NCBI GenBank assembly: GCA_031426555.1
Contig: JANPLN010000064.1
Location: forward strand, 1-64,000
Reading direction: 5' to 3'
Origin: Bdellovibrionales bacterium
GTDB taxonomy: Bacteria > Bdellovibrionota > Bdellovibrionia > Bdellovibrionales > JAGQZY01
Length of the DNA: 64,000 nucleotides
This document shows, one piece after another, positions 1 to 64,000 of this stretch (the first letter of the stretch is position 1; each line of letters opens with the position of its first letter). The notes beneath the pieces are model-generated. The model was given only the letters and a program-made list of their open reading frames with translations. It did not search any database and was not told the origin of the DNA. A program made the translations under genes and the position numbers.

Positions 1-28
1 CCAAGACACGCCAATTGGCGTGTCTTGG
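1..28. repeat. Perfect 28-bp palindrome at window start
   Basis: ccaagacacgccaattggcgtgtcttgg equals its own reverse complement. Confidence 0.9.
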
Positions 29-58
29 TGTTTAATTGAGTGTTTTATGGAGGTTTTT

Positions 59-1018
59 ATGTGGCGTTTTTTGTCTCTACTCGTACTACTTGTGACAACT
101 CAGTCTTTCGCAGGGATACCCGGACTCAAAGGACATTACACTAAAGCCCTTGTTTTTTCTCAGATCAATGCCATTCAAAATCATCCGTTAAGTAAATCAG
201 CCAGCTGCCAAAAACAGTTAACAGATATGACAAAAGACAACGAACTCACAATCCTGGTGGCTTTTGGATATATGGACTTTTCTGCGGGACAAGACGTCGT
301 TGATTCTGGATCGTCACTTTATAGTTTAGGAAGTGTCTTAGATCCCGATGCCCTAGAAGCATTTTCAGCTGCGCTCACGCGCTCTTGCTCCACGGCTGGA
401 TTTAGTTCCAAAAACCAAGCGTTTGCTTGTGGCTTTAGAAAATCTGGAAAAAGTTTTTCCAAAAACATCACAAACCAATTTACTGGCAAAAAAACTCGAG
501 TTTTCGTTAGACTCGTAAATTCCGCATACTCCTCGAACGATAGTCAAAACAAAACAAAGTACGCCCCTCAGCAAAAGCAAAAATCGCAAACTGCGCAAAA
601 TGAGTTTCTTTCTGCATTACAAAACTATGATGCCGTTCTTTATCTTGGGCACGCACGCAGTGGAGGCGGACCCGATTTTTTTCCACCGCGATTGTTAAAC
701 AACGGACATGTAGATTACGGATACTATAAGAAAAACAAGCCGGGACTTAAAGCGATGCTCGGAGCCCTTAACGGCGCGCGCGGAGCTGACCTTATCGGTT
801 TGCTCGCGTGCAAAAGTACCGGACTTTTTGCCTCGTCAGTCAAAAAGTACTCGTCTCACTCTGCTTTGATCACAGCAGACAGTCTTTTCGATTTTGACGA
901 CCTGGTTCCCACTGGATTTACTGTAATAGAAGCTCTTGTGAGCCAGCGTTGCAATGAAAATTTTTCCAATGTGGTTCAAAGTCACTTATCTGGTGACCAA
1001 CTCAGCTTATTTTTCTAA
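59..1018 (+). CDS. Secreted protein with putative clan-CD (caspase/gingipain-fold) His-Cys dyad
   Basis: GGAGG SD at 49-53 before ATG 59; signal peptide MWRFLSLLVLLVTTQSFA; motifs VLYLGHARSGGG and IGLLACKS. Confidence 0.6.
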   Translation: MWRFLSLLVLLVTTQSFAGIPGLKGHYTKALVFSQINAIQNHPLSKSASCQKQLTDMTKDNELTILVAFGYMDFSAGQDVVDSGSSLYSLGSVLDPDALEAFSAALTRSCSTAGFSSKNQAFACGFRKSGKSFSKNITNQFTGKKTRVFVRLVNSAYSSNDSQNKTKYAPQQKQKSQTAQNEFLSALQNYDAVLYLGHARSGGGPDFFPPRLLNNGHVDYGYYKKNKPGLKAMLGALNGARGADLIGLLACKSTGLFASSVKKYSSHSALITADSLFDFDDLVPTGFTVIEALVSQRCNENFSNVVQSHLSGDQLSLFF

Positions 1019-1039
1019 ACAAAAGATGCCATTATTCAA

Positions 1040-1864
1040 TTGACGGGGGTTAGTTTGGATATTGAATCTGTACCTGAAAGCGCACATTCTGATCTTCTCA
1101 GTTCACTGCAAGGGGTATTAAGACAATATCTCGACGAAAAACCATCTCGCAGTCTTAACGGTCTTAGCAAAAAATGCGCTGTGAGTGAACCCACCCTTCG
1201 TCGAATTTATAAAGGTCAAATTAAAACACTCCCAACTGCAACAACAATCCTCGATATTTTAACCACTCTCGGCGGCGAGAAAAATACAGCTCTTATCGCT
1301 AAAAAATATTCCGGCGCAATTGCGGAATATTTAGACTCAATTATTCCGCAGGCCCAGGAGTTTGGTACGGAGTATGATTCAGAGCTCAACAACGAACTTA
1401 AAGAGCCTGTAAAGTATATCGTCTACAAACTATCTGCGAACTCAAGTGGGTTACGAATGAGTAAACTCAACGAACTCTTTGGTCGCCATGGGTTGAGTCA
1501 GGCCGAAATTCTGATTCAAAAGGGATACCTGCAAAACGACAACGATGTGCTTTTTACGAAAGTAAAAGATTTCACCATCAATCAAGAAAGTTTTGTAAAT
1601 AACTTTAAAATTGTTGCCGACTACATCAAAACACAAAATCCCATTGCGAAAACCAGTTTGCACTCACTGCTAGCCAACTATTCTGAATCGGTGAATCCCG
1701 ATGCTTTCAAGGAAATAGTTTCGCTACAAAAACGAACTCTACAAAAGATCCGAAAAATTATGTCTGACGGCGATTCAAAAGGTTCGATCCCGCTTTTCTT
1801 ACTTTTAGCCATCGATACCCTAGACCCTCAGCCAGCCCACGAATACGTAGACCCTGGACTCTAG
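1040..1864 (+). CDS. N-terminal HTH protein resembling the TIGR02147/DUF4423-like family
   Basis: HTH-like SLNGLSKKCAVSEPTLRRI; C-terminal SESVNPDAFKEIVSLQ...PLFLLLA segment typical of the family; start uncertain. Confidence 0.6.
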   Translation: MTGVSLDIESVPESAHSDLLSSLQGVLRQYLDEKPSRSLNGLSKKCAVSEPTLRRIYKGQIKTLPTATTILDILTTLGGEKNTALIAKKYSGAIAEYLDSIIPQAQEFGTEYDSELNNELKEPVKYIVYKLSANSSGLRMSKLNELFGRHGLSQAEILIQKGYLQNDNDVLFTKVKDFTINQESFVNNFKIVADYIKTQNPIAKTSLHSLLANYSESVNPDAFKEIVSLQKRTLQKIRKIMSDGDSKGSIPLFLLLAIDTLDPQPAHEYVDPGL

Positions 1865-1893
1865 TTTTTAGTGCTCTTTCTCGATCAGTAAGA

Positions 1894-2646
1894 ATGAGAC
1901 ACATTTTATTAATCATATCGTTGTTCTTTTTCACCAACAGTTTTGCCAATGAGCGCATCCAGAACGGCTGGCAAATTCCAGCGGAAAATGGTCTTGCACG
2001 CTCAATAGCTCGGTTCTCGACGGGCTCTGGTAATTGCACGGCTACATTTATTAGCAAGTTCTTTTTGTTAACCGCAGCCCACTGCACCTATCGGGCAACC
2101 GCCAGCGGTGCAAAAATCCTTGTGCGCGACGCGAACGGCGTCCTGTACGCAGCACCTGTTAAGCGACTGATCACACATCCCCAGTTTAGTATGCAGAAAA
2201 CGCCGTCATCTGGGACTTTCGTAAAAAATGACATTGCATTGATTGAAATTTCGGGTTCATTTCCGTTCTCCATCACTCCCATTGTGATTGGCAATACAAA
2301 CGAGTACGCACAAGAAGAAAATCAAGCTCGCATCTATGGCTATGGAAAATTAAATTCCACAGGTGCGGGAGTGGGAACACTGCGCTGGGGTTTTATGAAT
2401 GCCATTGTCGAGCCCGTCGCACTTTTTTACGGAGAAGATGGAATATCTATGACACCCGAAGTGAATCAGGCTCTTTGTGAGGGCGACTCTGGGGGGCCGG
2501 TGATGAAGATTGTGAACTCGCGCCGCTACTTGATTGGCGTCAACAGCCTTTCGAATGGTTGCAAAAACACATCGCAAGTCACTTCGAAGGCCGTTATCGC
2601 GAGCAAATACTTATCTTGGATGCGTCAGTACGTTAGCGGAATTTAA
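1894..2646 (+). CDS. Secreted trypsin-like (S1) serine protease
   Basis: Signal peptide; LTAAHC, NDIALI, CEGDSGGP triad motifs. Confidence 0.95.
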   Translation: MRHILLIISLFFFTNSFANERIQNGWQIPAENGLARSIARFSTGSGNCTATFISKFFLLTAAHCTYRATASGAKILVRDANGVLYAAPVKRLITHPQFSMQKTPSSGTFVKNDIALIEISGSFPFSITPIVIGNTNEYAQEENQARIYGYGKLNSTGAGVGTLRWGFMNAIVEPVALFYGEDGISMTPEVNQALCEGDSGGPVMKIVNSRRYLIGVNSLSNGCKNTSQVTSKAVIASKYLSWMRQYVSGI

Positions 2647-2995
2647 CCGAACACTCGGTAAATCTCTGCTTCTCTCCATCGTCCATCTTGAGAGTGAGAA
2701 TTCGCTTATTAGCAAACAACGTTCTACGAACGTTGAAATCGATCACGCCAATATCAACGCCGTTCATCACAATTTGAAATCTGCTTGCACCCATAGACGC
2801 GTATCCCGATTGTGGCTGCACAACTTCGCCTGCCTGATTACCAATCGAAAAAGACCGAGCCTGGCTGTTGGCATCGATCACGAGAACTTCCGTGAAATCG
2901 TCAAAACGATGGCACCAAGATCCGACATAGTCGGGAGCTGCAAAAGCATTGAGCCCAAAGAGTGTGAACATAAGCAAAAGAGCAATTTTCGTCAT
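2633..2995 (-). CDS. Small secreted hypothetical protein
   Basis: Signal peptide ending NAFA; AAAGGAA upstream; two Cys. Confidence 0.75.
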   Translation of the reverse strand: MTKIALLLMFTLFGLNAFAAPDYVGSWCHRFDDFTEVLVIDANSQARSFSIGNQAGEVVQPQSGYASMGASRFQIVMNGVDIGVIDFNVRRTLFANKRILTLKMDDGEKQRFTECSVKFR

Positions 2996-3040
2996 AGACG
3001 TTCCTTTTTTTGAGGTTTTTAAGCACTAAAACACCTATTT

Positions 3041-4324
3041 CTAGGCCCTTGGGACGATCAATGCATCCTTCGTGCCGCGCTCGATGACCACAGAAAGGAG
3101 CATGGCGAGGAGCACATAGGTTAAAAAGATGTAGAAGCCTATTTGCAAGGTAGTGTCGTTGTTAGAGATTAGCTCAAACTGTGGAATTGTGGCGCGAATG
3201 ATATCAAATTGTGTTGAAACCATTCCATTAAAGCCAATATAGGCCATTAAGATGGCGACAACCTGCACATCTGTCATGGACCATTTGCCCGACTTCAAAA
3301 CAAAAAATTTGATTAAAAAACGATTCTGCGCACCTGCGACATTAAAGTAGTAAAGAAACGACGAAATAATTTTAATAACCGGAAACACAATACTAAACAG
3401 GATCATCAACACGCCGACTATCTTCATGGCGATGGCCGGATCGTCCATTAGAACCCAGAATACATCGAGAATGCTTTTGCTTTGAAAATAAACAATTTGG
3501 TTAGTGAACTCCACCTTGTGACCAAACAGCATAAAGTTAAAATTTGCTATCTTCGCCACCATGTCGATCATCGGGCAAGTGACTCCGGCATAGAGAAGTA
3601 GCATAAGCGTTGCGCTACAAAGCAAAAAGTGAACGGTTGGGATTTTTTTAAAAATTCCCGAACAGATAAACAGCAAAGCGGAGAGACCAAGCAAAATCCA
3701 AGTCAGTCGAAACAACTCATCCATCTTTGGTTGTACCGTTTTTGCCAAGAAGTCGCTGGTTCCTTTTTTTGTCTTTTGCCCGGAACGTTGAATAATACCA
3801 TTTACTTCACTCATGTCTTGTGGCTCAAAAGTTTCGTCCAAATACTTCTGAACTCTTTCCTTTATAACCTGCTTAAGTTTTTTTTGACTATCCTTGTCTG
3901 TCATTTCTTGCACGATGGTATTGGCATACTCAGGCACATTCTTTTTGATATCGTCGATATCGACAAATGTGTTGATCAGTTTTTGCTTGATCCAGCCTTT
4001 GGTGGAATTTTTGTTGCTCTCTTTGATCTGTTCGTCGAGCTTTTCGATCAACGCGGAGAGCTGCCCCTGAACATGGTTCGAGAGATCCGATTTATTGCGC
4101 GGATCAATTTGAAACTCTTCGATCTCGGAAACAACGATGCCCGCCATCTTCTCTTTCCAGGCGTTCACATTAAAAATGCCGTACTTCATATGATTGAGAT
4201 TGGCCTCGTCGTACTTAAGATACTGCAAAACGGCTGATCGAGTGCAAATGTCATAGGTTGTCTTGGCAATCGCGCAGAGCAATGCCATTGAAATCAAGAT
4301 TCGAAGGACGTTTAAAATCTTCAT
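3041..4324 (-). CDS. PqiA-like membrane protein with large N-terminal soluble domain
   Basis: C-terminal FSIVFPVIK...KSGKWSMTDVQVVAI...GFYIFLTY PqiA-type motifs; several TM helices. Confidence 0.8.
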   Translation of the reverse strand: MKILNVLRILISMALLCAIAKTTYDICTRSAVLQYLKYDEANLNHMKYGIFNVNAWKEKMAGIVVSEIEEFQIDPRNKSDLSNHVQGQLSALIEKLDEQIKESNKNSTKGWIKQKLINTFVDIDDIKKNVPEYANTIVQEMTDKDSQKKLKQVIKERVQKYLDETFEPQDMSEVNGIIQRSGQKTKKGTSDFLAKTVQPKMDELFRLTWILLGLSALLFICSGIFKKIPTVHFLLCSATLMLLLYAGVTCPMIDMVAKIANFNFMLFGHKVEFTNQIVYFQSKSILDVFWVLMDDPAIAMKIVGVLMILFSIVFPVIKIISSFLYYFNVAGAQNRFLIKFFVLKSGKWSMTDVQVVAILMAYIGFNGMVSTQFDIIRATIPQFELISNNDTTLQIGFYIFLTYVLLAMLLSVVIERGTKDALIVPRA

Positions 4325-4390
4325 ATTTTACCAGACATGTAAACTGAATCCCGTCCAAAGGCAATATTCAATAAGGCAAAATCTAACTAC

Positions 4391-5029
4391 TCAAGCGGTG
4401 CCTAAAATAGACTCGTCTCGCCCGTTACCAGGTTGGGACTTCACTTTATGTGTTCCCTCAGCAAACTCCTCAACCATGCATTTCATAAAGGCTGGCAGAT
4501 CCTTCGGCGAGCGACTCGTCACTAAACCCGCATCTACGACCACATCTTCGTCTTGCCAAACTGCGCCAGCGTTTTCGAGATCGGTGCGAATCGATTTATA
4601 GGAGGTCAGACGGCGACCAGAAACGACGTCGGCTTCTACAAGCATCCAAGGTCCGTGACAAATGGCCGCCACTGGCTTTTGCACACCATCTGCGAAAAAG
4701 GAGGCCACAAACTCAACGGCGTCATCGTCAGCCCGGAGTCGATCAGGATTGATGACCCCGCCGGGAAGCACAAGCCCGTGATAATCGGCGGCCGAAACAG
4801 AATTCACAAGTTTTTGGACTGCAATGGTCTCTCCCCAATCGTCATTTTTCCAGGATTTTATTTCACCCATTTTAAGCGATACGATTTCCACAGTGGCGCC
4901 TTCGGCTTTTAATGCTTTTAGGGGCTCAAATAATTCAGAATGCTCAAATCCGTCGGTTGCCAAAACTGCGATTTTCTTGCCAGTTAGTTTTCCTGGTAAT
5001 TTACCGACTAGTTTCCCAGATAATTTCAT
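4391..5029 (-). CDS. PfpI/DJ-1 family (type 1 glutamine amidotransferase-like) protein
   Basis: IAVLATDGFEHSEL, LVLPGG, AAICHGPW, LVTSRSPKDL. Confidence 0.95.
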   Translation of the reverse strand: MKLSGKLVGKLPGKLTGKKIAVLATDGFEHSELFEPLKALKAEGATVEIVSLKMGEIKSWKNDDWGETIAVQKLVNSVSAADYHGLVLPGGVINPDRLRADDDAVEFVASFFADGVQKPVAAICHGPWMLVEADVVSGRRLTSYKSIRTDLENAGAVWQDEDVVVDAGLVTSRSPKDLPAFMKCMVEEFAEGTHKVKSQPGNGRDESILGTA

Positions 5030-5129
5030 ACGAACTCCTTGTGCTATTTGTTCAAGGGAGTGAGTCTACAATCATGGTGAGGAATTGAATTGCTAGTAAA
5101 GTGGCAAAACTGTGGAGAGAACTACAAAA

Positions 5130-6401
5130 TTAGTAAGTTGCTAAAATCTGGTCCAAAATTTGGTCTTGATGCTTGCGCAGATCTGCCACTTTCATGGATC
5201 CATTTTCTAATAGAAACACAAATGGAATCCACTGATCACTGCGATTTTTAAAATAACCCGCCAAGTTTGTGAGTCCATTCAGCGAACCTGTCTTCGCCAT
5301 CAAACGTCCTCTCCAGCGACTCAACCGACTCTCGAGGGTCCCTGTGCCAGGTGAAGGCAAACATTGTTGGTAAAAATTAAAGGCACGAGTTTCTTGAATT
5401 TGCGTCAACAGCAAAAGGAGTCCTTCTCCCGTAACTTTGTTGGACGAAGAAAGTCCGCTCCCATCGACGAGCGATGCCGCATATTGGTTTAAAAATGATC
5501 TGCGATTGGCCTGTGGGATCATACCGAAAACTGAATCTGCGTAAAGGTTGCTGCTATCTCGCAAAGCTGAACATAATACATCGCCGATATCACCGCCAGC
5601 GATGGCTGCTTCGACGCGTTTGCCGGAACCTTCGCGATTTGGACTCCACTCAATCCCCTGCTGGCTCGCCATGCGAATGATTTTATTTTTCATCCAATTC
5701 GTTGTGTCGGGCACCACGACATCAACGTCTACTACTGAACCGCTATTCTTTAGGTGAGTGGCAATCACATACTCAAATTCTGTTTCTGAGCCATTTAGCC
5801 AAACAAAATGCGGGCGCGTGCCGTTGTAACTGGCACCCACTTGCAAATCCAGTCTGACGTTGACATCCAAATCGGGATCCGCGATCTGCGCCCCATCACT
5901 TGTGACGTGCAATGAAACACAGTTTTGTTGAAAATTTAAAACTGCAGGTTTTGCATTATAGCAATACCCAGAGTCCTTGCTGGCGCGCATATCGGCTGGT
6001 TTTTGAATGTTAGACTGAACAATTTGTATGTCGCCTAAAATGGTTCTGACTCCGAGCGATCTCAGTAATTGAATGAGTGCCGAAGGATCAAACTCCGGTG
6101 CCCCACGACTCGAGAGCGTTAAATCCTGTATGGTGGATTGGTTTGCACCTTGATTCCACGATACACTGATCGCGGGAACGTAATCAGCCCCTAATAGCGA
6201 TAAGCCCATCTGCGCTGTGAATAGCTTCGCCAACGAAGCTGGCTTAGAAATCTTACCTTTTTCGTAGACCAGAGGCCGATCCCCACCGATGGCGAAAAAA
6301 ACTTTGGATTGCGAGGGCAAGGTAGACCAAACCTCTGCAGCGTAAAGATTTTGAAAACTTAGCAAAGTAATAAGTAAGAATACATTAAAGGACGGCTTCA
6401 T
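5130..6401 (-). CDS. dacB: D-Ala-D-Ala carboxy/endopeptidase, PBP4/DacB (S13) family, secreted
   Basis: SxxK (PASLAK), SxN (DSSN), DGSGLS, KTG (AKTGSL), NLAGY; signal peptide. Confidence 0.85.
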   Translation of the reverse strand: MKPSFNVFLLITLLSFQNLYAAEVWSTLPSQSKVFFAIGGDRPLVYEKGKISKPASLAKLFTAQMGLSLLGADYVPAISVSWNQGANQSTIQDLTLSSRGAPEFDPSALIQLLRSLGVRTILGDIQIVQSNIQKPADMRASKDSGYCYNAKPAVLNFQQNCVSLHVTSDGAQIADPDLDVNVRLDLQVGASYNGTRPHFVWLNGSETEFEYVIATHLKNSGSVVDVDVVVPDTTNWMKNKIIRMASQQGIEWSPNREGSGKRVEAAIAGGDIGDVLCSALRDSSNLYADSVFGMIPQANRRSFLNQYAASLVDGSGLSSSNKVTGEGLLLLLTQIQETRAFNFYQQCLPSPGTGTLESRLSRWRGRLMAKTGSLNGLTNLAGYFKNRSDQWIPFVFLLENGSMKVADLRKHQDQILDQILATY

Positions 6402-6458
6402 AAACTCCCGATCTGCTATCTGCGAAAGGGAATCGATACCAAAAGAGTGTCGTCTCCT

Positions 6459-6833
6459 TCAAGGAGCAAAGTGAATGTGTGAAAATCGTTCAACGATGGC
6501 ATTCATGCGCTTTCGGTTGACCCCGAGGTCGCTGTAGCCTGTGCGCGAAACCGAGCGAAAATGAATCACCTTTTGATTTGGCTCAAGATAAAATTCCACA
6601 TCGTCGATAAAACCAAAAAAGGCGCTTTTAAATGTAAAATGCAGATAATTTTCTTTTTCTGAGAGCAGCTCTGTTCCAGGAAACGAAAGCACCACTTTTT
6701 TGAGGTGCTGAAGAGATTCGCTTTGGTCCCCTTTGAAGTTCAACGGCAGCATGGAATGCCGCCGGTCTTGGCTGAAAGTAGAAACGCAATTGGGCTTATC
6801 GGGGCATGCTTTAAGGGGATTCGATGACGACAT
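6459..6833 (-). CDS. DUF1499 family protein
   Basis: CPDKPNCVST, FGFIDDVEF, SVSRTGYSDLGVNRKR. Confidence 0.9.
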   Translation of the reverse strand: MSSSNPLKACPDKPNCVSTFSQDRRHSMLPLNFKGDQSESLQHLKKVVLSFPGTELLSEKENYLHFTFKSAFFGFIDDVEFYLEPNQKVIHFRSVSRTGYSDLGVNRKRMNAIVERFSHIHFAP

Positions 6834-6852
6834 AGAGAACGAGCCTCAAAAA

Positions 6853-6929
6853 TGGTGCACCCATGAGGACTTGAACCTCAAACCCTCTGATCCGAAGTCA
6901 GATACTCTATCCAATTGAGCTATGGGTGC
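6853..6929 (-). tRNA. tRNA-Arg(TCG)
   Basis: GCACCCATAGCTCAATTGGATAGAG-TA-TCTGA-CTTCGGA-TCAGA...GGTTCAAGTCC...GGGTGCACCA; encoded CCA; 77 nt. Confidence 0.95.
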
Positions 6930-6941
6930 GTAAAAAAAATT

Positions 6942-7472
6942 CTAACGTCGCTTCTTTTTATCGTCGACGACAAAATCTTCTGTCAACGGAAAATAGAAAT
7001 CAGCCGCTGTTTTAATTTCTGGCGAAGTGGACTCCGGCCATGACCAGATTTCCACTCTGCAGCCGCGCGAACGTAGATACCACACCAATGGGAGGAAATC
7101 CTTATCTCCGCCCAAAATAATAACCACGTCCAATTTGTCCGCCATAGTCACTGCATCGATGACCATAAAGGAATCTGCATTTTTTTGTGGGCGCTTGATT
7201 TCGCCCCCCAAACTTGACCAAAAATGTTGGAACTCGGGGGAAATATCTTTGTACTCAGGTTTGTAATAAAGAATGCGCGTGATCTCTCGATCGCCCACTT
7301 TTTCTAAAATTTTACGGTAATCGGTTCGACCTTCGTGGTGTTTGAGGCCAGATAATTCTATGTTTTCAGCATCAATAAAAATGCCCACTTTTTGGAACAA
7401 AAGCTGTTTTTGTTGGTCGGCTTTGTGTTTTTCGGGGGATTTTTCCTGTGGCTTGCTGCTTGTTTTTTGCAT
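6942..7472 (-). CDS. NYN-domain (LabA/DUF88, PIN-like) protein
   Basis: IFIDAENI, KNADSFMVID, LGGDKDFLPLV..LRSRGCRVE, AADFY. Confidence 0.9.
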   Translation of the reverse strand: MQKTSSKPQEKSPEKHKADQQKQLLFQKVGIFIDAENIELSGLKHHEGRTDYRKILEKVGDREITRILYYKPEYKDISPEFQHFWSSLGGEIKRPQKNADSFMVIDAVTMADKLDVVIILGGDKDFLPLVWYLRSRGCRVEIWSWPESTSPEIKTAADFYFPLTEDFVVDDKKKRR

Positions 7473-7542
7473 ATAACCACTCCTTGTTATTACTGACTAA
7501 TTTGTATAAAAAGGTAAAAAAGAGCAAGGCGCACCACGCCTA

Positions 7543-7586
7543 AATGAAAACTGATGTCATTAGTATTGACAATGCAATTCATTATC
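7543..7586 (+). promoter_or_regulatory. Fur-box-like sites overlapping the fur promoter
   Basis: GACAATGCAATTCATTATC (7568-7586) matches 15/19 of GATAATGATAATCATTATC and overlaps TTGACA (7566-7571); second AATGA-N9-TCATT at 7543-7561. Confidence 0.7.
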
Positions 7587-7604
7587 ATTTAAAACCGAAA
7601 GCGT

Positions 7605-8093
7605 ATGCAGACTCTGCCGGTGAATAAAAATCAGCAAATTTTCCCACGCCAGGATGATATCAAAGAGATTCCTGGAAAAAAAATCATTCGCGAACTCGGT
7701 CTCAAAGTCACGCTCCAGCGCCTCGCCATCCTCGAGAAAGTGCGTAAAGGGCCGGCACATTTTACGGCCCAGGAAATCTTTGAAGAGGTCTCAGAAGACT
7801 ATCCCGAAATTGGTTTCGCCACTGTTTATCGTTTTTTAAAAAAACTCTCTGAGCATAAGTATGTTCTTGAATTTCGCATCGGTGGTCTGCCGGCTCGTTA
7901 CGAGTGGTCGACGAAGAATCACCACGATCATTTAACCTGCACTCAATGTGGTAAAATCGTCGAGTTCGAAAATCACAAGATCGAAAGCTTGCAAGAAATC
8001 ATCGCTAAAAACTACGATTTTATTCTCACCGATCACGTCATGGAACTTTATGGCATCTGCCCTGACTGCCAGAAAAAAACCAAACAACCCTAA
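7605..8093 (+). CDS. fur: Fur family transcriptional regulator
   Basis: GLKVTLQRLAIL, HFTAQEI, IGFATVYRFL, HHDHLTCTQCG, LYGICPDC. Confidence 0.92.
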   Translation: MQTLPVNKNQQIFPRQDDIKEIPGKKIIRELGLKVTLQRLAILEKVRKGPAHFTAQEIFEEVSEDYPEIGFATVYRFLKKLSEHKYVLEFRIGGLPARYEWSTKNHHDHLTCTQCGKIVEFENHKIESLQEIIAKNYDFILTDHVMELYGICPDCQKKTKQP

Positions 8094-8099
8094 GGATCT

Positions 8100-9578
8100 G
8101 TGGTGCGTTCTGTTTTTTGTGCAAACAAACCCTACGGAATTTCCTCGCACCAAACAGACACTCACAAACCAGGCTTTATCGAATGGCTGAGTAAACAAAA
8201 AAAGCAGCTGCATTACATTTGTCATCGTTTAGACAAATCCACCACCGGTTGCTTTGTCACCACTCCCAGTCGTGACGATTGCGCTGAACTCAGTGAACTC
8301 TGGAGTGGCGGCCACGTACATAAAAAATATTTGTTCATCACCGACCGAATCCCCAATGAAAAGGAATGGACACAAACTACACCTGTTGATGGCAAAGCCG
8401 CGACAACTCACTTTCGCTGGCTCAAACAGCAGGATAGATTTTCACTGATCGAGGCCATTCCGATCCACGGCCGCACTCATCAGATTCGTATTCACGCCAA
8501 AGAGACGGGCGTGCCCCTCCTCGGAGACACAACTTACGGCGGTTCAACCTACCCACTGATGTTTCTTCACTGCCAAAACATTCGCTCGGAGCACTTCGAC
8601 TTTTCCACAGCGCCACCTCTCGTCTACGCAGATCTTTCGCTTTTATCAGATCCCCTACTTTGCCAGTGGTTGATGTCCTATGACCGTCGCCTGCGACTTT
8701 ATCCGCACTTGCTCGACACAAAACAAAGTTTGCGACTTGTGCACGACGAAGAAACGCCTTTGCGCGTGGATTTGCTGGGCGAAGTGGCCCACGCGGGCTG
8801 GTGGAGTGATGCTCCCCCCTCGCAACAAACTCTTCAAGCCGTGCACCGATTTTTTGAAATATTAAAAATCAGCCAGTGGAGTTTGCAAAATTATGGAAAA
8901 TCCCGCTCATTAGAACATAAATTCTTTATCGACAAAGCACCCACAACGTGGACGGCTTCAGAAAACACTCTCACTTACGAAATGACCAAATCCATAGGAG
9001 CCGCTCCAGGACTGTTTTTAGATCAACGCGAACATCGCCAGTGGCTGCAGGAAAACAGCGAAGGAAAAAAAATCCTCAATCTGTTTGCCTACACCGGAGG
9101 CTTCAGCCTCAATGCCGCGGCTGGAGGGGCCACAGAAGTGGTCACTGTGGACTTAAGCCGAAAATACATCGACTGGAGTAGGAAGAATTTTACTCTCAAT
9201 CATTTTTCCAGCAATAGCTTTAAGTTTTACGACATGGACAGTTTTGACTATCTTAAATTCGCCGCAAAAAAGGCACTGACTTTTGATTTTATTGTGTGTG
9301 ATCCGCCGTCATTCAGTCGCCACGAGAAGACAACTTTCCGCATAGAAAAAGACTTTCCGCAGCTCATGGAAATGTGCCTCGCGGTGTTATCGTCGAAAGG
9401 GACTTTGCTTTTTTCGACGAACTTTGAACAGTGGGATGCGGCCGTTTGGGAATCGCAAATAAAAAGCAAGTGCGGGCTTCAAGGCATTGAATTTACAAGC
9501 AACTTTTCCATGCAGTGGGACTTCGATTGGCACCAAAATAACAGCTTGCTCAAATCCTTTCGATTCGTAAAGAAATAA
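8100..9578 (+). CDS. Fusion of RluA-family pseudouridine synthase and RlmI/RlmK-like SAM methyltransferase
   Basis: N-terminal NKPYG, HRLDKSTTG, GRTHQIRIH, PLLGDTTYG; C-terminal GLFLDQR, LNLFAYTGGFS, CDPPSF. Confidence 0.88.
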   Translation: MVRSVFCANKPYGISSHQTDTHKPGFIEWLSKQKKQLHYICHRLDKSTTGCFVTTPSRDDCAELSELWSGGHVHKKYLFITDRIPNEKEWTQTTPVDGKAATTHFRWLKQQDRFSLIEAIPIHGRTHQIRIHAKETGVPLLGDTTYGGSTYPLMFLHCQNIRSEHFDFSTAPPLVYADLSLLSDPLLCQWLMSYDRRLRLYPHLLDTKQSLRLVHDEETPLRVDLLGEVAHAGWWSDAPPSQQTLQAVHRFFEILKISQWSLQNYGKSRSLEHKFFIDKAPTTWTASENTLTYEMTKSIGAAPGLFLDQREHRQWLQENSEGKKILNLFAYTGGFSLNAAAGGATEVVTVDLSRKYIDWSRKNFTLNHFSSNSFKFYDMDSFDYLKFAAKKALTFDFIVCDPPSFSRHEKTTFRIEKDFPQLMEMCLAVLSSKGTLLFSTNFEQWDAAVWESQIKSKCGLQGIEFTSNFSMQWDFDWHQNNSLLKSFRFVKK

Positions 9579-9639
9579 TTGCATGGTGTGTCAATTTTCG
9601 ATACAACCCCCATTGGATTGTGTATAACCCGAGCGAATC

Positions 9640-10188
9640 ATGAAACTTTTAAAAATGCGAAACCTCTTTCTTTTCACCAACTTAATGCTCCTCTCTGCAT
9701 GCTCCACGTCGCTTGTGCAACTGAAACCGAACTGCTCCGAAATCAATTGGTTTGAGCGCGGTCGCCAAGATGGAATGCAAGGACAACCCTCCAACAATTG
9801 GATGATGAAAGCCGAAGAGTGCGAACTGATGACCAAAGATGAAATCCAAAGTTTTATGGATGGCTGGAATAATGGTCTGGCCATGTACTGCACACAGGAG
9901 CACGGTTTTGCTTCGGCCAAGGCGGGTCAGCCCTATCGCAAAACTTGTCCAGAAAAGTACGAAGAGGACTTCCTTACAGGTTATCAGGAAGGTCTTAACG
10001 TTTTTATGATCGAAAAAGAAACCTCTCTTTTGATCAACAAGATCGCGAACGAAGAAACCAACCTTAAAAAGGCAACGCGAAATTCGAGTGAATACTCGCA
10101 AATTCAAAAGACTCTTGAAAATCTGAAAGAAAAGAAACAGGCCAATTTGAAAACTCTTGAAAAGTACAATCACCCTATCGCAAGATAG
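9640..10188 (+). CDS. DUF2799-family lipoprotein
   Basis: Lipobox LLSAC; C..INWFERGRQDG, GWNNGLAMYC, C-terminal coiled coil. Confidence 0.85.
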   Translation: MKLLKMRNLFLFTNLMLLSACSTSLVQLKPNCSEINWFERGRQDGMQGQPSNNWMMKAEECELMTKDEIQSFMDGWNNGLAMYCTQEHGFASAKAGQPYRKTCPEKYEEDFLTGYQEGLNVFMIEKETSLLINKIANEETNLKKATRNSSEYSQIQKTLENLKEKKQANLKTLEKYNHPIAR

Positions 10189-10192
10189 GGCT

Positions 10193-11299
10193 ATGAAGTC
10201 CGCAAGTATCCTCGCCGTTGGCACCGAAATCACCGATGGGCAAATCACCAACTCAAATGCTCAATGGCTTTCGCAAAAGCTGCAAGATCTTAATATCGAT
10301 GTTTCTTTGCACCTCAGTGCGCCCGATACACCATTGCTTATTCAAAAAACGCTCGAGCTTGCGACCGCGCACAGCGATCTTATTTTTGTTTGCGGAGGCC
10401 TTGGCCCCACGAGCGATGATCTCACCCGCAATGTGGTCAGTGATTTTTTACAGCTCCCTCTTGAACTCTCGGCCTCAGCCTGGATCGAAGTTCAGGAAAA
10501 GCTTGAATCGCGCAACGTTATAGTTCGCGAGGCCCACCAGCAGCAGTGCTTGTTTCCAAAAACGGCAAAAGTTCTTTCCAACACCGCTGGCGTGGCGCCG
10601 GGCTTTTATGTGCAACAGCAATCCAAACACTACTGGGTGCTCCCCGGGCCTCCCCACGAGATCGAAAGCATTTGGCAAAATGGTGTCGAGCAACAACTGC
10701 GTTCGCAATTTTCTCAAACAAAGCATTTGCAGCTCACCACGTGGCTTTGCCTAGGAGCGCCAGAATCAGAACTCGCACATACCGCGGAAAATTTTTTTAG
10801 GAGTTTTGGCTTTGAAAAAAAATTAGGCTATCGGCTGCAAGTTCCTTACGTGGAAATTAAACTTTGGCACGATGCCAAAAATAACCAAGCGCAAGCGGCA
10901 GTTAGCGAATTTACAAAACAACTTGGCTCCTTTTATATTGATTCCAGTCTCGGGTTAATCAATAGAAATATCGAACAATTATTAAAAGCACAGGTGCCAG
11001 TGCTCATTCAGGATGCGAGCAGCTCGGGTCTTCTGCTCACACGACTCACGCAAGCGCTGGGTTCTCCTCTCTGGGAGCACGGGTTTCAATATCATTTGGG
11101 ACCGAGCTCATCGGTACCCCTCAAAGATATAAACACTCTGCGCGTTGCAACCCACGAGCAAAACTGGCACTGCGAATGGCAGGCTGAAGGTAAAAAATCA
11201 AAATGGGACGTGGGCACTCCCTCCAACAAGAAATCAAAGTGGAGAGAGTCGTTTTTGGTAGAAAAACTTATTCTAGAATGGTTGAAAGAGCTTCGATAA
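10193..11299 (+). CDS. cinA: CinA-family (MoCF-biosynthesis-like domain) protein with degenerate C-terminus
   Basis: SILAVGTEITDGQITNSNAQWL, GGLGPTSDDLT, GVAPG, LPGPPHE; ATG 10193. Confidence 0.85.
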   Translation: MKSASILAVGTEITDGQITNSNAQWLSQKLQDLNIDVSLHLSAPDTPLLIQKTLELATAHSDLIFVCGGLGPTSDDLTRNVVSDFLQLPLELSASAWIEVQEKLESRNVIVREAHQQQCLFPKTAKVLSNTAGVAPGFYVQQQSKHYWVLPGPPHEIESIWQNGVEQQLRSQFSQTKHLQLTTWLCLGAPESELAHTAENFFRSFGFEKKLGYRLQVPYVEIKLWHDAKNNQAQAAVSEFTKQLGSFYIDSSLGLINRNIEQLLKAQVPVLIQDASSSGLLLTRLTQALGSPLWEHGFQYHLGPSSSVPLKDINTLRVATHEQNWHCEWQAEGKKSKWDVGTPSNKKSKWRESFLVEKLILEWLKELR

Positions 11300-11615
11300 C
11301 TTCGTCAAAGTCTTCCATGGGCGTTACACACTTTACGCCCACGATAAAATCGTTTCCTTCTTTAACAACAACCACATCATCGGTGGTGGCGCCAAAGTTT
11401 CGCTCGAAGAGAGCGAGATCTGAATACATCAAAATATAAAAATTGGAATCCGTGGACAATGTGGCCGTAAATTTTTGCTGCACTAGGTAATACAGATTCA
11501 AAGCTGCGCTTTCAAAAGCGCTGTTAAAATAGATACGATAAGGATCAAAAAAAATAGCGGTATTAAAAAAATGGCTATAATAATTCGAGCGGGTTAACAA
11601 AAATTCTTGCTGCAT
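11268..11615 (-). CDS. Hypothetical protein
   Basis: GGGGG SD before ATG 11615; fills the gap after hutI. Confidence 0.65.
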   Translation of the reverse strand: MQQEFLLTRSNYYSHFFNTAIFFDPYRIYFNSAFESAALNLYYLVQQKFTATLSTDSNFYILMYSDLALFERNFGATTDDVVVVKEGNDFIVGVKCVTPMEDFDEVIEALSTILE

Positions 11616-11677
11616 ATGGCCCCCTAAAGCTAGGCAAACACAGCCAAAAATTATTTTCAATGAGAATTTTTAATAAA

Positions 11678-12916
11678 CTAGACCTTACTGGATTGCCCAT
11701 TCACCCAGACAGAGTTCATTGCAATTGGCGAAAGGTCATAAAAAAACTGGTCCCAGTTTTTATCCGCGATAAAGAAATCAGCATTCGCCCCTGGCAATAA
11801 AAAACCACGGGATTTCTCAAGCCCCAAAGCATACGCAGCGCCTAGAGTCGTTGCGCAAAACACTTCGGGAAGGGTCATTCGCATTTCTTGCCGGGCTAAC
11901 AGCCCCGCCCATTGCAGGTTTTGGGTTGGTGACGTGCCGGGATTGAAATCTGTGGCAACAGCCACGCGCGCTCCGCGATCAATCAATTGTCGCGCTGGCG
12001 GATACGGACAGCGTAAATAAAAATCGGCCGTGGGTAATAAAACACATGTCATTTCTGATAACGCCACTTTTTCGATATCTTTTTGATCGATGCAAATCAC
12101 ATGATCGGCAGATTGGGCTTTAAGATCAACAGCTAAAGCGGTGGCTCCCGTGCGCGTTATTTGATCGGCGTGGATGGTGACCATCAAGCCCACGTCTTTG
12201 GCGCGTTGTAAAAAACGCCGCGACTCATCCAATGAGAAATAGTTCTTTTCGATAAAGATGTCCACTCGCTGCGCCAGTTTTTGTTTGGCAATCAGTGGCA
12301 AAGCCTCTTGCAGCTGCTGCAAATACTCCGACGTAGACGCACACTCGGGCGGTAGCGCATGGGCTCCTAGAAAAGTGGCAATGACCTGCACAGGAGTTTC
12401 CTGTTGCCGCAAAATTTTTAAAAGGCGAATCTCTTCTTTTACGGACAAACCATAACCGGACTTCACTTCAACAGTTGTAATGCCTTGTTTTAAAAAATTG
12501 AGCAGCCTTTCGTTGAGCAGTTTTTGAAGAACAGTGGATGAAGCCTTGCGCGTGGCCCGCATCGTGGAAAAAATACCCCCACCTTTTTTAGCAATTTCTA
12601 AGTAGGTCATTCCTTGCAATCGCATCTCAAATTCATTGGCTCTATCGCCAGCAAAAAGACTGTGAGTGTGACAGTCGATAAAGCCTGGAAAAATATTCCC
12701 ATGAACGGCGATTTGTTTTTTTACTTTGTGAAACTCACGGGGAATTTTTTTTTGCGGGCCCACCCACAATACTTTCGGCCCTTGCACGACCATGGCTTGC
12801 TTCTTAACCAGCCCCAGATGCTCTTCTTTGATGGGCCCGCGGGCTTTGCGCTCCCGCGCCCCCTGAAGAGTCAGCATCTCTGAAATGTGAGTCAAAACAA
12901 CCGGCTTCATCGTCAT
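11678..12916 (-). CDS. hutI: Imidazolonepropionase
   Basis: PGFIDCHTH, GDRANEF, EVKSGYGL, TFLGAH, HADQ, ATDFNPGTSP. Confidence 0.95.
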   Translation of the reverse strand: MTMKPVVLTHISEMLTLQGARERKARGPIKEEHLGLVKKQAMVVQGPKVLWVGPQKKIPREFHKVKKQIAVHGNIFPGFIDCHTHSLFAGDRANEFEMRLQGMTYLEIAKKGGGIFSTMRATRKASSTVLQKLLNERLLNFLKQGITTVEVKSGYGLSVKEEIRLLKILRQQETPVQVIATFLGAHALPPECASTSEYLQQLQEALPLIAKQKLAQRVDIFIEKNYFSLDESRRFLQRAKDVGLMVTIHADQITRTGATALAVDLKAQSADHVICIDQKDIEKVALSEMTCVLLPTADFYLRCPYPPARQLIDRGARVAVATDFNPGTSPTQNLQWAGLLARQEMRMTLPEVFCATTLGAAYALGLEKSRGFLLPGANADFFIADKNWDQFFYDLSPIAMNSVWVNGQSSKV

Positions 12917-13049
12917 CCTACAATTTCAAATCCTACAATCTCAATTTGAGTCATATCCAGCTCATTATCAATTCATAAACCCAGATCAAGTCAATGGCTT
13001 TGTTTTTTGCCAGAAAACGCCTTATCCTAGAGTTTGATTCGGGGGAACT

Positions 13050-14507
13050 ATCTTTAAATTTTTTATCTTTATTATTGCGCCCGTTTTAATCATGATCATT
13101 GCAGAATCATGCTCAAAGATGGAAAGCTCTGATGGCTCCCTGACGGGACTGTATTCATCGGACACCAACGTTTGTTCCGACACATACAAACCAACGATTC
13201 AACTCAACACAAAATCGCAAAGCACAGCTTCCTATGTAAACCCTTTCGAGCAACACAAAGTTCATCTCTCCAAAAACGGTCTGAGTAAATCAACATCCAC
13301 ACTCATAGATCAAACGGTCATCGTAATGTTGCACACTCAGTGTCAGCCAGAGCTCGACAGTTTGAGTGACCGCGTTTTAAAAGCCAGTCCCGATCAAGAA
13401 TTTCTTCCGACACAACAGGCGTTTTCTTTTGAAATTAACGAAGACTGGAGTGTTTCCGAACTCGAAAAGGCTGCTGAATCCGATCCCTGTATTGTTGGCG
13501 TCACTCCTCCCGACCAAGTCACAACCACTCGCCTTGCCCTGCCAACGACGTCCGACACGCACCTTGAAAAGTTGGATCATCTCGGCTTTACTAATTACAC
13601 CCACGCCTATGAATATTTAGTCAAAAAACAAACCTCTGCAAATTCCATTGTCTCGGTGATCGATACTGGAGTTGAATGCTCACACCCCGATCTCGTCGGT
13701 AACTTGGTTTCTAACTGCGGCTTTAACCTTTTGAACTCCAGTCAACAGCCGCTAGATGTGAGCTCGGGACACGGAAGCCACGTCGCGGGACTTATCGGTG
13801 CGGTTGGCAACAACAACGCGGGCACCTTAGGTGTTTCGGGAACCATCCGCATTCAAGCCCTGAAAGTACTTAGCGACAGTGCCACCTCCGCCACTTACAC
13901 CTATAACGGTATTCAATATGCGATCACGCAAAATGTGGACGTGATTAATCTCAGCCTCACCGGGACAAATTCTCAGCAGCGCATCCTCACACTGGAACAA
14001 GCCGTGGCCGATGCTGTGGCCGCAGGAATTGTCGTCGTTATGGCCGCAGGCAACCACGCCCTCCAGCTGGGAACTGATGCCTTTGTGTCTCCGGCGATGG
14101 CTGGGTCATTGATCAACGGCGCGATCACAGTGGGGTCCTTGGACTCACAATCGGGTCGGCTTTCCACATTTTCGAACTTTGGCAATCAAGTGGAAATTGC
14201 CGCCCCTGGCGCCATCAATTCCTACTCCAGCGGAACAATCACCGGTCTTTATTCCTTGGCTCCCGGGCGCACCTACCAGCGCCTGATGGGCACCTCGCAA
14301 GCCGCTCCCATTGTCACTGGAGCAGTGGCTTTAGTGATCCAGTTTTTAAAGCAAAAGCGGGTGCCCTACTCGCCAGCCGACATTGAAAGAATTATTACCC
14401 AGTCCACCGACTCTGCACCAATCCTTGTTAATGGAGGACGCTCACTTAACTTTTCCAAACTGGTCCGTAACACCTACGAATATGCAGGAATTAATCTCTG
14501 CCCTTGA
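13050..14507 (+). CDS. Subtilisin-like S8 serine protease, probable lipoprotein; start either ATC 13050 or ATG 13092
   Basis: VIDTG, HGSHVAG, AAGN, GTSQAAP; open in-frame hydrophobic stretch 13050-13091 behind GGGGG SD. Confidence 0.9.
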   Translation: MFKFFIFIIAPVLIMIIAESCSKMESSDGSLTGLYSSDTNVCSDTYKPTIQLNTKSQSTASYVNPFEQHKVHLSKNGLSKSTSTLIDQTVIVMLHTQCQPELDSLSDRVLKASPDQEFLPTQQAFSFEINEDWSVSELEKAAESDPCIVGVTPPDQVTTTRLALPTTSDTHLEKLDHLGFTNYTHAYEYLVKKQTSANSIVSVIDTGVECSHPDLVGNLVSNCGFNLLNSSQQPLDVSSGHGSHVAGLIGAVGNNNAGTLGVSGTIRIQALKVLSDSATSATYTYNGIQYAITQNVDVINLSLTGTNSQQRILTLEQAVADAVAAGIVVVMAAGNHALQLGTDAFVSPAMAGSLINGAITVGSLDSQSGRLSTFSNFGNQVEIAAPGAINSYSSGTITGLYSLAPGRTYQRLMGTSQAAPIVTGAVALVIQFLKQKRVPYSPADIERIITQSTDSAPILVNGGRSLNFSKLVRNTYEYAGINLCP

Positions 14508-14601
14508 CTCACTCATGACCTCGTTCCCTCGTCTTTGAATTAATTACACCGCGAGTGACAAATATTGTCTTTGATGACGCTTTGCGATATTAACCTCCAG
14601 C

Positions 14602-15528
14602 ATGTCTTTGAATGTTTCTAAACACTTGTTTTTATGGATCTTCAGCGCCGCTCTCATCAGTTGCTCATCGGACAAAGCTTCACCACCCTGCCAGTACCAA
14701 AGCCAATCGCAATTTACACTTCAACCAAGCACCGTTCCCGAAAATTTGGGTCTCGCTTTTGAGCAGCAAAAATTAATCGAGTTGATGTGGACCTCATCAG
14801 CTCAAAGTGAATGTTTTTTGCGAAAAAACGGCGGCGTGCGGGTTTTTACAATCTCCAACGGACGATCTACTGGGGAAAACACCTTTGTGACTTTAAAAAA
14901 AGCTCCAACAACCTCTGAGCAAAACTGGAATGGAAGCCAGGATGAAATTCGCGGTAACTCAAACGAACCGACTCTCGACCTACTAGGCCTAACCACCTTT
15001 TGGTTCTATTCAACTCCGAATGAACGAATCGTGGGCGCAGAAATCCTCCTGCGCGCAGACGGGCGCCCTTGGCATCTATGGCACGAGTACGCGCACGTTC
15101 TCATCGGTGAATTGCGGGTAAGATCATCGGAATTATCGCTGCGTGATCCAAAAGCGAAAGACGTTAAGGATGCCCTCGACACAGCCCTTTCTCAGACGAC
15201 GAGCGACAACTTTCAGGAAAAGTTTACCACCTTTTCAGAATTGCAATTGGACTACATGCAAAAAGCATTTCTAGACGAAGTTCTTATCGAACGCACACTT
15301 CAAGATTTGATTTCCCAAAGCAGCGATCTACTACCGGTGGATCAACGAGATTTTCAGGAGTCGCAAGCAGTGATCGATCGCTTTACAAAGAGATACCAAT
15401 CGTATCTTCAGCGTCAGGAGCAGATGCTTAAAAGAATCGCGAGTGTGCTGAGCGCCGATCAGCAGGCTGTAGTTCAAACCCACCTCTCGCGGATGCAAAA
15501 GCAAAACTTATTGCTACTTGCGCTTTAA
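14602..15528 (+). CDS. Lipoprotein with HExxH motif (putative zinc metallopeptidase)
   Basis: Lipobox LISC; WHEYAHVL; downstream DEVLIE. Confidence 0.65.
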   Translation: MSLNVSKHLFLWIFSAALISCSSDKASPPCQYQSQSQFTLQPSTVPENLGLAFEQQKLIELMWTSSAQSECFLRKNGGVRVFTISNGRSTGENTFVTLKKAPTTSEQNWNGSQDEIRGNSNEPTLDLLGLTTFWFYSTPNERIVGAEILLRADGRPWHLWHEYAHVLIGELRVRSSELSLRDPKAKDVKDALDTALSQTTSDNFQEKFTTFSELQLDYMQKAFLDEVLIERTLQDLISQSSDLLPVDQRDFQESQAVIDRFTKRYQSYLQRQEQMLKRIASVLSADQQAVVQTHLSRMQKQNLLLLAL

Positions 15529-15843
15529 TTTCTTATTTTTCCGAAGTTTCTTTTCTCTTTCGGCAGCGTCCACCGAAAGATCGCCAACAACGGCGTTGGG
15601 AGTTCGTTGTTTTTTTATATATTTTTTTTGAATCTGCCGATCGTCCAAGCCCATTTTTTTTTGCCTGTGCTGGCGTTCGTTGTCGGAGCGTGAAATGGCT
15701 CGCTCCAAAGACGTCGGTCGGTGCCTGCCTTGCGCTTCCTGGGTAAAATCCAAGGTGGTCATATTTTGATAAAGAGAGCCGACCCATGCTAGAGCCGCAA
15801 GAATCCCGGCAATTTTATACTTTCTGTATCCGGCATGATCCAT
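15514..15843 (-). CDS. Small basic membrane-anchored hypothetical protein
   Basis: One N-terminal TM; Lys/Arg-rich; sigma28-like promoter upstream. Confidence 0.55.
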   Translation of the reverse strand: MDHAGYRKYKIAGILAALAWVGSLYQNMTTLDFTQEAQGRHRPTSLERAISRSDNERQHRQKKMGLDDRQIQKKYIKKQRTPNAVVGDLSVDAAEREKKLRKNKKLKRK

Positions 15844-15869
15844 TGGAGTCTTCTTTCTCGCTTGATTCC

Positions 15870-15896
15870 TTATCGAACAGAAAAAAGAAAAGTTAA
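15870..15896 (-). promoter_or_regulatory. Sigma28 (FliA)-like promoter
   Basis: Minus strand TTAA-N15-TTCGATAA vs consensus TAAA-N15-GCCGATAA. Confidence 0.5.
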
Positions 15897-16010
15897 GGTT
15901 TAAGTGGCCTTAGGCCCAACTACCTGTATGAAGTGTTTCAAAATGGTTCAATGATCGTGGGGATTGCGCAAAGATTGTTGATAAAAATTCAGAAGAATAT
16001 TCAGAGACCG

Positions 16011-18218
16011 TTAGATCTGCGTCACTCTGGTGACGCCTAAAATGCCTTTGATCTTTTGTAAATTGTGAATGGCCACGTTTAACTGAGCCGTGTCGCGAAC
16101 GGCGACGTCGAACAAACAAATGGCTTTCATATCTTTCGTCACGCGAACCTGTGCATTAAAAATATTCATTCCTAAACTGGCGAAGGTTTCACTCATTGCT
16201 TTGAGCAAGCCTGGACTGTCGTTACTGATCACACGTATGCGCACCGTTCGCTCCACACCCTCTGGTGTAGATGTTACGTTCCAGCCCACTTCCACTTCGC
16301 GATCTTTATCAAACGTGAAAACTTTTTGGCAGTCGGCTTTGTGAATCGTTATCCCTCGCCCACGCGATATAAAACCGCGAATTGGATCGCCCGGAATTGG
16401 GCTGCAACATTTTCCAAAGCGAACAAGAATATCATCCATTCCGTCGACAGAAATTAACGAGCGGCTTTTCTTTTTTTCCTTTTGCACAGCCGATTTGTAA
16501 ACCTTTTGCAAAAAGGAATCCGGTTTGTTTTCGGCCTTAATAGCATTTTCATCGTCATTTAATTCGAGAGCTTTGAATACCTGTCGCGGAAGCATCTTTC
16601 CATAACCCACGCGAACGTAAAGATCATCGAGATCGTTGGCTCCCGTTTTACGCAACTCTTCGATCTGCATAACCATTTCGGGTTTTAAGGTTTTTGCTAA
16701 ATTATGCCCATGCTTGCGAAACTCTTTTTCTAAAAGTTCGCGACCAAGCTCCATCGCTTTTTTGCGCTCCTCATTTTGAATAAATGCTCGGATGCGCGAC
16801 TTCGCCTTGGAGGTAACACAGAATTTCAACCAATCTTTAGACGGAGATCGGGTTTTCGAAATCATAATTTCCACAGTGTCGCCATTTTTTAACGGCGTTT
16901 TTAGTGGCACCATTTTCCCATTCACTCGGGCAGCCACCGTGTGCGAACCCACATCGGTATGTATCGCATAGGCAAAATCCACTGGTGTGGCACGATCTGG
17001 CAATTCCCGCACATCCCCCTTGGGTGTGAACACATAAATCTGTGCTTCGGTAAGATCGGTTTTAATGTTTTCTAAAAACTCTCCAGAATGAGAGGACGAT
17101 TGATTTTGATTTACGAGTTCTTGCAGCCACGCCATGTGTTGCATGGTGGCCTCGGACACATTGCCACCCTCTTTGTATTGCCAGTGCGCTGCAATCCCAC
17201 GCTCGGCGATCAAATGCATTTCCTCGGTGCGAATTTGTATTTCAATGCGCTCGGCACCCGGTCCGACAACGGAGGTGTGAAGACTGCGGTAGCTATTGAC
17301 CTTGGGCATAGCAATGAAATCTTTAAAGCGCCCGGGAATCGGTTTCCACATTCCGTGAACGTGACCCAAAACTTCGTAGCAGTGCGGGACTGTATCCACA
17401 ATCACGCGAAACGCCAAAACATCATAGACATGCTCGTAATCTACACCTGACAGCGCCATTTTTTTATAAATCGAATACAGATGTTTCGGGCGCCCCTGCA
17501 CGCGGAACGGCGACTTGATGTGCTTCGCCAACTCATCAATTAAATTTTTCTTTACATCATCAATGTACTTTTCGCGCTCGACCTTTTTTTTGGTCACTTT
17601 TTGCGCCAGCGAATAATACATCTCGGGATTTGAATAACGAAATGCGAGATCTTCCAGTTCAATTTTTACCGAGTTGATCCCTAATCGGCTAGCTAAGGGC
17701 GCATAAATGTCGAGCGTTTCCTGACCAATGCGCATTTGTTTTTCGTAGGGCATATGATTCAGAGTGCGCATGTTGTGTAGGCGATCGGCCAACTTTACCA
17801 GCGTCACCCGAACGTCTTTGCCCATGGCGACGATAAGCTTGCGGACATTCTCACCCTGCTTTTCGTGGGTGTTTTTAAACGACATTTGCGAAATTTTTGT
17901 CACGCCATCCACCAACTGACGAATCGAAGCACCAAACTCTTTTTCAATGACCTCCAAGGTCACTTTGGTGTCTTCAACGGTGTCGTGAAGGAGGCCGGTG
18001 ATAATGGTGGCTAGATCCAAGCGAAGATCGGCTAAAATTTCGGCCACACCAATGGGATGAAAAATATAGGCTTCGCCGCTCCGGCGAAATTGTCCTTCAT
18101 GGGCCGATTTGGAAAACTCGTAGGCCTTTCGAACCAAATCGATATCGGCCAATGGGTAATAGGCTTTGATTTTATTGCAGAGGTTATCAATTTCTGTAAT
18201 CTCAGAAGGCTTCGCCAT
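16011..18218 (-). CDS. spoT: Bifunctional (p)ppGpp synthetase/hydrolase Rel/SpoT
   Basis: HD domain (LLHDTVED), KLADRLHNMRT, GRPKHLYSIYKKM, EIQIRT, TGS, CC and ACT domains. Confidence 0.97.
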   Translation of the reverse strand: MAKPSEITEIDNLCNKIKAYYPLADIDLVRKAYEFSKSAHEGQFRRSGEAYIFHPIGVAEILADLRLDLATIITGLLHDTVEDTKVTLEVIEKEFGASIRQLVDGVTKISQMSFKNTHEKQGENVRKLIVAMGKDVRVTLVKLADRLHNMRTLNHMPYEKQMRIGQETLDIYAPLASRLGINSVKIELEDLAFRYSNPEMYYSLAQKVTKKKVEREKYIDDVKKNLIDELAKHIKSPFRVQGRPKHLYSIYKKMALSGVDYEHVYDVLAFRVIVDTVPHCYEVLGHVHGMWKPIPGRFKDFIAMPKVNSYRSLHTSVVGPGAERIEIQIRTEEMHLIAERGIAAHWQYKEGGNVSEATMQHMAWLQELVNQNQSSSHSGEFLENIKTDLTEAQIYVFTPKGDVRELPDRATPVDFAYAIHTDVGSHTVAARVNGKMVPLKTPLKNGDTVEIMISKTRSPSKDWLKFCVTSKAKSRIRAFIQNEERKKAMELGRELLEKEFRKHGHNLAKTLKPEMVMQIEELRKTGANDLDDLYVRVGYGKMLPRQVFKALELNDDENAIKAENKPDSFLQKVYKSAVQKEKKKSRSLISVDGMDDILVRFGKCCSPIPGDPIRGFISRGRGITIHKADCQKVFTFDKDREVEVGWNVTSTPEGVERTVRIRVISNDSPGLLKAMSETFASLGMNIFNAQVRVTKDMKAICLFDVAVRDTAQLNVAIHNLQKIKGILGVTRVTQI

Positions 18219-18327
18219 AGTTCGAAAATTTTCCCCAAACTCCCATGCTAAACTGAATGGAAGAAGACTTCAATTTCTCGAAACTCATAGTGATGAGAGC
18301 CAGACATTCGCCCCGCTGGGGCGACTA

Positions 18328-18576
18328 TTAAGAATCGAGCAATTTTTTGCTAAGATCCGCTTCCACTTGTTGGATAAGAACACTCGTTTCAACGTCGTAA
18401 CGAACCAGACCATCCGCGACTTCGCGAAGAGCTGTAACCACGTATTTGTTTTCTTTACGAGCGACAACAGGCTCACTGCCTTTAAGGATTTGTTTGGCTC
18501 TTTTAGAAACCAACAAAACAAGAGCAAATCGGTTGTTCACTTTTTCAAGACAATCTTCTACCGTTACACGAGCCAT
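18328..18576 (-). CDS. rpoZ: RNA polymerase omega subunit
   Basis: [28 protein letters not shown]; gmk-rpoZ-spoT synteny. Confidence 0.97.
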
Positions 18577-18606
18577 AGTATCCTCCGGGCCTCAACCTAG
18601 CCTAAG

Positions 18607-19188
18607 TTATAGTAGATCTTCAATAATTTTCTTAAACTGCAGATAGGATTCTTCAAAATGGTCGTTCACGATGCGGTAATCAAAGGTGTGCGCCAGGGAC
18701 ATTTCCATCTGGGCATTGATCATTCGAATCTCTAAATCTTCGGGCAACTTCTTATCCCTGCCCTGTATACGCCGTTTGAGCTCGTCCATGGAGGGAGGGA
18801 GGATAAATATGCTCACCGCTCCCGGGAACTTATTTTTAAAAGTGGAGGCCCCTTTGACGTCCACGTCCATGATGAGAACTCTGCCTTCGCTCTCGGCATC
18901 ATGAATCTGATGGAGCGGAGTGCCATAAAAATTGTCATGAACCTGGGCGTGCTCAACGAAGAATCCCTCCGCTTTGAGGCTCAGAAAACGCTCGCGAGTG
19001 ACAAAGTGGTAGGGGTTGCCTTCGGTTTCACCGGTGCGCATGGCCCGTGTGGTGTAGGTGATGGTGTCTTTAATTTTGGGAAATTCTTTAAGGATGCGAT
19101 CAATAAAGCTCGATTTTCCAGCCCCGCTGGGAGCTGAGATTATAATCATTTGGGCTTTCTGCGGTTGCTTCATCATGCTTGCACTCAT
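18607..19188 (-). CDS. gmk: Guanylate kinase
   Basis: SAPSGAGKS, TTRAMRTGE, NFYGT, FILPPS. Confidence 0.97.
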   Translation of the reverse strand: MSASMMKQPQKAQMIIISAPSGAGKSSFIDRILKEFPKIKDTITYTTRAMRTGETEGNPYHFVTRERFLSLKAEGFFVEHAQVHDNFYGTPLHQIHDAESEGRVLIMDVDVKGASTFKNKFPGAVSIFILPPSMDELKRRIQGRDKKLPEDLEIRMINAQMEMSLAHTFDYRIVNDHFEESYLQFKKIIEDLL

Positions 19189-20066
19189 TCGATGTTTTGT
19201 ATTTGTTCGCGTAACTGCTCAATGGTGTTTTTGGCTCCCACGACAATTTCTGTTATCTTAGCAGACTGGCTCTTAGATCCAATGGTGTTGATCTCCCGAA
19301 GCAGTTCTTGGGCATAAAAGTCGAGCTTTTTGCCCTGAGCCGAAGCTTCCTTAAAGAGAAGGACCACATTTTTAATATGCTCACCAAAACGCTGAAGCTC
19401 TTCTTCGATGTCGGAGCGCTCTACGAGGTGGGCAACTTCTTGAAGAACCCTTTGTGAATCAAGTTCGATTTTTCCCATGATTTTTGCAATGCGATCCTGC
19501 ATTTTTTGCGAAGCTTCGGCAATCAATTGCTCGCGAAGTTTCAAGAGCTGATCGCGAAACTTTGTGAGATCTTGCAAGTACTCAAGACCCACTTTCTTAA
19601 GAAACTGCCCCTCCTTCTCCCGTGCCGAAGCACAACTCACAATAGCTTGCTCGAGAGTTTTTAGAAGCTGCTGTTTTTCCTTCGTGGGGAGATCGGCGTC
19701 TTCGTCGATGGTCATGAAATTGGGCACGTAGGTTAAAATGTCGCGCACAGAAACATCGCCATTGATTTTGAGTGGCTTTAGAACTTTGCGAAGCTCATGG
19801 ACCCAATCGGCGGCGACTTTGGTCTGAAAGCGCACCCCAAGAGAACCCGCTATGTTTTGGGTTGTGCGCTGAACAAAAATGTCCACGGTCCCGCGGCTGA
19901 AGTGTTTTTTTGCGATTTTTTGAATTTCACTTTCGAGGGAAATATATTTTTTGGGCAAATGGGCGCGCACATCCAGGTATCGTCCGTTAACGGACTTCAC
20001 ACTGATATCCAAATTAACACCACCTGCAGACGAATCCGCGCGGCCAAAACCAGTCATGCTTTGCAT
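19185..20066 (-). CDS. yicC: YicC/YloC family endoribonuclease
   Basis: MQSMTGFG, KSVNGRYLD, GKKLDFYAQELLREINTIGSKS, EQIQNIE. Confidence 0.96.
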   Translation of the reverse strand: MQSMTGFGRADSSAGGVNLDISVKSVNGRYLDVRAHLPKKYISLESEIQKIAKKHFSRGTVDIFVQRTTQNIAGSLGVRFQTKVAADWVHELRKVLKPLKINGDVSVRDILTYVPNFMTIDEDADLPTKEKQQLLKTLEQAIVSCASAREKEGQFLKKVGLEYLQDLTKFRDQLLKLREQLIAEASQKMQDRIAKIMGKIELDSQRVLQEVAHLVERSDIEEELQRFGEHIKNVVLLFKEASAQGKKLDFYAQELLREINTIGSKSQSAKITEIVVGAKNTIEQLREQIQNIE

Positions 20067-20101
20067 GGATCTATATTGGTCGTCGCCTCAAGAATCGTCA
20101 A
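20067..20101 (-). promoter_or_regulatory. Sigma70-like promoter giving a probably leaderless yicC mRNA
   Basis: TTGACG-17 nt-CAATAT-6 nt-ATG; no SD. Confidence 0.55.
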
Positions 20102-20789
20102 GGTTTTACGCTGGTTTACGTCTAAAAATCTTTGAATTTACGAAGAGCACTGTGAGTGGCGATACCCACATTGAGTCTACGAACAACTTTGTTCCTTGGG
20201 TTTCGATGAAAGGCGAACTGACCGGCGTCTCGAGCACGACAGAGAAGATTGTTTTTGAATGCGCTAACGAGTGTTGTGGCTCTCCGATTGAGTCTATCAG
20301 AGCGGCGGTCAACGCGCCATCTGGGACATAGGTTCATTCTGTTAAGCTTTATGGAACGCAAATTTGATTTTGCTGAGCTTCAAGGGATCTACCAGGCTTA
20401 ATTGGACGATGATTAGATCTACTAAACTCCATCTGCAAAGGCGAGACTGGATGCTTCGACTTCATCGACGAACCTCGGATGAGCACTCAATGCGCCGAGA
20501 TCTCCGATCAGCGGTCGCCGTGCCCCAACGTTCACGCAAAGGCTTTCAGCTATTTCTCCACTTGAGTCCATTCGCAATCACCATAGTTACCTTCAAGCAA
20601 AACTGCAGGCAGGGAAATCTGTCGTCAGCCATGAATTGCAATGACTTACTAAAATAAACCGACAGCCCTCGATCCGTCTTCAAATTCGAAGTTGAATCCG
20701 CCTATGGAAAGGTGGACTTTTATACCTTCGTTCACTTAATGTCTATCCATCGTTAGATCTCCAGCCGCTGTAAAAATAAAGGAACTCCT

Positions 20790-21392
20790 TTGCCCGCGAA
20801 AATTCACAGCCAACAAATTGATTTATTTCCCAAAAGAGCAAAATCTTATGGGGGAGTTCTACTTAAAAAGCGTGAAAACCGCTCCTACGGTCGACCCATT
20901 TCAACATCGCAAACCATGCATTTAGTTTTGCGCTCATCGCAGGCGGTGGGCGTAAAATCTTTCAAAACCCAACTGAACAAATCCGCAATCAACAAAATTC
21001 TTAACAAATTTTCTGTTAAATACGGCATTCGCATTCTTTCCCTGGCCAATGTGGGTACTCACCTGCACTTGCATATTAAAATTGCGCGAAGAGTTGGCTA
21101 TTTATGTTTTATTCGCGCTGTAACGGCCGCCATTGCCATGCACGTTTCTGGGCGCAATCGATGGACTGCAGCACTTGAAAACAAATCAGCGGCAACTACG
21201 GGTAAGACAACTTCAAAAATCTCATCGAAGACAAAATTTTGGGACTACCGCCCCATCACCAGAATCGTTGAAGGCTTACGAGCCTTTCTAAACATAAAAG
21301 ATTATATTCAAATCAATCAGCTTGAGGGGTTGGGAGTTCCAAGGCATCAGGCCCGCATTCTGTTGACCCGCGCACGACCGCAGATGTGTTAG
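20790..21392 (+). mobile_element. HUH (Y1) endonuclease, RAYT/IS200-like 'transposase'
   Basis: MHLVLRSS, NVGTHLHLHIK (HUH), FWDYRPITRIV, DYIQIN (putative catalytic Tyr); TTG start after AAAGGAA. Confidence 0.8.
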
Positions 21393-21472
21393 AGGTGTGA
21401 GCCTAAACTATTACGCATGCGTAAGATAAATATCTTGGTGACCACGAATAAAAAGCATAATAACTTTAGCAA

Positions 21473-21805
21473 ATGAATAAAAAAATTGTCCTCATATTTT
21501 CTCTTCTTACCAACGTGGTATTGATTGCGCTTTTCTGGAATGCCAACAAAAACTTTGAAGTTGCCAGAACAGAAAATCAGAGATTGGATCAGGCAAGACT
21601 TGAGGACATCAAGAATCTTGAAATGCTCTTTCAAGATACAATTTCGAAAGAAGAAATCTTCTCTATTCTAAAAAGTAAGTTTAAAAATGATGAGTGGTTT
21701 GATAAACTCGACGAACACGGTATCGGTTTTAAAGGATTATTTCTCATCTTCGATGAAGCACAAAACTTAAAGCAAATCCAAGTTAACTCCATGCAAGGTA
21801 AATGA
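21473..21805 (+). CDS. Small membrane-anchored orphan, weakly Imm58-like
   Basis: N-terminal TM, helical middle, C-terminal LFLIFDEAQNLKQI; AT-rich. Confidence 0.65.
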   Translation: MNKKIVLIFSLLTNVVLIALFWNANKNFEVARTENQRLDQARLEDIKNLEMLFQDTISKEEIFSILKSKFKNDEWFDKLDEHGIGFKGLFLIFDEAQNLKQIQVNSMQGK

Positions 21806-21812
21806 GGTCTTA

Positions 21813-22298
21813 ATGTCTCTAATAAATAAGCCTACAAATAATCCTACTGAAAAATCGTCGATGAAACTCACAGATAAACAGTTCATTTTCTTTGGCTCAG
21901 CTCTTGGATACTTGGTCACCGCGGTGGTTATGATCATCGTCATGGAATTTCAGACGGCAGCCTTCAAACTCGCAGGTATTTTATTTTTTCCCTTCGCTTT
22001 TTCTTCGTATTTGATTTGTCCCTGGCTTGCTCCGAAAATTTCCGCCGCCGACAGCCTTTATAAATCCATTTTATTTTCAATTCTAGCCGCGACCCTGACG
22101 AGTTCACTCACCGGTGCTTTAACTGGTCTCGTTAGCGTTATTTCTGAATCCCTGAAGCGAACCGGGTCGCTCAGCTTTTCAACGAATATCGCGATGGTTG
22201 CAATCTACAGTGGAGCCGGCCTCCTCTACTCTTTGCCCGGTATCTTAATCGTTGGAACTCTTCTTGGAAAATTTATTTATCAACGCAATCATCTTTAA
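21813..22298 (+). CDS. Integral membrane hypothetical protein (~4 TM)
   Basis: Four hydrophobic segments; GAGG before ATG. Confidence 0.7.
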   Translation: MSLINKPTNNPTEKSSMKLTDKQFIFFGSALGYLVTAVVMIIVMEFQTAAFKLAGILFFPFAFSSYLICPWLAPKISAADSLYKSILFSILAATLTSSLTGALTGLVSVISESLKRTGSLSFSTNIAMVAIYSGAGLLYSLPGILIVGTLLGKFIYQRNHL

Positions 22299-22325
22299 TG
22301 GCCCGCTTAATTTTCAATATTGGTA

Positions 22326-22700
22326 CTATCTATCTCTACAATCATCGGCATCAACGGTAAAGTATTCATCACCACCATTTGGGTTTTCCGTTACAAATTG
22401 AATAGTAATTAATTTTCCGGTTAAACTACTAACAATCTCGAGATGACTTCGAGTCTCATCCGTTTTCCAATTACCACGATAAAAAGTATAAGTGACCATT
22501 TCGCCCATTCTTGCCACGCCCTCTGTTCTGCTAATTAAATCCAGCTCCTCCTCCTCCTGCTGGCCAAACTGTACTGCTAGAGGTTCCTTGTTGAAATCAA
22601 TCGAAATTTTCGTTGTTCCTTTCGTGCAGATTTTTTTTGCATTACCAAGTGCAAAATTTGCGGTAACCATAACCATGAAAGTTAAAATAAAATATTTCAT
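22326..22700 (-). CDS. Secreted hypothetical protein
   Basis: AGGAG SD; signal peptide; one Cys near each end. Confidence 0.75.
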   Translation of the reverse strand: MKYFILTFMVMVTANFALGNAKKICTKGTTKISIDFNKEPLAVQFGQQEEEELDLISRTEGVARMGEMVTYTFYRGNWKTDETRSHLEIVSSLTGKLITIQFVTENPNGGDEYFTVDADDCRDR

Positions 22701-22903
22701 ACGTTACTCCTTTTATATATGCTCTCATTTATTGCGACATTTCGTCGTAACCGTGCCAGACTATCAAAGGCCGCTCAAGAGTCGCTGTAAAGAAAACACT
22801 ACTGTCAAAAAAGATGACAGTGACTCATTATGTTTCACCATCCCTCATTATTCGTGGTTTGGTGGCTTTTCTGTTTACTGTATTGCTTTGATGCTGTGAA
22901 ACC

Positions 22904-24040
22904 CTACAACCGACAAACGCTCTTCTTTTCTTTGCAGTCGATGAGGGTTTGGCGAAGCACCGTGGTTTTTTCGATGAGCTCGGGCTTGGTGATTTGCGAG
23001 AGGTACTTCAGCGACTTGTCCAAATCCCCGGTGCGCACTAACGAATAGGCCAACGCATAACGGATCTCATCGTCTTTTTGCAGATCACTGCGCTGGATGA
23101 CGGGATCTAACGACGCAATCAGGGAATATTTATTGGCGTCCACATAGGTGGCGATTTTCTGTTTGAGCCGTTCTTTTTCATCGACGACCGCGGCGTTGAA
23201 ATACAAAGAGCGCTCAAACCGACGCGTCTGTCGATTGAGCTCTGCTGTGTGATAATAGTATTTTCCATCGGTAATAGCAGCCCTGCGAAAGCCTTCTTCG
23301 GCAGCCATCATCAAACCTTTTTGGAAGTACACCTGCGAGATCGCCAGATTGATTTCTAAATTTGTTGGATGTTGCGCTCGAGCCATTTCTAATATCGCCA
23401 AAGCCGAAGTGGTCGCCCCACTGGTTTGAAAGATTTCAGCAATATTTAGATAATGTGTTGCGGGCGACGCATGCGTGCCCAGCCACTCCATACTCGCGAC
23501 AAGCCCTTCATGCACGAGTTTGAGTTGAAGCAATAGGGTGATCCACTCAGTTTCCACTGCGAAAGTGGGAAACACCACACGCGCCTTAGCAACAGTGGTC
23601 CAGGCCTTTTCAATTTTTCCGAGCTGTTGCTCGCAGTGGGATTTCCGCAAAGCATCCGTCTCGTTGGCATGTTTGTTTTGAAACACATTTGCATAAAAAG
23701 CCACACACTCTTTGATTTGTTTGGCAAAAAACGCGGATCGTCCCTGCCACATCAAAGCTTCCTCGGAATACGGCGACGAAGGCGGGATTTTTGCCAACTC
23801 TTGAATCGCCGTCTTCCACTCACCCTTCAAGTGATACCACTGGCCTAAAAGCACACCGGCTTCGGGCGAACTTTTCTTTTGCAGCTCTTTAATTTCTGGT
23901 TGAGCAAGATCCAACTTGCCATCTTTTAGGAGAGTGCGAACGAGCGCTGCTCCTTCCAGATCGTCGTACATGGGATCTTTAACAAATCCTTGTGCCGAGA
24001 AATTTAAAAAACAAATGACGAGAAAAAATAAAGTCTTCAT
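22904..24040 (-). CDS. Periplasmic TPR-repeat protein (TtpD-like)
   Basis: ATG 24040 overlaps tonB stop (TGATG); signal peptide; repeated TPR-like helix pairs; last gene of TonB run. Confidence 0.8.
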   Translation of the reverse strand: MKTLFFLVICFLNFSAQGFVKDPMYDDLEGAALVRTLLKDGKLDLAQPEIKELQKKSSPEAGVLLGQWYHLKGEWKTAIQELAKIPPSSPYSEEALMWQGRSAFFAKQIKECVAFYANVFQNKHANETDALRKSHCEQQLGKIEKAWTTVAKARVVFPTFAVETEWITLLLQLKLVHEGLVASMEWLGTHASPATHYLNIAEIFQTSGATTSALAILEMARAQHPTNLEINLAISQVYFQKGLMMAAEEGFRRAAITDGKYYYHTAELNRQTRRFERSLYFNAAVVDEKERLKQKIATYVDANKYSLIASLDPVIQRSDLQKDDEIRYALAYSLVRTGDLDKSLKYLSQITKPELIEKTTVLRQTLIDCKEKKSVCRL

Positions 24041-24672
24041 CAGTTCAGCTCGAATTTTATTTTTTGCGTTGTCCATGCGGCCACGATCTGACCCTTAAGC
24101 ATGGCGGGTTCGAACTTCCAGGTTTTAACCGACTTCATAGCCGCTTGCTCAAAGAAGCCTTTGGGCTCACTGTCTTCCACTTCCACATTGTCCACGGCTC
24201 CATTTGTGGCCACCAAAATTTTTAAACTCACATAGCCTGAAATACTTTTTTGCCGGGCGTCCGAGGGATATTCTAAGCTGCCCTTCATTAACAAACGCGG
24301 GGGGCGATTCACCGCTCCTCCGTCGCGAACGATAGAAGCCGCATCGGAACCAAAGCCGCCGCCGCCGCCAACCGCTGGTCCAAAACCACCCGAACCAAAC
24401 GCCACGCCCGAGCCAAAATCCTGGGGACCCGAAAATGAATCAGGGGCCAGAGTCGAAAGCAGACTGGCCTCCTTGGGCGAGGGCGGAGGCTCTGGCGGTT
24501 CTTCCTGCTTTGCAGGTTCGGCCATTTGAATGGCGATGGGAGGTGGGCCATCTTCGATGGGGGGCTTGAGATCCGCTGGATTCCACGCCATGAAGCTTGC
24601 CACCAGGGAAAACACTGTTAACCCCGTTAGAGCGATACCGAAGAATGTGATCCAAAACTTTTTTGTTTTCAT
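24040..24672 (-). CDS. tonB: Energy transducer TonB
   Basis: N-terminal TM, Pro-rich linker, YPSDARQKSISGYV...FEQAAMKSVKTWKFEPA. Confidence 0.93.
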   Translation of the reverse strand: MKTKKFWITFFGIALTGLTVFSLVASFMAWNPADLKPPIEDGPPPIAIQMAEPAKQEEPPEPPPSPKEASLLSTLAPDSFSGPQDFGSGVAFGSGGFGPAVGGGGGFGSDAASIVRDGGAVNRPPRLLMKGSLEYPSDARQKSISGYVSLKILVATNGAVDNVEVEDSEPKGFFEQAAMKSVKTWKFEPAMLKGQIVAAWTTQKIKFELN

Positions 24673-25518
24673 TTATACCTTGATCAAAGCTCCAAACAAT
24701 CCCGCAACAAGAACGAGAATGAGACCCAAAAATAAAAGTGGACTCCAGTCCGCCAATTTTTCCATGAAGCCCGCTTCGCGCTGAATTTTCGCAGCCTTAT
24801 TTAAAGATTCGAAGATGTAAAGATTCAGCGAAGTACGGGTTGGCGCCTGCGTCGCCTCGAGAGCCTTGAGCAAACCTTCACCATCTGGCCCCAAAACAAA
24901 GTGCGCGTCTTTCGTAGAGCCAATGGCAGCCACGCGACCCACGCGAGTGATTGTGCCTTCCGTGAGGTTGCCACTGAGGTCAAGAAAACTCCCAGGAAAC
25001 GCCTCCACTTGCGTGGATGAGGCTAATAAATCCGCAGCTTGATCTATCACTTTATCAAAATGTTCAAACTTAAGGTCTTCCGGCGCTTCAGTCTCTGTGC
25101 CTTTTGCTTGCTGTTCAAAACGCAGTCCGCGCTCAAACTCCTTCACCGACGCATTGGCTTTTTTGAAGGTGTTCTCTAAAGAGGAGCCTTTTTTTTGCAG
25201 ATCTTTCTTGCGCTTATCAAGACTCAACAAAAGTTCGTGATCTTCGTCGTTTCGCGAGGTTTGTGCCACCAGTTCCTTTTGCAAAGATTGCGTTTTTGCT
25301 TTGGCTGTTCCAATGCGCTCTTGGAAGTTTTGCAACATGGTTGCTTTTTGTTTTTGTAACGCCTGTTTCTGAGACGTCATGTAAACATACTCCCGCTGGA
25401 ACGATTTGTTTAAAGTGTCCTCCGCTGTTTCAGGTGGGCGAACTTCGTCTGCGAAGGCCGAAAGTGCCAACGTCGAAAGTGCCAACAAAGTAAAAGTCAT
25501 TAAAAGATACTTTTTCAT
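24673..25518 (-). CDS. TtpC-like periplasmic coiled-coil protein with a single C-terminal TM (no MotA/ExbB domain)
   Basis: Signal peptide, long coiled coil, GNLTEGTITRVGRVAAI, ends after GFMEKL...one TM; lies between DUF3450 and tonB. Confidence 0.65.
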   Translation of the reverse strand: MKKYLLMTFTLLALSTLALSAFADEVRPPETAEDTLNKSFQREYVYMTSQKQALQKQKATMLQNFQERIGTAKAKTQSLQKELVAQTSRNDEDHELLLSLDKRKKDLQKKGSSLENTFKKANASVKEFERGLRFEQQAKGTETEAPEDLKFEHFDKVIDQAADLLASSTQVEAFPGSFLDLSGNLTEGTITRVGRVAAIGSTKDAHFVLGPDGEGLLKALEATQAPTRTSLNLYIFESLNKAAKIQREAGFMEKLADWSPLLFLGLILVLVAGLFGALIKV

Positions 25519-26273
25519 AAACTGGCTCCCAACTGGCGAGAATCAATGGGCAGCTGATAATAACCAGCCCCATTTTTGTTTTTTAGATTTTTCACAAGCG
25601 AAAGAATAGATGTTTGATCTTCGCTGGACTCCACGTCTTTCCACTTCCAAACGCCCGCCTCTTTGACAGCTTTTAAAACATTTTTATCGGGAGTCACGAC
25701 GAACAGACTTTGTAAGCCAAGGCGCGCCACTTCACATTTTCTAAGAGTTCCGTTCAAAGTGATATCCACAACCTTGTACTCATTGGACTGGGCAAGCTTC
25801 ATTTCGTTTTCGACAAAACTCCAAAAGTCCGCAAAAATAAACTCAAGAGGCTCTTGCGCTTTTTGCACACGGATTTTTAAATTTTTTATTTGCGCCTGGC
25901 GGGACTCTTGCAAAAATGGAATCGTCGCAGCCACCGACACCTCAAAGCGCTCGATCCAGGAAAGAATCTTTTTTTGCGATTGTGGATCTGTCTTGGCCTG
26001 AATTTTCACTCTCGACTCGAGACGCTTGGTTTTTTCGGCAAGCTGAAGTGCGCGCAACTGTTCCTTTTGCACTTGCGATTCAAGCTCTGTTTTACGCTGC
26101 GTCCATTGTTCGAGGTCCGCTTGTTTTTCTCTCTGCAAGGAATCGATCTCTTGGCTGAGTGTCTCAACCTCGGTGCGGGTTTGTGTGAGTCGTCCCACAA
26201 AGTCTTCCCACGTGGACGCATGGGCCGAGAGTGAGATGCCTATTAGAACTAAAAGAAATATGATTTTAAACAT
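25515..26273 (-). CDS. DUF3450 family protein (TtpB-like)
   Basis: Signal peptide, coiled coil, IPFLQESRQAQI, VARLGLQSLFVVTPD, YQLPI; GAGGAG SD. Confidence 0.85.
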   Translation of the reverse strand: MFKIIFLLVLIGISLSAHASTWEDFVGRLTQTRTEVETLSQEIDSLQREKQADLEQWTQRKTELESQVQKEQLRALQLAEKTKRLESRVKIQAKTDPQSQKKILSWIERFEVSVAATIPFLQESRQAQIKNLKIRVQKAQEPLEFIFADFWSFVENEMKLAQSNEYKVVDITLNGTLRKCEVARLGLQSLFVVTPDKNVLKAVKEAGVWKWKDVESSEDQTSILSLVKNLKNKNGAGYYQLPIDSRQLGASL

Positions 26274-26281
26274 TGTACTCC

Positions 26282-26692
26282 TCACGGATTCACCGGTTTG
26301 TCTGTGGTCACAGCAAAATTCTTAACACCTGCGGATTTGACCCAGTCTAAAACTTTAATCACTTGCCCGTAGGGAAGATCGCGGTCGGCAATAACCACCG
26401 CTTGCACGTCGGGATTGCGTTCCACTTCTTCGCGGGTGAGGCGTTTTGTACCCTCTTCATCTGCGTCTTCGTTATTGATCTGAACCTGGCCGTCCGCCGT
26501 GATCGCAACGTTAAGAAGGCTTGGGGTGGTTTCGTCGCCCGAAGAAGCTTCTGGCAAATTGACGTCCACACTGGGCTTAATCAGGGCGGGCGCGGTCACC
26601 ATAAAAATAATCAAGACCACTAAAATAATATCGATCAACGGCACCATGTTGATTTCGCAAATTGTGTCTGATCCACCTGCTTTTGCGGCCAT
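26282..26692 (-). CDS. exbD: ExbD/TolR
   Basis: EINMVPLIDIILVVLIIFMVTAP; IADRDLPYGQVIKVLD. Confidence 0.95.
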   Translation of the reverse strand: MAAKAGGSDTICEINMVPLIDIILVVLIIFMVTAPALIKPSVDVNLPEASSGDETTPSLLNVAITADGQVQINNEDADEEGTKRLTREEVERNPDVQAVVIADRDLPYGQVIKVLDWVKSAGVKNFAVTTDKPVNP

Positions 26693-26693
26693 T

Positions 26694-27320
26694 TTAGAAC
26701 CCCTTCATTTTTCCGTAAGCGATCATGATATCTTTGCAGCTTTCAACACTGCCGATGATCGCTTTCACTTGTTTTTGAAAATAGTTAAAAGCCACGATGT
26801 TTGGAATGGCCACCAAGAGGCCTGCCGCTGTGGCAATCAAGGCCGCAGAAATTCCCGACATCACCGTTTGCTGACCGGCATTGGTGCTATTTGCCAGATC
26901 GTGAAACGACTTCATGATCCCCAACACAGTTCCAAACAATCCGATGTAGGGAGCGTTTGATCCTACCGTGGCCAAAAACGCCAACGACTGTTCAAGCTTT
27001 GGTTGTTGAAACTTGATAAAGGTATCAAAAGTTTCGGAAAGCCCTTTGAGACCATTTTGTTTGAGATGCTCGAACCCATAAGTCATCACACGCCCCTCAA
27101 GCGACGTAGGATCCAGCTTCACATCTTCGAGGTTGGAAATCTTAACCTGCGACATGGCCTCTTCAAGAATTTCTCGTTGCTGCGCGCTCTGTTTCGCGAG
27201 TTTATTGAGCTTCAGGTAGCGCTCTACAATCAAACCAAGACTCACAAACGTCAAAGCTATCAATAGATACAAGACGCCTTGGTCGGCATAGTGGGCGATG
27301 GCAAAAATTCTATCCTTCAT
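26694..27320 (-). CDS. exbB: ExbB/TolQ/MotA proton channel
   Basis: LATVGSNAPYIGLFGTVLGIMKSF; GISAALIATAAGLLVAIP. Confidence 0.95.
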   Translation of the reverse strand: MKDRIFAIAHYADQGVLYLLIALTFVSLGLIVERYLKLNKLAKQSAQQREILEEAMSQVKISNLEDVKLDPTSLEGRVMTYGFEHLKQNGLKGLSETFDTFIKFQQPKLEQSLAFLATVGSNAPYIGLFGTVLGIMKSFHDLANSTNAGQQTVMSGISAALIATAAGLLVAIPNIVAFNYFQKQVKAIIGSVESCKDIMIAYGKMKGF

Positions 27321-28090
27321 GGGTTCTCCTGCTGCAAAACGGTTTGCAATCTTTGGATTAAAGCATTTATTTTTTTAATTTCGTCGTCGTCTTGGGAATT
27401 TTTCAAATGAGATTCTAGCAAAGCCATAGGAGTCTCATCGAGGGCGTTTGGTTGCGATGCTTTGGTTTTTGTAAGTCCAAAGACTTCATCTTTCCAACCA
27501 ATCACTTCTTTAAGGATGAGCGGTGCTTTATTCTTTTTGTTTGAAAAATCCAATTTTTTAATTAAAAACGTAAGCACGGTTTCACCCTGCTCGTTAAACA
27601 GATTTGGATCAGCACCTGCTTCGATGGCAGCCATCACATTCGGACTCGACGAAAGCGACGCGACCGCAGTCCACATTTCGGCTTGAATTTTAGGAAATTG
27701 GTTTTCATCGAGCAAAAATTGAATTTTTTTGTCGTTATTCTCAGAAGCATAATCAAAAGCCGTCTTTTGAGAGGTATCCACCAAAGTTCGATCGGCTCCA
27801 CTTTGCAAAAGTTGATAAACAAAAAGAGCCTTCTTATTTCGCGCAGCTTCGATTAAAAAAGTGCGCTCCTCTTTCAAGCGAATATTTATATTCGTCAACA
27901 ATGGAAGAGTGCTCGCGAACACCTTGTTATCCCCGTTGACGATGGCGAGCAGCATCACTTCCTCCTGCGTGCCCGCTTTATCGCCCTGCTTCCCATTCCC
28001 CGTATTGGAAAACCCATAGCTTGAAGACTCGTGCTTTCCGCAAGCTGCAAGGGCCAGGCAAAATGCAAACATAAAAAAGACTTTGATCAA
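27317..28090 (-). CDS. Ankyrin-repeat lipoprotein
   Basis: Lipobox LALAAC; LLQSGADRTLVDTSQKTAFDYA and IEAGADPNLFNEQGETVL; overlaps both neighbours by 4 bp. Confidence 0.8.
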   Translation of the reverse strand: MIKVFFMFAFCLALAACGKHESSSYGFSNTGNGKQGDKAGTQEEVMLLAIVNGDNKVFASTLPLLTNINIRLKEERTFLIEAARNKKALFVYQLLQSGADRTLVDTSQKTAFDYASENNDKKIQFLLDENQFPKIQAEMWTAVASLSSSPNVMAAIEAGADPNLFNEQGETVLTFLIKKLDFSNKKNKAPLILKEVIGWKDEVFGLTKTKASQPNALDETPMALLESHLKNSQDDDEIKKINALIQRLQTVLQQENP

Positions 28091-31000
28091 AAGACAGCCC
28101 CCATTACTACACCAAAGATTCGTCCTCGACGAAGCGAGCGAACCATTTCGTCGCCTTGAGTGGATTCGACTTCAGGATTTAACAGGTTTCGAGCACGCAA
28201 GCTCATGGTCCAACGATCGCCAATGCGTTTGGTGGCAACGAAGTCCAATTGCTCAAAAGGCTGCTCGTAGGTGTCTGGGATACTGTTGGTACCAACTTCG
28301 GTAATGCGTTTGCCGATCACATTGTAAAGCAATGTTGTGGTCAATCCCCACTGGGGGCGATCGTACTGCAATTGCATGTTTATAACATAGGGCGACTGCC
28401 CCTGAAGTGGGCGCGAGCTCGAAGTCTGTGTGCCCTTGTTTTGGGCGCTAAGTTCAATCTCGGAATTGATGTAGGTAAGATTCGAGAGCACCGTCCATCG
28501 TCGGAGCGGTCGAGAAAAATGCCGTAGCCCAACCCGGCCCTCGAACTCCACTCCGTAATTTTGCGCGGCCTTCGCATTATCAAACGTTTGAATGCGATTC
28601 ACGCCTGGCAGAAAGAGGATTTCGATGGGGTTTTCGAACTCTTTGTAAAAGAGGCCAACGGATGCGTACTCATCGGCGGTAAAGTAATATTCCCAGCGAT
28701 GATCGATATTTTTTATCACTGTCCCTTTAAGATTGGCATTTCCTTGTACTATATTTCCCGTTTCATCGTCGATAAAACCCACTGTCGACATTTCGCGAAA
28801 GTCCGGCCGAGCTAGCGTCTCACTGTAAGTGATGCGTGCACGAATTTTTTCCGTGGGCTTCCAAACCACTCCATAGGATGGGAGAATGTCATTCATTTCG
28901 ATGGTCGAAAAAGATGTGGCATTCACTCGATCGAAATACTTAAAGGTATTGACGATCTGTTCAGAGCTTTCCCGGCGAACACCGGCAATGAACGTCCAAG
29001 AGCTTAACGGAGAAAAATCCACCATGGCAAATTGGGCTTGGGTCTTTTGTGTTCCTACGTAGCTGTCCGCATCGTTAGTTAAGTTTTTAAGCGTTACTGT
29101 ACCGTTTTTAATATTTTCGTCGCTGAGCAGTTTATCGGCAGAGCTTTTATCCGCTCCCGACGTATTGCCGCTTTCAAAATAAAAACGATTCACATCGGAC
29201 GTTCGCTTTTTATCAACACCCAAGAAGCCCATTTTAAATTTTAAAAAATCCTCACCCTCGCGTTGAATGGGGACAGTTAAATTTAAAGCGACTTCTTGGC
29301 TTTCGTCGAACAATTCGCTGTAAACACGTCGATTGCCCGACTGGTTATCGAGAAGTGTTTTAGTGTCATTGAGTTTTAGATACGCCAATTCCATGCGCCC
29401 TGGATTGTCGCGCTCGGCATCAGCCCAGCCTAAGCGCCAATCCAACTGAATTGGTGTTTCAGCAACCTTAAAAAGTTCGTGCTCGCCTTTAAAGTGACGC
29501 GTCCACAACTGGCGCTCGGTAAAATCCGCAGTCATGGATTCAACATCGGGGCTGCCGACAGTTGTTGTGTTGTCGATCTGAGTGAGCTTTGTGGTGTTTC
29601 TTAAAAGAAACGTGTTGGCGATCAGTCGATGATTTTTACCAAGCTCTAATCCGAATTCGTAACTACCTGCCACACGAGTTTCAATTTCTGAATACTCAGA
29701 GCTGCGAACAGTATCTTCAACAAGCTTGTTTCCCGGGCCGACGTTGAAAGTTTTTGTGGTGCGCTCGAGTTGATCGGTGTTTTGCCCGTACATTAAGCTG
29801 CCCGAGGAGCCCAGTTTGTAACGACCCAACTTCCAGCCGCTCCCCATGGAGAGAGCAAGGCCAGGAAGGGAAGGATTGCTATTGCGAGAAAAATCGTAGT
29901 TTTGTGGAAGACTCAGACCCATTTGCACAAGGTCTTGCTGTGAAACTCCACCATCAAAACCCACTGTATTGGGCTCTAGCTTTTTTCCCTGCGCCAAAGT
30001 ACTTTGAATCACAGCGGGAAGTTTTCGATAGCCGTCATCAAAGCCCAACCAGTCTGTGCTACCTCCCTGATGTTCCAAACGATTGTTGACGTTTTCGTAC
30101 GCCATACTCACGTTGCCGCGAAAAAAGAATTTCTCGGGAAGACTGCGTGTTTTTAGCTGGATGATGCCCCCGCCGAATTCGCCCGGTAGATCTGGCGAAT
30201 AACTTTTTTGCACTACGATGCTTTCCATGATGGACGTGGGAAATAAATCCAAAGGAACAACTCGTCGAGCCGGTTCTGGGCTCGGTAACGAAAAGCCATT
30301 CATTTGCACGCCCGAATAGCGTTCACCCAGGCCGCGAACATAGACATACTTTCCACCGATGAGTGTGAGTCCTGTCACTCGCCGCAAAGATGCCGCAGCG
30401 TCGCTGTCTCCTGCGCGAGCCATTTGTTCGGCTCCTAAAACGTCCGTCACCGCAGAGCTCTGTTTACGAATCTCCACAAGAGCTGACAGACTGCCTTTGA
30501 TTTTTGGCGCCAGCACAACCACTTCTTCCAATTCATTTTGTTCGGCCTTCATTTCTAAACTTAACGGCTCCGTGTTTGCTGCAACCTCGATATCAGCCAT
30601 GGTTTTGGTTTGATAGTTGGGATGAAAGACGCTCATCGAGTAGCGACCTTCGGGGATCTGCGCCGTTAAGCGCCCTTCGGCATCGGTTTTAAAAACTTTA
30701 TCGAGACCGGAAAATAACACCGTCGCGTCCACAATGGGGCGCTGTTCGCGGCTGGCCACCTGGATCTTAAATTCTCTGGGAGTCTTCGTAACATCCGTTG
30801 CTTGTTGGGAAGCTTGTGGAGAATTTACTTCCGCTTGCGAGTCGCGGCTTTCTAATAAATTGACTGTGATTTGTACCTCTTCGTCGGCGACGACAGTTAC
30901 ATCAACATCTTGTCCACTGGGAACAATTTCTATTTTTTGCCGTTTTGCTGGAAGTGTAGCAGAGATAACGCCCGAAGAATCTGTGGTCAAAACACCGTTT

Positions 31001-31200
31001 AGTGTTTTCACAACAATACCTTCAGCAGGAAGCCCGTCTTTAAAAACGACGATAAGAACCTGACCTGTTTTTTCGTTTTTCTTTGAATTTTCAATTTTTA
31101 ATTCTAATTCGTTACTAGCAGCAAATGCAGAAAAAGGGCCTGCGACGCAGGCCCCTAGTGTAACAACATTAACTAAGAAGAATACTTTGTTAAACAACAT
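28087..31200 (-). CDS. TonB-dependent receptor with N-terminal Ig/carboxypeptidase-regulatory-like domains
   Basis: LEEVVV TonB-box region; plug GKYVYVRGLGERYS...LPSPEPARRVVPLDLFP; ARNLLN; C-terminal F. Confidence 0.95.
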   Translation of the reverse strand: MLFNKVFFLVNVVTLGACVAGPFSAFAASNELELKIENSKKNEKTGQVLIVVFKDGLPAEGIVVKTLNGVLTTDSSGVISATLPAKRQKIEIVPSGQDVDVTVVADEEVQITVNLLESRDSQAEVNSPQASQQATDVTKTPREFKIQVASREQRPIVDATVLFSGLDKVFKTDAEGRLTAQIPEGRYSMSVFHPNYQTKTMADIEVAANTEPLSLEMKAEQNELEEVVVLAPKIKGSLSALVEIRKQSSAVTDVLGAEQMARAGDSDAAASLRRVTGLTLIGGKYVYVRGLGERYSGVQMNGFSLPSPEPARRVVPLDLFPTSIMESIVVQKSYSPDLPGEFGGGIIQLKTRSLPEKFFFRGNVSMAYENVNNRLEHQGGSTDWLGFDDGYRKLPAVIQSTLAQGKKLEPNTVGFDGGVSQQDLVQMGLSLPQNYDFSRNSNPSLPGLALSMGSGWKLGRYKLGSSGSLMYGQNTDQLERTTKTFNVGPGNKLVEDTVRSSEYSEIETRVAGSYEFGLELGKNHRLIANTFLLRNTTKLTQIDNTTTVGSPDVESMTADFTERQLWTRHFKGEHELFKVAETPIQLDWRLGWADAERDNPGRMELAYLKLNDTKTLLDNQSGNRRVYSELFDESQEVALNLTVPIQREGEDFLKFKMGFLGVDKKRTSDVNRFYFESGNTSGADKSSADKLLSDENIKNGTVTLKNLTNDADSYVGTQKTQAQFAMVDFSPLSSWTFIAGVRRESSEQIVNTFKYFDRVNATSFSTIEMNDILPSYGVVWKPTEKIRARITYSETLARPDFREMSTVGFIDDETGNIVQGNANLKGTVIKNIDHRWEYYFTADEYASVGLFYKEFENPIEILFLPGVNRIQTFDNAKAAQNYGVEFEGRVGLRHFSRPLRRWTVLSNLTYINSEIELSAQNKGTQTSSSRPLQGQSPYVINMQLQYDRPQWGLTTTLLYNVIGKRITEVGTNSIPDTYEQPFEQLDFVATKRIGDRWTMSLRARNLLNPEVESTQGDEMVRSLRRGRIFGVVMGAVF

Positions 31201-31204
31201 CTAA

Positions 31205-32545
31205 TTATTTTACAATCCAACCTTCGGTCCAATCGTTTTCAACTGGGCTAAAAGCACCTACGTAATCAACACCATCAAATTCGAAATTCCCAGGAAGAAC
31301 GTCTTCCGGAGGTGTCATCCCTGTATCGAGAGCTGCGCTGCCATCAGTAGGCATTGCTCCATCAAGAATCTTATCTGAGGCAAGCATCACAAAGTTATTG
31401 CGATTGGCTTCATTAAACCACTTCGTAATCGACCAAAGATCTTTCGCTGCATCTTCAAGAATGCTTACGTTATCGCACTGAAGAATTGAGTTTTGCATCA
31501 CAAGACCTGTCTGTTGAACAGTTTCACCGTTAGCAACTCCACCATTTTTGAAAGTCTCTTCGTCATCGATATTGAAGCAATTTTGAAAGCTGCCGGTAAC
31601 AATGGCGTTATAAATTTGAACGCCAGTTCCACGACGAAGCATAATACCATTGAGAAGTTTTGCATTGCTGCCCTTGGCAACGATAGTCACGTTGCTCAAC
31701 ACTGGGTTGGAACGCGGGGATGCTGCATTGTTATCTTTAAAGTTATCAGCTTCGATTCCGTTTGGATCTTTTTCTGAAGCATTTTCAAGAACGATATAAA
31801 TGTACTGAGCGGCGCCAGTCCAACCTTGATCCCAGTCAAAACCATCATCATCGTTATCAATAGATACAACATACTTAAGATTTACAGTTCCACCGAAAAG
31901 CTCGATTCCATCATCGGCACCTTTGTACGCTTCGATATTTTCAACAACAGTTCCACGACCAACACCGTAGAAAGTAATGGCATTTAATTCGCTGTCTGTA
32001 CCGAATGTGTACCCAGCGTACTCAACGCGCATGTACTGAATGGAACCAGAACTGTCGTCATCATTGGATCCACCATATTTTGGCGCTTGATCAGAGGCGA
32101 CGCCTTCGATGAAGCCTTCGCAAACAGCGGCGCTGCAATTATTAATACGAGCATTGCCTGTGATAACAACGCCACCCCAGTAGCCAGCTGCTGGATTCAC
32201 ACGCTCAAGAGCTGTAAAAACAACTGGTTTGTTTTGGGTACCGTTGACGAAAATTTTTGAATCGCGAGTGATTGTAATAAATGATTGCGGCGATCCGTAA
32301 ACAACTGTGCCAGCCTCAAGAGTGAGAGTGGAAGTGTCTTTTTTATCGCCACCGATGCGAACATCGCCTTTTAGAACCCATGCCGTATCAGGTGTAAGTA
32401 CTAGGTTTGTATTGAGGTAACTGCCCTCTACAAAACAAATGGACTTACCGTCAACTTGGCCGGCTCCCTCAGTAGTACCTGCTGGGCAGGCATAAACATT
32501 CGCAAGACCTAAAAGGCTCGCTGTAACAAAACTCATTAATTTCAT
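31205..32545 (-). CDS. Secreted acidic protein with probable parallel beta-helix repeats (receptor partner)
   Basis: GAGGAG SD; signal peptide; WGGVVITGNA, SSGSIQYMRVEYAG, DDGIELFGGTV, DDDGFDWDQGWTG, NGIEAD, YVGAF...WTEGW. Confidence 0.85.
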   Translation of the reverse strand: MKLMSFVTASLLGLANVYACPAGTTEGAGQVDGKSICFVEGSYLNTNLVLTPDTAWVLKGDVRIGGDKKDTSTLTLEAGTVVYGSPQSFITITRDSKIFVNGTQNKPVVFTALERVNPAAGYWGGVVITGNARINNCSAAVCEGFIEGVASDQAPKYGGSNDDDSSGSIQYMRVEYAGYTFGTDSELNAITFYGVGRGTVVENIEAYKGADDGIELFGGTVNLKYVVSIDNDDDGFDWDQGWTGAAQYIYIVLENASEKDPNGIEADNFKDNNAASPRSNPVLSNVTIVAKGSNAKLLNGIMLRRGTGVQIYNAIVTGSFQNCFNIDDEETFKNGGVANGETVQQTGLVMQNSILQCDNVSILEDAAKDLWSITKWFNEANRNNFVMLASDKILDGAMPTDGSAALDTGMTPPEDVLPGNFEFDGVDYVGAFSPVENDWTEGWIVK

Positions 32546-32637
32546 AGAAAAACTCCTCGTTTTGCCTATCAGCTTGCGCTTTCGGCGTTAAGTGGTTCCC
32601 TTTTGGGATTTGAGCGGCACTTATCTCTGGGTCTCCC

Positions 32638-32760
32638 GTAGAAGTAAAATGAAGAAGCTGTTAGGAAAAATTATTAACAAAAAACTATTTGACTCGTATA
32701 GTTAATTACATGGTATTCAAGAGCTTTGTTGGTTTTGTGTCAGTTTTGAGTCAGGGAATT
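32638..32760. promoter_or_regulatory. Pho-box-like 11-bp direct repeats in the divergent region
   Basis: Plus strand GTTG/GTCA/GTCA at 32728/32739/32750; minus strand CCTAAC/CTTCAT/TTCTAC at 32660/32649/32638. Confidence 0.45.
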
Positions 32761-32763
32761 ATT

Positions 32764-33978
32764 GTGAGAGTTTCGACAAACAAAAGATGCTTATTTTTTA
32801 TCCTTATATTGGTTTCCGCGCGCGCTCGTTCGGAGGCACTTGTTTTGCCAACGATGGATTATGGAAGTGAAGGCTTCGTTGTAAAACACGAACCAAGTCA
32901 TTTTACAATGGCAACCCGTTTTCGCATTCAAACCCGCGCGACCTATGAAGACTACGACACAGAAAGTACCACCCAGGATGTTACAGACTTGCAAGTGCGA
33001 CGCATGCGACTGCGTTTTGATGGTTCCGCTTTAGATCCACGTTTTATTTATAAGATCCAACTGTCCTTTACCCGCGGTGATATGGATTACGATAATACCG
33101 ACTACCCGAATGTTCTTCGCGATGCCGCCGTTGGCTGGAAACTTTTTGACGAAGACAGTTTTAAAAGTACCTTGTGGTTTGGACAAACAAAACTCCCCGG
33201 TAACCGCCAGCGGGTCGTTTCCTCTGGGGACCAAGAACTCGTGGATCGCTCACTCCTCAACGCCACTTTCAACATTGATCGGGATATGGGAGTTCAATGG
33301 TATAACAAACTTGGCGAAGCAAGACCCTTCTGGCTCAAATTTGCAATGAGTAACGGCGAAGGCCGCGCCAATAACAACAGCAATACAGGCTTAGCGTACA
33401 CGGCCCGCGCTGAGTGGCTGCCCCTGGGCGCCTTCACCGACGGCGGAGACTACTTCGAAGGCGATCTGGCCCGTGAACGGTCGGCCAAACTTTCATTGGG
33501 AGTCAGCTATCAATCCAATCGCAAAACCAATCGTGTTGGCGGCCAAACTGGAAAAACCTTTGTGCCTGGTGTAACCACAGACATAGAAACATTGCTGGCT
33601 GATTTTTTACTGAAATACAATGGTTGGGCTTTCAGCGCCGAATACGCCAACCGTCAAACGGATAATCCTTTGATTACGCTCTCCTCTGGACCCGATGCCG
33701 TGTTCAAAGGCTCGGGGTACAACGCTCAACTCAGTTATGTTTTCACCAAAAAGTGGTCGCCCGTCGTGCGCTACACTCACGTTCGACCCCACGACGCGAT
33801 TTTGAACTTCGAAAACGAAAAGACCCAATATACCTTAGGGCTCACCAAATACCTCAACCATCACAAAATAAAAATCATGGGCGACATTACTTTCGAAGAC
33901 GAAAAAGAACGAACGTCCACGGCCAGCGCCAACATGAACAACTGGATCGCGCGTTTGCAATTGGAATTTGGTATCTAA
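32764..33978 (+). CDS. OprO/OprP-type phosphate-selective porin
   Basis: RRMRLRFDG, LRDA, GQTKLPGNRQRVVSS, LVDRS, C-terminal RLQLEFGI; GTG 32764 gives a signal peptide (start uncertain). Confidence 0.85.
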   Translation: MRVSTNKRCLFFILILVSARARSEALVLPTMDYGSEGFVVKHEPSHFTMATRFRIQTRATYEDYDTESTTQDVTDLQVRRMRLRFDGSALDPRFIYKIQLSFTRGDMDYDNTDYPNVLRDAAVGWKLFDEDSFKSTLWFGQTKLPGNRQRVVSSGDQELVDRSLLNATFNIDRDMGVQWYNKLGEARPFWLKFAMSNGEGRANNNSNTGLAYTARAEWLPLGAFTDGGDYFEGDLARERSAKLSLGVSYQSNRKTNRVGGQTGKTFVPGVTTDIETLLADFLLKYNGWAFSAEYANRQTDNPLITLSSGPDAVFKGSGYNAQLSYVFTKKWSPVVRYTHVRPHDAILNFENEKTQYTLGLTKYLNHHKIKIMGDITFEDEKERTSTASANMNNWIARLQLEFGI

Positions 33979-34874
33979 AGCCACTCAAGAATAAATTTTT
34001 TAGCTTTGGCAAGGCTGTCCACATGGAACCATTTGATGGCTTCATCTTTTTTAAACCAGGTGAGCTGCTTTTTAATCAGCTGCATATGGGATGTGACAAT
34101 GCACGGGAGAAGTTCGTCTTTGGAAATTTGCTGATCGAGATACAGTCCCACTTCTTTATACCCGACACTACTCAATGGTGCCCAGTCCGAGTACTTCTGG
34201 CGGAGCGCCTGAACTTCCTCTACAAAGCCTTCTTCCAGCATGACTTTTGCCCGTTGCTCCACTCGAGCTCGCAAGATTTCTTTCTCGGCAAATAAACCCA
34301 CCTTGATTTTTTTAAATCCGGCAATGGGACTGGGAGTGAGATTTTGTTCGAGCTCATCTGGATTTTTTTGCGACAGCATCATCATTTCGAGCGCTCGGCG
34401 TATTCGGTAGTGATCATTCAGGTGAATCGTTCGCTGCAGCTGCGGCGATTTTTCGATAAGCCATTGATGAATGTTTACCCAGCCCTCAGTGGCAATCCGT
34501 TGATCTATTTGCTGCGTAATTTGTGCGGTCGCTTTTGCGACAGGGTACATTCCCTTTTCGAGTGCTTGTAGGTAAAAGCCGCTTCCCCCGCAAAACAACA
34601 AACGCTCGAAGTCGTTTTTCTGCAACAAGCCTTGTACGGCGTTAACATAAACTGCAGCCGTAATCTGCTGACCTTTTTCCACAAAGCTATATAAAAAATG
34701 ATCCGCCAATTTAAAATCTTGCGACGAAGGAAGTGCAGCTCCTATTTTCAGCCCTTTGCACATTTGAATACTATCCACATTCAAAATAGGAAGTTGATTG
34801 GCCACAGCACATTCTAATGCCAATCGCGATTTTCCCGAAGCTGTTGGGCCAACGATCAATACCGCTTTCTTCAC
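33975..34874 (-). CDS. miaA: tRNA dimethylallyltransferase
   Basis: GPTASGKS, DSIQ, GGSGFYLQAL, VGYKE, KKQLTWF; follows mutL. Confidence 0.95.
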   Translation of the reverse strand: MKKAVLIVGPTASGKSRLALECAVANQLPILNVDSIQMCKGLKIGAALPSSQDFKLADHFLYSFVEKGQQITAAVYVNAVQGLLQKNDFERLLFCGGSGFYLQALEKGMYPVAKATAQITQQIDQRIATEGWVNIHQWLIEKSPQLQRTIHLNDHYRIRRALEMMMLSQKNPDELEQNLTPSPIAGFKKIKVGLFAEKEILRARVEQRAKVMLEEGFVEEVQALRQKYSDWAPLSSVGYKEVGLYLDQQISKDELLPCIVTSHMQLIKKQLTWFKKDEAIKWFHVDSLAKAKKFILEWL

Positions 34875-36712
34875 ATCAAGCGCCCAAAGTCTTTTTCGAT
34901 TTTGGTAAAAGGGATTTCGATATACACGTTACGTCCATGCGGACAGTAGCTGGACAGTCGGTATTCGTCCATTTGCACAAGCAAACTCTTCATTTCTTCA
35001 AGCGACATGGCGTGCCCCGCACGAACCACAGAGTGGCACGCCATAGTGGCAAAAACATCTCCTACTTTTTTTTCAAAAGAGAAGCTTCCACCCAACGCTA
35101 TAATTTCGTCGGCAAATTGGCTCAAAGACTTTACCAAGGCGGTTTCGGCAATAAAACTGGGCGACGATAATATCAATAATGTTTCGGGACCCGCTTTTTC
35201 AAGCTCTACACCCAGCTGTGAAAACTCAGTGTGAAGCGCGAGCATTTGATCCACAGATTCAGCTGGCAATTGAATCGACAGAGGCAATAGAAAATCTTGG
35301 ATATCAAATTTTTTGTTTTTCCAATTTTCCATCAAACGCTCAAACACAACGCGTTCGTGAGCCGCATGTTGATCGATCATAAAGAATGAATTTTCGGCTT
35401 CAGCAATAACATATGTTAAGTGGGACTGGCCAATAACATGGAGCTTTGACCAAAAATTCAACTCCGGCTCTTTTTGCATGGAAGCTGCAGAAAAAGAAAT
35501 GCTCGAGGCTTCCGCTGAAAAACTTCCTGGTTCACTCGGCTGACGAATTTCAGCCGCTTTTCTGAGAGCGTCCATAGAAAATTCTTTTTGTTGATATTGA
35601 GTTTTTAAAAAATCAGGCGATGAAAAGCTCAAGGATCTTAGCTGCGTCGGCATTTCCACTTTTGCTGTCGAAGTTGTATCCACTGAGATAAAATCTCGCA
35701 TCAAGGGCTGCTGTTTCTGATTGAGTGTCGCAATCCAAGGCGCCAGTTCCAGTTCACCGCGCAGTGAGGCGTGCACAAAACGAAAGATTTGCGATGAATC
35801 AACAAACTTAACCTGGGACTTCGTCGGATGAATATTTACATCCACGGTTTCTTCGGGAACATGTAATTTTAAAACAACAAAAGGGTATTCTCCGTGCATG
35901 AGTAAACTGCGGTAAGACTCTAAAATGGCTGCTTGGATCGTTCGATCTGTCACCCAGCGGTTCTGCACAAAAATCCACAGCTGCTTGCTGTTGCCTGTCG
36001 TCGTTTGCGGGCTGGAGTAAACGGCTTCGAGTTGATAGCCTTGGTAATTTTTTTGGACAATAAATACGTCTTTGATTTCTAAAACACTTTTTGAGCGCGC
36101 TAAAAAATCTTGCGCCACTGGATAAAACAACAAAACTTTCCCATGTTGTTTTAATTTGAATTCCACATCGCAATTGGCAAGGGCCATGGCTTTAAACACA
36201 GATTTAATTTGTGTGAATTCTGCAGAGTCGGATTTTAAAAATTTAAGTCGTGCCGGAACGTTTGAAAAAAGATCTTCAATCTCCACCGTTGTTCCGGGCT
36301 CTCGCCCCGCTGGCACTGGAGGAGTGTCTTTGCCAAACTGGTTTTCAAGCACATATGCTTTATCGGAATCTTTTTTTCGCGAGGTAATTTTAACTCGGCT
36401 CACCGAGGAAATGCTCGCCAAGGCCTCTCCGCGAAAGCCAAAGGTGCGAAGCTTCCATAAATCGTCGGCCTGCGAAATTTTACTCGTCGCATGACGTGCG
36501 CAAACTAAGGGGAGATCCTCGGGGCCAATGCCCTTGCCATTATCAAAAACCTTGATGGATTTGCCACCGTTTGTAACGTCCACCTCGATCTGCGTGGCTC
36601 CGGCATCAATGCAATTTTCAATGAGTTCTTTTAAAAGATGGGCTGGACGCTCCACCACTTCCCCGGCGGCAATCTGATCCACAACATCTGACGAGAGGAC
36701 TTTGATTTCCAT
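34871..36712 (-). CDS. mutL: DNA mismatch repair endonuclease MutL
   Basis: IAAGEVVERP, GFRGEALASI, DQHAAHERV, ACH, CPHGR. Confidence 0.97.
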   Translation of the reverse strand: MEIKVLSSDVVDQIAAGEVVERPAHLLKELIENCIDAGATQIEVDVTNGGKSIKVFDNGKGIGPEDLPLVCARHATSKISQADDLWKLRTFGFRGEALASISSVSRVKITSRKKDSDKAYVLENQFGKDTPPVPAGREPGTTVEIEDLFSNVPARLKFLKSDSAEFTQIKSVFKAMALANCDVEFKLKQHGKVLLFYPVAQDFLARSKSVLEIKDVFIVQKNYQGYQLEAVYSSPQTTTGNSKQLWIFVQNRWVTDRTIQAAILESYRSLLMHGEYPFVVLKLHVPEETVDVNIHPTKSQVKFVDSSQIFRFVHASLRGELELAPWIATLNQKQQPLMRDFISVDTTSTAKVEMPTQLRSLSFSSPDFLKTQYQQKEFSMDALRKAAEIRQPSEPGSFSAEASSISFSAASMQKEPELNFWSKLHVIGQSHLTYVIAEAENSFFMIDQHAAHERVVFERLMENWKNKKFDIQDFLLPLSIQLPAESVDQMLALHTEFSQLGVELEKAGPETLLILSSPSFIAETALVKSLSQFADEIIALGGSFSFEKKVGDVFATMACHSVVRAGHAMSLEEMKSLLVQMDEYRLSSYCPHGRNVYIEIPFTKIEKDFGRLM

Positions 36713-36798
36713 GGAGAAGGTATATCTCAACCTCAGCGAAAGGGAAGCCAACAGATGCGAAGTCTCCTGGCAATGGGCCCTTAATGCTTCGCGCTACG

Positions 36799-37308
36799 TT
36801 AGAAAAACACCGAAAGACCGTATCCGACGAAGAGCCCGCCCTTCTCGTAGGCTGTCTGGTTGGGGTTCCATTCGTACTGAACCCGTGGGCCAGCGGCAAT
36901 GGTTTCGTCAAAGAAAAAATTATACCCTAAAGTGGTGCGTGTATTGATAAAGCTTTTGTCGTAGCTGTCTCGCCGATCGGTGTCCCAAGTTACCGACTGC
37001 GATAAATAAAATGCAGAGTTTGCTAAAGTGTAGAAGTAATAAGTTCCGACAACGCCAAATGAATTGTTATCTATGCCTCTAAAAAAGTCTGTCGCAGCCG
37101 TGACTCCCAGGGAAAATCGATCCACTACAAAATACTGAAGATCCGCTTCTAAACGAATGGCGCCGCCTCGATGTTCATTGTATCCAAGCGAGGTGCTCAC
37201 GCCTAAATTCCATCGCCCTTGTTGTAACGGCAGCGTAGAAGTTGCGATGTCTTCGGCTTTAACACTCGATGCATTTAACACTAGGAAACAAAAAACAATC
37301 ACTCTCAT
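36799..37308 (-). CDS. Small outer-membrane beta-barrel protein
   Basis: GGAGG SD; signal peptide; alternating beta strands; ends GLSVFF. Confidence 0.8.
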   Translation of the reverse strand: MRVIVFCFLVLNASSVKAEDIATSTLPLQQGRWNLGVSTSLGYNEHRGGAIRLEADLQYFVVDRFSLGVTAATDFFRGIDNNSFGVVGTYYFYTLANSAFYLSQSVTWDTDRRDSYDKSFINTRTTLGYNFFFDETIAAGPRVQYEWNPNQTAYEKGGLFVGYGLSVFF

Positions 37309-37357
37309 AGGCCCTCCGCCCAAGAAGAACTCTACGAGACGAGATCGCTAGAAGGCA

Positions 37358-38731
37358 CTAAGCTCTCGACCCAATGGCTTTTTGTAGCGGCCGAGCGACG
37401 ATAAAGAAAATGAGGCCCGCTCCCACTCCCAGCCCACACAGCATCATAAAAAAATCGTCTTTCGGCATTGTTTCGTAAAATGTTCCCAAATAACCAGTGA
37501 GATAGTTGCCGAAAAAACTCGACATAAACCAAAGCCCCATCATCGTACTGAGAATTGGTTTCGGCGATACACTTGTCACCAGGGACAACCCAATCGGAGA
37601 TAGATAAATCTCTCCAATGGTGAAAATAGATGTGGTGGCTACGAGCCAAAGTACGCTTCCTCTTTCATCACCGGGAACCATTTGAGCGGCCAAAATCATA
37701 AAAATGTAAGCCAAACCACAAAGGACACAACCGATACCCATTTTCGTAACTGATGTGGGCTCTGATTTCTTTCGCGCTTGCCAATTCCACAAAGAGACAA
37801 GCAGTGGCGAAAAAATAATGATCATCGCTGGATTGAAGGATTGAAACCAGGTTGATGGCATCTCCCACCCCGCAACGAACCAATCCGTTTTTTTGTCTGC
37901 CCAAAGCTGAAGCGTGTTGCCCTGCTGCTCGTACACCGCCCAAAAGACAATATTTAAAAAACAAAGGAAGGCTAAGCCAAAGACGGCATTCCATTCCTGT
38001 CTGCTCATTTTTTCACGAACTTGAGTTTTAATATTCTGCAAAGCCGGCTGAGACGCCGGTATTAAACCGCTTCCCAGCCAATAGATAATCATACTTAAAA
38101 TCATGCCCACGCCAGCTGCACCAAATCCCCAGTGCCATCCCACTTTTTGCCCTAAAGTCCCACAGACAAAAGGCGACAACAAAGCACCCGAATTCACACC
38201 CATGTAATAGATGGCAAAGGCCCCATCCAAGCGACTGTCATTTTCTTTGTAGAGGGATCCGACCTGTGTCGATAAATTTGGTTTAAAAAATCCGTAGCCA
38301 AAGATGATAAAAACGAGAGCACCTAAAAAAGCAGATTCGCTCGCCATTAAAAAATGGCCGATGGCCATTAAAGTTCCACCCAAAAAGACAGAACGATATT
38401 TTCCCAAATAACGATCGGCGATGAGGCCGCCGAAGAAGGGGGTAAAATAAACGAAGCCTGTATAAAGACCGTAGAGCTGCGAACTCATTTGCTGAGCCGT
38501 CATTGCGCCGAAAACAGAAACCAGGCCTGCTTCCAGAGTTTTGTAACCAAACACGGCGGCGGCTCGCTCCGGATCGGTGAGAAGATAATCTGTCATATAC
38601 AGAATTAGGAGCGAGCGCATTCCGTAATACGAAAACCGCTCCCACATTTCAGTGAGGAATAACACATATAAACCAGATGGATGTCCCCAAAACTCACGCC
38701 CGTTAAATTTTGTTTTTATGTTTTGTCGCAT
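37358..38731 (-). CDS. POT/PTR proton-dependent oligopeptide transporter
   Basis: EMWERFSYYGMR, GGLIADRYLG, GFFKPN, FQSFNP, GEIYLSPIGLS. Confidence 0.95.
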   Translation of the reverse strand: MRQNIKTKFNGREFWGHPSGLYVLFLTEMWERFSYYGMRSLLILYMTDYLLTDPERAAAVFGYKTLEAGLVSVFGAMTAQQMSSQLYGLYTGFVYFTPFFGGLIADRYLGKYRSVFLGGTLMAIGHFLMASESAFLGALVFIIFGYGFFKPNLSTQVGSLYKENDSRLDGAFAIYYMGVNSGALLSPFVCGTLGQKVGWHWGFGAAGVGMILSMIIYWLGSGLIPASQPALQNIKTQVREKMSRQEWNAVFGLAFLCFLNIVFWAVYEQQGNTLQLWADKKTDWFVAGWEMPSTWFQSFNPAMIIIFSPLLVSLWNWQARKKSEPTSVTKMGIGCVLCGLAYIFMILAAQMVPGDERGSVLWLVATTSIFTIGEIYLSPIGLSLVTSVSPKPILSTMMGLWFMSSFFGNYLTGYLGTFYETMPKDDFFMMLCGLGVGAGLIFFIVARPLQKAIGSRA

Positions 38732-38769
38732 CACATATCTCGCTTTCAATCTGAAAGACGAGGGTTATA

Positions 38770-39171
38770 TTATTGATTCAAGTCTGTCCATTTATAATTT
38801 TTAACTTTTTTGATGATCGGCTTAATGTGCGGTTGGGGTCGCAACAAATAGAGTGGATCTTGTTTGCGCTGTTCGAGGTGAAGTTTAACTTCCGCGGCCG
38901 CCCGCTCCGGATTTTGTTTGTAAGTGATCGGATCAAAGCCACAGCCCTTGCACCTGATGGAGTGGCGCCAGCGAACTTGATAGGTGAGCTCGGTCACCAT
39001 GACTAGGGCTGCAAATAAAAACAAGCTGGACCAGTGGAAGTCCTGCCAGATCAGGTAAGACGCAATGGCTCCTGCGACGGCAAGAGCCAATATTTCAAAA
39101 AGATGAATGTGCTTTCGCTTGTACACTTTTTGTGGAAGCTCACAGAACGAACAAAAAAATCTTTCCTTCAA
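38770..39171 (-). CDS. Small membrane protein with two CxxC motifs
   Basis: CSFC, two TM helices, CKGCGFDP; GAGG before TTG. Confidence 0.75.
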   Translation of the reverse strand: MKERFFCSFCELPQKVYKRKHIHLFEILALAVAGAIASYLIWQDFHWSSLFLFAALVMVTELTYQVRWRHSIRCKGCGFDPITYKQNPERAAAEVKLHLEQRKQDPLYLLRPQPHIKPIIKKVKNYKWTDLNQ

Positions 39172-39250
39172 CTAGACCTCCGGCCCTATTCCTGAGCTGC
39201 AGACTGCAAATTCATGGTCCTCATAGGCCTTTGTTGCTACCATCTAAGAC

Positions 39251-39868
39251 ATGAAATACCTGTCTATGATACTAATCGAACTTTTTGTGTCTGTCTGTTT
39301 TGCGGCTGATAAACCCTACGAAAGTTATGACGAAATCGTCGACCGGCTCTCGAAATACCGCAACAAACAAGCTGTCCAGCAGATGTCGACGAGTATGCCT
39401 AAAGAAAAATTTCATGTCAGCTTCGGACTTTCTAATTCTTCGACGAAAGTTTCGCAAGAGGGAATCGGCAGCCTTAGTCAAAACGGTTTTGTCTTAGGTT
39501 TAGCCCAACCCATCATTTCGCAACAGCTGTTCTTCGAAGCCTTCGGAAAGTTTTTTCAAAACACCACCGAAAATAACTTTCGCGCCGAACTCCAGCAGTA
39601 CGAAGTGCGCTTGAGTCACAAAGAGCGACTGGATTTTGCTGTTCTTAATCTCGGCGTCGGAGCCTCCGCCCGATTTCTTTCAGTTTCGTCTCCCAATATC
39701 TCAAACGAATATAAGATGCCCGGCCTTGTGGTCACGGTAGGATTCGAACGTCGCTTGGCACAAAGCCTCAGCGTCGCCTTCGATACGGCACTCCATCGCG
39801 GGCTGCGCGAAAATCCCAACGGAAAAAATAGCACAGAGTTTGTATTGCGACTTAATTACCATCTATAA
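39251..39868 (+). CDS. Outer-membrane beta-barrel-like protein
   Basis: Signal peptide; beta-strand pattern; ends LRLNYHL. Confidence 0.7.
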   Translation: MKYLSMILIELFVSVCFAADKPYESYDEIVDRLSKYRNKQAVQQMSTSMPKEKFHVSFGLSNSSTKVSQEGIGSLSQNGFVLGLAQPIISQQLFFEAFGKFFQNTTENNFRAELQQYEVRLSHKERLDFAVLNLGVGASARFLSVSSPNISNEYKMPGLVVTVGFERRLAQSLSVAFDTALHRGLRENPNGKNSTEFVLRLNYHL

Positions 39869-39876
39869 GGTGATCA

Positions 39877-40617
39877 ATGGAAAAATACTCGCGTGCTGAT
39901 TTTGATCGGGATCTTAAAAAGATAAAAAACTATCTTCCTGAATATCTTCGAAACCCATTTGAACAAATCAAATCACCGCTGGTTCTTCCGTGGCAAAGTA
40001 CGACGCTGACTCTCATTGGCATTAATTTAGTTTTCGGTGTTATCCATGGGATCTATAAAATGGATCTTTTCCAGTGGGTCATCAGTCTTTTAGTCACGCC
40101 TCTTTTGGCGGCTGGATTTTTGCTTTTGATGACTTTATTTGTGTCTTATCTGGTGCAGTATATGCTCGACATGCAGCACGAGTTTGACTATATCGCCAGT
40201 GTGTTGTTCTGGGCCTATATACCGTCTTCTCTTTTCTTTATGGGTTCGCTGTTCTACCCGCCCATTTATCTGCTGGGACTTTTGATCTTAGCTGTTTTGT
40301 GTGTCAAAGGGTTGGTCGAAAATTTTAAAATCCCAAAAAACACAGTCGTCACTTTAGTCGTTTTAGGTTTTATGCTGGCTTTGATATTTTGGATTCTCAA
40401 TGAATTTTACGGGTACCGAGCACCCGTAAAACCAAAATCATTAGACGAATTAGAGCAGGAAATCAGTCAAAATATAACTACTGGCGAACGCCACTGCGTA
40501 AAAAAGCTTCCCAGTCGGCGCGCAATAAAAATCCCATATATCCATGATGAACCCAACCTTGACCCGGTACTTCCACATCCCATGCACAAAACAAATGATG
40601 TTTACGTGTGCGGTTAA
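39877..40617 (+). CDS. Yip1-like membrane protein; C-terminus probably extended by a frameshift
   Basis: Five TM helices after YLRNPFEQIK; AGGTG SD; 140-bp convergent overlap. Confidence 0.7.
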   Translation: MEKYSRADFDRDLKKIKNYLPEYLRNPFEQIKSPLVLPWQSTTLTLIGINLVFGVIHGIYKMDLFQWVISLLVTPLLAAGFLLLMTLFVSYLVQYMLDMQHEFDYIASVLFWAYIPSSLFFMGSLFYPPIYLLGLLILAVLCVKGLVENFKIPKNTVVTLVVLGFMLALIFWILNEFYGYRAPVKPKSLDELEQEISQNITTGERHCVKKLPSRRAIKIPYIHDEPNLDPVLPHPMHKTNDVYVCG

Positions 40618-41365
40618 AATCACGACACGTAAACTGGTGCGAGTAATTGCCTTCACTCATGAACAAGCGAAACGTTTTTTCGCCCACGCGCTCGATGGAC
40701 GACGTTGCAAGGCGCTGACCCTGCCAGTTATCAAACGACATACCGTCGCGGCCTAACCATACAGACCCTACCGGTGAGTTGGTATTGACGTTGTAAACGC
40801 CCATAGGCTGATTGGGGCTCACATGATTCACCGACATAAAGAACTCATCACCCACATTACCCAATGGATTTACATAGGTCACAGCGATCCACTCGCCGTT
40901 CAGATCTCTGAGTCTGATGTCGTTAAGAGTAAAATCACTGGGCTCTCTAGGGTTGGCGCCGGCCAGTTGCCCAGAGAAAGTTGCTTTTGCACAGGCGTAG
41001 GAGTGAGGGTTGCCGCGCGGATCACACTGATCGTAGTTTTCTGGATAAACGCGCGCGTAGCGATTGTCTACATAGGTAGGTTCTTCGTACTGCTGATCAT
41101 CACCATAATTTCCGTCGTTATAATTTCCGTCGCCGTAGCTGGGCTCCTGATACTGCTGGCCGCCACCTTGATATCCGTCGTTGTAGTTTCCGTCATTGTA
41201 TCCGGGCTCCTGATACCGCTGGTCGTCGACATAGTTACCATCTTGAGTGCACCGAGCGAATGTGTCTTTATTTAGGTAAGGATTATCACAGTTTGTCGAA
41301 CCACCGGCCATGGTATCCGCCGCAAGAACCGTCATCGCTAAAAATAGAATCCACCAAGTTTTCAT
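40478..41365 (-). CDS. Secreted protein with Tyr/Asp/Gly/Gln-rich internal repeats
   Basis: AGGAG SD before ATG 41365; signal peptide; YQEPGYNDGNY / YQEPSYGDGNY / YEEPTY. Confidence 0.8.
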   Translation of the reverse strand: MKTWWILFLAMTVLAADTMAGGSTNCDNPYLNKDTFARCTQDGNYVDDQRYQEPGYNDGNYNDGYQGGGQQYQEPSYGDGNYNDGNYGDDQQYEEPTYVDNRYARVYPENYDQCDPRGNPHSYACAKATFSGQLAGANPREPSDFTLNDIRLRDLNGEWIAVTYVNPLGNVGDEFFMSVNHVSPNQPMGVYNVNTNSPVGSVWLGRDGMSFDNWQGQRLATSSIERVGEKTFRLFMSEGNYSHQFTCRDFNRTRKHHLFCAWDVEVPGQGWVHHGYMGFLLRADWEAFLRSGVRQ

Positions 41366-41563
41366 TATCTCACTCCTTTGTTGTCTGGCCGGAGGGTCTT
41401 TAACCCTAGTGTGGCCGATACACGAACCGTATATGGTCTTTTTATACATCGCGTTACTTTTGTAAAGGATATCAAAACATAAGGAATTTAATGCAGTTAG
41501 GATTGTAATAGTTTCATCCGGCGCCCTAGACAAAGGAGATTCTTTCGCTTAGGCTCACGCTCT

Positions 41564-42337
41564 ATGAAGACATTACTCCTGGTACTCATCTCCTGTGGTT
41601 TTCCCCTTTCGACTTCTGCGCTGACTCGTCCTCAACAATCAGAAGTCTCATTACCATTCGCCGCCACTCCTGTGCTCGCCTGTCGGGATTTTGATACAAT
41701 GAAACAAACTCAGCTCCCGCTCTGTGATTTTGTGACGACGGACCAGCTCAAGACAAATTTACTGGCCCTTCTGATCACCCAACAAAAGGCCCTTGATTCA
41801 CTCCTTGCGAATACCACTTTACCCCTTGAGAAATCGAATTTTTACCACATGTTGAAAGACTATCTCTCCTCTATTGAGCGTTATTCCATTCAAAAAATTG
41901 CCGATATTTGTTATCTGAAAGGGCGTTTGATTCTACAAACGCCAGGTTTGATTTCGGGCTGTATCTACAACCAATTCGCAAAAATGAAATTCACAATTGG
42001 GATTTTACAAAAAGACATTGTTGTTTCAACGTTGCACAACGCTTCGAAACCTTCCGAAGAACAAAAGAAATTTGATGTTTTTGTTAACGACTTGTTGTTG
42101 GACCTCGCTGAAAAAAACAGAAACTACTACCCTAACAATGCCGCTATTAAAACTTTAATGGCTGAAGTACTTAAAATCTACGGTGGTGACGGAAAAAGTC
42201 TTTACGCCTCGTTTTTAGGAATCTGTGGTTTAGAGTCGATCGCAAATGTGTCCACGACACGTGATACAGACTCTGTCTCTGCATGCGAAGCTAGCTACTT
42301 AACCGATTTGCGGCAAACTCTGTTTCTAGCTATTTAG
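41564..42337 (+). CDS. Secreted Cys-containing hypothetical protein
   Basis: Signal peptide; TAGACA-17-TAGGCT promoter 8 nt before ATG. Confidence 0.75.
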   Translation: MKTLLLVLISCGFPLSTSALTRPQQSEVSLPFAATPVLACRDFDTMKQTQLPLCDFVTTDQLKTNLLALLITQQKALDSLLANTTLPLEKSNFYHMLKDYLSSIERYSIQKIADICYLKGRLILQTPGLISGCIYNQFAKMKFTIGILQKDIVVSTLHNASKPSEEQKKFDVFVNDLLLDLAEKNRNYYPNNAAIKTLMAEVLKIYGGDGKSLYASFLGICGLESIANVSTTRDTDSVSACEASYLTDLRQTLFLAI

Positions 42338-42353
42338 TTCGCGCAAACTCCAT

Positions 42354-42668
42354 CTAATTACAAACGGCGTAAACACATCGACCTTCGTAGCCGTCGATCA
42401 TCAATGTACATTCTTTCTTTGTTTGTTTATTAATGATGGTAATTGCATGAACTCCGTAGTCTGTAACTTCTACGGGTGTTGCCGAACCTTGCGCCTTTAA
42501 ATCTTCAAACAATTCTTTAAAATCATTGAGATCTTGTTGATTAAAATATTCACCGCTACAAGCCTCATATTTTTTTAAGTCCTCATCAATGCCATCAATG
42601 ATTTGATCTGCGTGAGAATAATTAAAAGCAATTGCACCCAATATTAAAATCATTATTTTCATAAGCAC
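42354..42668 (-). CDS. Small secreted AT-rich hypothetical protein
   Basis: Signal peptide; 4 Cys; GAGG SD. Confidence 0.7.
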   Translation of the reverse strand: MLMKIMILILGAIAFNYSHADQIIDGIDEDLKKYEACSGEYFNQQDLNDFKELFEDLKAQGSATPVEVTDYGVHAITIINKQTKKECTLMIDGYEGRCVYAVCN

Positions 42669-42799
42669 CTCTTAAATTAATTTTTTTTTAAACCCAAGTT
42701 GCACAACGCAAGTACTACTCCGCGCGAATCACAGAGTCCATAGTCAAAACTGAAAAATGACTGAATTTGTACAAATTATATTTTTTGATACCTAGGTTT

Positions 42800-43252
42800 T
42801 TAGCATTTTTGGCAAAGGCCGCGGATGACGACGGAGTCGTTGGTCATTTTGAACTTGGCTTCTTTGTCGAGAAAATCAGCGAGCACCTGCAGGGTTTTTG
42901 TTGTTCCCCCCACATCGGTTACATTCCCGCAGCGTGTGCATATAGCGATAAAATGTTTGTCGTGGCTGCAGGCTTGATGGGTGCAATAAATATATTTGCC
43001 GTCGCCCACAGCATGTACGATTTCTAACTCTTCAAATTTTTCGAGGATTCGGTAAACAGTGACGCGATCGAAATCTTGATCTTTAAATTTTTTCTGCAGG
43101 GTGAGAAAAATTTCCGATGGGGAGAGGGACTTTTTCGTGCCCTCTAGGAGTTCTAAAATATTCAAACGAGATTGTGTCAATCGCAGTCCGGCTTCGCGCA
43201 TTTTTTCGAGAACGTTCTCGTTAAATTGAAACGGACTAGATTGCTTTTTCAC
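42800..43252 (-). CDS. Second Fur-family regulator (Zur/PerR-like possible)
   Basis: GLRLTQSRLNIL, DRVTVYRIL, HFIAICTRCG, GLCQKC. Confidence 0.88.
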   Translation of the reverse strand: MKKQSSPFQFNENVLEKMREAGLRLTQSRLNILELLEGTKKSLSPSEIFLTLQKKFKDQDFDRVTVYRILEKFEELEIVHAVGDGKYIYCTHQACSHDKHFIAICTRCGNVTDVGGTTKTLQVLADFLDKEAKFKMTNDSVVIRGLCQKC

Positions 43253-43707
43253 GACGTTACTGCAACACCCGTGCTGCCAAACCCACCGGCGCCACGTTGA
43301 GTGTCTGAGAGCTCAGAAACAAGTTCCATTTGCGCCTGAAGAACCGGGCACAGTACACACTGAGCAATGCGATCTTGATCTTGAATCACAAAGGGCTCTC
43401 GTCCGAGGTTGATTAAAATAACTTTTACTTCGCCCCGGTAGTCGGCATCGATAGTTCCTGGCGTGTTTAGAACAGTCACCGATTTTTTAGCTGCTAAGCC
43501 ACTGCGCGGACGCACCTGAATTTCGTAACCCACTGGAATTTCAAAACTCAAACCCGTCGGAACCATGACCGATGCCCCCGGCGCCACAGCCATGGGACTA
43601 TCTATCTGTGCACGAATATCAAAGCCGCTGGCTAAAGTGGTTTCGTACTTTGGAAGATCGCCCTTAAAGTGGGCCCATTTTTTTACCTTCATCAAAATTG
43701 TAGTCAT
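43249..43707 (-). CDS. dut: dUTP diphosphatase
   Basis: ASGFDI, RPRSGLA, NTPGTIDADYRGE, RIAQ, RGAGGFGSTG. Confidence 0.97.
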   Translation of the reverse strand: MTTILMKVKKWAHFKGDLPKYETTLASGFDIRAQIDSPMAVAPGASVMVPTGLSFEIPVGYEIQVRPRSGLAAKKSVTVLNTPGTIDADYRGEVKVILINLGREPFVIQDQDRIAQCVLCPVLQAQMELVSELSDTQRGAGGFGSTGVAVTS

Positions 43708-44972
43708 AATCCCTCCATCCATTGACGATCTTTGGCTTCATTCACCGCCCCCATGAGATAGAGGCTCTTGGTTTTTAAATTTAAGAATTCGTCGATGTAA
43801 TTGTTTACATTGCGAAGCTTAATAGATTCCATCTCTTTTATTACAGATTCCACGGAACGGTATTTGCCGAAGACCATTTCGTTTGTGGCTAGGGAAATCA
43901 TGCGACTCTCGATATCCTCAGAGGCAATTAACAGTTGCCCCTCAACCTGGCGGCGATAAAAATCCAATTCTTTTTGCTTCATTTTCGAAATGTGAAAATT
44001 ACGTATTTCTAGAAGCAGCTCTTCAACGAGACTGTGATACTGTTTTTTATCCGTAGCAGCATAGAAAATCTGCAAACCAAAATCAGTATAGGTATTGAGC
44101 ATACTAAAAATCGAATAGGCCCAGCCTTTTTCTTCGCGAATTTTCTGGTACAGCCGCGAAGTCATACCGCCACCCAAACACGCGTTGACCATAAAACCTT
44201 CAAAACGGCGTTCTGAGCCATAGGATAATGACGGCGCTCCAAGAACAATATGCACCTGTTCGCTCTCGCGCTTTTTCACATCTAACAGAGGCTGCAGACC
44301 CTGGGACTGGCGCTGCACGGTGTGTTTTTGCTCAGGCATATGACCCAAATACTTTTCTACAAGTTTTACCACTTTGGCATGATCCACACTGCCGGTAACA
44401 GCCACGATGAGATTTCCCGAGAGATATTTTTTTTTGTACCACTCACGCACATCTTTTTGCGTGATATTATTTAATGACTCCTCTGTTCCAAGAATAGGCC
44501 ATCCAATACTGTCTTTGGGAAATGCTTTGGCAAAGTATTCATCAAAGACAGAGTCTTCGATATCATCGCGAGCCATATAGAGTTCTTGCAGCACAACATT
44601 TTTTTCTTTTTCAAACTCAGACTCATCAAGAGTGGCAAAATGAAATAGCTGAGATAGGATTTGAATACTGAGCTCGAGATCTTCTTTAAGGGTGGTGGCA
44701 TGAAAGCACGTATGCTCTTTTGCAGTAAATGCGTTGAGCTCTCCACCCACGGCTTCTAACTTTTGTGCAATTTGCAAAGCTGAGAATTTTTTTGTGCCTT
44801 TAAAAACTAAATGCTCAATCAGATGCGAAACACCCACATATTTAGGGTCTTCGTCTCGCGTTCCGCGATCTAGCCAAAACCCCACCACCGCACAGCGCGT
44901 GCCTTTGTGGGATTCTGTCAGAATCCGAATTCCATTTATTAATACGGTTTTTTTAAAGAGTGGTTTGGACAT
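43704..44972 (-). CDS. M16 family zinc peptidase
   Basis: HLIEHLVFKGT (HxxEH), LNAFTAKE, GGGMTSRLYQKIRE. Confidence 0.95.
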   Translation of the reverse strand: MSKPLFKKTVLINGIRILTESHKGTRCAVVGFWLDRGTRDEDPKYVGVSHLIEHLVFKGTKKFSALQIAQKLEAVGGELNAFTAKEHTCFHATTLKEDLELSIQILSQLFHFATLDESEFEKEKNVVLQELYMARDDIEDSVFDEYFAKAFPKDSIGWPILGTEESLNNITQKDVREWYKKKYLSGNLIVAVTGSVDHAKVVKLVEKYLGHMPEQKHTVQRQSQGLQPLLDVKKRESEQVHIVLGAPSLSYGSERRFEGFMVNACLGGGMTSRLYQKIREEKGWAYSIFSMLNTYTDFGLQIFYAATDKKQYHSLVEELLLEIRNFHISKMKQKELDFYRRQVEGQLLIASEDIESRMISLATNEMVFGKYRSVESVIKEMESIKLRNVNNYIDEFLNLKTKSLYLMGAVNEAKDRQWMEGL

Positions 44973-44983
44973 AAGACAGAATC

Positions 44984-47092
44984 TTATGTCGCTCCATCAG
45001 CTAATAAGGCTTTGCGCGACAGCTTCACTCGTCCCGAGCGGTCCACTTCGACCACTTTAACGTCGATCTTATCGCCTTCTTTAAGTACGTCGGTCACGTT
45101 GCGAATTCTGTCGTTAGAAATTTCAGAAATATGCAACAAGCCCTGAGTTCCAGGAAGAATTTCAACAAACGCTCCAAAATCAACGATCTTAACGACCTTG
45201 CCTTCGTACTTTCTGCCAACTTCGGCTTCTGCACAAATAGACTCGATGATGGAAATGGCTTTGTTGGTCATCTCCGGATCCGACGAAGCAATGTTGATGG
45301 ATCCATCGTCTTGAATGTCGATTTTAACGCCCGTCTCTTCGATGATGGCCTTGATCACTTTACCACCGGCGCCGATCACTTCGCGGACTTTGTCTGGCTT
45401 AATTTTAATTGTTACAATACGCGGAGCAAATGGCGACAATTGACCTTTTGGTTGCTTAATAACTGCGTCCATAGCGTCGAGAATATGCAGGCGTCCTGCT
45501 TTGGCTTGTTTAAGAGCTTGCTCCATCACATCAAAGCTAATGCTATCGATTTTAATATCCATTTGTACAGCTGTCACACCTTCACGGGTTCCAGCCACTT
45601 TAAAGTCCATGTCACCCAAGTGATCTTCATCGCCCAAGATATCTGTTAGAACAGCTGTGCGCTCACCGTCGCTGATAAGGCCCATGGCAATCCCGGCAAC
45701 CGGAGATGTCATCGGAACCCCAGCATCAAGGAGAGCCAAAGTACCCGAGCACACTGTGCCCATGGAGCTTGAACCATTGGATTCCAACACTTCGCTTACA
45801 ATTCGAATGGTGTAGGGGAATTTTTCTTGCGTCGGCAGCATTCTCTGAAGTGCGCGTTCTGCTAAGTTTCCGTGGCCAATCTCACGACGGCTCTGTCCGC
45901 CCATGCGTCCTGTCTCGCCCACGCTGAATGGAGGAAAGTTATAATGCAGAAGAAATCTTTTTTTGTAGGTCTTGTTCAAACCATCGATCATCTGCTCATC
46001 ATCACCTGTTCCAAGAGTCACTGTGCCTAAAACTTGCGTTTCACCGCGAGTGAAGAGACCAGACCCGTGAACCCGGGGAAGGATGTTAATTTCGCAAGCG
46101 ATAGGACGAACAGTTGTTAAATCGCGGCCGTCGATGCGCGACCCTTTGTCGAGGATCGTTGCGCGAGAGATACGATACTTGAGATCTTCAAGGATCATCC
46201 CAAGATCTTTTTTACGAAGCTTTTCTACAGACTCTGGGAATTTTTGATTTTTAATAAGTTCGGTGCTGGCAAGCTTTGCGATCTCGTAATATTTTGCGTA
46301 ACGCTCGTTCTTCGTGCGAATACTCAAAGCTTCAGTGATTTTGCTTGTCAAAAGAGCTTCGGCTTTTTGTTTAAATTCAGCATCGATTGTGTACGGAGTG
46401 AATTCGCGCTTTTTTGGCGCTTTTGATTTTTCGCGAAGTTCATCTTGCATATCAAGCAACGCTTTTAGCTGTTCGTGACCAAACTTGAGCGCTTTGAGGA
46501 AATCTTCTTCGCTGATGAGTTGCGCTTCACCTTCGACCATCAAAACTCCATTGCGAGTTCCGGCAATGGTGATGTCCATATCCGATTTTTCTAAAGCTTC
46601 AGCACTTGGATTCACAACCAACTGGCCGTCGATGCGGCCGATTTGGAGAGCCGCTGTGGGGCCGTTAAAAGGAATGTCACTGATGTGGAGAGCTGCCGAA
46701 GCGCCAAGGCTTGCGAGCATTTCAGTTGAATACTGACCGTCGTAACTTAGTACGGTTGCTACAACTTGTGTTTCGTAGCGATAGCCCTCTGGAAAGCAGG
46801 GGCGAATCGGGCGGTCGATTAAACGCGAAGTTAAAGTTGCGTTCGTTGTGGGCTTGCCTTCACGCTTAAAAAAGCCACCGGGAATTTTTCCAGACGAATA
46901 AAATTTTTCAACATACTCTACAGTGAGAGGAAAGAAGTCTAAATCAGATTCTTTGCGACTCGATACAGCCGTCACGAGAACGATGTTGTTTCCGCAGGTT
47001 ACTAATACGGATCCGTCGGCTTGTTTTGCCAGTCGGCCCGTTTCGATTGTGATCTGTTGGCCGGCTAATGTTGTAGTCACTGTCTGTAGCAT
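44984..47092 (-). CDS. pnp: Polynucleotide phosphorylase
   Basis: ETGRLAKQADG, FFPLTV, RREIGHG, ESNGSSSM, KH and S1 domains. Confidence 0.98.
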   Translation of the reverse strand: MLQTVTTTLAGQQITIETGRLAKQADGSVLVTCGNNIVLVTAVSSRKESDLDFFPLTVEYVEKFYSSGKIPGGFFKREGKPTTNATLTSRLIDRPIRPCFPEGYRYETQVVATVLSYDGQYSTEMLASLGASAALHISDIPFNGPTAALQIGRIDGQLVVNPSAEALEKSDMDITIAGTRNGVLMVEGEAQLISEEDFLKALKFGHEQLKALLDMQDELREKSKAPKKREFTPYTIDAEFKQKAEALLTSKITEALSIRTKNERYAKYYEIAKLASTELIKNQKFPESVEKLRKKDLGMILEDLKYRISRATILDKGSRIDGRDLTTVRPIACEINILPRVHGSGLFTRGETQVLGTVTLGTGDDEQMIDGLNKTYKKRFLLHYNFPPFSVGETGRMGGQSRREIGHGNLAERALQRMLPTQEKFPYTIRIVSEVLESNGSSSMGTVCSGTLALLDAGVPMTSPVAGIAMGLISDGERTAVLTDILGDEDHLGDMDFKVAGTREGVTAVQMDIKIDSISFDVMEQALKQAKAGRLHILDAMDAVIKQPKGQLSPFAPRIVTIKIKPDKVREVIGAGGKVIKAIIEETGVKIDIQDDGSINIASSDPEMTNKAISIIESICAEAEVGRKYEGKVVKIVDFGAFVEILPGTQGLLHISEISNDRIRNVTDVLKEGDKIDVKVVEVDRSGRVKLSRKALLADGAT

Positions 47093-47130
47093 GGGTCTCC
47101 TTGTGTCAGTTTATGCACGTCTGAATTAGG

Positions 47131-47185
47131 CGAGTTTCTTCGGGAAACTCTCGTAGCAGAAAAGTTTCTTTGGGAAATTCTCTGC
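47131..47185 (-). repeat. Two tandem ~30-bp hairpin units in the pnp leader
   Basis: cgagtttcttcgggaaactctcg and aaagtttctttgggaaattctc at exact 30-bp spacing. Confidence 0.8.
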
Positions 47186-47213
47186 AAAAAAAAGAGCTTC
47201 TTTCGAAGCTCTT
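47186..47213 (-). terminator. Intrinsic terminator after rpsO
   Basis: AAGAGCTTC-GAAA-GAAGCTCTT followed by a T-run. Confidence 0.9.
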
Positions 47214-47227
47214 GTGAACGCTAGAAA

Positions 47228-47497
47228 TTACTTACGTAGTTCTAGTTCTGCGATCACTTCTTGGTATTTTTTGAAACTTGTTTTTTTCAAATAATCCAAA
47301 AGACTACGACGACGATTCACCAGTTTTACAAGACCAACAGTTCCGTGATTGTCTTTGGGATGTTTTTTGAAATGCCCCGTAAGCTCTTTAATTTGGAATG
47401 TGAGAAGAGCAATTTGCACTTCAGAACTTCCAGTATCAAGATCTTTACGTTGGAATTTTTTAACGATTTGCGACTTTTGAGCGGTATTTAATGCCAT
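47228..47497 (-). CDS. rpsO: 30S ribosomal protein S15
   Basis: DTGSSEVQIALLT, HPKDNH, RRRSLLDYL; AGGAGG SD. Confidence 0.98.
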   Translation of the reverse strand: MALNTAQKSQIVKKFQRKDLDTGSSEVQIALLTFQIKELTGHFKKHPKDNHGTVGLVKLVNRRRSLLDYLKKTSFKKYQEVIAELELRK

Positions 47498-47597
47498 ATG
47501 TCCTCCTAGAACAACAAACCTCTTATGGCGTCATGGCCTTCGACCACAGAAGTTAAATTTGAGTGGCCAAAGTATTTCTAAGTGCTTGGGAGGTCAA
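47498..47597 (-). promoter_or_regulatory. rpsO promoter and structured leader (candidate S15-binding RNA)
   Basis: TTGACC-17-TACTTT; leader stem AACTTCT/AGAGGTT enclosing the GTGGTC-GAA-GGCCAT hairpin. Confidence 0.55.
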
Positions 47598-47605
47598 GAC
47601 ATTTA

Positions 47606-47664
47606 AGGCTCCTTAAGAGCCGCATTTTAACAGCCAGGCTCCGCAAGGAGCCGCATTTTAACAG
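47606..47664. repeat. Tandem duplicated hairpin unit at the truB 3' end
   Basis: aggctccttaagagccgcattttaacag / aggctccgcaaggagccgcattttaacag, 30-bp period. Confidence 0.85.
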
Positions 47665-48554
47665 TTAAAAACTCGGCGGATGGAATACCCGGTCTCTCCG
47701 CGAGTGAGGATGGCCAGTAAATCCTTGGTTTTACCGCTGATAACTTTGACCCCAAGAGCAGCAGGCAAATGCATATATTCGATCTCGAGAAATCGCCCTA
47801 ACCTGTGGGAAATTTGTCCGTTTCTTAAAAGTTTCTCCTCGAGTCCCTCCACCTTTACTACCGGCCAGGTTGGCAGGGCTTGGCCAAAAGGAATCCAATG
47901 AGGGGGATCGTCAGTCATTAAGCGTCCGTCTGTGAGAGTCACGGCGTCTTGCAGAGCATAGGGAAAGGAGCTTTCCCTGCGCAAAACAGCCACAGCGGCC
48001 CCACAACCCAGCTTTTCACCCAGTTTTTCCACCCACGTCCGCACGAAGCTGCCCTTGCTGCAGGAAAGTCGAACTTGCACGCGATCCATCGTCGCACCTA
48101 AGAACTCGGCTTTGTAAAAAGTCATGGGTTTTGATGGGGGTGTAAATACCTCTTGAGCTCGGGCTTTTTCGTAGAGTTTTTGCCCTTGCACCTTCATGGC
48201 CGAATAAATCGGGACTGGCCATTGAAAGGTCCCCTGCAGCTCTTCGACCGCCGCTTTGATTTTTTGTTCGGTGACGTCCACGGTTTTTGTTTCGATCACT
48301 GAACCATCGGTATCGCCGGTGTCATAGCGAACACCCAATAGAGCTTCGACAACATAGGATTTATCGCCCGAAAGAATAAAATCGGAGAGTTTCGTAGCCT
48401 CGCCCATGAGTACGACCATCAGGCCTGTGGCCAAGGGATCTAAGGTTCCCGCGTGGCCCACTTGTTTTTGCGCCGCCAAACGACGAACCGAGCTCACAAC
48501 GTCGTGGCTGGTCATCCCTTTTGGTTTATCAACAAGTAAGAGTCCGTTTTTCAT
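47658..48554 (-). CDS. truB: tRNA pseudouridine(55) synthase
   Basis: DKPKGMTSHDVV, GHAGTLDPLATG, PIYSAMKVQG, CSKGSFVR. Confidence 0.97.
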   Translation of the reverse strand: MKNGLLLVDKPKGMTSHDVVSSVRRLAAQKQVGHAGTLDPLATGLMVVLMGEATKLSDFILSGDKSYVVEALLGVRYDTGDTDGSVIETKTVDVTEQKIKAAVEELQGTFQWPVPIYSAMKVQGQKLYEKARAQEVFTPPSKPMTFYKAEFLGATMDRVQVRLSCSKGSFVRTWVEKLGEKLGCGAAVAVLRRESSFPYALQDAVTLTDGRLMTDDPPHWIPFGQALPTWPVVKVEGLEEKLLRNGQISHRLGRFLEIEYMHLPAALGVKVISGKTKDLLAILTRGETGYSIRRVFNC

Positions 48555-48569
48555 TTTATTGTCTTATTT

Positions 48570-48920
48570 TTATTGCTTAATTTTAATGAGAAGCTCATTA
48601 ATTTTTTGCGAGGTCGCTACACCCTCGTCGTTTAAAAATTCCAGTCGCGGACAGTATTTCATGCGCAAATGTTTCATCACTTCTCTTTGCATCTCGCCCG
48701 CCTGGTCTTGCAAACGTTCAAGGGTTTCCTCGGAAACTGCGGGTTTTCCCAAGGCGCTCACAAAAACCTTGGCGCCTTTTAAATCCTTCGCGACTTTCAC
48801 TTGGGTCACATTTAAAAGGTCGCCGGTAAAATGACGAATCACAAAACTGGCAACGATTTCACGCAGTTCTTTTTCAACTCGCTGTGCTCGCCTGTTGTCA
48901 CCGGTTTTGCCGTCACTCAT
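48570..48920 (-). CDS. rbfA: Ribosome-binding factor A
   Basis: DLKGAKVFVS, LRMKYCPRLEF; infB-rbfA-truB synteny. Confidence 0.92.
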   Translation of the reverse strand: MSDGKTGDNRRAQRVEKELREIVASFVIRHFTGDLLNVTQVKVAKDLKGAKVFVSALGKPAVSEETLERLQDQAGEMQREVMKHLRMKYCPRLEFLNDEGVATSQKINELLIKIKQ

Positions 48921-51700
48921 AGTTCTCGCACCACAGACTCTTGCGTGTAGGCTTCGATTTCATCGCCGACTTTTAGATCATTGTAGTTTTCGATGCTGAT
49001 ACCGCACTCAAACCCTGTTTGAACTTCGCGGGCGTCATCTTTAAAACGCTTAAGGCTGCTGATTTTACCCTGATAGACCACTTTGCCATCACGAAGCAAA
49101 CGCAACATGCTGTTTCGAGTGACCGAACCATCCGTTACAAAGCAACCTGCAATGGTTCCTATTTTTGGCACTGTAAAAATATTTCGAACCTGAACGCGTC
49201 CAAGAATTTTTTCTTTAACGATGGGATCAAGAAGTCCGCCGAGAGCTCGCTTCATTTCGTCTACCAATTCGTAAACAATAGAGTAGGTTTTAATTTCCAC
49301 ACCTTTATTTTTTGCGGCCGCTTGGGCGCTTGTATCTGGGCGCACGTTAAAGCCCACAACCATTCCTTTGGTGGTGCTTGCTAAAAGAACATCGGACTCA
49401 CTAATACCACCGATACCGGTGTGAATGAGCTTGAGCTTTACTTCGCTCGTAGAAAGTTTATCAAAAAGACCTTTCACGGCCTCTAAAGAACCCGCCACAT
49501 CACATTTTAAAATCACAGGAAGTTCTTTGACGTCGCCCGATTTGAGCTTGGACATCAGATCTTCCATCGTTGGCGGCTTAGCCTCCAGGGACTTCGCGAT
49601 TTCTTCTTTGCGAACCCGCGCGATTTCCTCGGCGCTCTTGTCGTCTTTACAAACATCAAAACGATCGCCCGCACCAGGACTGTCGGGAAGACCTATGATT
49701 TCCACCGGCATGCTTGGTCCCGCCTCTTTCAGCGGTTTGCCAGCGTCGTCATGAATCGTGCGCACACGTGTTGCGACCGAGCCTATAACAATAGATTGAC
49801 CTGTTTTAAGAGTTCCATCTTGTACAAGCAAGGTAGCAACGTTGCCGCGGCCTTTTTCCACTCGACTTTCGATAACGATTCCCGTTGCAGATCGAGTTGG
49901 ACTGGCTGTGAGCTCGAGAACTTCGGCCAAAACCGAAATCTGCTCGAGGAGCTCGGGAATTCCATCACCTTTGAGGGCGGAGATTGGACAGAATTGTGTC
50001 GATCCACCCCACTCTTCGGGGATGAGTTCATATTCAGTCATTTGTTGCTTGATGCGATCCGGAGATGCGTCGGGCTTGTCCATTTTGTTGACGGCTACGA
50101 TGATAGGCACCTTCGCCGCTTTGGCGTGGCTGATGGCCTCGATAGTTTGTGGCATCACACCGTCATCCGCTGCCACAACAAGAATCACGATGTCTGTAAC
50201 ATTGGCTCCGCGGGCACGCATCGCAGTGAAAGCTTCGTGACCCGGAGTATCGATAAAGGTCACCTCGCCAAGCGTGGTCTTTACGCGATAGGCACCGATG
50301 TGCTGAGTGATTCCTCCGGCTTCTTTCGCTGCCACTCGGGCTTTGCGAATGGAATCGAGAAGCGTCGTTTTACCGTGATCCACGTGACCCATCACTGTTA
50401 CAACTGGTGATCGGTAAACGCGTTCAACATCAATGTTGAGCGTGGAAGCCTGCTCAACAAGCTCGAGATCGGTTTTTTTAATATTTTGCGCTTCGAATTT
50501 AAATTCGGGAACCACCAATGCGATGGTATCAAAATCCAAAGTCATGTTCATGTTTGCCATGACCCCGTTACTCATCAAAGCTTTAATTAAGGCCGGTGCT
50601 TTAATACCTAAGTTTTGCGCAAGCTCGGTCACTGACATACTACCGTGCACTCGAACAACGCGCTTGTGTGCGGCTGGCAATGTGATCTGAGTTTTTTTAT
50701 TGTGACCTTCGGAAATCTTTTTCTTTTTCGGCTGGAATACAATCTCGCGTTTCATGAAATCGGCAGAAACGAAAGACGGCGGCGCTTGCTCTTTTTCTTT
50801 TGCCGGTGCAGCGGGAGGAACAGCTGGTCCGCCCATCACGCGGCGGCCTTTGTCCTTTTTACGATCGTCCTCAGTCGTCGCAGGCGGAAATTCTGGAGGT
50901 GCGTCTTGCGAAATAAATCCTGTACGCAAAGAACGATTTACCGTTTTCACCTGGCGAGCCTGTGGTGGCGCCATACGATTGAGATCCATGCGACCGACGA
51001 TATTTCTTTTTGTCGAGCGAACACCGCTGATCGGGCCATCTTCAGTCATCAGAACTTCACGCTTGCGCGGGCCAGTAACTGGGATTTTTTCGTCTACAAC
51101 TGGGGTTGCAGCAACAGGGGCTGCTGTCACAACGGCGGTTTCTGAAGTTGGTGCGGCGGCAACTGCTGGAGCTGCAACTACCTCTGCTGACGCTTGCGGT
51201 TCGTGCGCTACTTCCACAGCTTCTTCAATCACCGCTTCCACTTCTGGAGCTGCTGCTTTTTCTTCAACAACCTCGGCTTCTTCGGTTTTCTTTCTGCGAA
51301 TGACGGTCTTAGAGGCCGCCGCTTTTGCGGCCGCTGCGGCTACGGCAACAACTTCTGCTTTGGCAGCCGCAGCTGCCTTGCTCGTGGATTTTGTTGCGGC
51401 TTTTACAACCGTAGTTTTTGTAGGCGTTTTTGTGGTTGTTTTTTTCAGGGCGGAACGAGCATTGGCGGCTTCTTCATCCGCAACTTCGACGACAGGCTTT
51501 TTGGCAGCTTTTTTAGTCGCCTTCTTTTTGTCGGAACCAGACTCCTCGTCAAGTTTGGTGCGAATTTGATCTATGAGATCAGTTGTTAAATCCGCCATGT
51601 GGCTCTTAATCGGAAGCCCCCACTTGCGAATCTTGTCCATCAACGTGATGGTCTCAACTCCAATCTCTTTTGCAAATTCATAAACTTTTTGCGTCGACAT
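48917..51700 (-). CDS. infB: Translation initiation factor IF-2
   Basis: MGHVDHGKTTLLD, DTPGHEAF, NKMD, SLKRFKDD. Confidence 0.98.
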   Translation of the reverse strand: MSTQKVYEFAKEIGVETITLMDKIRKWGLPIKSHMADLTTDLIDQIRTKLDEESGSDKKKATKKAAKKPVVEVADEEAANARSALKKTTTKTPTKTTVVKAATKSTSKAAAAAKAEVVAVAAAAAKAAASKTVIRRKKTEEAEVVEEKAAAPEVEAVIEEAVEVAHEPQASAEVVAAPAVAAAPTSETAVVTAAPVAATPVVDEKIPVTGPRKREVLMTEDGPISGVRSTKRNIVGRMDLNRMAPPQARQVKTVNRSLRTGFISQDAPPEFPPATTEDDRKKDKGRRVMGGPAVPPAAPAKEKEQAPPSFVSADFMKREIVFQPKKKKISEGHNKKTQITLPAAHKRVVRVHGSMSVTELAQNLGIKAPALIKALMSNGVMANMNMTLDFDTIALVVPEFKFEAQNIKKTDLELVEQASTLNIDVERVYRSPVVTVMGHVDHGKTTLLDSIRKARVAAKEAGGITQHIGAYRVKTTLGEVTFIDTPGHEAFTAMRARGANVTDIVILVVAADDGVMPQTIEAISHAKAAKVPIIVAVNKMDKPDASPDRIKQQMTEYELIPEEWGGSTQFCPISALKGDGIPELLEQISVLAEVLELTASPTRSATGIVIESRVEKGRGNVATLLVQDGTLKTGQSIVIGSVATRVRTIHDDAGKPLKEAGPSMPVEIIGLPDSPGAGDRFDVCKDDKSAEEIARVRKEEIAKSLEAKPPTMEDLMSKLKSGDVKELPVILKCDVAGSLEAVKGLFDKLSTSEVKLKLIHTGIGGISESDVLLASTTKGMVVGFNVRPDTSAQAAAKNKGVEIKTYSIVYELVDEMKRALGGLLDPIVKEKILGRVQVRNIFTVPKIGTIAGCFVTDGSVTRNSMLRLLRDGKVVYQGKISSLKRFKDDAREVQTGFECGISIENYNDLKVGDEIEAYTQESVVREL

Positions 51701-53136
51701 TAGGCCTCGTTTCCGGTGTTAGACATGCTTTTTTCGGCTTCAGCAGAATCTTCTTTTTCTTTGAGTTGTGCCAGCTGTTCACGGAGTTGCTGTTCTGCTT
51801 GCTGCTTGGCATCCCCTTTAACTTCTTGCGCCTCAATGGCCACAGGAGCCTTGGGAACTTCTACACCATCATCCTGATATTTTTTAATAAGTTTGAGTGC
51901 TTCATCAATAAGCCCGCGAGCTTTTTCTTCGGTATCGTAGCCGGCGATGGCCATCACTTCTTTGACGTTGGCTTCAGCTAACGATTGGAAGGATCCGAAA
52001 CCACTTTGGAAAATATTTTGCGCCATTGTATCAGACATGCCTGGAAGCAACATGAGATTGAAAATGGATTCGGCGGTTCGAGCTGAAGCGTTGGCTTCAG
52101 ACATAATATCAATTTTCCACCCGGTGAGTTTTGAAGCAAGACGCACGTTCTGCCCTTTTTTACCAATGGCCAAACTCAATTGTGTATCGGCAACAACGAT
52201 TTCCATTTCTTTCGAGTTCTCGTCGAGGAACACGCGAGAGATTTCTGCAGGAGCTAGAGCATTGCACGCAAAACGCGTGATATCTTCGTCCCATTCAACG
52301 ATGTCAATTTTTTCACCTTTGAGCTCTTGCACGATGGTTTGTACGCGCGAACCCTTCATTCCCACACAGGCACCCACTGGATCCACAGCAGAATCTTTGC
52401 TGTAAACGGCGATTTTCGCACGCTGCCCGGGCTCACGAGCAGCGGCCATAATTTGCACGATACCATCGTAGATTTCGGGAACTTCCGCTTCGAAAAGCTT
52501 AACAAGATAATCCGGATGGGCGCGGGACATGATAATTTGTGGCCCCTTCGTTGTTTGACGAACATCCAATAAATGTCCTTGAATGCGGTCACCGGGTTTG
52601 AAAGATTCGCCCGGAATTTGCTCGCGCGGTGGCATGAGGGCTTCGGTTTTTCCAAGATCGACAATAATGTGATTGCGCTCGATGCGACGAATGATTCCCG
52701 AAGCCACTTCACCCTTGCGGGCTTCGAACTCATTAAAGATGATTTCGCGTTCGGCATCGCGCACTTTTTGCAGAATGATTTGCTTGGCTGTCTGCGCGGC
52801 GATTCGGCCCAAATCTGAAGTGTCCAGTTTGATACCGATTTGATCGTGCATTTGCGCTTCCGGATCAAGCTTGAGGGCGTTTTCCATGGTGATTTCGATC
52901 TCTTCATCCTCAAAATCTTCGTCTGGCACAACTTCGTTAAACTGGAAAAGTTCAACCTCTCCGGTTTCTTCGTTGTACGTGGCTTCGATATCTCTATAGG
53001 TGCCATAAACTTTTTTAGCGGCGACGAGCATTCCTTGAACGACGGCATCGATAATTAATTTTTTTTCAATCCCCTTGTCTTTACCAAGTTGATCAATCAT
53101 TCGATTTAAATCGGAAAACATTCCATCTGCTGCCAT
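51700..53136 (-). CDS. nusA: Transcription factor NusA
   Basis: GRIAAQTAKQ, AREPGQRAK, DPVGACVGMKGSRV, LAIGKKGQNVRLA. Confidence 0.97.
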   Translation of the reverse strand: MAADGMFSDLNRMIDQLGKDKGIEKKLIIDAVVQGMLVAAKKVYGTYRDIEATYNEETGEVELFQFNEVVPDEDFEDEEIEITMENALKLDPEAQMHDQIGIKLDTSDLGRIAAQTAKQIILQKVRDAEREIIFNEFEARKGEVASGIIRRIERNHIIVDLGKTEALMPPREQIPGESFKPGDRIQGHLLDVRQTTKGPQIIMSRAHPDYLVKLFEAEVPEIYDGIVQIMAAAREPGQRAKIAVYSKDSAVDPVGACVGMKGSRVQTIVQELKGEKIDIVEWDEDITRFACNALAPAEISRVFLDENSKEMEIVVADTQLSLAIGKKGQNVRLASKLTGWKIDIMSEANASARTAESIFNLMLLPGMSDTMAQNIFQSGFGSFQSLAEANVKEVMAIAGYDTEEKARGLIDEALKLIKKYQDDGVEVPKAPVAIEAQEVKGDAKQQAEQQLREQLAQLKEKEDSAEAEKSMSNTGNEA

Positions 53137-53145
53137 AGGCACTCC

Positions 53146-53652
53146 TTATTGCTTTTTTCCAAAATCAAAAACCCAGTGGGCCTTTGCCACTGTTTCCAGT
53201 GGAACTGTTAACATTTTACCTTCAAACTCTACACCCAATTGCTGATCCTGATACGACGTGATCGTCCCGGTCAGCTTTTTGCGACTTGCAAACTGCTGTT
53301 CAATTTCTGGAATGATTTGTCCGAGGGGGCGAAACAAACTCAAGGCCACCAGTTTGCCAACACTCTGCTCATAGTGCCATGGCTTCTTAAGATCTCGTTC
53401 GATTCCCGGGCTTGAAACTTCGAGGTTGTAAGCGCCGTCGATCAGATCTTCCACGTCTAACATCAAACTCAAAGCTTTAGAAAACTCCGAGCAGTCCTCA
53501 AGAGAGACTTTTTCCTCGCCCGTGCGATCAATGAAAATGCGCAAAGTTTTGCCTCGACCAGAACCAAAAAGTTCCAGATCGTAGATCCTCAGTGCTTTGT
53601 GGCCGGCAATACGCTCGGCCAACTCCATCAATTTCGTAACCGTTGGATTCAT
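53146..53652 (-). CDS. rimP: Ribosome maturation factor RimP
   Basis: LRIFID, SLEDC, YNLEVSSPGIER. Confidence 0.95.
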   Translation of the reverse strand: MNPTVTKLMELAERIAGHKALRIYDLELFGSGRGKTLRIFIDRTGEEKVSLEDCSEFSKALSLMLDVEDLIDGAYNLEVSSPGIERDLKKPWHYEQSVGKLVALSLFRPLGQIIPEIEQQFASRKKLTGTITSYQDQQLGVEFEGKMLTVPLETVAKAHWVFDFGKKQ

Positions 53653-53661
53653 AATCTTTCT

Positions 53662-53688
53662 CAAAAAACAAAGGCCCACGAGGGGCCT
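53662..53688 (-). promoter_or_regulatory. rimP-leader hairpin (terminator-like)
   Basis: AGGCCC-CTCGT-GGGCCT followed by TTGTTTTTT just upstream of rimP. Confidence 0.7.
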
Positions 53689-53750
53689 GCGAATGTTGGT
53701 GTTTTAGCAAAGCGCCCGGTAAAAGGCAAGATGTGGATTCCTAAAAATAG

Positions 53751-54197
53751 CTAATAATTGAATAAAATCGCAGCACTACCGTCTTTGTAGTAAGCCCGGC
53801 GGCGCCCTACTTCTTGAAAACCCTTTTTTGCGTAAAGATGTCGGGCCTTTACATTGTCCTCCCGGCACTCCAACCAAATGGTTTTGTCCTTTTGTGCTGC
53901 CAAAAAATCGCTCAAAAGTTGCGACATCATGCCCTGACTTTGGCAAAAGGGCGAGGTGCCCAAAAAGAGGATTTCCAGGATTTCGTGGCTGGGTTTATGG
54001 AAGTGAATGAGGGCTGCAATCTGGGAGTTTTTGTATAAAACCATGTTTTCGTGGCGCTGGCAGTTGGCCACGAGCAATTGATGGGTCCACCCCTGCATTT
54101 CCAGTTGTTCTGCTGAAAATGAGTGCACCCAATCGTTGAGTTCCCAGGTCGTAAGTTCCGTCTTACTTAATTTTGTATCCCGAATAATACACCACAT
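53751..54197 (-). CDS. RimI-like GNAT acetyltransferase
   Basis: QSQG motif A; WLECREDNVKARHLYAKKGFQEVGRRRAYY; start uncertain. Confidence 0.85.
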   Translation of the reverse strand: MWCIIRDTKLSKTELTTWELNDWVHSFSAEQLEMQGWTHQLLVANCQRHENMVLYKNSQIAALIHFHKPSHEILEILFLGTSPFCQSQGMMSQLLSDFLAAQKDKTIWLECREDNVKARHLYAKKGFQEVGRRRAYYKDGSAAILFNY

Positions 54198-54759
54198 TGT
54201 GAGTTCTAAAAACCGCAGCCATCCAATCGCGAAAACGCTCTTGGTTTTTTTGCAGCTTCAAAATTTGCACGATCTTCTCGCGCACTTCATCCAGCGGTTT
54301 TTGTCCCAACTGATTTTTGTTTTGCATGTAATAGCTCTGAATCGCGTCGTCATTCACCGACAACAGATCTTTGGGCATTTTTAGATTGAGAATATTTTTG
54401 ACGCGAATTTTGCGCTGGTTGTGCTCGCGCAACTCCTTGGACGAAACAGCAAGGCTTTGCCAGAGGCGATCATTTTTTAGTTTCTGGAGAGTTTTTTCTT
54501 CGGCGCGCAGCACTTCAGCATCGTCGAGTTTTACTACGAGCAACGTGGACGCTTCGATCACCATAAGATGTTCGGATATAAGATCTTTGAGGGGTTCTTT
54601 GCGATCGACGAATTCGGCTAGGGGGTTGTGGATCTCGCTCAGGAAGAGATTGATTTGCAAATCGCGAGAGGTGACAACTTGATCTCCTACCTTCGCCAGA
54701 GCTGCCACGATCACTTCGGGTTCGGCGTAAATAAATAGAGAGAGCAGAAATACCACCAT
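54163..54759 (-). CDS. SurA N-terminal-like periplasmic chaperone-type protein
   Basis: Signal-like N-terminus; AKVGDQVVTSRDL; VNDDAIQSYY; KPLDEVREKI. Confidence 0.65.
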   Translation of the reverse strand: MVVFLLSLFIYAEPEVIVAALAKVGDQVVTSRDLQINLFLSEIHNPLAEFVDRKEPLKDLISEHLMVIEASTLLVVKLDDAEVLRAEEKTLQKLKNDRLWQSLAVSSKELREHNQRKIRVKNILNLKMPKDLLSVNDDAIQSYYMQNKNQLGQKPLDEVREKIVQILKLQKNQERFRDWMAAVFRTHNVVYYSGYKIK

Positions 54760-54820
54760 GTTTAAATGGTATATGCGGTCGATGAGGGGACCAAGAGGAC
54801 CAACGTCTAGTATTTTAAAT

Positions 54821-54848
54821 AAAAATGCCCGGTCAGGACTGACCGGGC
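54821..54848 (-). terminator. Intrinsic terminator
   Basis: GCCCGGTCAG-TC-CTGACCGGGC then ATTTTT. Confidence 0.85.
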
Positions 54849-54888
54849 TGTGCTAAAGAGGACTAACTACTACTACTTAAAACTCTAA

Positions 54889-56199
54889 TTAAAAGTTAAA
54901 CCGACCATTGACTAAAAACATCTGATAGCTGGCTTCTTCGAATGGACTTACTGTTCCACCGGTTGAACGACCTCTGTAATTTCGGCTGTTGGTACGTCCG
55001 TAGCGGCGGGCAGCAGCCTCGAGCTCGCTGTTGTCGCGGTCGTAAGACAAGTTGCTCATCCAGCGAAGCTCTGCACCGATACTAAAGTTTTTGGAAACCT
55101 GAAGATCCGCACCCACACCAACACCTGCATCAACCGCAGTTGATGTTGCAGACGCTTGATAGCTGCGAGTTTGATCCATGTCGCGGTACGTGTAAGCTAA
55201 AAGACCACTCACCTTCGGCGTGATTCTGCCCATTTGCGAGAAGTGATAAGCCACACCCATTCCGAAAGAGTACTGCTCGCCAGATTTAAAGCCTTCGTAG
55301 GTTTTTCCATCGATCAATTCGTTAACGTTACCGTCCATCGTAAGATCAGAGTAGATAAACGAAGCTTCAACACTAAAGTTTGTTGAAAAATGCGTTCCAA
55401 AAGCGATCCCTGTAGCGAGATCAGACGTAACATGCCCTGCACCTGAGTTCATTGAACCAAGCATTGGAGCGATGTACGACTGTTGATCCCAAAGAGCATA
55501 CGAAGTTTCAGTTTTCACTTCGTCATTGTAAGCGTAGGGAACTTCGGTTTTTGGCTCAACGTAAACGGGCTTTTCTACAACGACCACAGGCGGCTTGCTG
55601 TATTCCTCTTTTTGCGAGTAATCGTCGTTTTTATAATCGTCGTCTTTTTTATAATTATTGTCATAATTCTTATCTAAACGGTTACCGAACAAACGATCGG
55701 CGCGGTCTTTTTCGTCTTCGATGCGCGACCATTCTAATTTCTCGATCACTTTCTCGTCGGTGCGATATTCTAGATTTTTACGAGAATTCTTAATGTCACT
55801 CCCGTAATTTCCGTTGTTTTCGCCAACGTTTGTTTGCGAATAAGTATCTACTTTTGACTCGGCTTCGCCCTCAGCGGCAGCAGCTGCCTTTTGCTTGTTG
55901 GCGTTTGAATTGGCATTATAAATATTGATTTGCGGGCTGCCATCCGTGTTTGTAGCAGAGTTGTTGCCCCTAAAATTATCTATTTGCGAAACTTCTCCGT
56001 CTGAAGTTTGCGATCCACCAGCCAAATTGTTTTCAACAGTTTCGATCTCTTCATAACCGTCGTTACCAGCTTTTGGTTCGTATTGTTCTGCTTGTGCAGG
56101 GCGACCATATTGTGGCGCTTGCTGCTGATATCTTTCATGCTGTGCAAACGAAACCGTTGTCACCAACATTAGAATAGTTACTAATAATTTTTGTCCCAT
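54889..56199 (-). CDS. Outer-membrane beta-barrel protein with long low-complexity N-terminal region
   Basis: AAGGAGG SD before ATG 56199; signal peptide; C-terminal ~200 aa OmpA-like barrel ending RFNF. Confidence 0.85.
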   Translation of the reverse strand: MGQKLLVTILMLVTTVSFAQHERYQQQAPQYGRPAQAEQYEPKAGNDGYEEIETVENNLAGGSQTSDGEVSQIDNFRGNNSATNTDGSPQINIYNANSNANKQKAAAAAEGEAESKVDTYSQTNVGENNGNYGSDIKNSRKNLEYRTDEKVIEKLEWSRIEDEKDRADRLFGNRLDKNYDNNYKKDDDYKNDDYSQKEEYSKPPVVVVEKPVYVEPKTEVPYAYNDEVKTETSYALWDQQSYIAPMLGSMNSGAGHVTSDLATGIAFGTHFSTNFSVEASFIYSDLTMDGNVNELIDGKTYEGFKSGEQYSFGMGVAYHFSQMGRITPKVSGLLAYTYRDMDQTRSYQASATSTAVDAGVGVGADLQVSKNFSIGAELRWMSNLSYDRDNSELEAAARRYGRTNSRNYRGRSTGGTVSPFEEASYQMFLVNGRFNF

Positions 56200-56245
56200 A
56201 CATTCCTCCTTAGCGTTTTTCCTTAGCCTCTTAGGACTCTGTAAT

Positions 56246-56261
56246 AGCAAGGGTCGTTCCA
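56246..56261 (-). promoter_or_regulatory. Sigma54 (-24/-12) promoter
   Basis: TGGAAC-GACCC-TTGCT vs consensus TGGCAC-N5-TTGCW. Confidence 0.65.
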
Positions 56262-56414
56262 AAAAATGGCACTTTGCATTAATGCTTTGTAAGTATATGT
56301 TTTTATTGAGGTATTATTGGCACTGGTTCCCTATTGGAACCGCTGATGGAAGATATAAGCAAAATTTTGGTAGCGATTTGCTCTCCAACGTTTTGACGAC
56401 ACTGAAAATAATAC

Positions 56415-56443
56415 TTGTCTGAAAAACTCAGATCATTTAGCTT
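56415..56443 (+). promoter_or_regulatory. Sigma70-like promoter of tRNA-Leu
   Basis: TTGTCT-17-TAGCTT. Confidence 0.55.
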
Positions 56444-56468
56444 CAGCTTCCTAATTAGTTCTCAATGT

Positions 56469-56555
56469 GGCCTTTTGGCGGAACTGGTAGACGCGCACGA
56501 TTCAAAATCGTGTGGGGGTAACTCCATCCCAGTTCGATTCTGGGAAGGGCCACCA
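56469..56555 (+). tRNA. tRNA-Leu(CAA)
   Basis: Acceptor GGCCTTT/AAGGGCC; CACGA-TTCAAAA-TCGTG; long variable arm; GTTCGATTC; CCA. Confidence 0.96.
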
Positions 56556-56560
56556 TTACG

Positions 56561-56583
56561 AAGACGACCACTCTGGTCGTCTT
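56561..56583 (+). terminator. Hairpin after tRNA-Leu
   Basis: AAGACGACCA-CTC-TGGTCGTCTT; weak U-tract. Confidence 0.55.
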
Positions 56584-56735
56584 GCTGACTCCCCAGACTT
56601 CTTCATTCTGAAATTGGTCGCTCCGCTCCTGCCTGCGGCGCTTTGGGGGAGTGGATTAGCTTTGCATAATACCACATGCAACCAAAAATGAATTTTTGAC
56701 ACAGCCTCGTAAATGCAATTTAATTTGAAGAATCT

Positions 56736-57809
56736 ATGAAACAGCTAACGTTGCTTTCTGTTCTTGTACTTCTCTGTTTTAAAGCTAGTGCCTTTGAGTT
56801 TCTAGGTGAACCCGTCTGTCTAACCTGTGGACTGCGCCCTTCAGAATATGATTATGCCGATCCTTCCACTCCCGATTTTAGTAAAACGGGGGAAGTTACA
56901 ATTTACTTTACCCATGGCCATCAGGTGACATGGCGAGCGAGTTCCACGGAAAAAGCTTTTGCTAAAATGACTACTGGGCAAACTCCCAAAGAAGGCGTGG
57001 TTGAGTTGTACGATGCCACTGGGGATTATTTGGATGGTCCGTGGGACGTCAATGTTCATACTCTTTGGAATCAGCGCGTACTGATTGCGGGAGTGATGGT
57101 TCCCGCCGAGGCTGGAATACTTCTAAACTGGCCAGAGGACAATTGGCGTCGACGGATTTCGGTGTTTATGCAAAAGCAGGATCGTTGGACGCGACTGCCT
57201 GATCGTCTTTTGGGTGATCCCACGGAATCAATGAGTTGGCTTGGTCATTCTTATGGTCACGATATCGTTTTTGATGAGTTTGGCACACCGTGGATATTTT
57301 ATGAGCGCGTTGCGCGCTCTGAAGATTTATCTCCAGCAGTCACAAACATTTATTCGGCTCCGCTCTCCAGTGCCCTTGTTGTAGACGAAGAGCATTTGAT
57401 TATAAATTCGGAAGATAAGGGTTTTCTCAGCGCGGAAACCTTTGGTGGCAATCACCTGGTAGAGGGTGCACGAATCCTCAAACTCAAAAATGTCTATTAT
57501 TTATTTTTTAGTGCTGGGTCTTTTGATGCCAGTGATTATGGAATTCATTTGGGTGTTTTAGATTCTCTGCAGGGGGCTGCGAAGATATATAAAACTAAGT
57601 CCGGTGACATTTGTGATTTTGGTGGATCCTTGCGGAAAAAACTCCACCTCACGTGGGGTCCTGGTCGACCTGCTGCCTTTGTGCATGGAGAGGACACTTG
57701 GCTTCTGTTTCATGGCATTCGCAAGAAATCCAAATGCCTTGAATTAAAATGCAGAGACACTTTTCTAGTTAAAATTGATCTCGAAGCTCCTCAACTAGCC
57801 TGCCGTTAA
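56736..57809 (+). CDS. Secreted GH43-like beta-propeller glycoside hydrolase
   Basis: YADPS, LVEGARILK, YYLFFSAG, GPG...WLLFHG; signal peptide. Confidence 0.7.
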   Translation: MKQLTLLSVLVLLCFKASAFEFLGEPVCLTCGLRPSEYDYADPSTPDFSKTGEVTIYFTHGHQVTWRASSTEKAFAKMTTGQTPKEGVVELYDATGDYLDGPWDVNVHTLWNQRVLIAGVMVPAEAGILLNWPEDNWRRRISVFMQKQDRWTRLPDRLLGDPTESMSWLGHSYGHDIVFDEFGTPWIFYERVARSEDLSPAVTNIYSAPLSSALVVDEEHLIINSEDKGFLSAETFGGNHLVEGARILKLKNVYYLFFSAGSFDASDYGIHLGVLDSLQGAAKIYKTKSGDICDFGGSLRKKLHLTWGPGRPAAFVHGEDTWLLFHGIRKKSKCLELKCRDTFLVKIDLEAPQLACR

Positions 57810-57851
57810 ACTCACGCCTTATCAAGATTGTGCGGCTGAGGTAGCTGTTTC

Positions 57852-58679
57852 TTAAAATACTCTTTGGGTAATCAGCTTAAATTCACTGACTGCAGAATCA
57901 AAATCAAATCGTTGGTTGGTGACAGCTGGCGAAGGATTCTTTTCGAAATCGTAGACCATAAAGGAATTTGGAGCGTTTCGGCGAGTGCGATGGGAAATAC
58001 CAGTGCCGCACACACTGATGAGAACTTTTTTGCGAAGCGTGGGATATCTTGCCTCTGACGTAGTGATAATAGGATCGTGGATGTGCCCGCCCATGACCAC
58101 GTCCACACCTTGTTGCGCCAACATTTGCATCACTTGGGGGGCATTTAAAAGGAGATTTTTTTCGTCGATTTTTTGTTTACAGTCCAAAGGATGATGAAGA
58201 GCCACGACTTTCCATTTGTCTGTTTGTTTGTCTGGCGAATTAGCTGGCAAATTGTCTGGCGAAGAAAATTGTTCTAACTGCTTCGCCAGATAGTTTATGT
58301 CTAACTTGCCATCGATGTGACGAAATCGTGAGGTGGAATTCAGAACTAAAAGCTCTAGCTCTGCATTGGCATAAAAGCCATCGGGCTTTGAGTTTAAAAT
58401 TTTTTGATACCTTCCGTAGGGAGCGAACAGGCGCGAAAAAATATTAAACAATGAAATATCATGGTTGCCGGGGCAACAAATAAAAGGTGCAGGCGCTAGC
58501 TCGTTAAAAAAAGCTTTTGCTTTTAAAAACTGAGTCTTAGTGGCCCGCTGAGTAATATCGCCGGTAACAACAACAAGGGTTGGATCTAACTTCTTGATCT
58601 TTTGTTTTAACGAATGCAACACAGCTTCTACCTCAGTGCCAAAATGCAAATCGGAAATCTGCAAAAGACGAAAAGCCAT
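57852..58679 (-). CDS. Calcineurin-like metallophosphoesterase
   Basis: SDLHFG, TGDITQ, PGNHD, LHHP, GGHIH. Confidence 0.93.
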   Translation of the reverse strand: MAFRLLQISDLHFGTEVEAVLHSLKQKIKKLDPTLVVVTGDITQRATKTQFLKAKAFFNELAPAPFICCPGNHDISLFNIFSRLFAPYGRYQKILNSKPDGFYANAELELLVLNSTSRFRHIDGKLDINYLAKQLEQFSSPDNLPANSPDKQTDKWKVVALHHPLDCKQKIDEKNLLLNAPQVMQMLAQQGVDVVMGGHIHDPIITTSEARYPTLRKKVLISVCGTGISHRTRRNAPNSFMVYDFEKNPSPAVTNQRFDFDSAVSEFKLITQRVF

Positions 58680-59503
58680 TACTCACCGGCCTTTACATTT
58701 TGACTCTGTTTCTTTAAGTAGCTCACAATATCGGCGGCGACTTTTTCTCTTCCGATCAATTCCACAGGGAGGCCCGACATTTGAGAATTTTTATTCAGCG
58801 CTTTGGGATTTAAAATATAACTCGCAAGATCGGCGGTCGATTTGGCTTGGACAAAGTAATTGAGGGGCGGACCTCGCAAACCCCCAACGTCGTTGAGTGC
58901 ATGACACGAAAAACAGTGCTTTAAAAACTCACGGTGACCCGTCTTGATGCTTTCAGGGCTGTTTGCCGTTGGCAACAACGGTTGGTAGGCTTTTTTGCCG
59001 TCAATAAAATCAACTTTATGAACTGCATAGGGCGAGCGAAAAAAATTCTTCTTCGCCGAAGCCGCATCTGGATGATCCCACGTTAAATAAAAGGGACCCA
59101 GTGCAATGGGTTTTTCGTTTTTTAAAATAAAAGGGCTGCCATCGGCCATGGCGAAGGACAGCGTGGCTTTTTTTGTTTTGAACTCAGCCAAGGGAACGTC
59201 AGAGCGATAGCCGTCGGTGCAATAAAAAACTAAGGTGTCTAGGGAGTCCATTTGGTTTTTACCATAAATAGCCTCAACCAGCGGCAACACAGCAAAGCCC
59301 CTGTAGTTTTTTTGCGAATTTTCATGGGGCTCAAAAACTTTTAAAATTTCGTCTTTTTGTAAGCTTTTTAAAACCTTTATACTCGCTGATTTTTGCAGAA
59401 CTCCATTTTTAAGAAAAGTCATTTCCACTGCTTGATTTGCAAACAACGAATTGGCACTGAGTAGAAAAAGAAGATGGAGGAAGACTGTTTTTGTGGATCT
59501 CAT
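58679..59503 (-). CDS. Periplasmic monoheme cytochrome c with N-terminal molybdopterin-oxidoreductase-like domain
   Basis: Signal peptide; FYCTDGY, LGPFYLTW; CFSCH heme motif; SQM axial Met candidate. Confidence 0.8.
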   Translation of the reverse strand: MRSTKTVFLHLLFLLSANSLFANQAVEMTFLKNGVLQKSASIKVLKSLQKDEILKVFEPHENSQKNYRGFAVLPLVEAIYGKNQMDSLDTLVFYCTDGYRSDVPLAEFKTKKATLSFAMADGSPFILKNEKPIALGPFYLTWDHPDAASAKKNFFRSPYAVHKVDFIDGKKAYQPLLPTANSPESIKTGHREFLKHCFSCHALNDVGGLRGPPLNYFVQAKSTADLASYILNPKALNKNSQMSGLPVELIGREKVAADIVSYLKKQSQNVKAGE

Positions 59504-59542
59504 AACGCTCCAACACTATTCCTTGTTTAAAAAAAGACAAGA

Positions 59543-60370
59543 TTATTTTCGTAAAATTGCAAGGGCAAATGGTAAATCTGCAAGGATATCGGTGGGTCGA
59601 AGAGAAAGAACATCTTTTTTTGCTTTTATCCAATTATCTGCAATCCAGCCATGGACGAAGGTGGCAGCGCAAACCGCATTGAGGCCAGAGACTTTTGGTG
59701 GTTTTTGGGCTAAAAACGAAGCAATCATTCCAGCAAGTACGTCGCCACTTCCCGCTTTTCCTAGAGCAGGATTTCCCGAGACCACTTTGTAAAGTTTTTT
59801 TCCGTGAGCAATGAGAGTGGACTCTCCTTTGAGCACCACAATGCACTGCCATTTTTTTTTCGCTAAAATCACCGCTTCGTTGCGATGGGTATGCACCCAG
59901 TTTCTGGATTTGTTCAGGAGGCGACCCATTTCTCCCTCGTGGGGAGTGAGTATCCAATCGGCTGGGAGCTTTTGGGCAGGATGAAGAGCCAACCAATTAA
60001 GTGCCTCCGCATCAAGTATCACATTTTGTTGTTCTGTTTTTCGCCAGTGACGTATCCACTTTGCGATGGATTTGGGACTTCGATAGCCCGGGCCCAACAC
60101 TGCCGCTGAAAATTTTATTTTTTTTAATTGGCTCTCGGTCGAAGCAAGAAAGTCGGGATGCTGCGAAAGGTTTTTTTTGGAGGATTCTAATAAGAATACA
60201 TAGCCTGCACCACAGCGACTGGCTCCCTGGGCGGCTAATACAGCGGCTCCCCACATTCCAGTGCTACCAGCGACCACACAGACTTTCCCGCCCTGCACCT
60301 TGCTGTCGGCTTTATTGCGCTTTGGAAGATCTTTTTTGAGAGAAGCTCTTGTATAAAGAATAGGTTTCAT
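59543..60370 (-). CDS. nnrD: NAD(P)H-hydrate dehydratase (stand-alone)
   Basis: GAAVLAAQGASRCGAGYV, LGPG, ILDAEAL, LTPHEGE, GSGDVLAG; start uncertain (60370-60427). Confidence 0.93.
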   Translation of the reverse strand: MKPILYTRASLKKDLPKRNKADSKVQGGKVCVVAGSTGMWGAAVLAAQGASRCGAGYVFLLESSKKNLSQHPDFLASTESQLKKIKFSAAVLGPGYRSPKSIAKWIRHWRKTEQQNVILDAEALNWLALHPAQKLPADWILTPHEGEMGRLLNKSRNWVHTHRNEAVILAKKKWQCIVVLKGESTLIAHGKKLYKVVSGNPALGKAGSGDVLAGMIASFLAQKPPKVSGLNAVCAATFVHGWIADNWIKAKKDVLSLRPTDILADLPFALAILRK

Positions 60371-60438
60371 AGCTTGTTTTAGCATCTTCTTGAAATTTGT
60401 TTTATAAAAAAGCACACTGGGATGCATGGGGGGTGTGA

Positions 60439-61389
60439 ATGAACATCTATCGTTTTTTATCCTTGGCTCTATGTCCAGTTTTCATATTTCAACTCTCGTT
60501 GGCCACCCCTGCTGCAAACGCCGTTGGAGCCGGTTTTAAAGCCCAGGACGTTGCAATGATGAATGGGTTTAGAAACACCCACAAGCTATTTAAGACAGCT
60601 CTTTCGGGAACCAACACTCCGCCTCGCTTAGCTGCTGCGATGACTGCGCAATTGGCAAAGAAAAATCTCTCTTTGAGCGAATTTAAACTAATGACAGACG
60701 GAACTGTGCAATTTCAATTGCAAAATAAAAATCATATTTTTAGTCGCGAGGCTGGCAATCGCTTTCGTTTGGATGGAAAGCTTATTGATCTAAATTCCAA
60801 AGAGTGGTCAACGGATGTGAGCTTTCAAGTGCTCCCTCCTTCGAGTTGGCTACTGGTCATTCCTACTGCCAATGCAGAGATCACTTTAGGAGGCATATTA
60901 ATAGCTGCGGCACTTGTATTCATCGTTATGGCTGTTGCGTGCTCTGCTCCAAACCCTAAGACTGGCGGAGCAAAAAGAATCCGTGTGCAGGACATTCGTC
61001 AAACAATGTGTAAAGGTGGATGTGGTCTCGCCTGCGCAGCCACTGTAGGAGGAGAATTTGACCTTGATGGCTACCTTAATGAAATATGCGCTGAAGTGGC
61101 AAAAAAATATCCTGCCGCTGAAGATGTGGAACGTAGTTCACAGGAGTATGAGCGCGTGGTGAATGGCCGCCAAGCACGACGAACACTATTGCTGGCCGAA
61201 GTGTCGAGAGTGAATTATCAACGTAGTCACAATCTAACTCTTGATACGATCGATCAGCAAATTCTTTCAACTCTCATTACAGATCCAGAAACCATGAAGT
61301 CATGCGTGTTAAAAACACTCACAGGTGCTCAAGGAGCCGCGCCCCATCAGCCAAATCGCGAGCCGGCCATTGTTCCAACAAATCAATAA
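60439..61389 (+). CDS. Secreted/membrane hypothetical protein
   Basis: GGGGG SD; signal peptide; internal TM; CKGGCGLAC. Confidence 0.75.
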   Translation: MNIYRFLSLALCPVFIFQLSLATPAANAVGAGFKAQDVAMMNGFRNTHKLFKTALSGTNTPPRLAAAMTAQLAKKNLSLSEFKLMTDGTVQFQLQNKNHIFSREAGNRFRLDGKLIDLNSKEWSTDVSFQVLPPSSWLLVIPTANAEITLGGILIAAALVFIVMAVACSAPNPKTGGAKRIRVQDIRQTMCKGGCGLACAATVGGEFDLDGYLNEICAEVAKKYPAAEDVERSSQEYERVVNGRQARRTLLLAEVSRVNYQRSHNLTLDTIDQQILSTLITDPETMKSCVLKTLTGAQGAAPHQPNREPAIVPTNQ

Positions 61390-62510
61390 GGTCGTTGCGG
61401 AGGACGAGTTAACGTCGCCCTGAAGGCGTCTTCGTCCACTTGGCCGCCACTCCTTACAAAGCCCTGTAAAAAACGACTCTTGCGACTCGTCCCGATAAGC
61501 TGCTCCTTCACCGTTTGCGCATTGATAGAGTATCCGTCAGCCATGGCATGACCGATCACTCGCGTGACTTCGGCGGCCGCGTGGGAAGTCCATCCCGTGC
61601 TGTGGTTGATCCATAGATTGCCAACGTTGTATTCGTAGTGATGGGCGGCGAGGACAGGGAGATTGTCGGCTCGCATTGACAGGTCCACTGTGGCTCCATA
61701 ATTTGTCAAAATATTTCTGCCCGACTCAGGATCAACGTTCACCGAAATAACTCCATCAGATGTAACTGAAGTTACCGAAATCACATTGGCGTTGTCGCGA
61801 GAAAATTTTGCTGGGCAATAATCAAAGTAGTCGAGATTGCGGCCGGAATTGCCAGCGGCAATAACAAAAATAATTTGCGGATACTTTTTAAAAATTTGCG
61901 ACCAGGCGTGCTCCTCCGATGGTAAAACTCCACAATCGGAACCGAAGCTCACATTTATGATCTTTACCCCTCGCGACGAAAAGTTTTTTATGACATCCGC
62001 AACGTCAAAAATATCTTGTTGGTTGCCGTACATTCTGCGCACAAAATGGACGGCGATATCACTGCGCCCTTTGATAATTCGGCTGGTCACCCGTGTTTCA
62101 TGCTCGAGATAGGGCTGCAAAACTCCATTTTTGAAAATTTGATCCATGGGCCACGGACTACCAAGTGCCTGGTCCATCCAGCGGGGAAATCCAATGCCGC
62201 TGTTTTCTTGAAGCCTTTGATGTTCACAGGCATTTAAATTTTTATTCTTTGGCAGATCTTCGAGTTTTTGCAGATTTTTTTCAAATTTCGTGCGGATCGA
62301 AAGGAATTTAGCAAGACCGGGGTGGTTATAATCCACGCCCGAACCGATCACACCCACCACAACTTTGGGCGCATTCAATGGGAGGTTATCAGAATCGTAA
62401 ATCGATCGCAGTGATTTTATGGGATAGCATTCTTCAGAAAAAGCGCTGAACGTAAATAATAGGACTATGAAGAAAATAGACTTTACCATCCGTCTCAACT
62501 TCATACTCAT
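61383..62510 (-). CDS. Divergent S8 subtilase-like protein with altered catalytic motifs
   Basis: VGVIGSGVDYNHP, HETRV, INVSFG, IAAGNSG, GWTSHAA; signal peptide; start uncertain. Confidence 0.8.
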   Translation of the reverse strand: MSMKLRRMVKSIFFIVLLFTFSAFSEECYPIKSLRSIYDSDNLPLNAPKVVVGVIGSGVDYNHPGLAKFLSIRTKFEKNLQKLEDLPKNKNLNACEHQRLQENSGIGFPRWMDQALGSPWPMDQIFKNGVLQPYLEHETRVTSRIIKGRSDIAVHFVRRMYGNQQDIFDVADVIKNFSSRGVKIINVSFGSDCGVLPSEEHAWSQIFKKYPQIIFVIAAGNSGRNLDYFDYCPAKFSRDNANVISVTSVTSDGVISVNVDPESGRNILTNYGATVDLSMRADNLPVLAAHHYEYNVGNLWINHSTGWTSHAAAEVTRVIGHAMADGYSINAQTVKEQLIGTSRKSRFLQGFVRSGGQVDEDAFRATLTRPPQRPY

Positions 62511-62511
62511 C

Positions 62512-62541
62512 AAGCCTGAAAACGAGAAGGTTTTCAGGCTT
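62512..62541. terminator. Strong hairpin between lipoprotein gene and S8-like gene
   Basis: AAGCCTGAAAAC-GAGAAG-GTTTTCAGGCTT. Confidence 0.6.
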
Positions 62542-62584
62542 CGATGCTAAAAATACAGGGATGAAGTGCTTAATTTACAGTGAG

Positions 62585-63544
62585 TTAGTTTAAATCCATC
62601 TCGAAGTTCCCAAAAATACTCGTAAACTCTTGTTCCCTTACGGATTTGCCGTTGATAAAGTACTGAGCTGTCAAAAGGGCCGTGTCAGGGCTCACCCCTG
62701 CCCCGAAGTTTGGCAAAGATGCAGTGATATAGCCCACCACTTTAAAGTCGTTGTAGTTCTGTTTGAGGGTCATGGAGACAAACATCTGTTGTGAAACAGT
62801 TTCACCGGTTTGCGGGTTGAGCTGGAGACTCCCAGTCATTTTCGCAGACACTTCTGAAATGACTTGGCCAAAGGATTGACTGTCCGCAGTCATCAACGCG
62901 CTCATATTCATCGACAGATTCACTCGCGCCGCACTCACCAGGGAAAAGTTCATGGCCATTCCAGTCGTGGTCTTCGAAGATGTGATGTCTAAACCTAAGG
63001 ACGTTGGGCTATTTAAGTTGGATTTAAAAGACTCTTCAGTTTTTACGACGACAGAATAGCCATTTCCCGTTTGATTTGGCGACGACGTTACGCTTTGTGA
63101 ATAGGAAAGTGGACAAAGTGAACCACCGATTGAAAAAAGTGTTTGCGGCTGCTTCAAAGCACTATTCATCGTCCCGTTCAACATCCTGTACATCGGTCCA
63201 TCCATGGGCGGATTTGGTGCTCCACTGGCATGAACCTGACATTGATTGGTCTTTTTTGCTTGGTCCATTTTTTCTACCAGTTCTTGTTGCGCTTTTGTCA
63301 GCGCCAGGGTTCCGGGATTTTTTTCGATCACAAATCCACCGAAATCGTCGGTATTATTTTCTGCCGGATTTTGTGTCACAAGCGAAACATCTTCGATGGA
63401 TTGGTTCATTCGGAGGACACTTTGCTTTTGGGTGTCGGTGAGTTCGGGAAGGCCCGCCCCTGGAATTCCGCCACCAGAGTTTTTACTGTCACTGCAGCTC
63501 ACTGTTAAAATTAAAAAAGAAATAAGAACGATTATTTTTGTCAT
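62585..63544 (-). CDS. Lipoprotein of unknown function, beta-rich
   Basis: GGGG SD before ATG 63544; lipobox LTVSC. Confidence 0.8.
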   Translation of the reverse strand: MTKIIVLISFLILTVSCSDSKNSGGGIPGAGLPELTDTQKQSVLRMNQSIEDVSLVTQNPAENNTDDFGGFVIEKNPGTLALTKAQQELVEKMDQAKKTNQCQVHASGAPNPPMDGPMYRMLNGTMNSALKQPQTLFSIGGSLCPLSYSQSVTSSPNQTGNGYSVVVKTEESFKSNLNSPTSLGLDITSSKTTTGMAMNFSLVSAARVNLSMNMSALMTADSQSFGQVISEVSAKMTGSLQLNPQTGETVSQQMFVSMTLKQNYNDFKVVGYITASLPNFGAGVSPDTALLTAQYFINGKSVREQEFTSIFGNFEMDLN

Positions 63545-63598
63545 TGATTTCCCCAAGTTTGTTGATGCAGGCAAGGAAATCAAAATAGGTTATGGATG

Positions 63599-64000
63599 TC
63601 AACCCAGTTTGCTGGCATACGCGATGTAATTTTTTAGGACCTCACGAAGGCGGTCTTGAGTTGTTAAATCAATGAATTTTCCTTGTGCATCAAAAGCTTC
63701 GTGGGCTTTTGCGAGACCGAAACCCTGCGGATAAAGATAGCAACCCAGCGACTCCAAGGGTTGCCGAGAATGCAATAATGTTCGGACTCCCGCCATGCCC
63801 CCAGGTGTAGCAGCCATCAAAAGAACTGGTTTTTTATCGAAAGGATGAGGCTTTAACCGCGAAAGCCAGTCGATGGTATTTTCGAGTGGACTCGAAATGG
63901 ATCCGTTGTATTCCGGGGAAACAACAATCCACGCCGCCGCTGATTTTAATTTTGCACCGAGCACATTAACGGCTTCGGGAAACTTTTCAGTTTCGATATC
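63599..64000 (-). CDS. NAD(P)H-dependent FMN reductase (5' end outside window)
   Basis: SPEYNGSISSPLENTIDWLSR, KPVLLMAATPG. Confidence 0.92.
   Translation of the reverse strand, partial: DIETEKFPEAVNVLGAKLKSAAAWIVVSPEYNGSISSPLENTIDWLSRLKPHPFDKKPVLLMAATPGGMAGVRTLLHSRQPLESLGCYLYPQGFGLAKAHEAFDAQGKFIDLTTQDRLREVLKNYIAYASKLG

Follow-up and report, generated by a model that had tools for sequence, protein, structure and literature searches.

A putatively phosphate-controlled operon of a Bdellovibrionales bacterium joins an ElpS-type receptor pair to an unusual TonB motor

What would a bacterium import through an operon that encodes a TonB-dependent receptor, a secreted beta-helix protein and a private motor, divergent from an OprO/P porin, and how does such a locus relate to systems already described? 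These questions were raised by a contig of a Bdellovibrionales bacterium (GCA_031426555.1, JANPLN010000064.1), of which a stretch of 64,000 nucleotides, hereafter the window, was analyzed. Ten open reading frames (ORFs) were found, nine on the minus strand and the porin divergent from them; these ORFs, their spacing and their Pfam matches agree with a preliminary description of nine coupled minus-strand genes facing away from an OprO/P porin. Read from the partner, the operon runs beta-helix, receptor, ankyrin, exbB, exbD, ttpB, ttpC, tonB and TPR, with the following features:

31205..32545, minus strand: ElpS-type beta-helix partner (446 aa, PF28492), with a secretion signal lacking a canonical lipobox
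28087..31200, minus strand: TonB-dependent receptor (1037 aa) with an N-terminal CarboxypepD-like extension
27317..28090, minus strand: ankyrin-repeat protein (257 aa) with an LAAC lipobox
26694..27320, minus strand: ExbB of the canonical ExbB/TolQ type, grouping with genome paralogues C49 and C30
26282..26692, minus strand: ExbD of the canonical type, placed as ExbB
25515..26285, minus strand: DUF3450 protein, TtpB-like (256 aa)
24673..25518, minus strand: short TtpC (281 aa), MotA/ExbB domain absent
24040..24672, minus strand: TonB (210 aa)
22904..24040, minus strand: TPR protein, TtpD-like (likely 378 aa, with its ATG across the tonB stop; longest ORF from 24076)
32649..32666, minus strand: proximal Pho-box-like direct repeat of 11-bp period, facing the operon (11.8 bits; position conserved in relatives)
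32739..32756, minus strand: distal Pho-box-like repeat (10.8 bits), also facing the operon and lying a short way upstream of where the porin probably starts
32764..33978, plus strand: divergent OprO/P-family porin, PF07396 (longest ORF from 32689)

Intergenic spacing from the beta-helix gene through tonB was +4, -4, -4, +1, -4, -4 and 0 bp. The tonB and TPR genes overlap by 37 bp with the longest TPR ORF and by 1 bp with the ATG at the tonB stop, the latter giving the likely 378-aa protein also seen in relative L119. For the porin, GTG 32764 (404 aa) is the more probable start than TTG 32689, its relatives measuring 391-397 aa. Pfam matches comprised TPR, TonB_C, DUF3450 (1e-17), ExbD, MotA_ExbB and Ank_2, a TonB barrel, plug and CarboxypepD-like domain in the receptor, and Porin_O_P (3e-16) in the porin. 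Among the locus genes, only exbB, exbD and tonB have close paralogues in the genome, and in both layouts the majority of Bdellovibrionota loci have the ankyrin gene 3' of the receptor gene. An Rfam scan of the window returned a tRNA only, with no riboswitch in the long leader, and generic promoter and terminator scans gave about as many hits as expected by chance (12 vs 11.9 and 15 vs 15.7, respectively).

The core of the operon, receptor plus beta-helix protein, is already known, and it is the motor variant that is new. The partner matched the Beta_helix_4 profile (PF28492) and, over 308 aa, shared 36% identity (E 2e-49) with a lipoprotein of the genus Caulobacter that carries an LAGC lipobox and is encoded in an elp-receptor-gspCDEF layout, the one reported for elpS (PMC2996285; statements on published systems here and below refer to the accessible portions of the cited texts). 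The window receptor and the one adjoining the Caulobacter-genus elp gene were 30% identical over 870 columns (E 1e-102), and local identities of 32-44% linked the partner to Flavobacteriaceae proteins encoded at receptor loci, some of these loci with phoBR or oprP; family membership was assigned through these same-genus and same-family proxies, not through the sequences of CC0170, Fjoh_0546 or BT4056. Homologues of the receptor occurred in at least 51 of 69 named loci, and in 10/10 Caulobacterales and 18/20 Flavobacteriaceae loci fetched. No SusC/SusD model matched the locus at E 0.01 or better, the receptor included.

According to one study (10.1101/2023.03.17.533168), ElpS/CC0171, Fjoh_0546/0545 and BT4056/4055 represent one type of pair, neighbours in 621 genera. 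In Caulobacter crescentus, ElpS (CC0170) and CC0171/CCNA_00170 are likewise a beta-helix protein followed directly by a receptor of the same family, in a phosphate-starvation context. ElpS, however, is a lipid-anchored surface protein encoded beside type II secretion genes (PMC2996285), whereas the window partner has neither canonical lipobox nor linker, no gsp genes adjoin it, and the locus adds a private six-gene motor and an ankyrin lipoprotein. The PUSIV cluster of Flavobacterium johnsoniae (Fjoh_0542 OprP, PhoR, PhoB, the Fjoh_0545 receptor and Fjoh_0546 'FII'; PMC8115612) resembles the window in that a single phosphate cluster holds an OprP porin, a CarboxypepD-like receptor and a partner of pectin-lyase fold; it differs in containing phoBR and a lipoprotein partner, and the available description of PUSIV includes no Ttp motor. 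The BT4055/BT4056 pair of Bacteroides thetaiotaomicron is the same pair by that study's own link to ElpS and Fjoh_0546; BT4056 is a lipoprotein lid whose docking on the receptor was weakly predicted, and mutants gave no clear phenotype across 519 experiments; the passages on this pair describe neither a motor nor a Bdellovibrionota variant (10.1101/2023.03.17.533168). Phosphate-induced complexes of a receptor and a surface protein import organophosphorus in the case of PusCD1 and PusCD2 (10.64898/2026.09.03.749221), but these are SusC/SusD pairs, unlike the beta-helix partner and non-SusC receptor found here; the same source calls the function of Pus3/Pus4 hard to predict. A literature search covering few subscription papers yielded nothing on a receptor/beta-helix system in Bdellovibrionota. 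The initial impression of an undescribed architecture is not supported: the pair is published and PUSIV already unites oprP, phoR, phoB, receptor and beta-helix lipoprotein.

Regarding regulation, a Pho-box matrix trained on the pstS promoters of 11 other genomes was used to rank 2771 promoters. The genome's own pstS ranked 2nd, the DUF4956/VTC operon 9th and the window operon 22nd; with a matrix from six other-genus promoters only, the ranks were 5, 32 and 17, respectively. Homologous promoters scored above the 95th percentile in 17 of 19 cases (15/19 with a stricter matrix). The promoter repeat missed some expected Pho genes, with PhoX ranking 219, PhoD 2537 and ppk 2239. The genome encodes pstSCAB, phoU-phoB-phoR, ppk, PhoX and PhoD, with phoBR located away from the locus. 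Linkage of homologous loci to pho or pst genes, named beforehand as a point of the proposal to be checked, was found for a minority: clear phoB, pst or ppk genes, including phoBR neighbours, were present in 18 of 69 named loci, against a roughly estimated chance level of ~2-3%, and the other 51 had no clear phosphate gene. Many of the 18 phosphate-linked loci are kin (Alteromonadales). Na/Pi cotransporters lie upstream in four relatives. Strong induction by phosphate depletion is reported for ElpS (PMC2996285) and for Fjoh_0545/0546 (PMC8115612). Judged from sequence, phosphate control of the operon is supported, and the proposal of a dedicated receptor, partner and energiser tied to phosphate starvation holds up through the promoter repeat, the 18 phosphate-linked loci and the induced homologues.

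The partner was modelled as a right-handed beta-helix (pLDDT 91), with tailspikes, epimerases and pectate lyases as the nearest solved folds (Z 21-23); a sequence search of solved structures detected no relative of partner or receptor, and Foldseek returned nothing at E 0.001 for the partner or for the short TtpC. Such folds, the glycan binding proposed from modelling by Lidbury et al. and the sporadic porin link would fit a module that has nothing to do with phosphorus and takes up glycans or iron complexes; the beta-helix would then cleave or bind polysaccharide as a lyase or binder, and the porin would be next to it by chance. This is highly improbable given that no basic residue is invariant in the 73-row partner alignment (best R304, 61/73), so that a Lys/Arg lyase base is missing, that relatives keep the pstS-type repeat upstream, and that ElpS answers phosphate, not iron (PMC2996285). 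In spacing, D211/D212/D233/D234/D237 of the partner are reminiscent of the calcium-binding aspartates Asp209/Asp233/Asp237 of Pel9A, a PL9 pectate lyase (Z 21.4, rmsd 3.3, 287 aligned); Pel9A has a conserved lysine as catalytic base, whereas the partner has no invariant Lys.

The eight invariant polar residues of the partner are all acidic (E186, D211, D212, E215, D233, D234, D237 and E265; 73/73 rows), and the mature protein has a net charge of -30. An all-acidic site of this charge would suit metal and phosphate equally well as cargo. PhoX and PhoD need metals, and both are encoded in the genome, where no match to PhoA or phytase was obtained. Together with the acidic residues, this would be compatible with a phosphate-regulated handling of metals, in which the beta-helix binds calcium or iron and either strips mineral or complexed phosphate or supplies cofactors to PhoX/PhoD-type phosphatases. 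ElpS overexpression raised phosphatase activity, although purified ElpS is no phosphatase and elpS deletion left the activity unchanged (PMC2996285). Metal handling is nonetheless unlikely: an energised 22-strand receptor would be costly for a small cation, the PhoX and PhoD genes are unlinked to the locus and have no top-ranked box, and the neighbours of homologous loci are phosphate transporters (pst, Na/Pi) more than phosphatases.

A canonical lipobox, called by motif inspection alone, occurred in 1 of 17 Bdellovibrionota partner rows vs 9 of 10 Caulobacterales rows, while a Cys-Pro was common to all 17. An apparently invariant C20 was discarded as a shared lipid site, the lipobox Cys of other phyla having been aligned onto this Cys-Pro. 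Because the canonical lipobox is not found, the pair is classed as a variant, a feature that would set the locus apart from other ElpS/Fjoh_0546/BT4056-type pairs. Since 16/17 Bdellovibrionota rows lack the lipobox, the partner needs some route and tether. The same observation could suggest that receptor and Ttp motor serve to export the beta-helix protein or some other polymer, or to assemble it on the surface. ElpS does arrive at the surface of Caulobacter independently of type II secretion (PMC2996285), and in the sources available no import role is known for TonB3 systems. Export or assembly of this kind is very unlikely, however, as many pair loci are devoid of any Ttp motor (DUF3450 in 14/69 named loci), plug and barrel of the receptor are of the usual kind, and Vibrio TonB2, which shares these accessory proteins, powers import.

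Docking of the partner on the receptor, proposed at the outset as a check by multimer prediction, scored 0.57 vs 0.00 for the best control, with contact agreement of at least 86% and partner pLDDT of at least 84, in a model built from cut chains (receptor barrel without plug; partner 20-338). The mark used for such models was reached by 116/157 solved and 2/215 mismatched pairs; at scores of 0.60 or under, it was reached by 18 solved pairs and both mismatches. The prediction weakly supports binding. Partner and receptor distances correlate (r 0.86), which is no evidence for pairing because shared ancestry explains the correlation.

The motor is the distinctive part of the locus. Vibrio TtpC ends in a C-terminal MotA/ExbB membrane domain, whereas the short TtpC corresponds to the N-terminal part plus one membrane helix (signal, 100-residue helix, beta domain, single C-terminal membrane helix) and has no PF01618. 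Full-length forms measure 428-483 aa with three helices, and PF01618 was present in the Alteromonas form tested; all 43 homologues found for the short form fell within 159-319 aa, lengths to 492 having been searched. A sequencing error was rejected as the cause, the same short end recurring in related genomes. In the ExbB tree, the window protein grouped with paralogues C49 (98/89) and C30, separate from the TonB2-type clade (98/94), and ExbD was placed likewise (split support 99). The order is also altered: exbB-exbD-ttpB-ttpC-tonB-TPR here vs the standard ttpB-ttpC-exbB-exbD-tonB-ttpD, kept in 19 of 34 related Bdellovibrionota loci. Short TtpC and canonical-type ExbB/ExbD coincide in the other 15, the 19 having the standard set. 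ExbB and ExbD appear to have been replaced by ordinary versions. A 274-aa Atlas cluster (score 0.90), mostly from Pseudomonadota, indicates that short TtpC may also exist outside Bdellovibrionota, and a literature search covering few subscription papers found no paper on a truncated TtpC.

The TonB2/TonB3 systems of Vibrio and Teredinibacter (TtpB, TtpC, ExbB, ExbD, TonB, TtpD; PMC6957404, PMC10734418) share with the window DUF3450/TtpB, the TtpC N-terminal domain, TonB and TPR in one operon with a receptor. They differ in that the window TtpC lacks the ExbB-like membrane domain, canonical-type ExbB/ExbD precede ttpB, and control looks Pho-like instead of iron-dependent. The label 'TtpC-like' is right for the N-terminal part but not for the absent MotA/ExbB domain, and the assignment to a TonB2/TonB3-type energiser set is not supported, given the truncation of TtpC and the placement of ExbB/ExbD in another lineage, beside canonical paralogues.

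The porin scores above the PF07396 cut-off (59.9 bits vs 20.9). It adjoins 6/34 Bdellovibrionota loci and 0/69 named loci, and no Pho-box-like repeat faces it at the locus; the PUSIV porin was not induced (PMC8115612). A tight coupling of porin and operon, as first suggested, is not borne out. Rejected as a fixed part of the system, the porin is probably a genus-level neighbour and not a core component, and may let free phosphate enter in parallel, with a loose link to the operon. A general role in predator-linked phosphorus acquisition was also rejected, the system being carried by 25 of 301 genomes of the phylum.

Altogether, the reading that we favour, with a rough probability of 0.58, is that receptor, ElpS-type partner and private motor form an operon activated by PhoB under phosphate starvation, importing a phosphorus-containing solute that the partner would catch, probably via bound calcium, at the outer face of the receptor. 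In this scheme PhoB would switch the operon on, and the unlipidated partner would be exported, possibly by a type II system encoded in the genome, to dock on the receptor and capture the solute there by metal-bridged binding rather than lyase chemistry. An ordinary ExbB/ExbD channel would drive TonB, with short TtpC, TtpB and TPR as a periplasmic scaffold; periplasmic PhoX/PhoD would then release phosphate for import by PstSCAB. A more specific version is tentative and rather doubtful: a hybrid motor with ordinary ExbB/ExbD as its channel, in which TtpC, its proton-channel domain lost, remains as a strut that passes the membrane once and spans the periplasm. The whole would drive an unlipidated, calcium-loaded beta-helix lid capturing phosphorus bridged by metal, for instance polyphosphate or polymers of nucleotides.

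In two model bacteria, few surface systems respond to phosphate starvation as strongly as the ElpS-type pair, as far as the accessible reports go, and the pair occurs in hundreds of genera; the window holds one more copy, which does not itself settle the cargo question. It bears on how a partner reaches and stays on its receptor without a lipid anchor, and a soluble member of the family would be easier to purify for ligand work. With scaffold separated from channel, the locus would be a natural dissection of the roles of TtpB, TtpC and TtpD in TonB2/3 motors. If the hybrid motor is real, these three proteins would make up a scaffold that is separable and on which this receptor class depends, the ExbB-like domain of TtpC would serve only as a TonB2-type channel subunit, and the uptake route would be spread over hundreds of genera.

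All ten open reading frames of the preliminary description, nine coupled minus-strand genes (22904..32545) and a divergent OprO/P porin gene on the plus strand (32764..33978), were found in the window. Intergenic distances from the gene of the 446-aa beta-helix partner to tonB ranged from +4 to -4 bp, the stop of tonB and the start of TPR overlapped by 1 bp when an inner ATG was taken as the TPR start, and the TPR, TonB, DUF3450, ExbD, ExbB, ankyrin, receptor and OprO/P domains were verified by Pfam. The genome measures 3.14 Mb (completeness 100%), and the nearest named homologues of the partner are labelled Bdellovibrionaceae or Bdellovibrionales bacteria, on which basis the genome is assigned to Bdellovibrionota. 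The operon leader (32546-32648, ~100 nt), without a match in an Rfam scan, ends in a G+C-rich, apparently hairpin-forming stretch, which differs among congeners and lies downstream of a conserved AGATAAG block. Elsewhere in the window, an ORF of 200 aa (20790-21392) contains an HLHL motif and resembles REP-associated tyrosine transposases; Pfam and NCBIfam gave no match, and no flanking repeats of note were seen. Between yicC and this ORF, ~700 bp (20070-20780) held only doubtful short ORFs and had no Rfam match.

The partner is a member of PF28492 (Beta_helix_4), and 943 of 7999 candidates scored were homologues. Family members occurred in 90 of the 121 Caulobacterales genomes searched and in 75 of the 81 from Flavobacteriaceae. 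Among ten Caulobacterales loci sampled, all with single-domain partners, the receptor gene lay immediately downstream in each, followed by gspC-D-E-F in seven, an order that matches the published elpS layout (PMC2996285). Among 20 Flavobacteriaceae loci picked by score and genome size, the pair was present in 18, a clear divergent phoB in six and oprP in four. One of the ten Caulobacterales homologues, from the genus Caulobacter and bearing an LAGC lipobox, shared 36% identity with the window partner over 308 aa, and its neighbouring receptor 30% with the window receptor over 870 columns. Published links unite ElpS, Fjoh_0546 and BT4056 in one family, with the pair found in 621 genera (Price et al., 10.1101/2023.03.17.533168). 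By sequence, the window pair thus belongs to the ElpS/PUSIV family, through same-genus or same-family proxies, since the named proteins were not among the sequences compared; the architecture, for which the preliminary description knew of no precedent, contains a published pair.

The proposed tie to phosphate starvation is supported by three lines of evidence. Clear phoB, pst or ppk genes, the linkage that had been looked for, occurred at 18 of 69 loci from named bacteria (best matches only), many of the 18 being kin; five PhoB, one PstC and one PstS checked from them all exceeded cut-offs, while PhoB-like regulators below cut-off at seven further loci were left uncounted and one more was rejected. 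Induction by phosphate starvation has been measured for the homologues ElpS (PMC2996285) and Fjoh_0545/0546 (PMC8115612). Finally, an unsupervised direct-repeat matrix, trained on 11 pstS promoters taken from other genomes (with the genome's own pstS and one mis-started locus excluded), ranked the window operon 22nd among 2771 upstream regions, with own pstS 2nd and a DUF4956/VTC operon 9th; a matrix from six other-genus pstS promoters placed them 17th, 5th and 32nd, respectively. Homologous promoters with upstream DNA present exceeded the 95th percentile in 17 of 19 cases (15 of 19 with a stricter matrix; two dropped), and in 9 of 12 of a further set. Counting against the tie, the repeat ranked low at other phosphate genes (PhoX 219, PhoD 2537, ppk 2239). 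We consider a cargo unrelated to phosphorus very improbable. The reading considered most likely, at a probability of roughly 0.6, is that the operon would encode a PhoB-controlled importer of a phosphorus compound bridged by metal.

Of the six genes ranked highest for the pstS-type repeat, five matched no Pfam family above its threshold and four look secreted. The five (L163-L167) are candidate uncharacterised members of the phosphate regulon of the lineage:

Top-ranked genes without a Pfam family (contig:position in the genome)
C47:22203, gene behind a pstS-type repeat
C54:30440-31447, gene behind a pstS-type repeat
C8:15482-15958, gene behind a pstS-type repeat
C59:59742-60578, gene behind a pstS-type repeat
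C37:2106-2924, gene behind a pstS-type repeat

The operon behind the rank-9 repeat (L169:4704-8323, contig C30) comprises DUF4956, membrane-fusion-like, unassigned and VTC-domain genes, the last suggesting polyphosphate metabolism. Five Alteromonadales loci (L053, L054, L063, L067, L069) showed the order phoB-phoR-pstS-(2OG-Fe oxygenase)-partner-receptor-(TonB2-type motor), and their partners contain two or three copies of the beta-helix module (915-1382 aa).

The partner model is a right-handed beta-helix (pLDDT 91) with generic structural matches (Z 21-23), Pel9A among them; a sequence search for solved relatives found none. Across 73 aligned members, eight acidic and no basic residues are invariant, and the mature chain has a net charge of -30. 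In Pel9A, calcium is bound by Asp209/233/237, and Lys273 serves as the base (PMC10992409). As the acidic spacing of the partner is similar but no lysine is conserved, the partner would carry a metal site without lyase chemistry. Such a site would also suit metal handling, a rival reading that seems unlikely. A canonical lipobox was present in only 1 of 17 Bdellovibrionota partners vs. 9 of 10 from Caulobacterales, while Cys-Pro after an Ala-rich signal end occurred in 17 of 17; the Caulobacter partner has the same motif inside the domain, after a linker. The Bdellovibrionota type is therefore probably a soluble secreted protein, and the ankyrin protein encoded next door does carry a lipobox. 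Otherwise the system would work like the ElpS/PUSIV pair, the partner's anchor being the difference. Type II secretion homologues are encoded in the genome. A role of the system in export or assembly is held to be improbable. In one relative (G022), the partner gene lies in two pieces (L117:7602-8956), by decay or assembly error.

The porin is probably not a coupled part of the system. It adjoined the pair in 6 of 34 Bdellovibrionota loci, several of which end at contig ends (divergent in five genomes of the window's genus, upstream in one other genome). Of the trio sought in neighbourhoods, the receptor and beta-helix pair recurred, with a receptor homologue at at least 51 of the 69 best-match named loci, but the porin, searched with two queries, was found at 0 of 69. 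The porin-facing repeat scored 15-16 bits in three congeners vs. -0.2 in the window, PMC8115612 reports no induction of Flavobacterium OprP, and a Na/Pi cotransporter takes the porin's position in four other relatives. The porin is a recurrent yet exchangeable phosphate neighbour, probably outside the machine proper.

Multimer prediction of the receptor barrel (357-1037) with the partner (20-338) weakly predicted binding: the complex of these cut chains scored 0.57 vs. 0.00 for the best control (contacts agreed to 86% or more, and partner pLDDT was 84 or higher), but the interface was not among the output. Of 157 solved pairs, 116 attained the score mark, as did 2 of 215 mismatched pairs; those that attained it with a score of 0.60 or less comprised 18 solved pairs and both mismatches. 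A comparably weak outer-face model has been given for BT4055/4056 (10.1101/2023.03.17.533168). The partner was found in 22 of 41 near relatives, yet in only 25 of 301 genomes of the phylum and in none of 18 from a densely sampled genus within its order, so the system is not a predator-wide trait; TtpC N-domain matches occurred in 21 genomes, every one among the 25 carriers.

The 34 Bdellovibrionota loci fall into two layouts. In 19, the partner gene is followed by ttpB (DUF3450), full TtpC (428-483 aa), small exbB, exbD, tonB, TPR and receptor, which in one locus would lie past the contig end; loci of Alteromonas and Myxococcota likewise show this TonB2/3 order beside the pair. The other 15 loci, from four families, share the gene order of the window and have a short TtpC, which is broken in one (G474, L182:7121-7690; decay or assembly error). 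The short protein aligns with the TtpC N-terminal domain and stops past the first membrane helix, and its model consists of a helix of 100 residues, a beta domain and a single helix at the end (pLDDT 86, pTM 0.56). All 43 homologues found measure 159-319 aa, with no Pfam family except for one stray match. ExbD grouped with the genome's canonical paralogues in 15 of 15 short-form loci and with TonB2-type proteins in 19 of 19 full-form loci (split support 99, quick tree), and the ExbB tree agreed for the ten short-form rows examined. The resemblance to the TonB2/TonB3 set therefore failed in the features tested: TtpC is short, ExbB/ExbD are canonical-type and the gene order differs. A replacement of ExbB/ExbD in short-TtpC loci may have been the order of events, as judged from the wider spread of full TtpC, because both trees are unrooted and carry long-branch warnings. 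Many relatives (G007, G008, G011, G012 and others) carry a second DUF3450/TtpC cluster of far more canonical type (E about 1e-85); no such cluster was seen in the window's genome or elsewhere in the genus. In Vibrio TonB2, each of six proteins is described as essential (PMC6957404), and for this reason a conserved TtpC without the channel-like domain is informative. It is this proposed hybrid motor that sets the window's system apart from the known ElpS/PUSIV pair.
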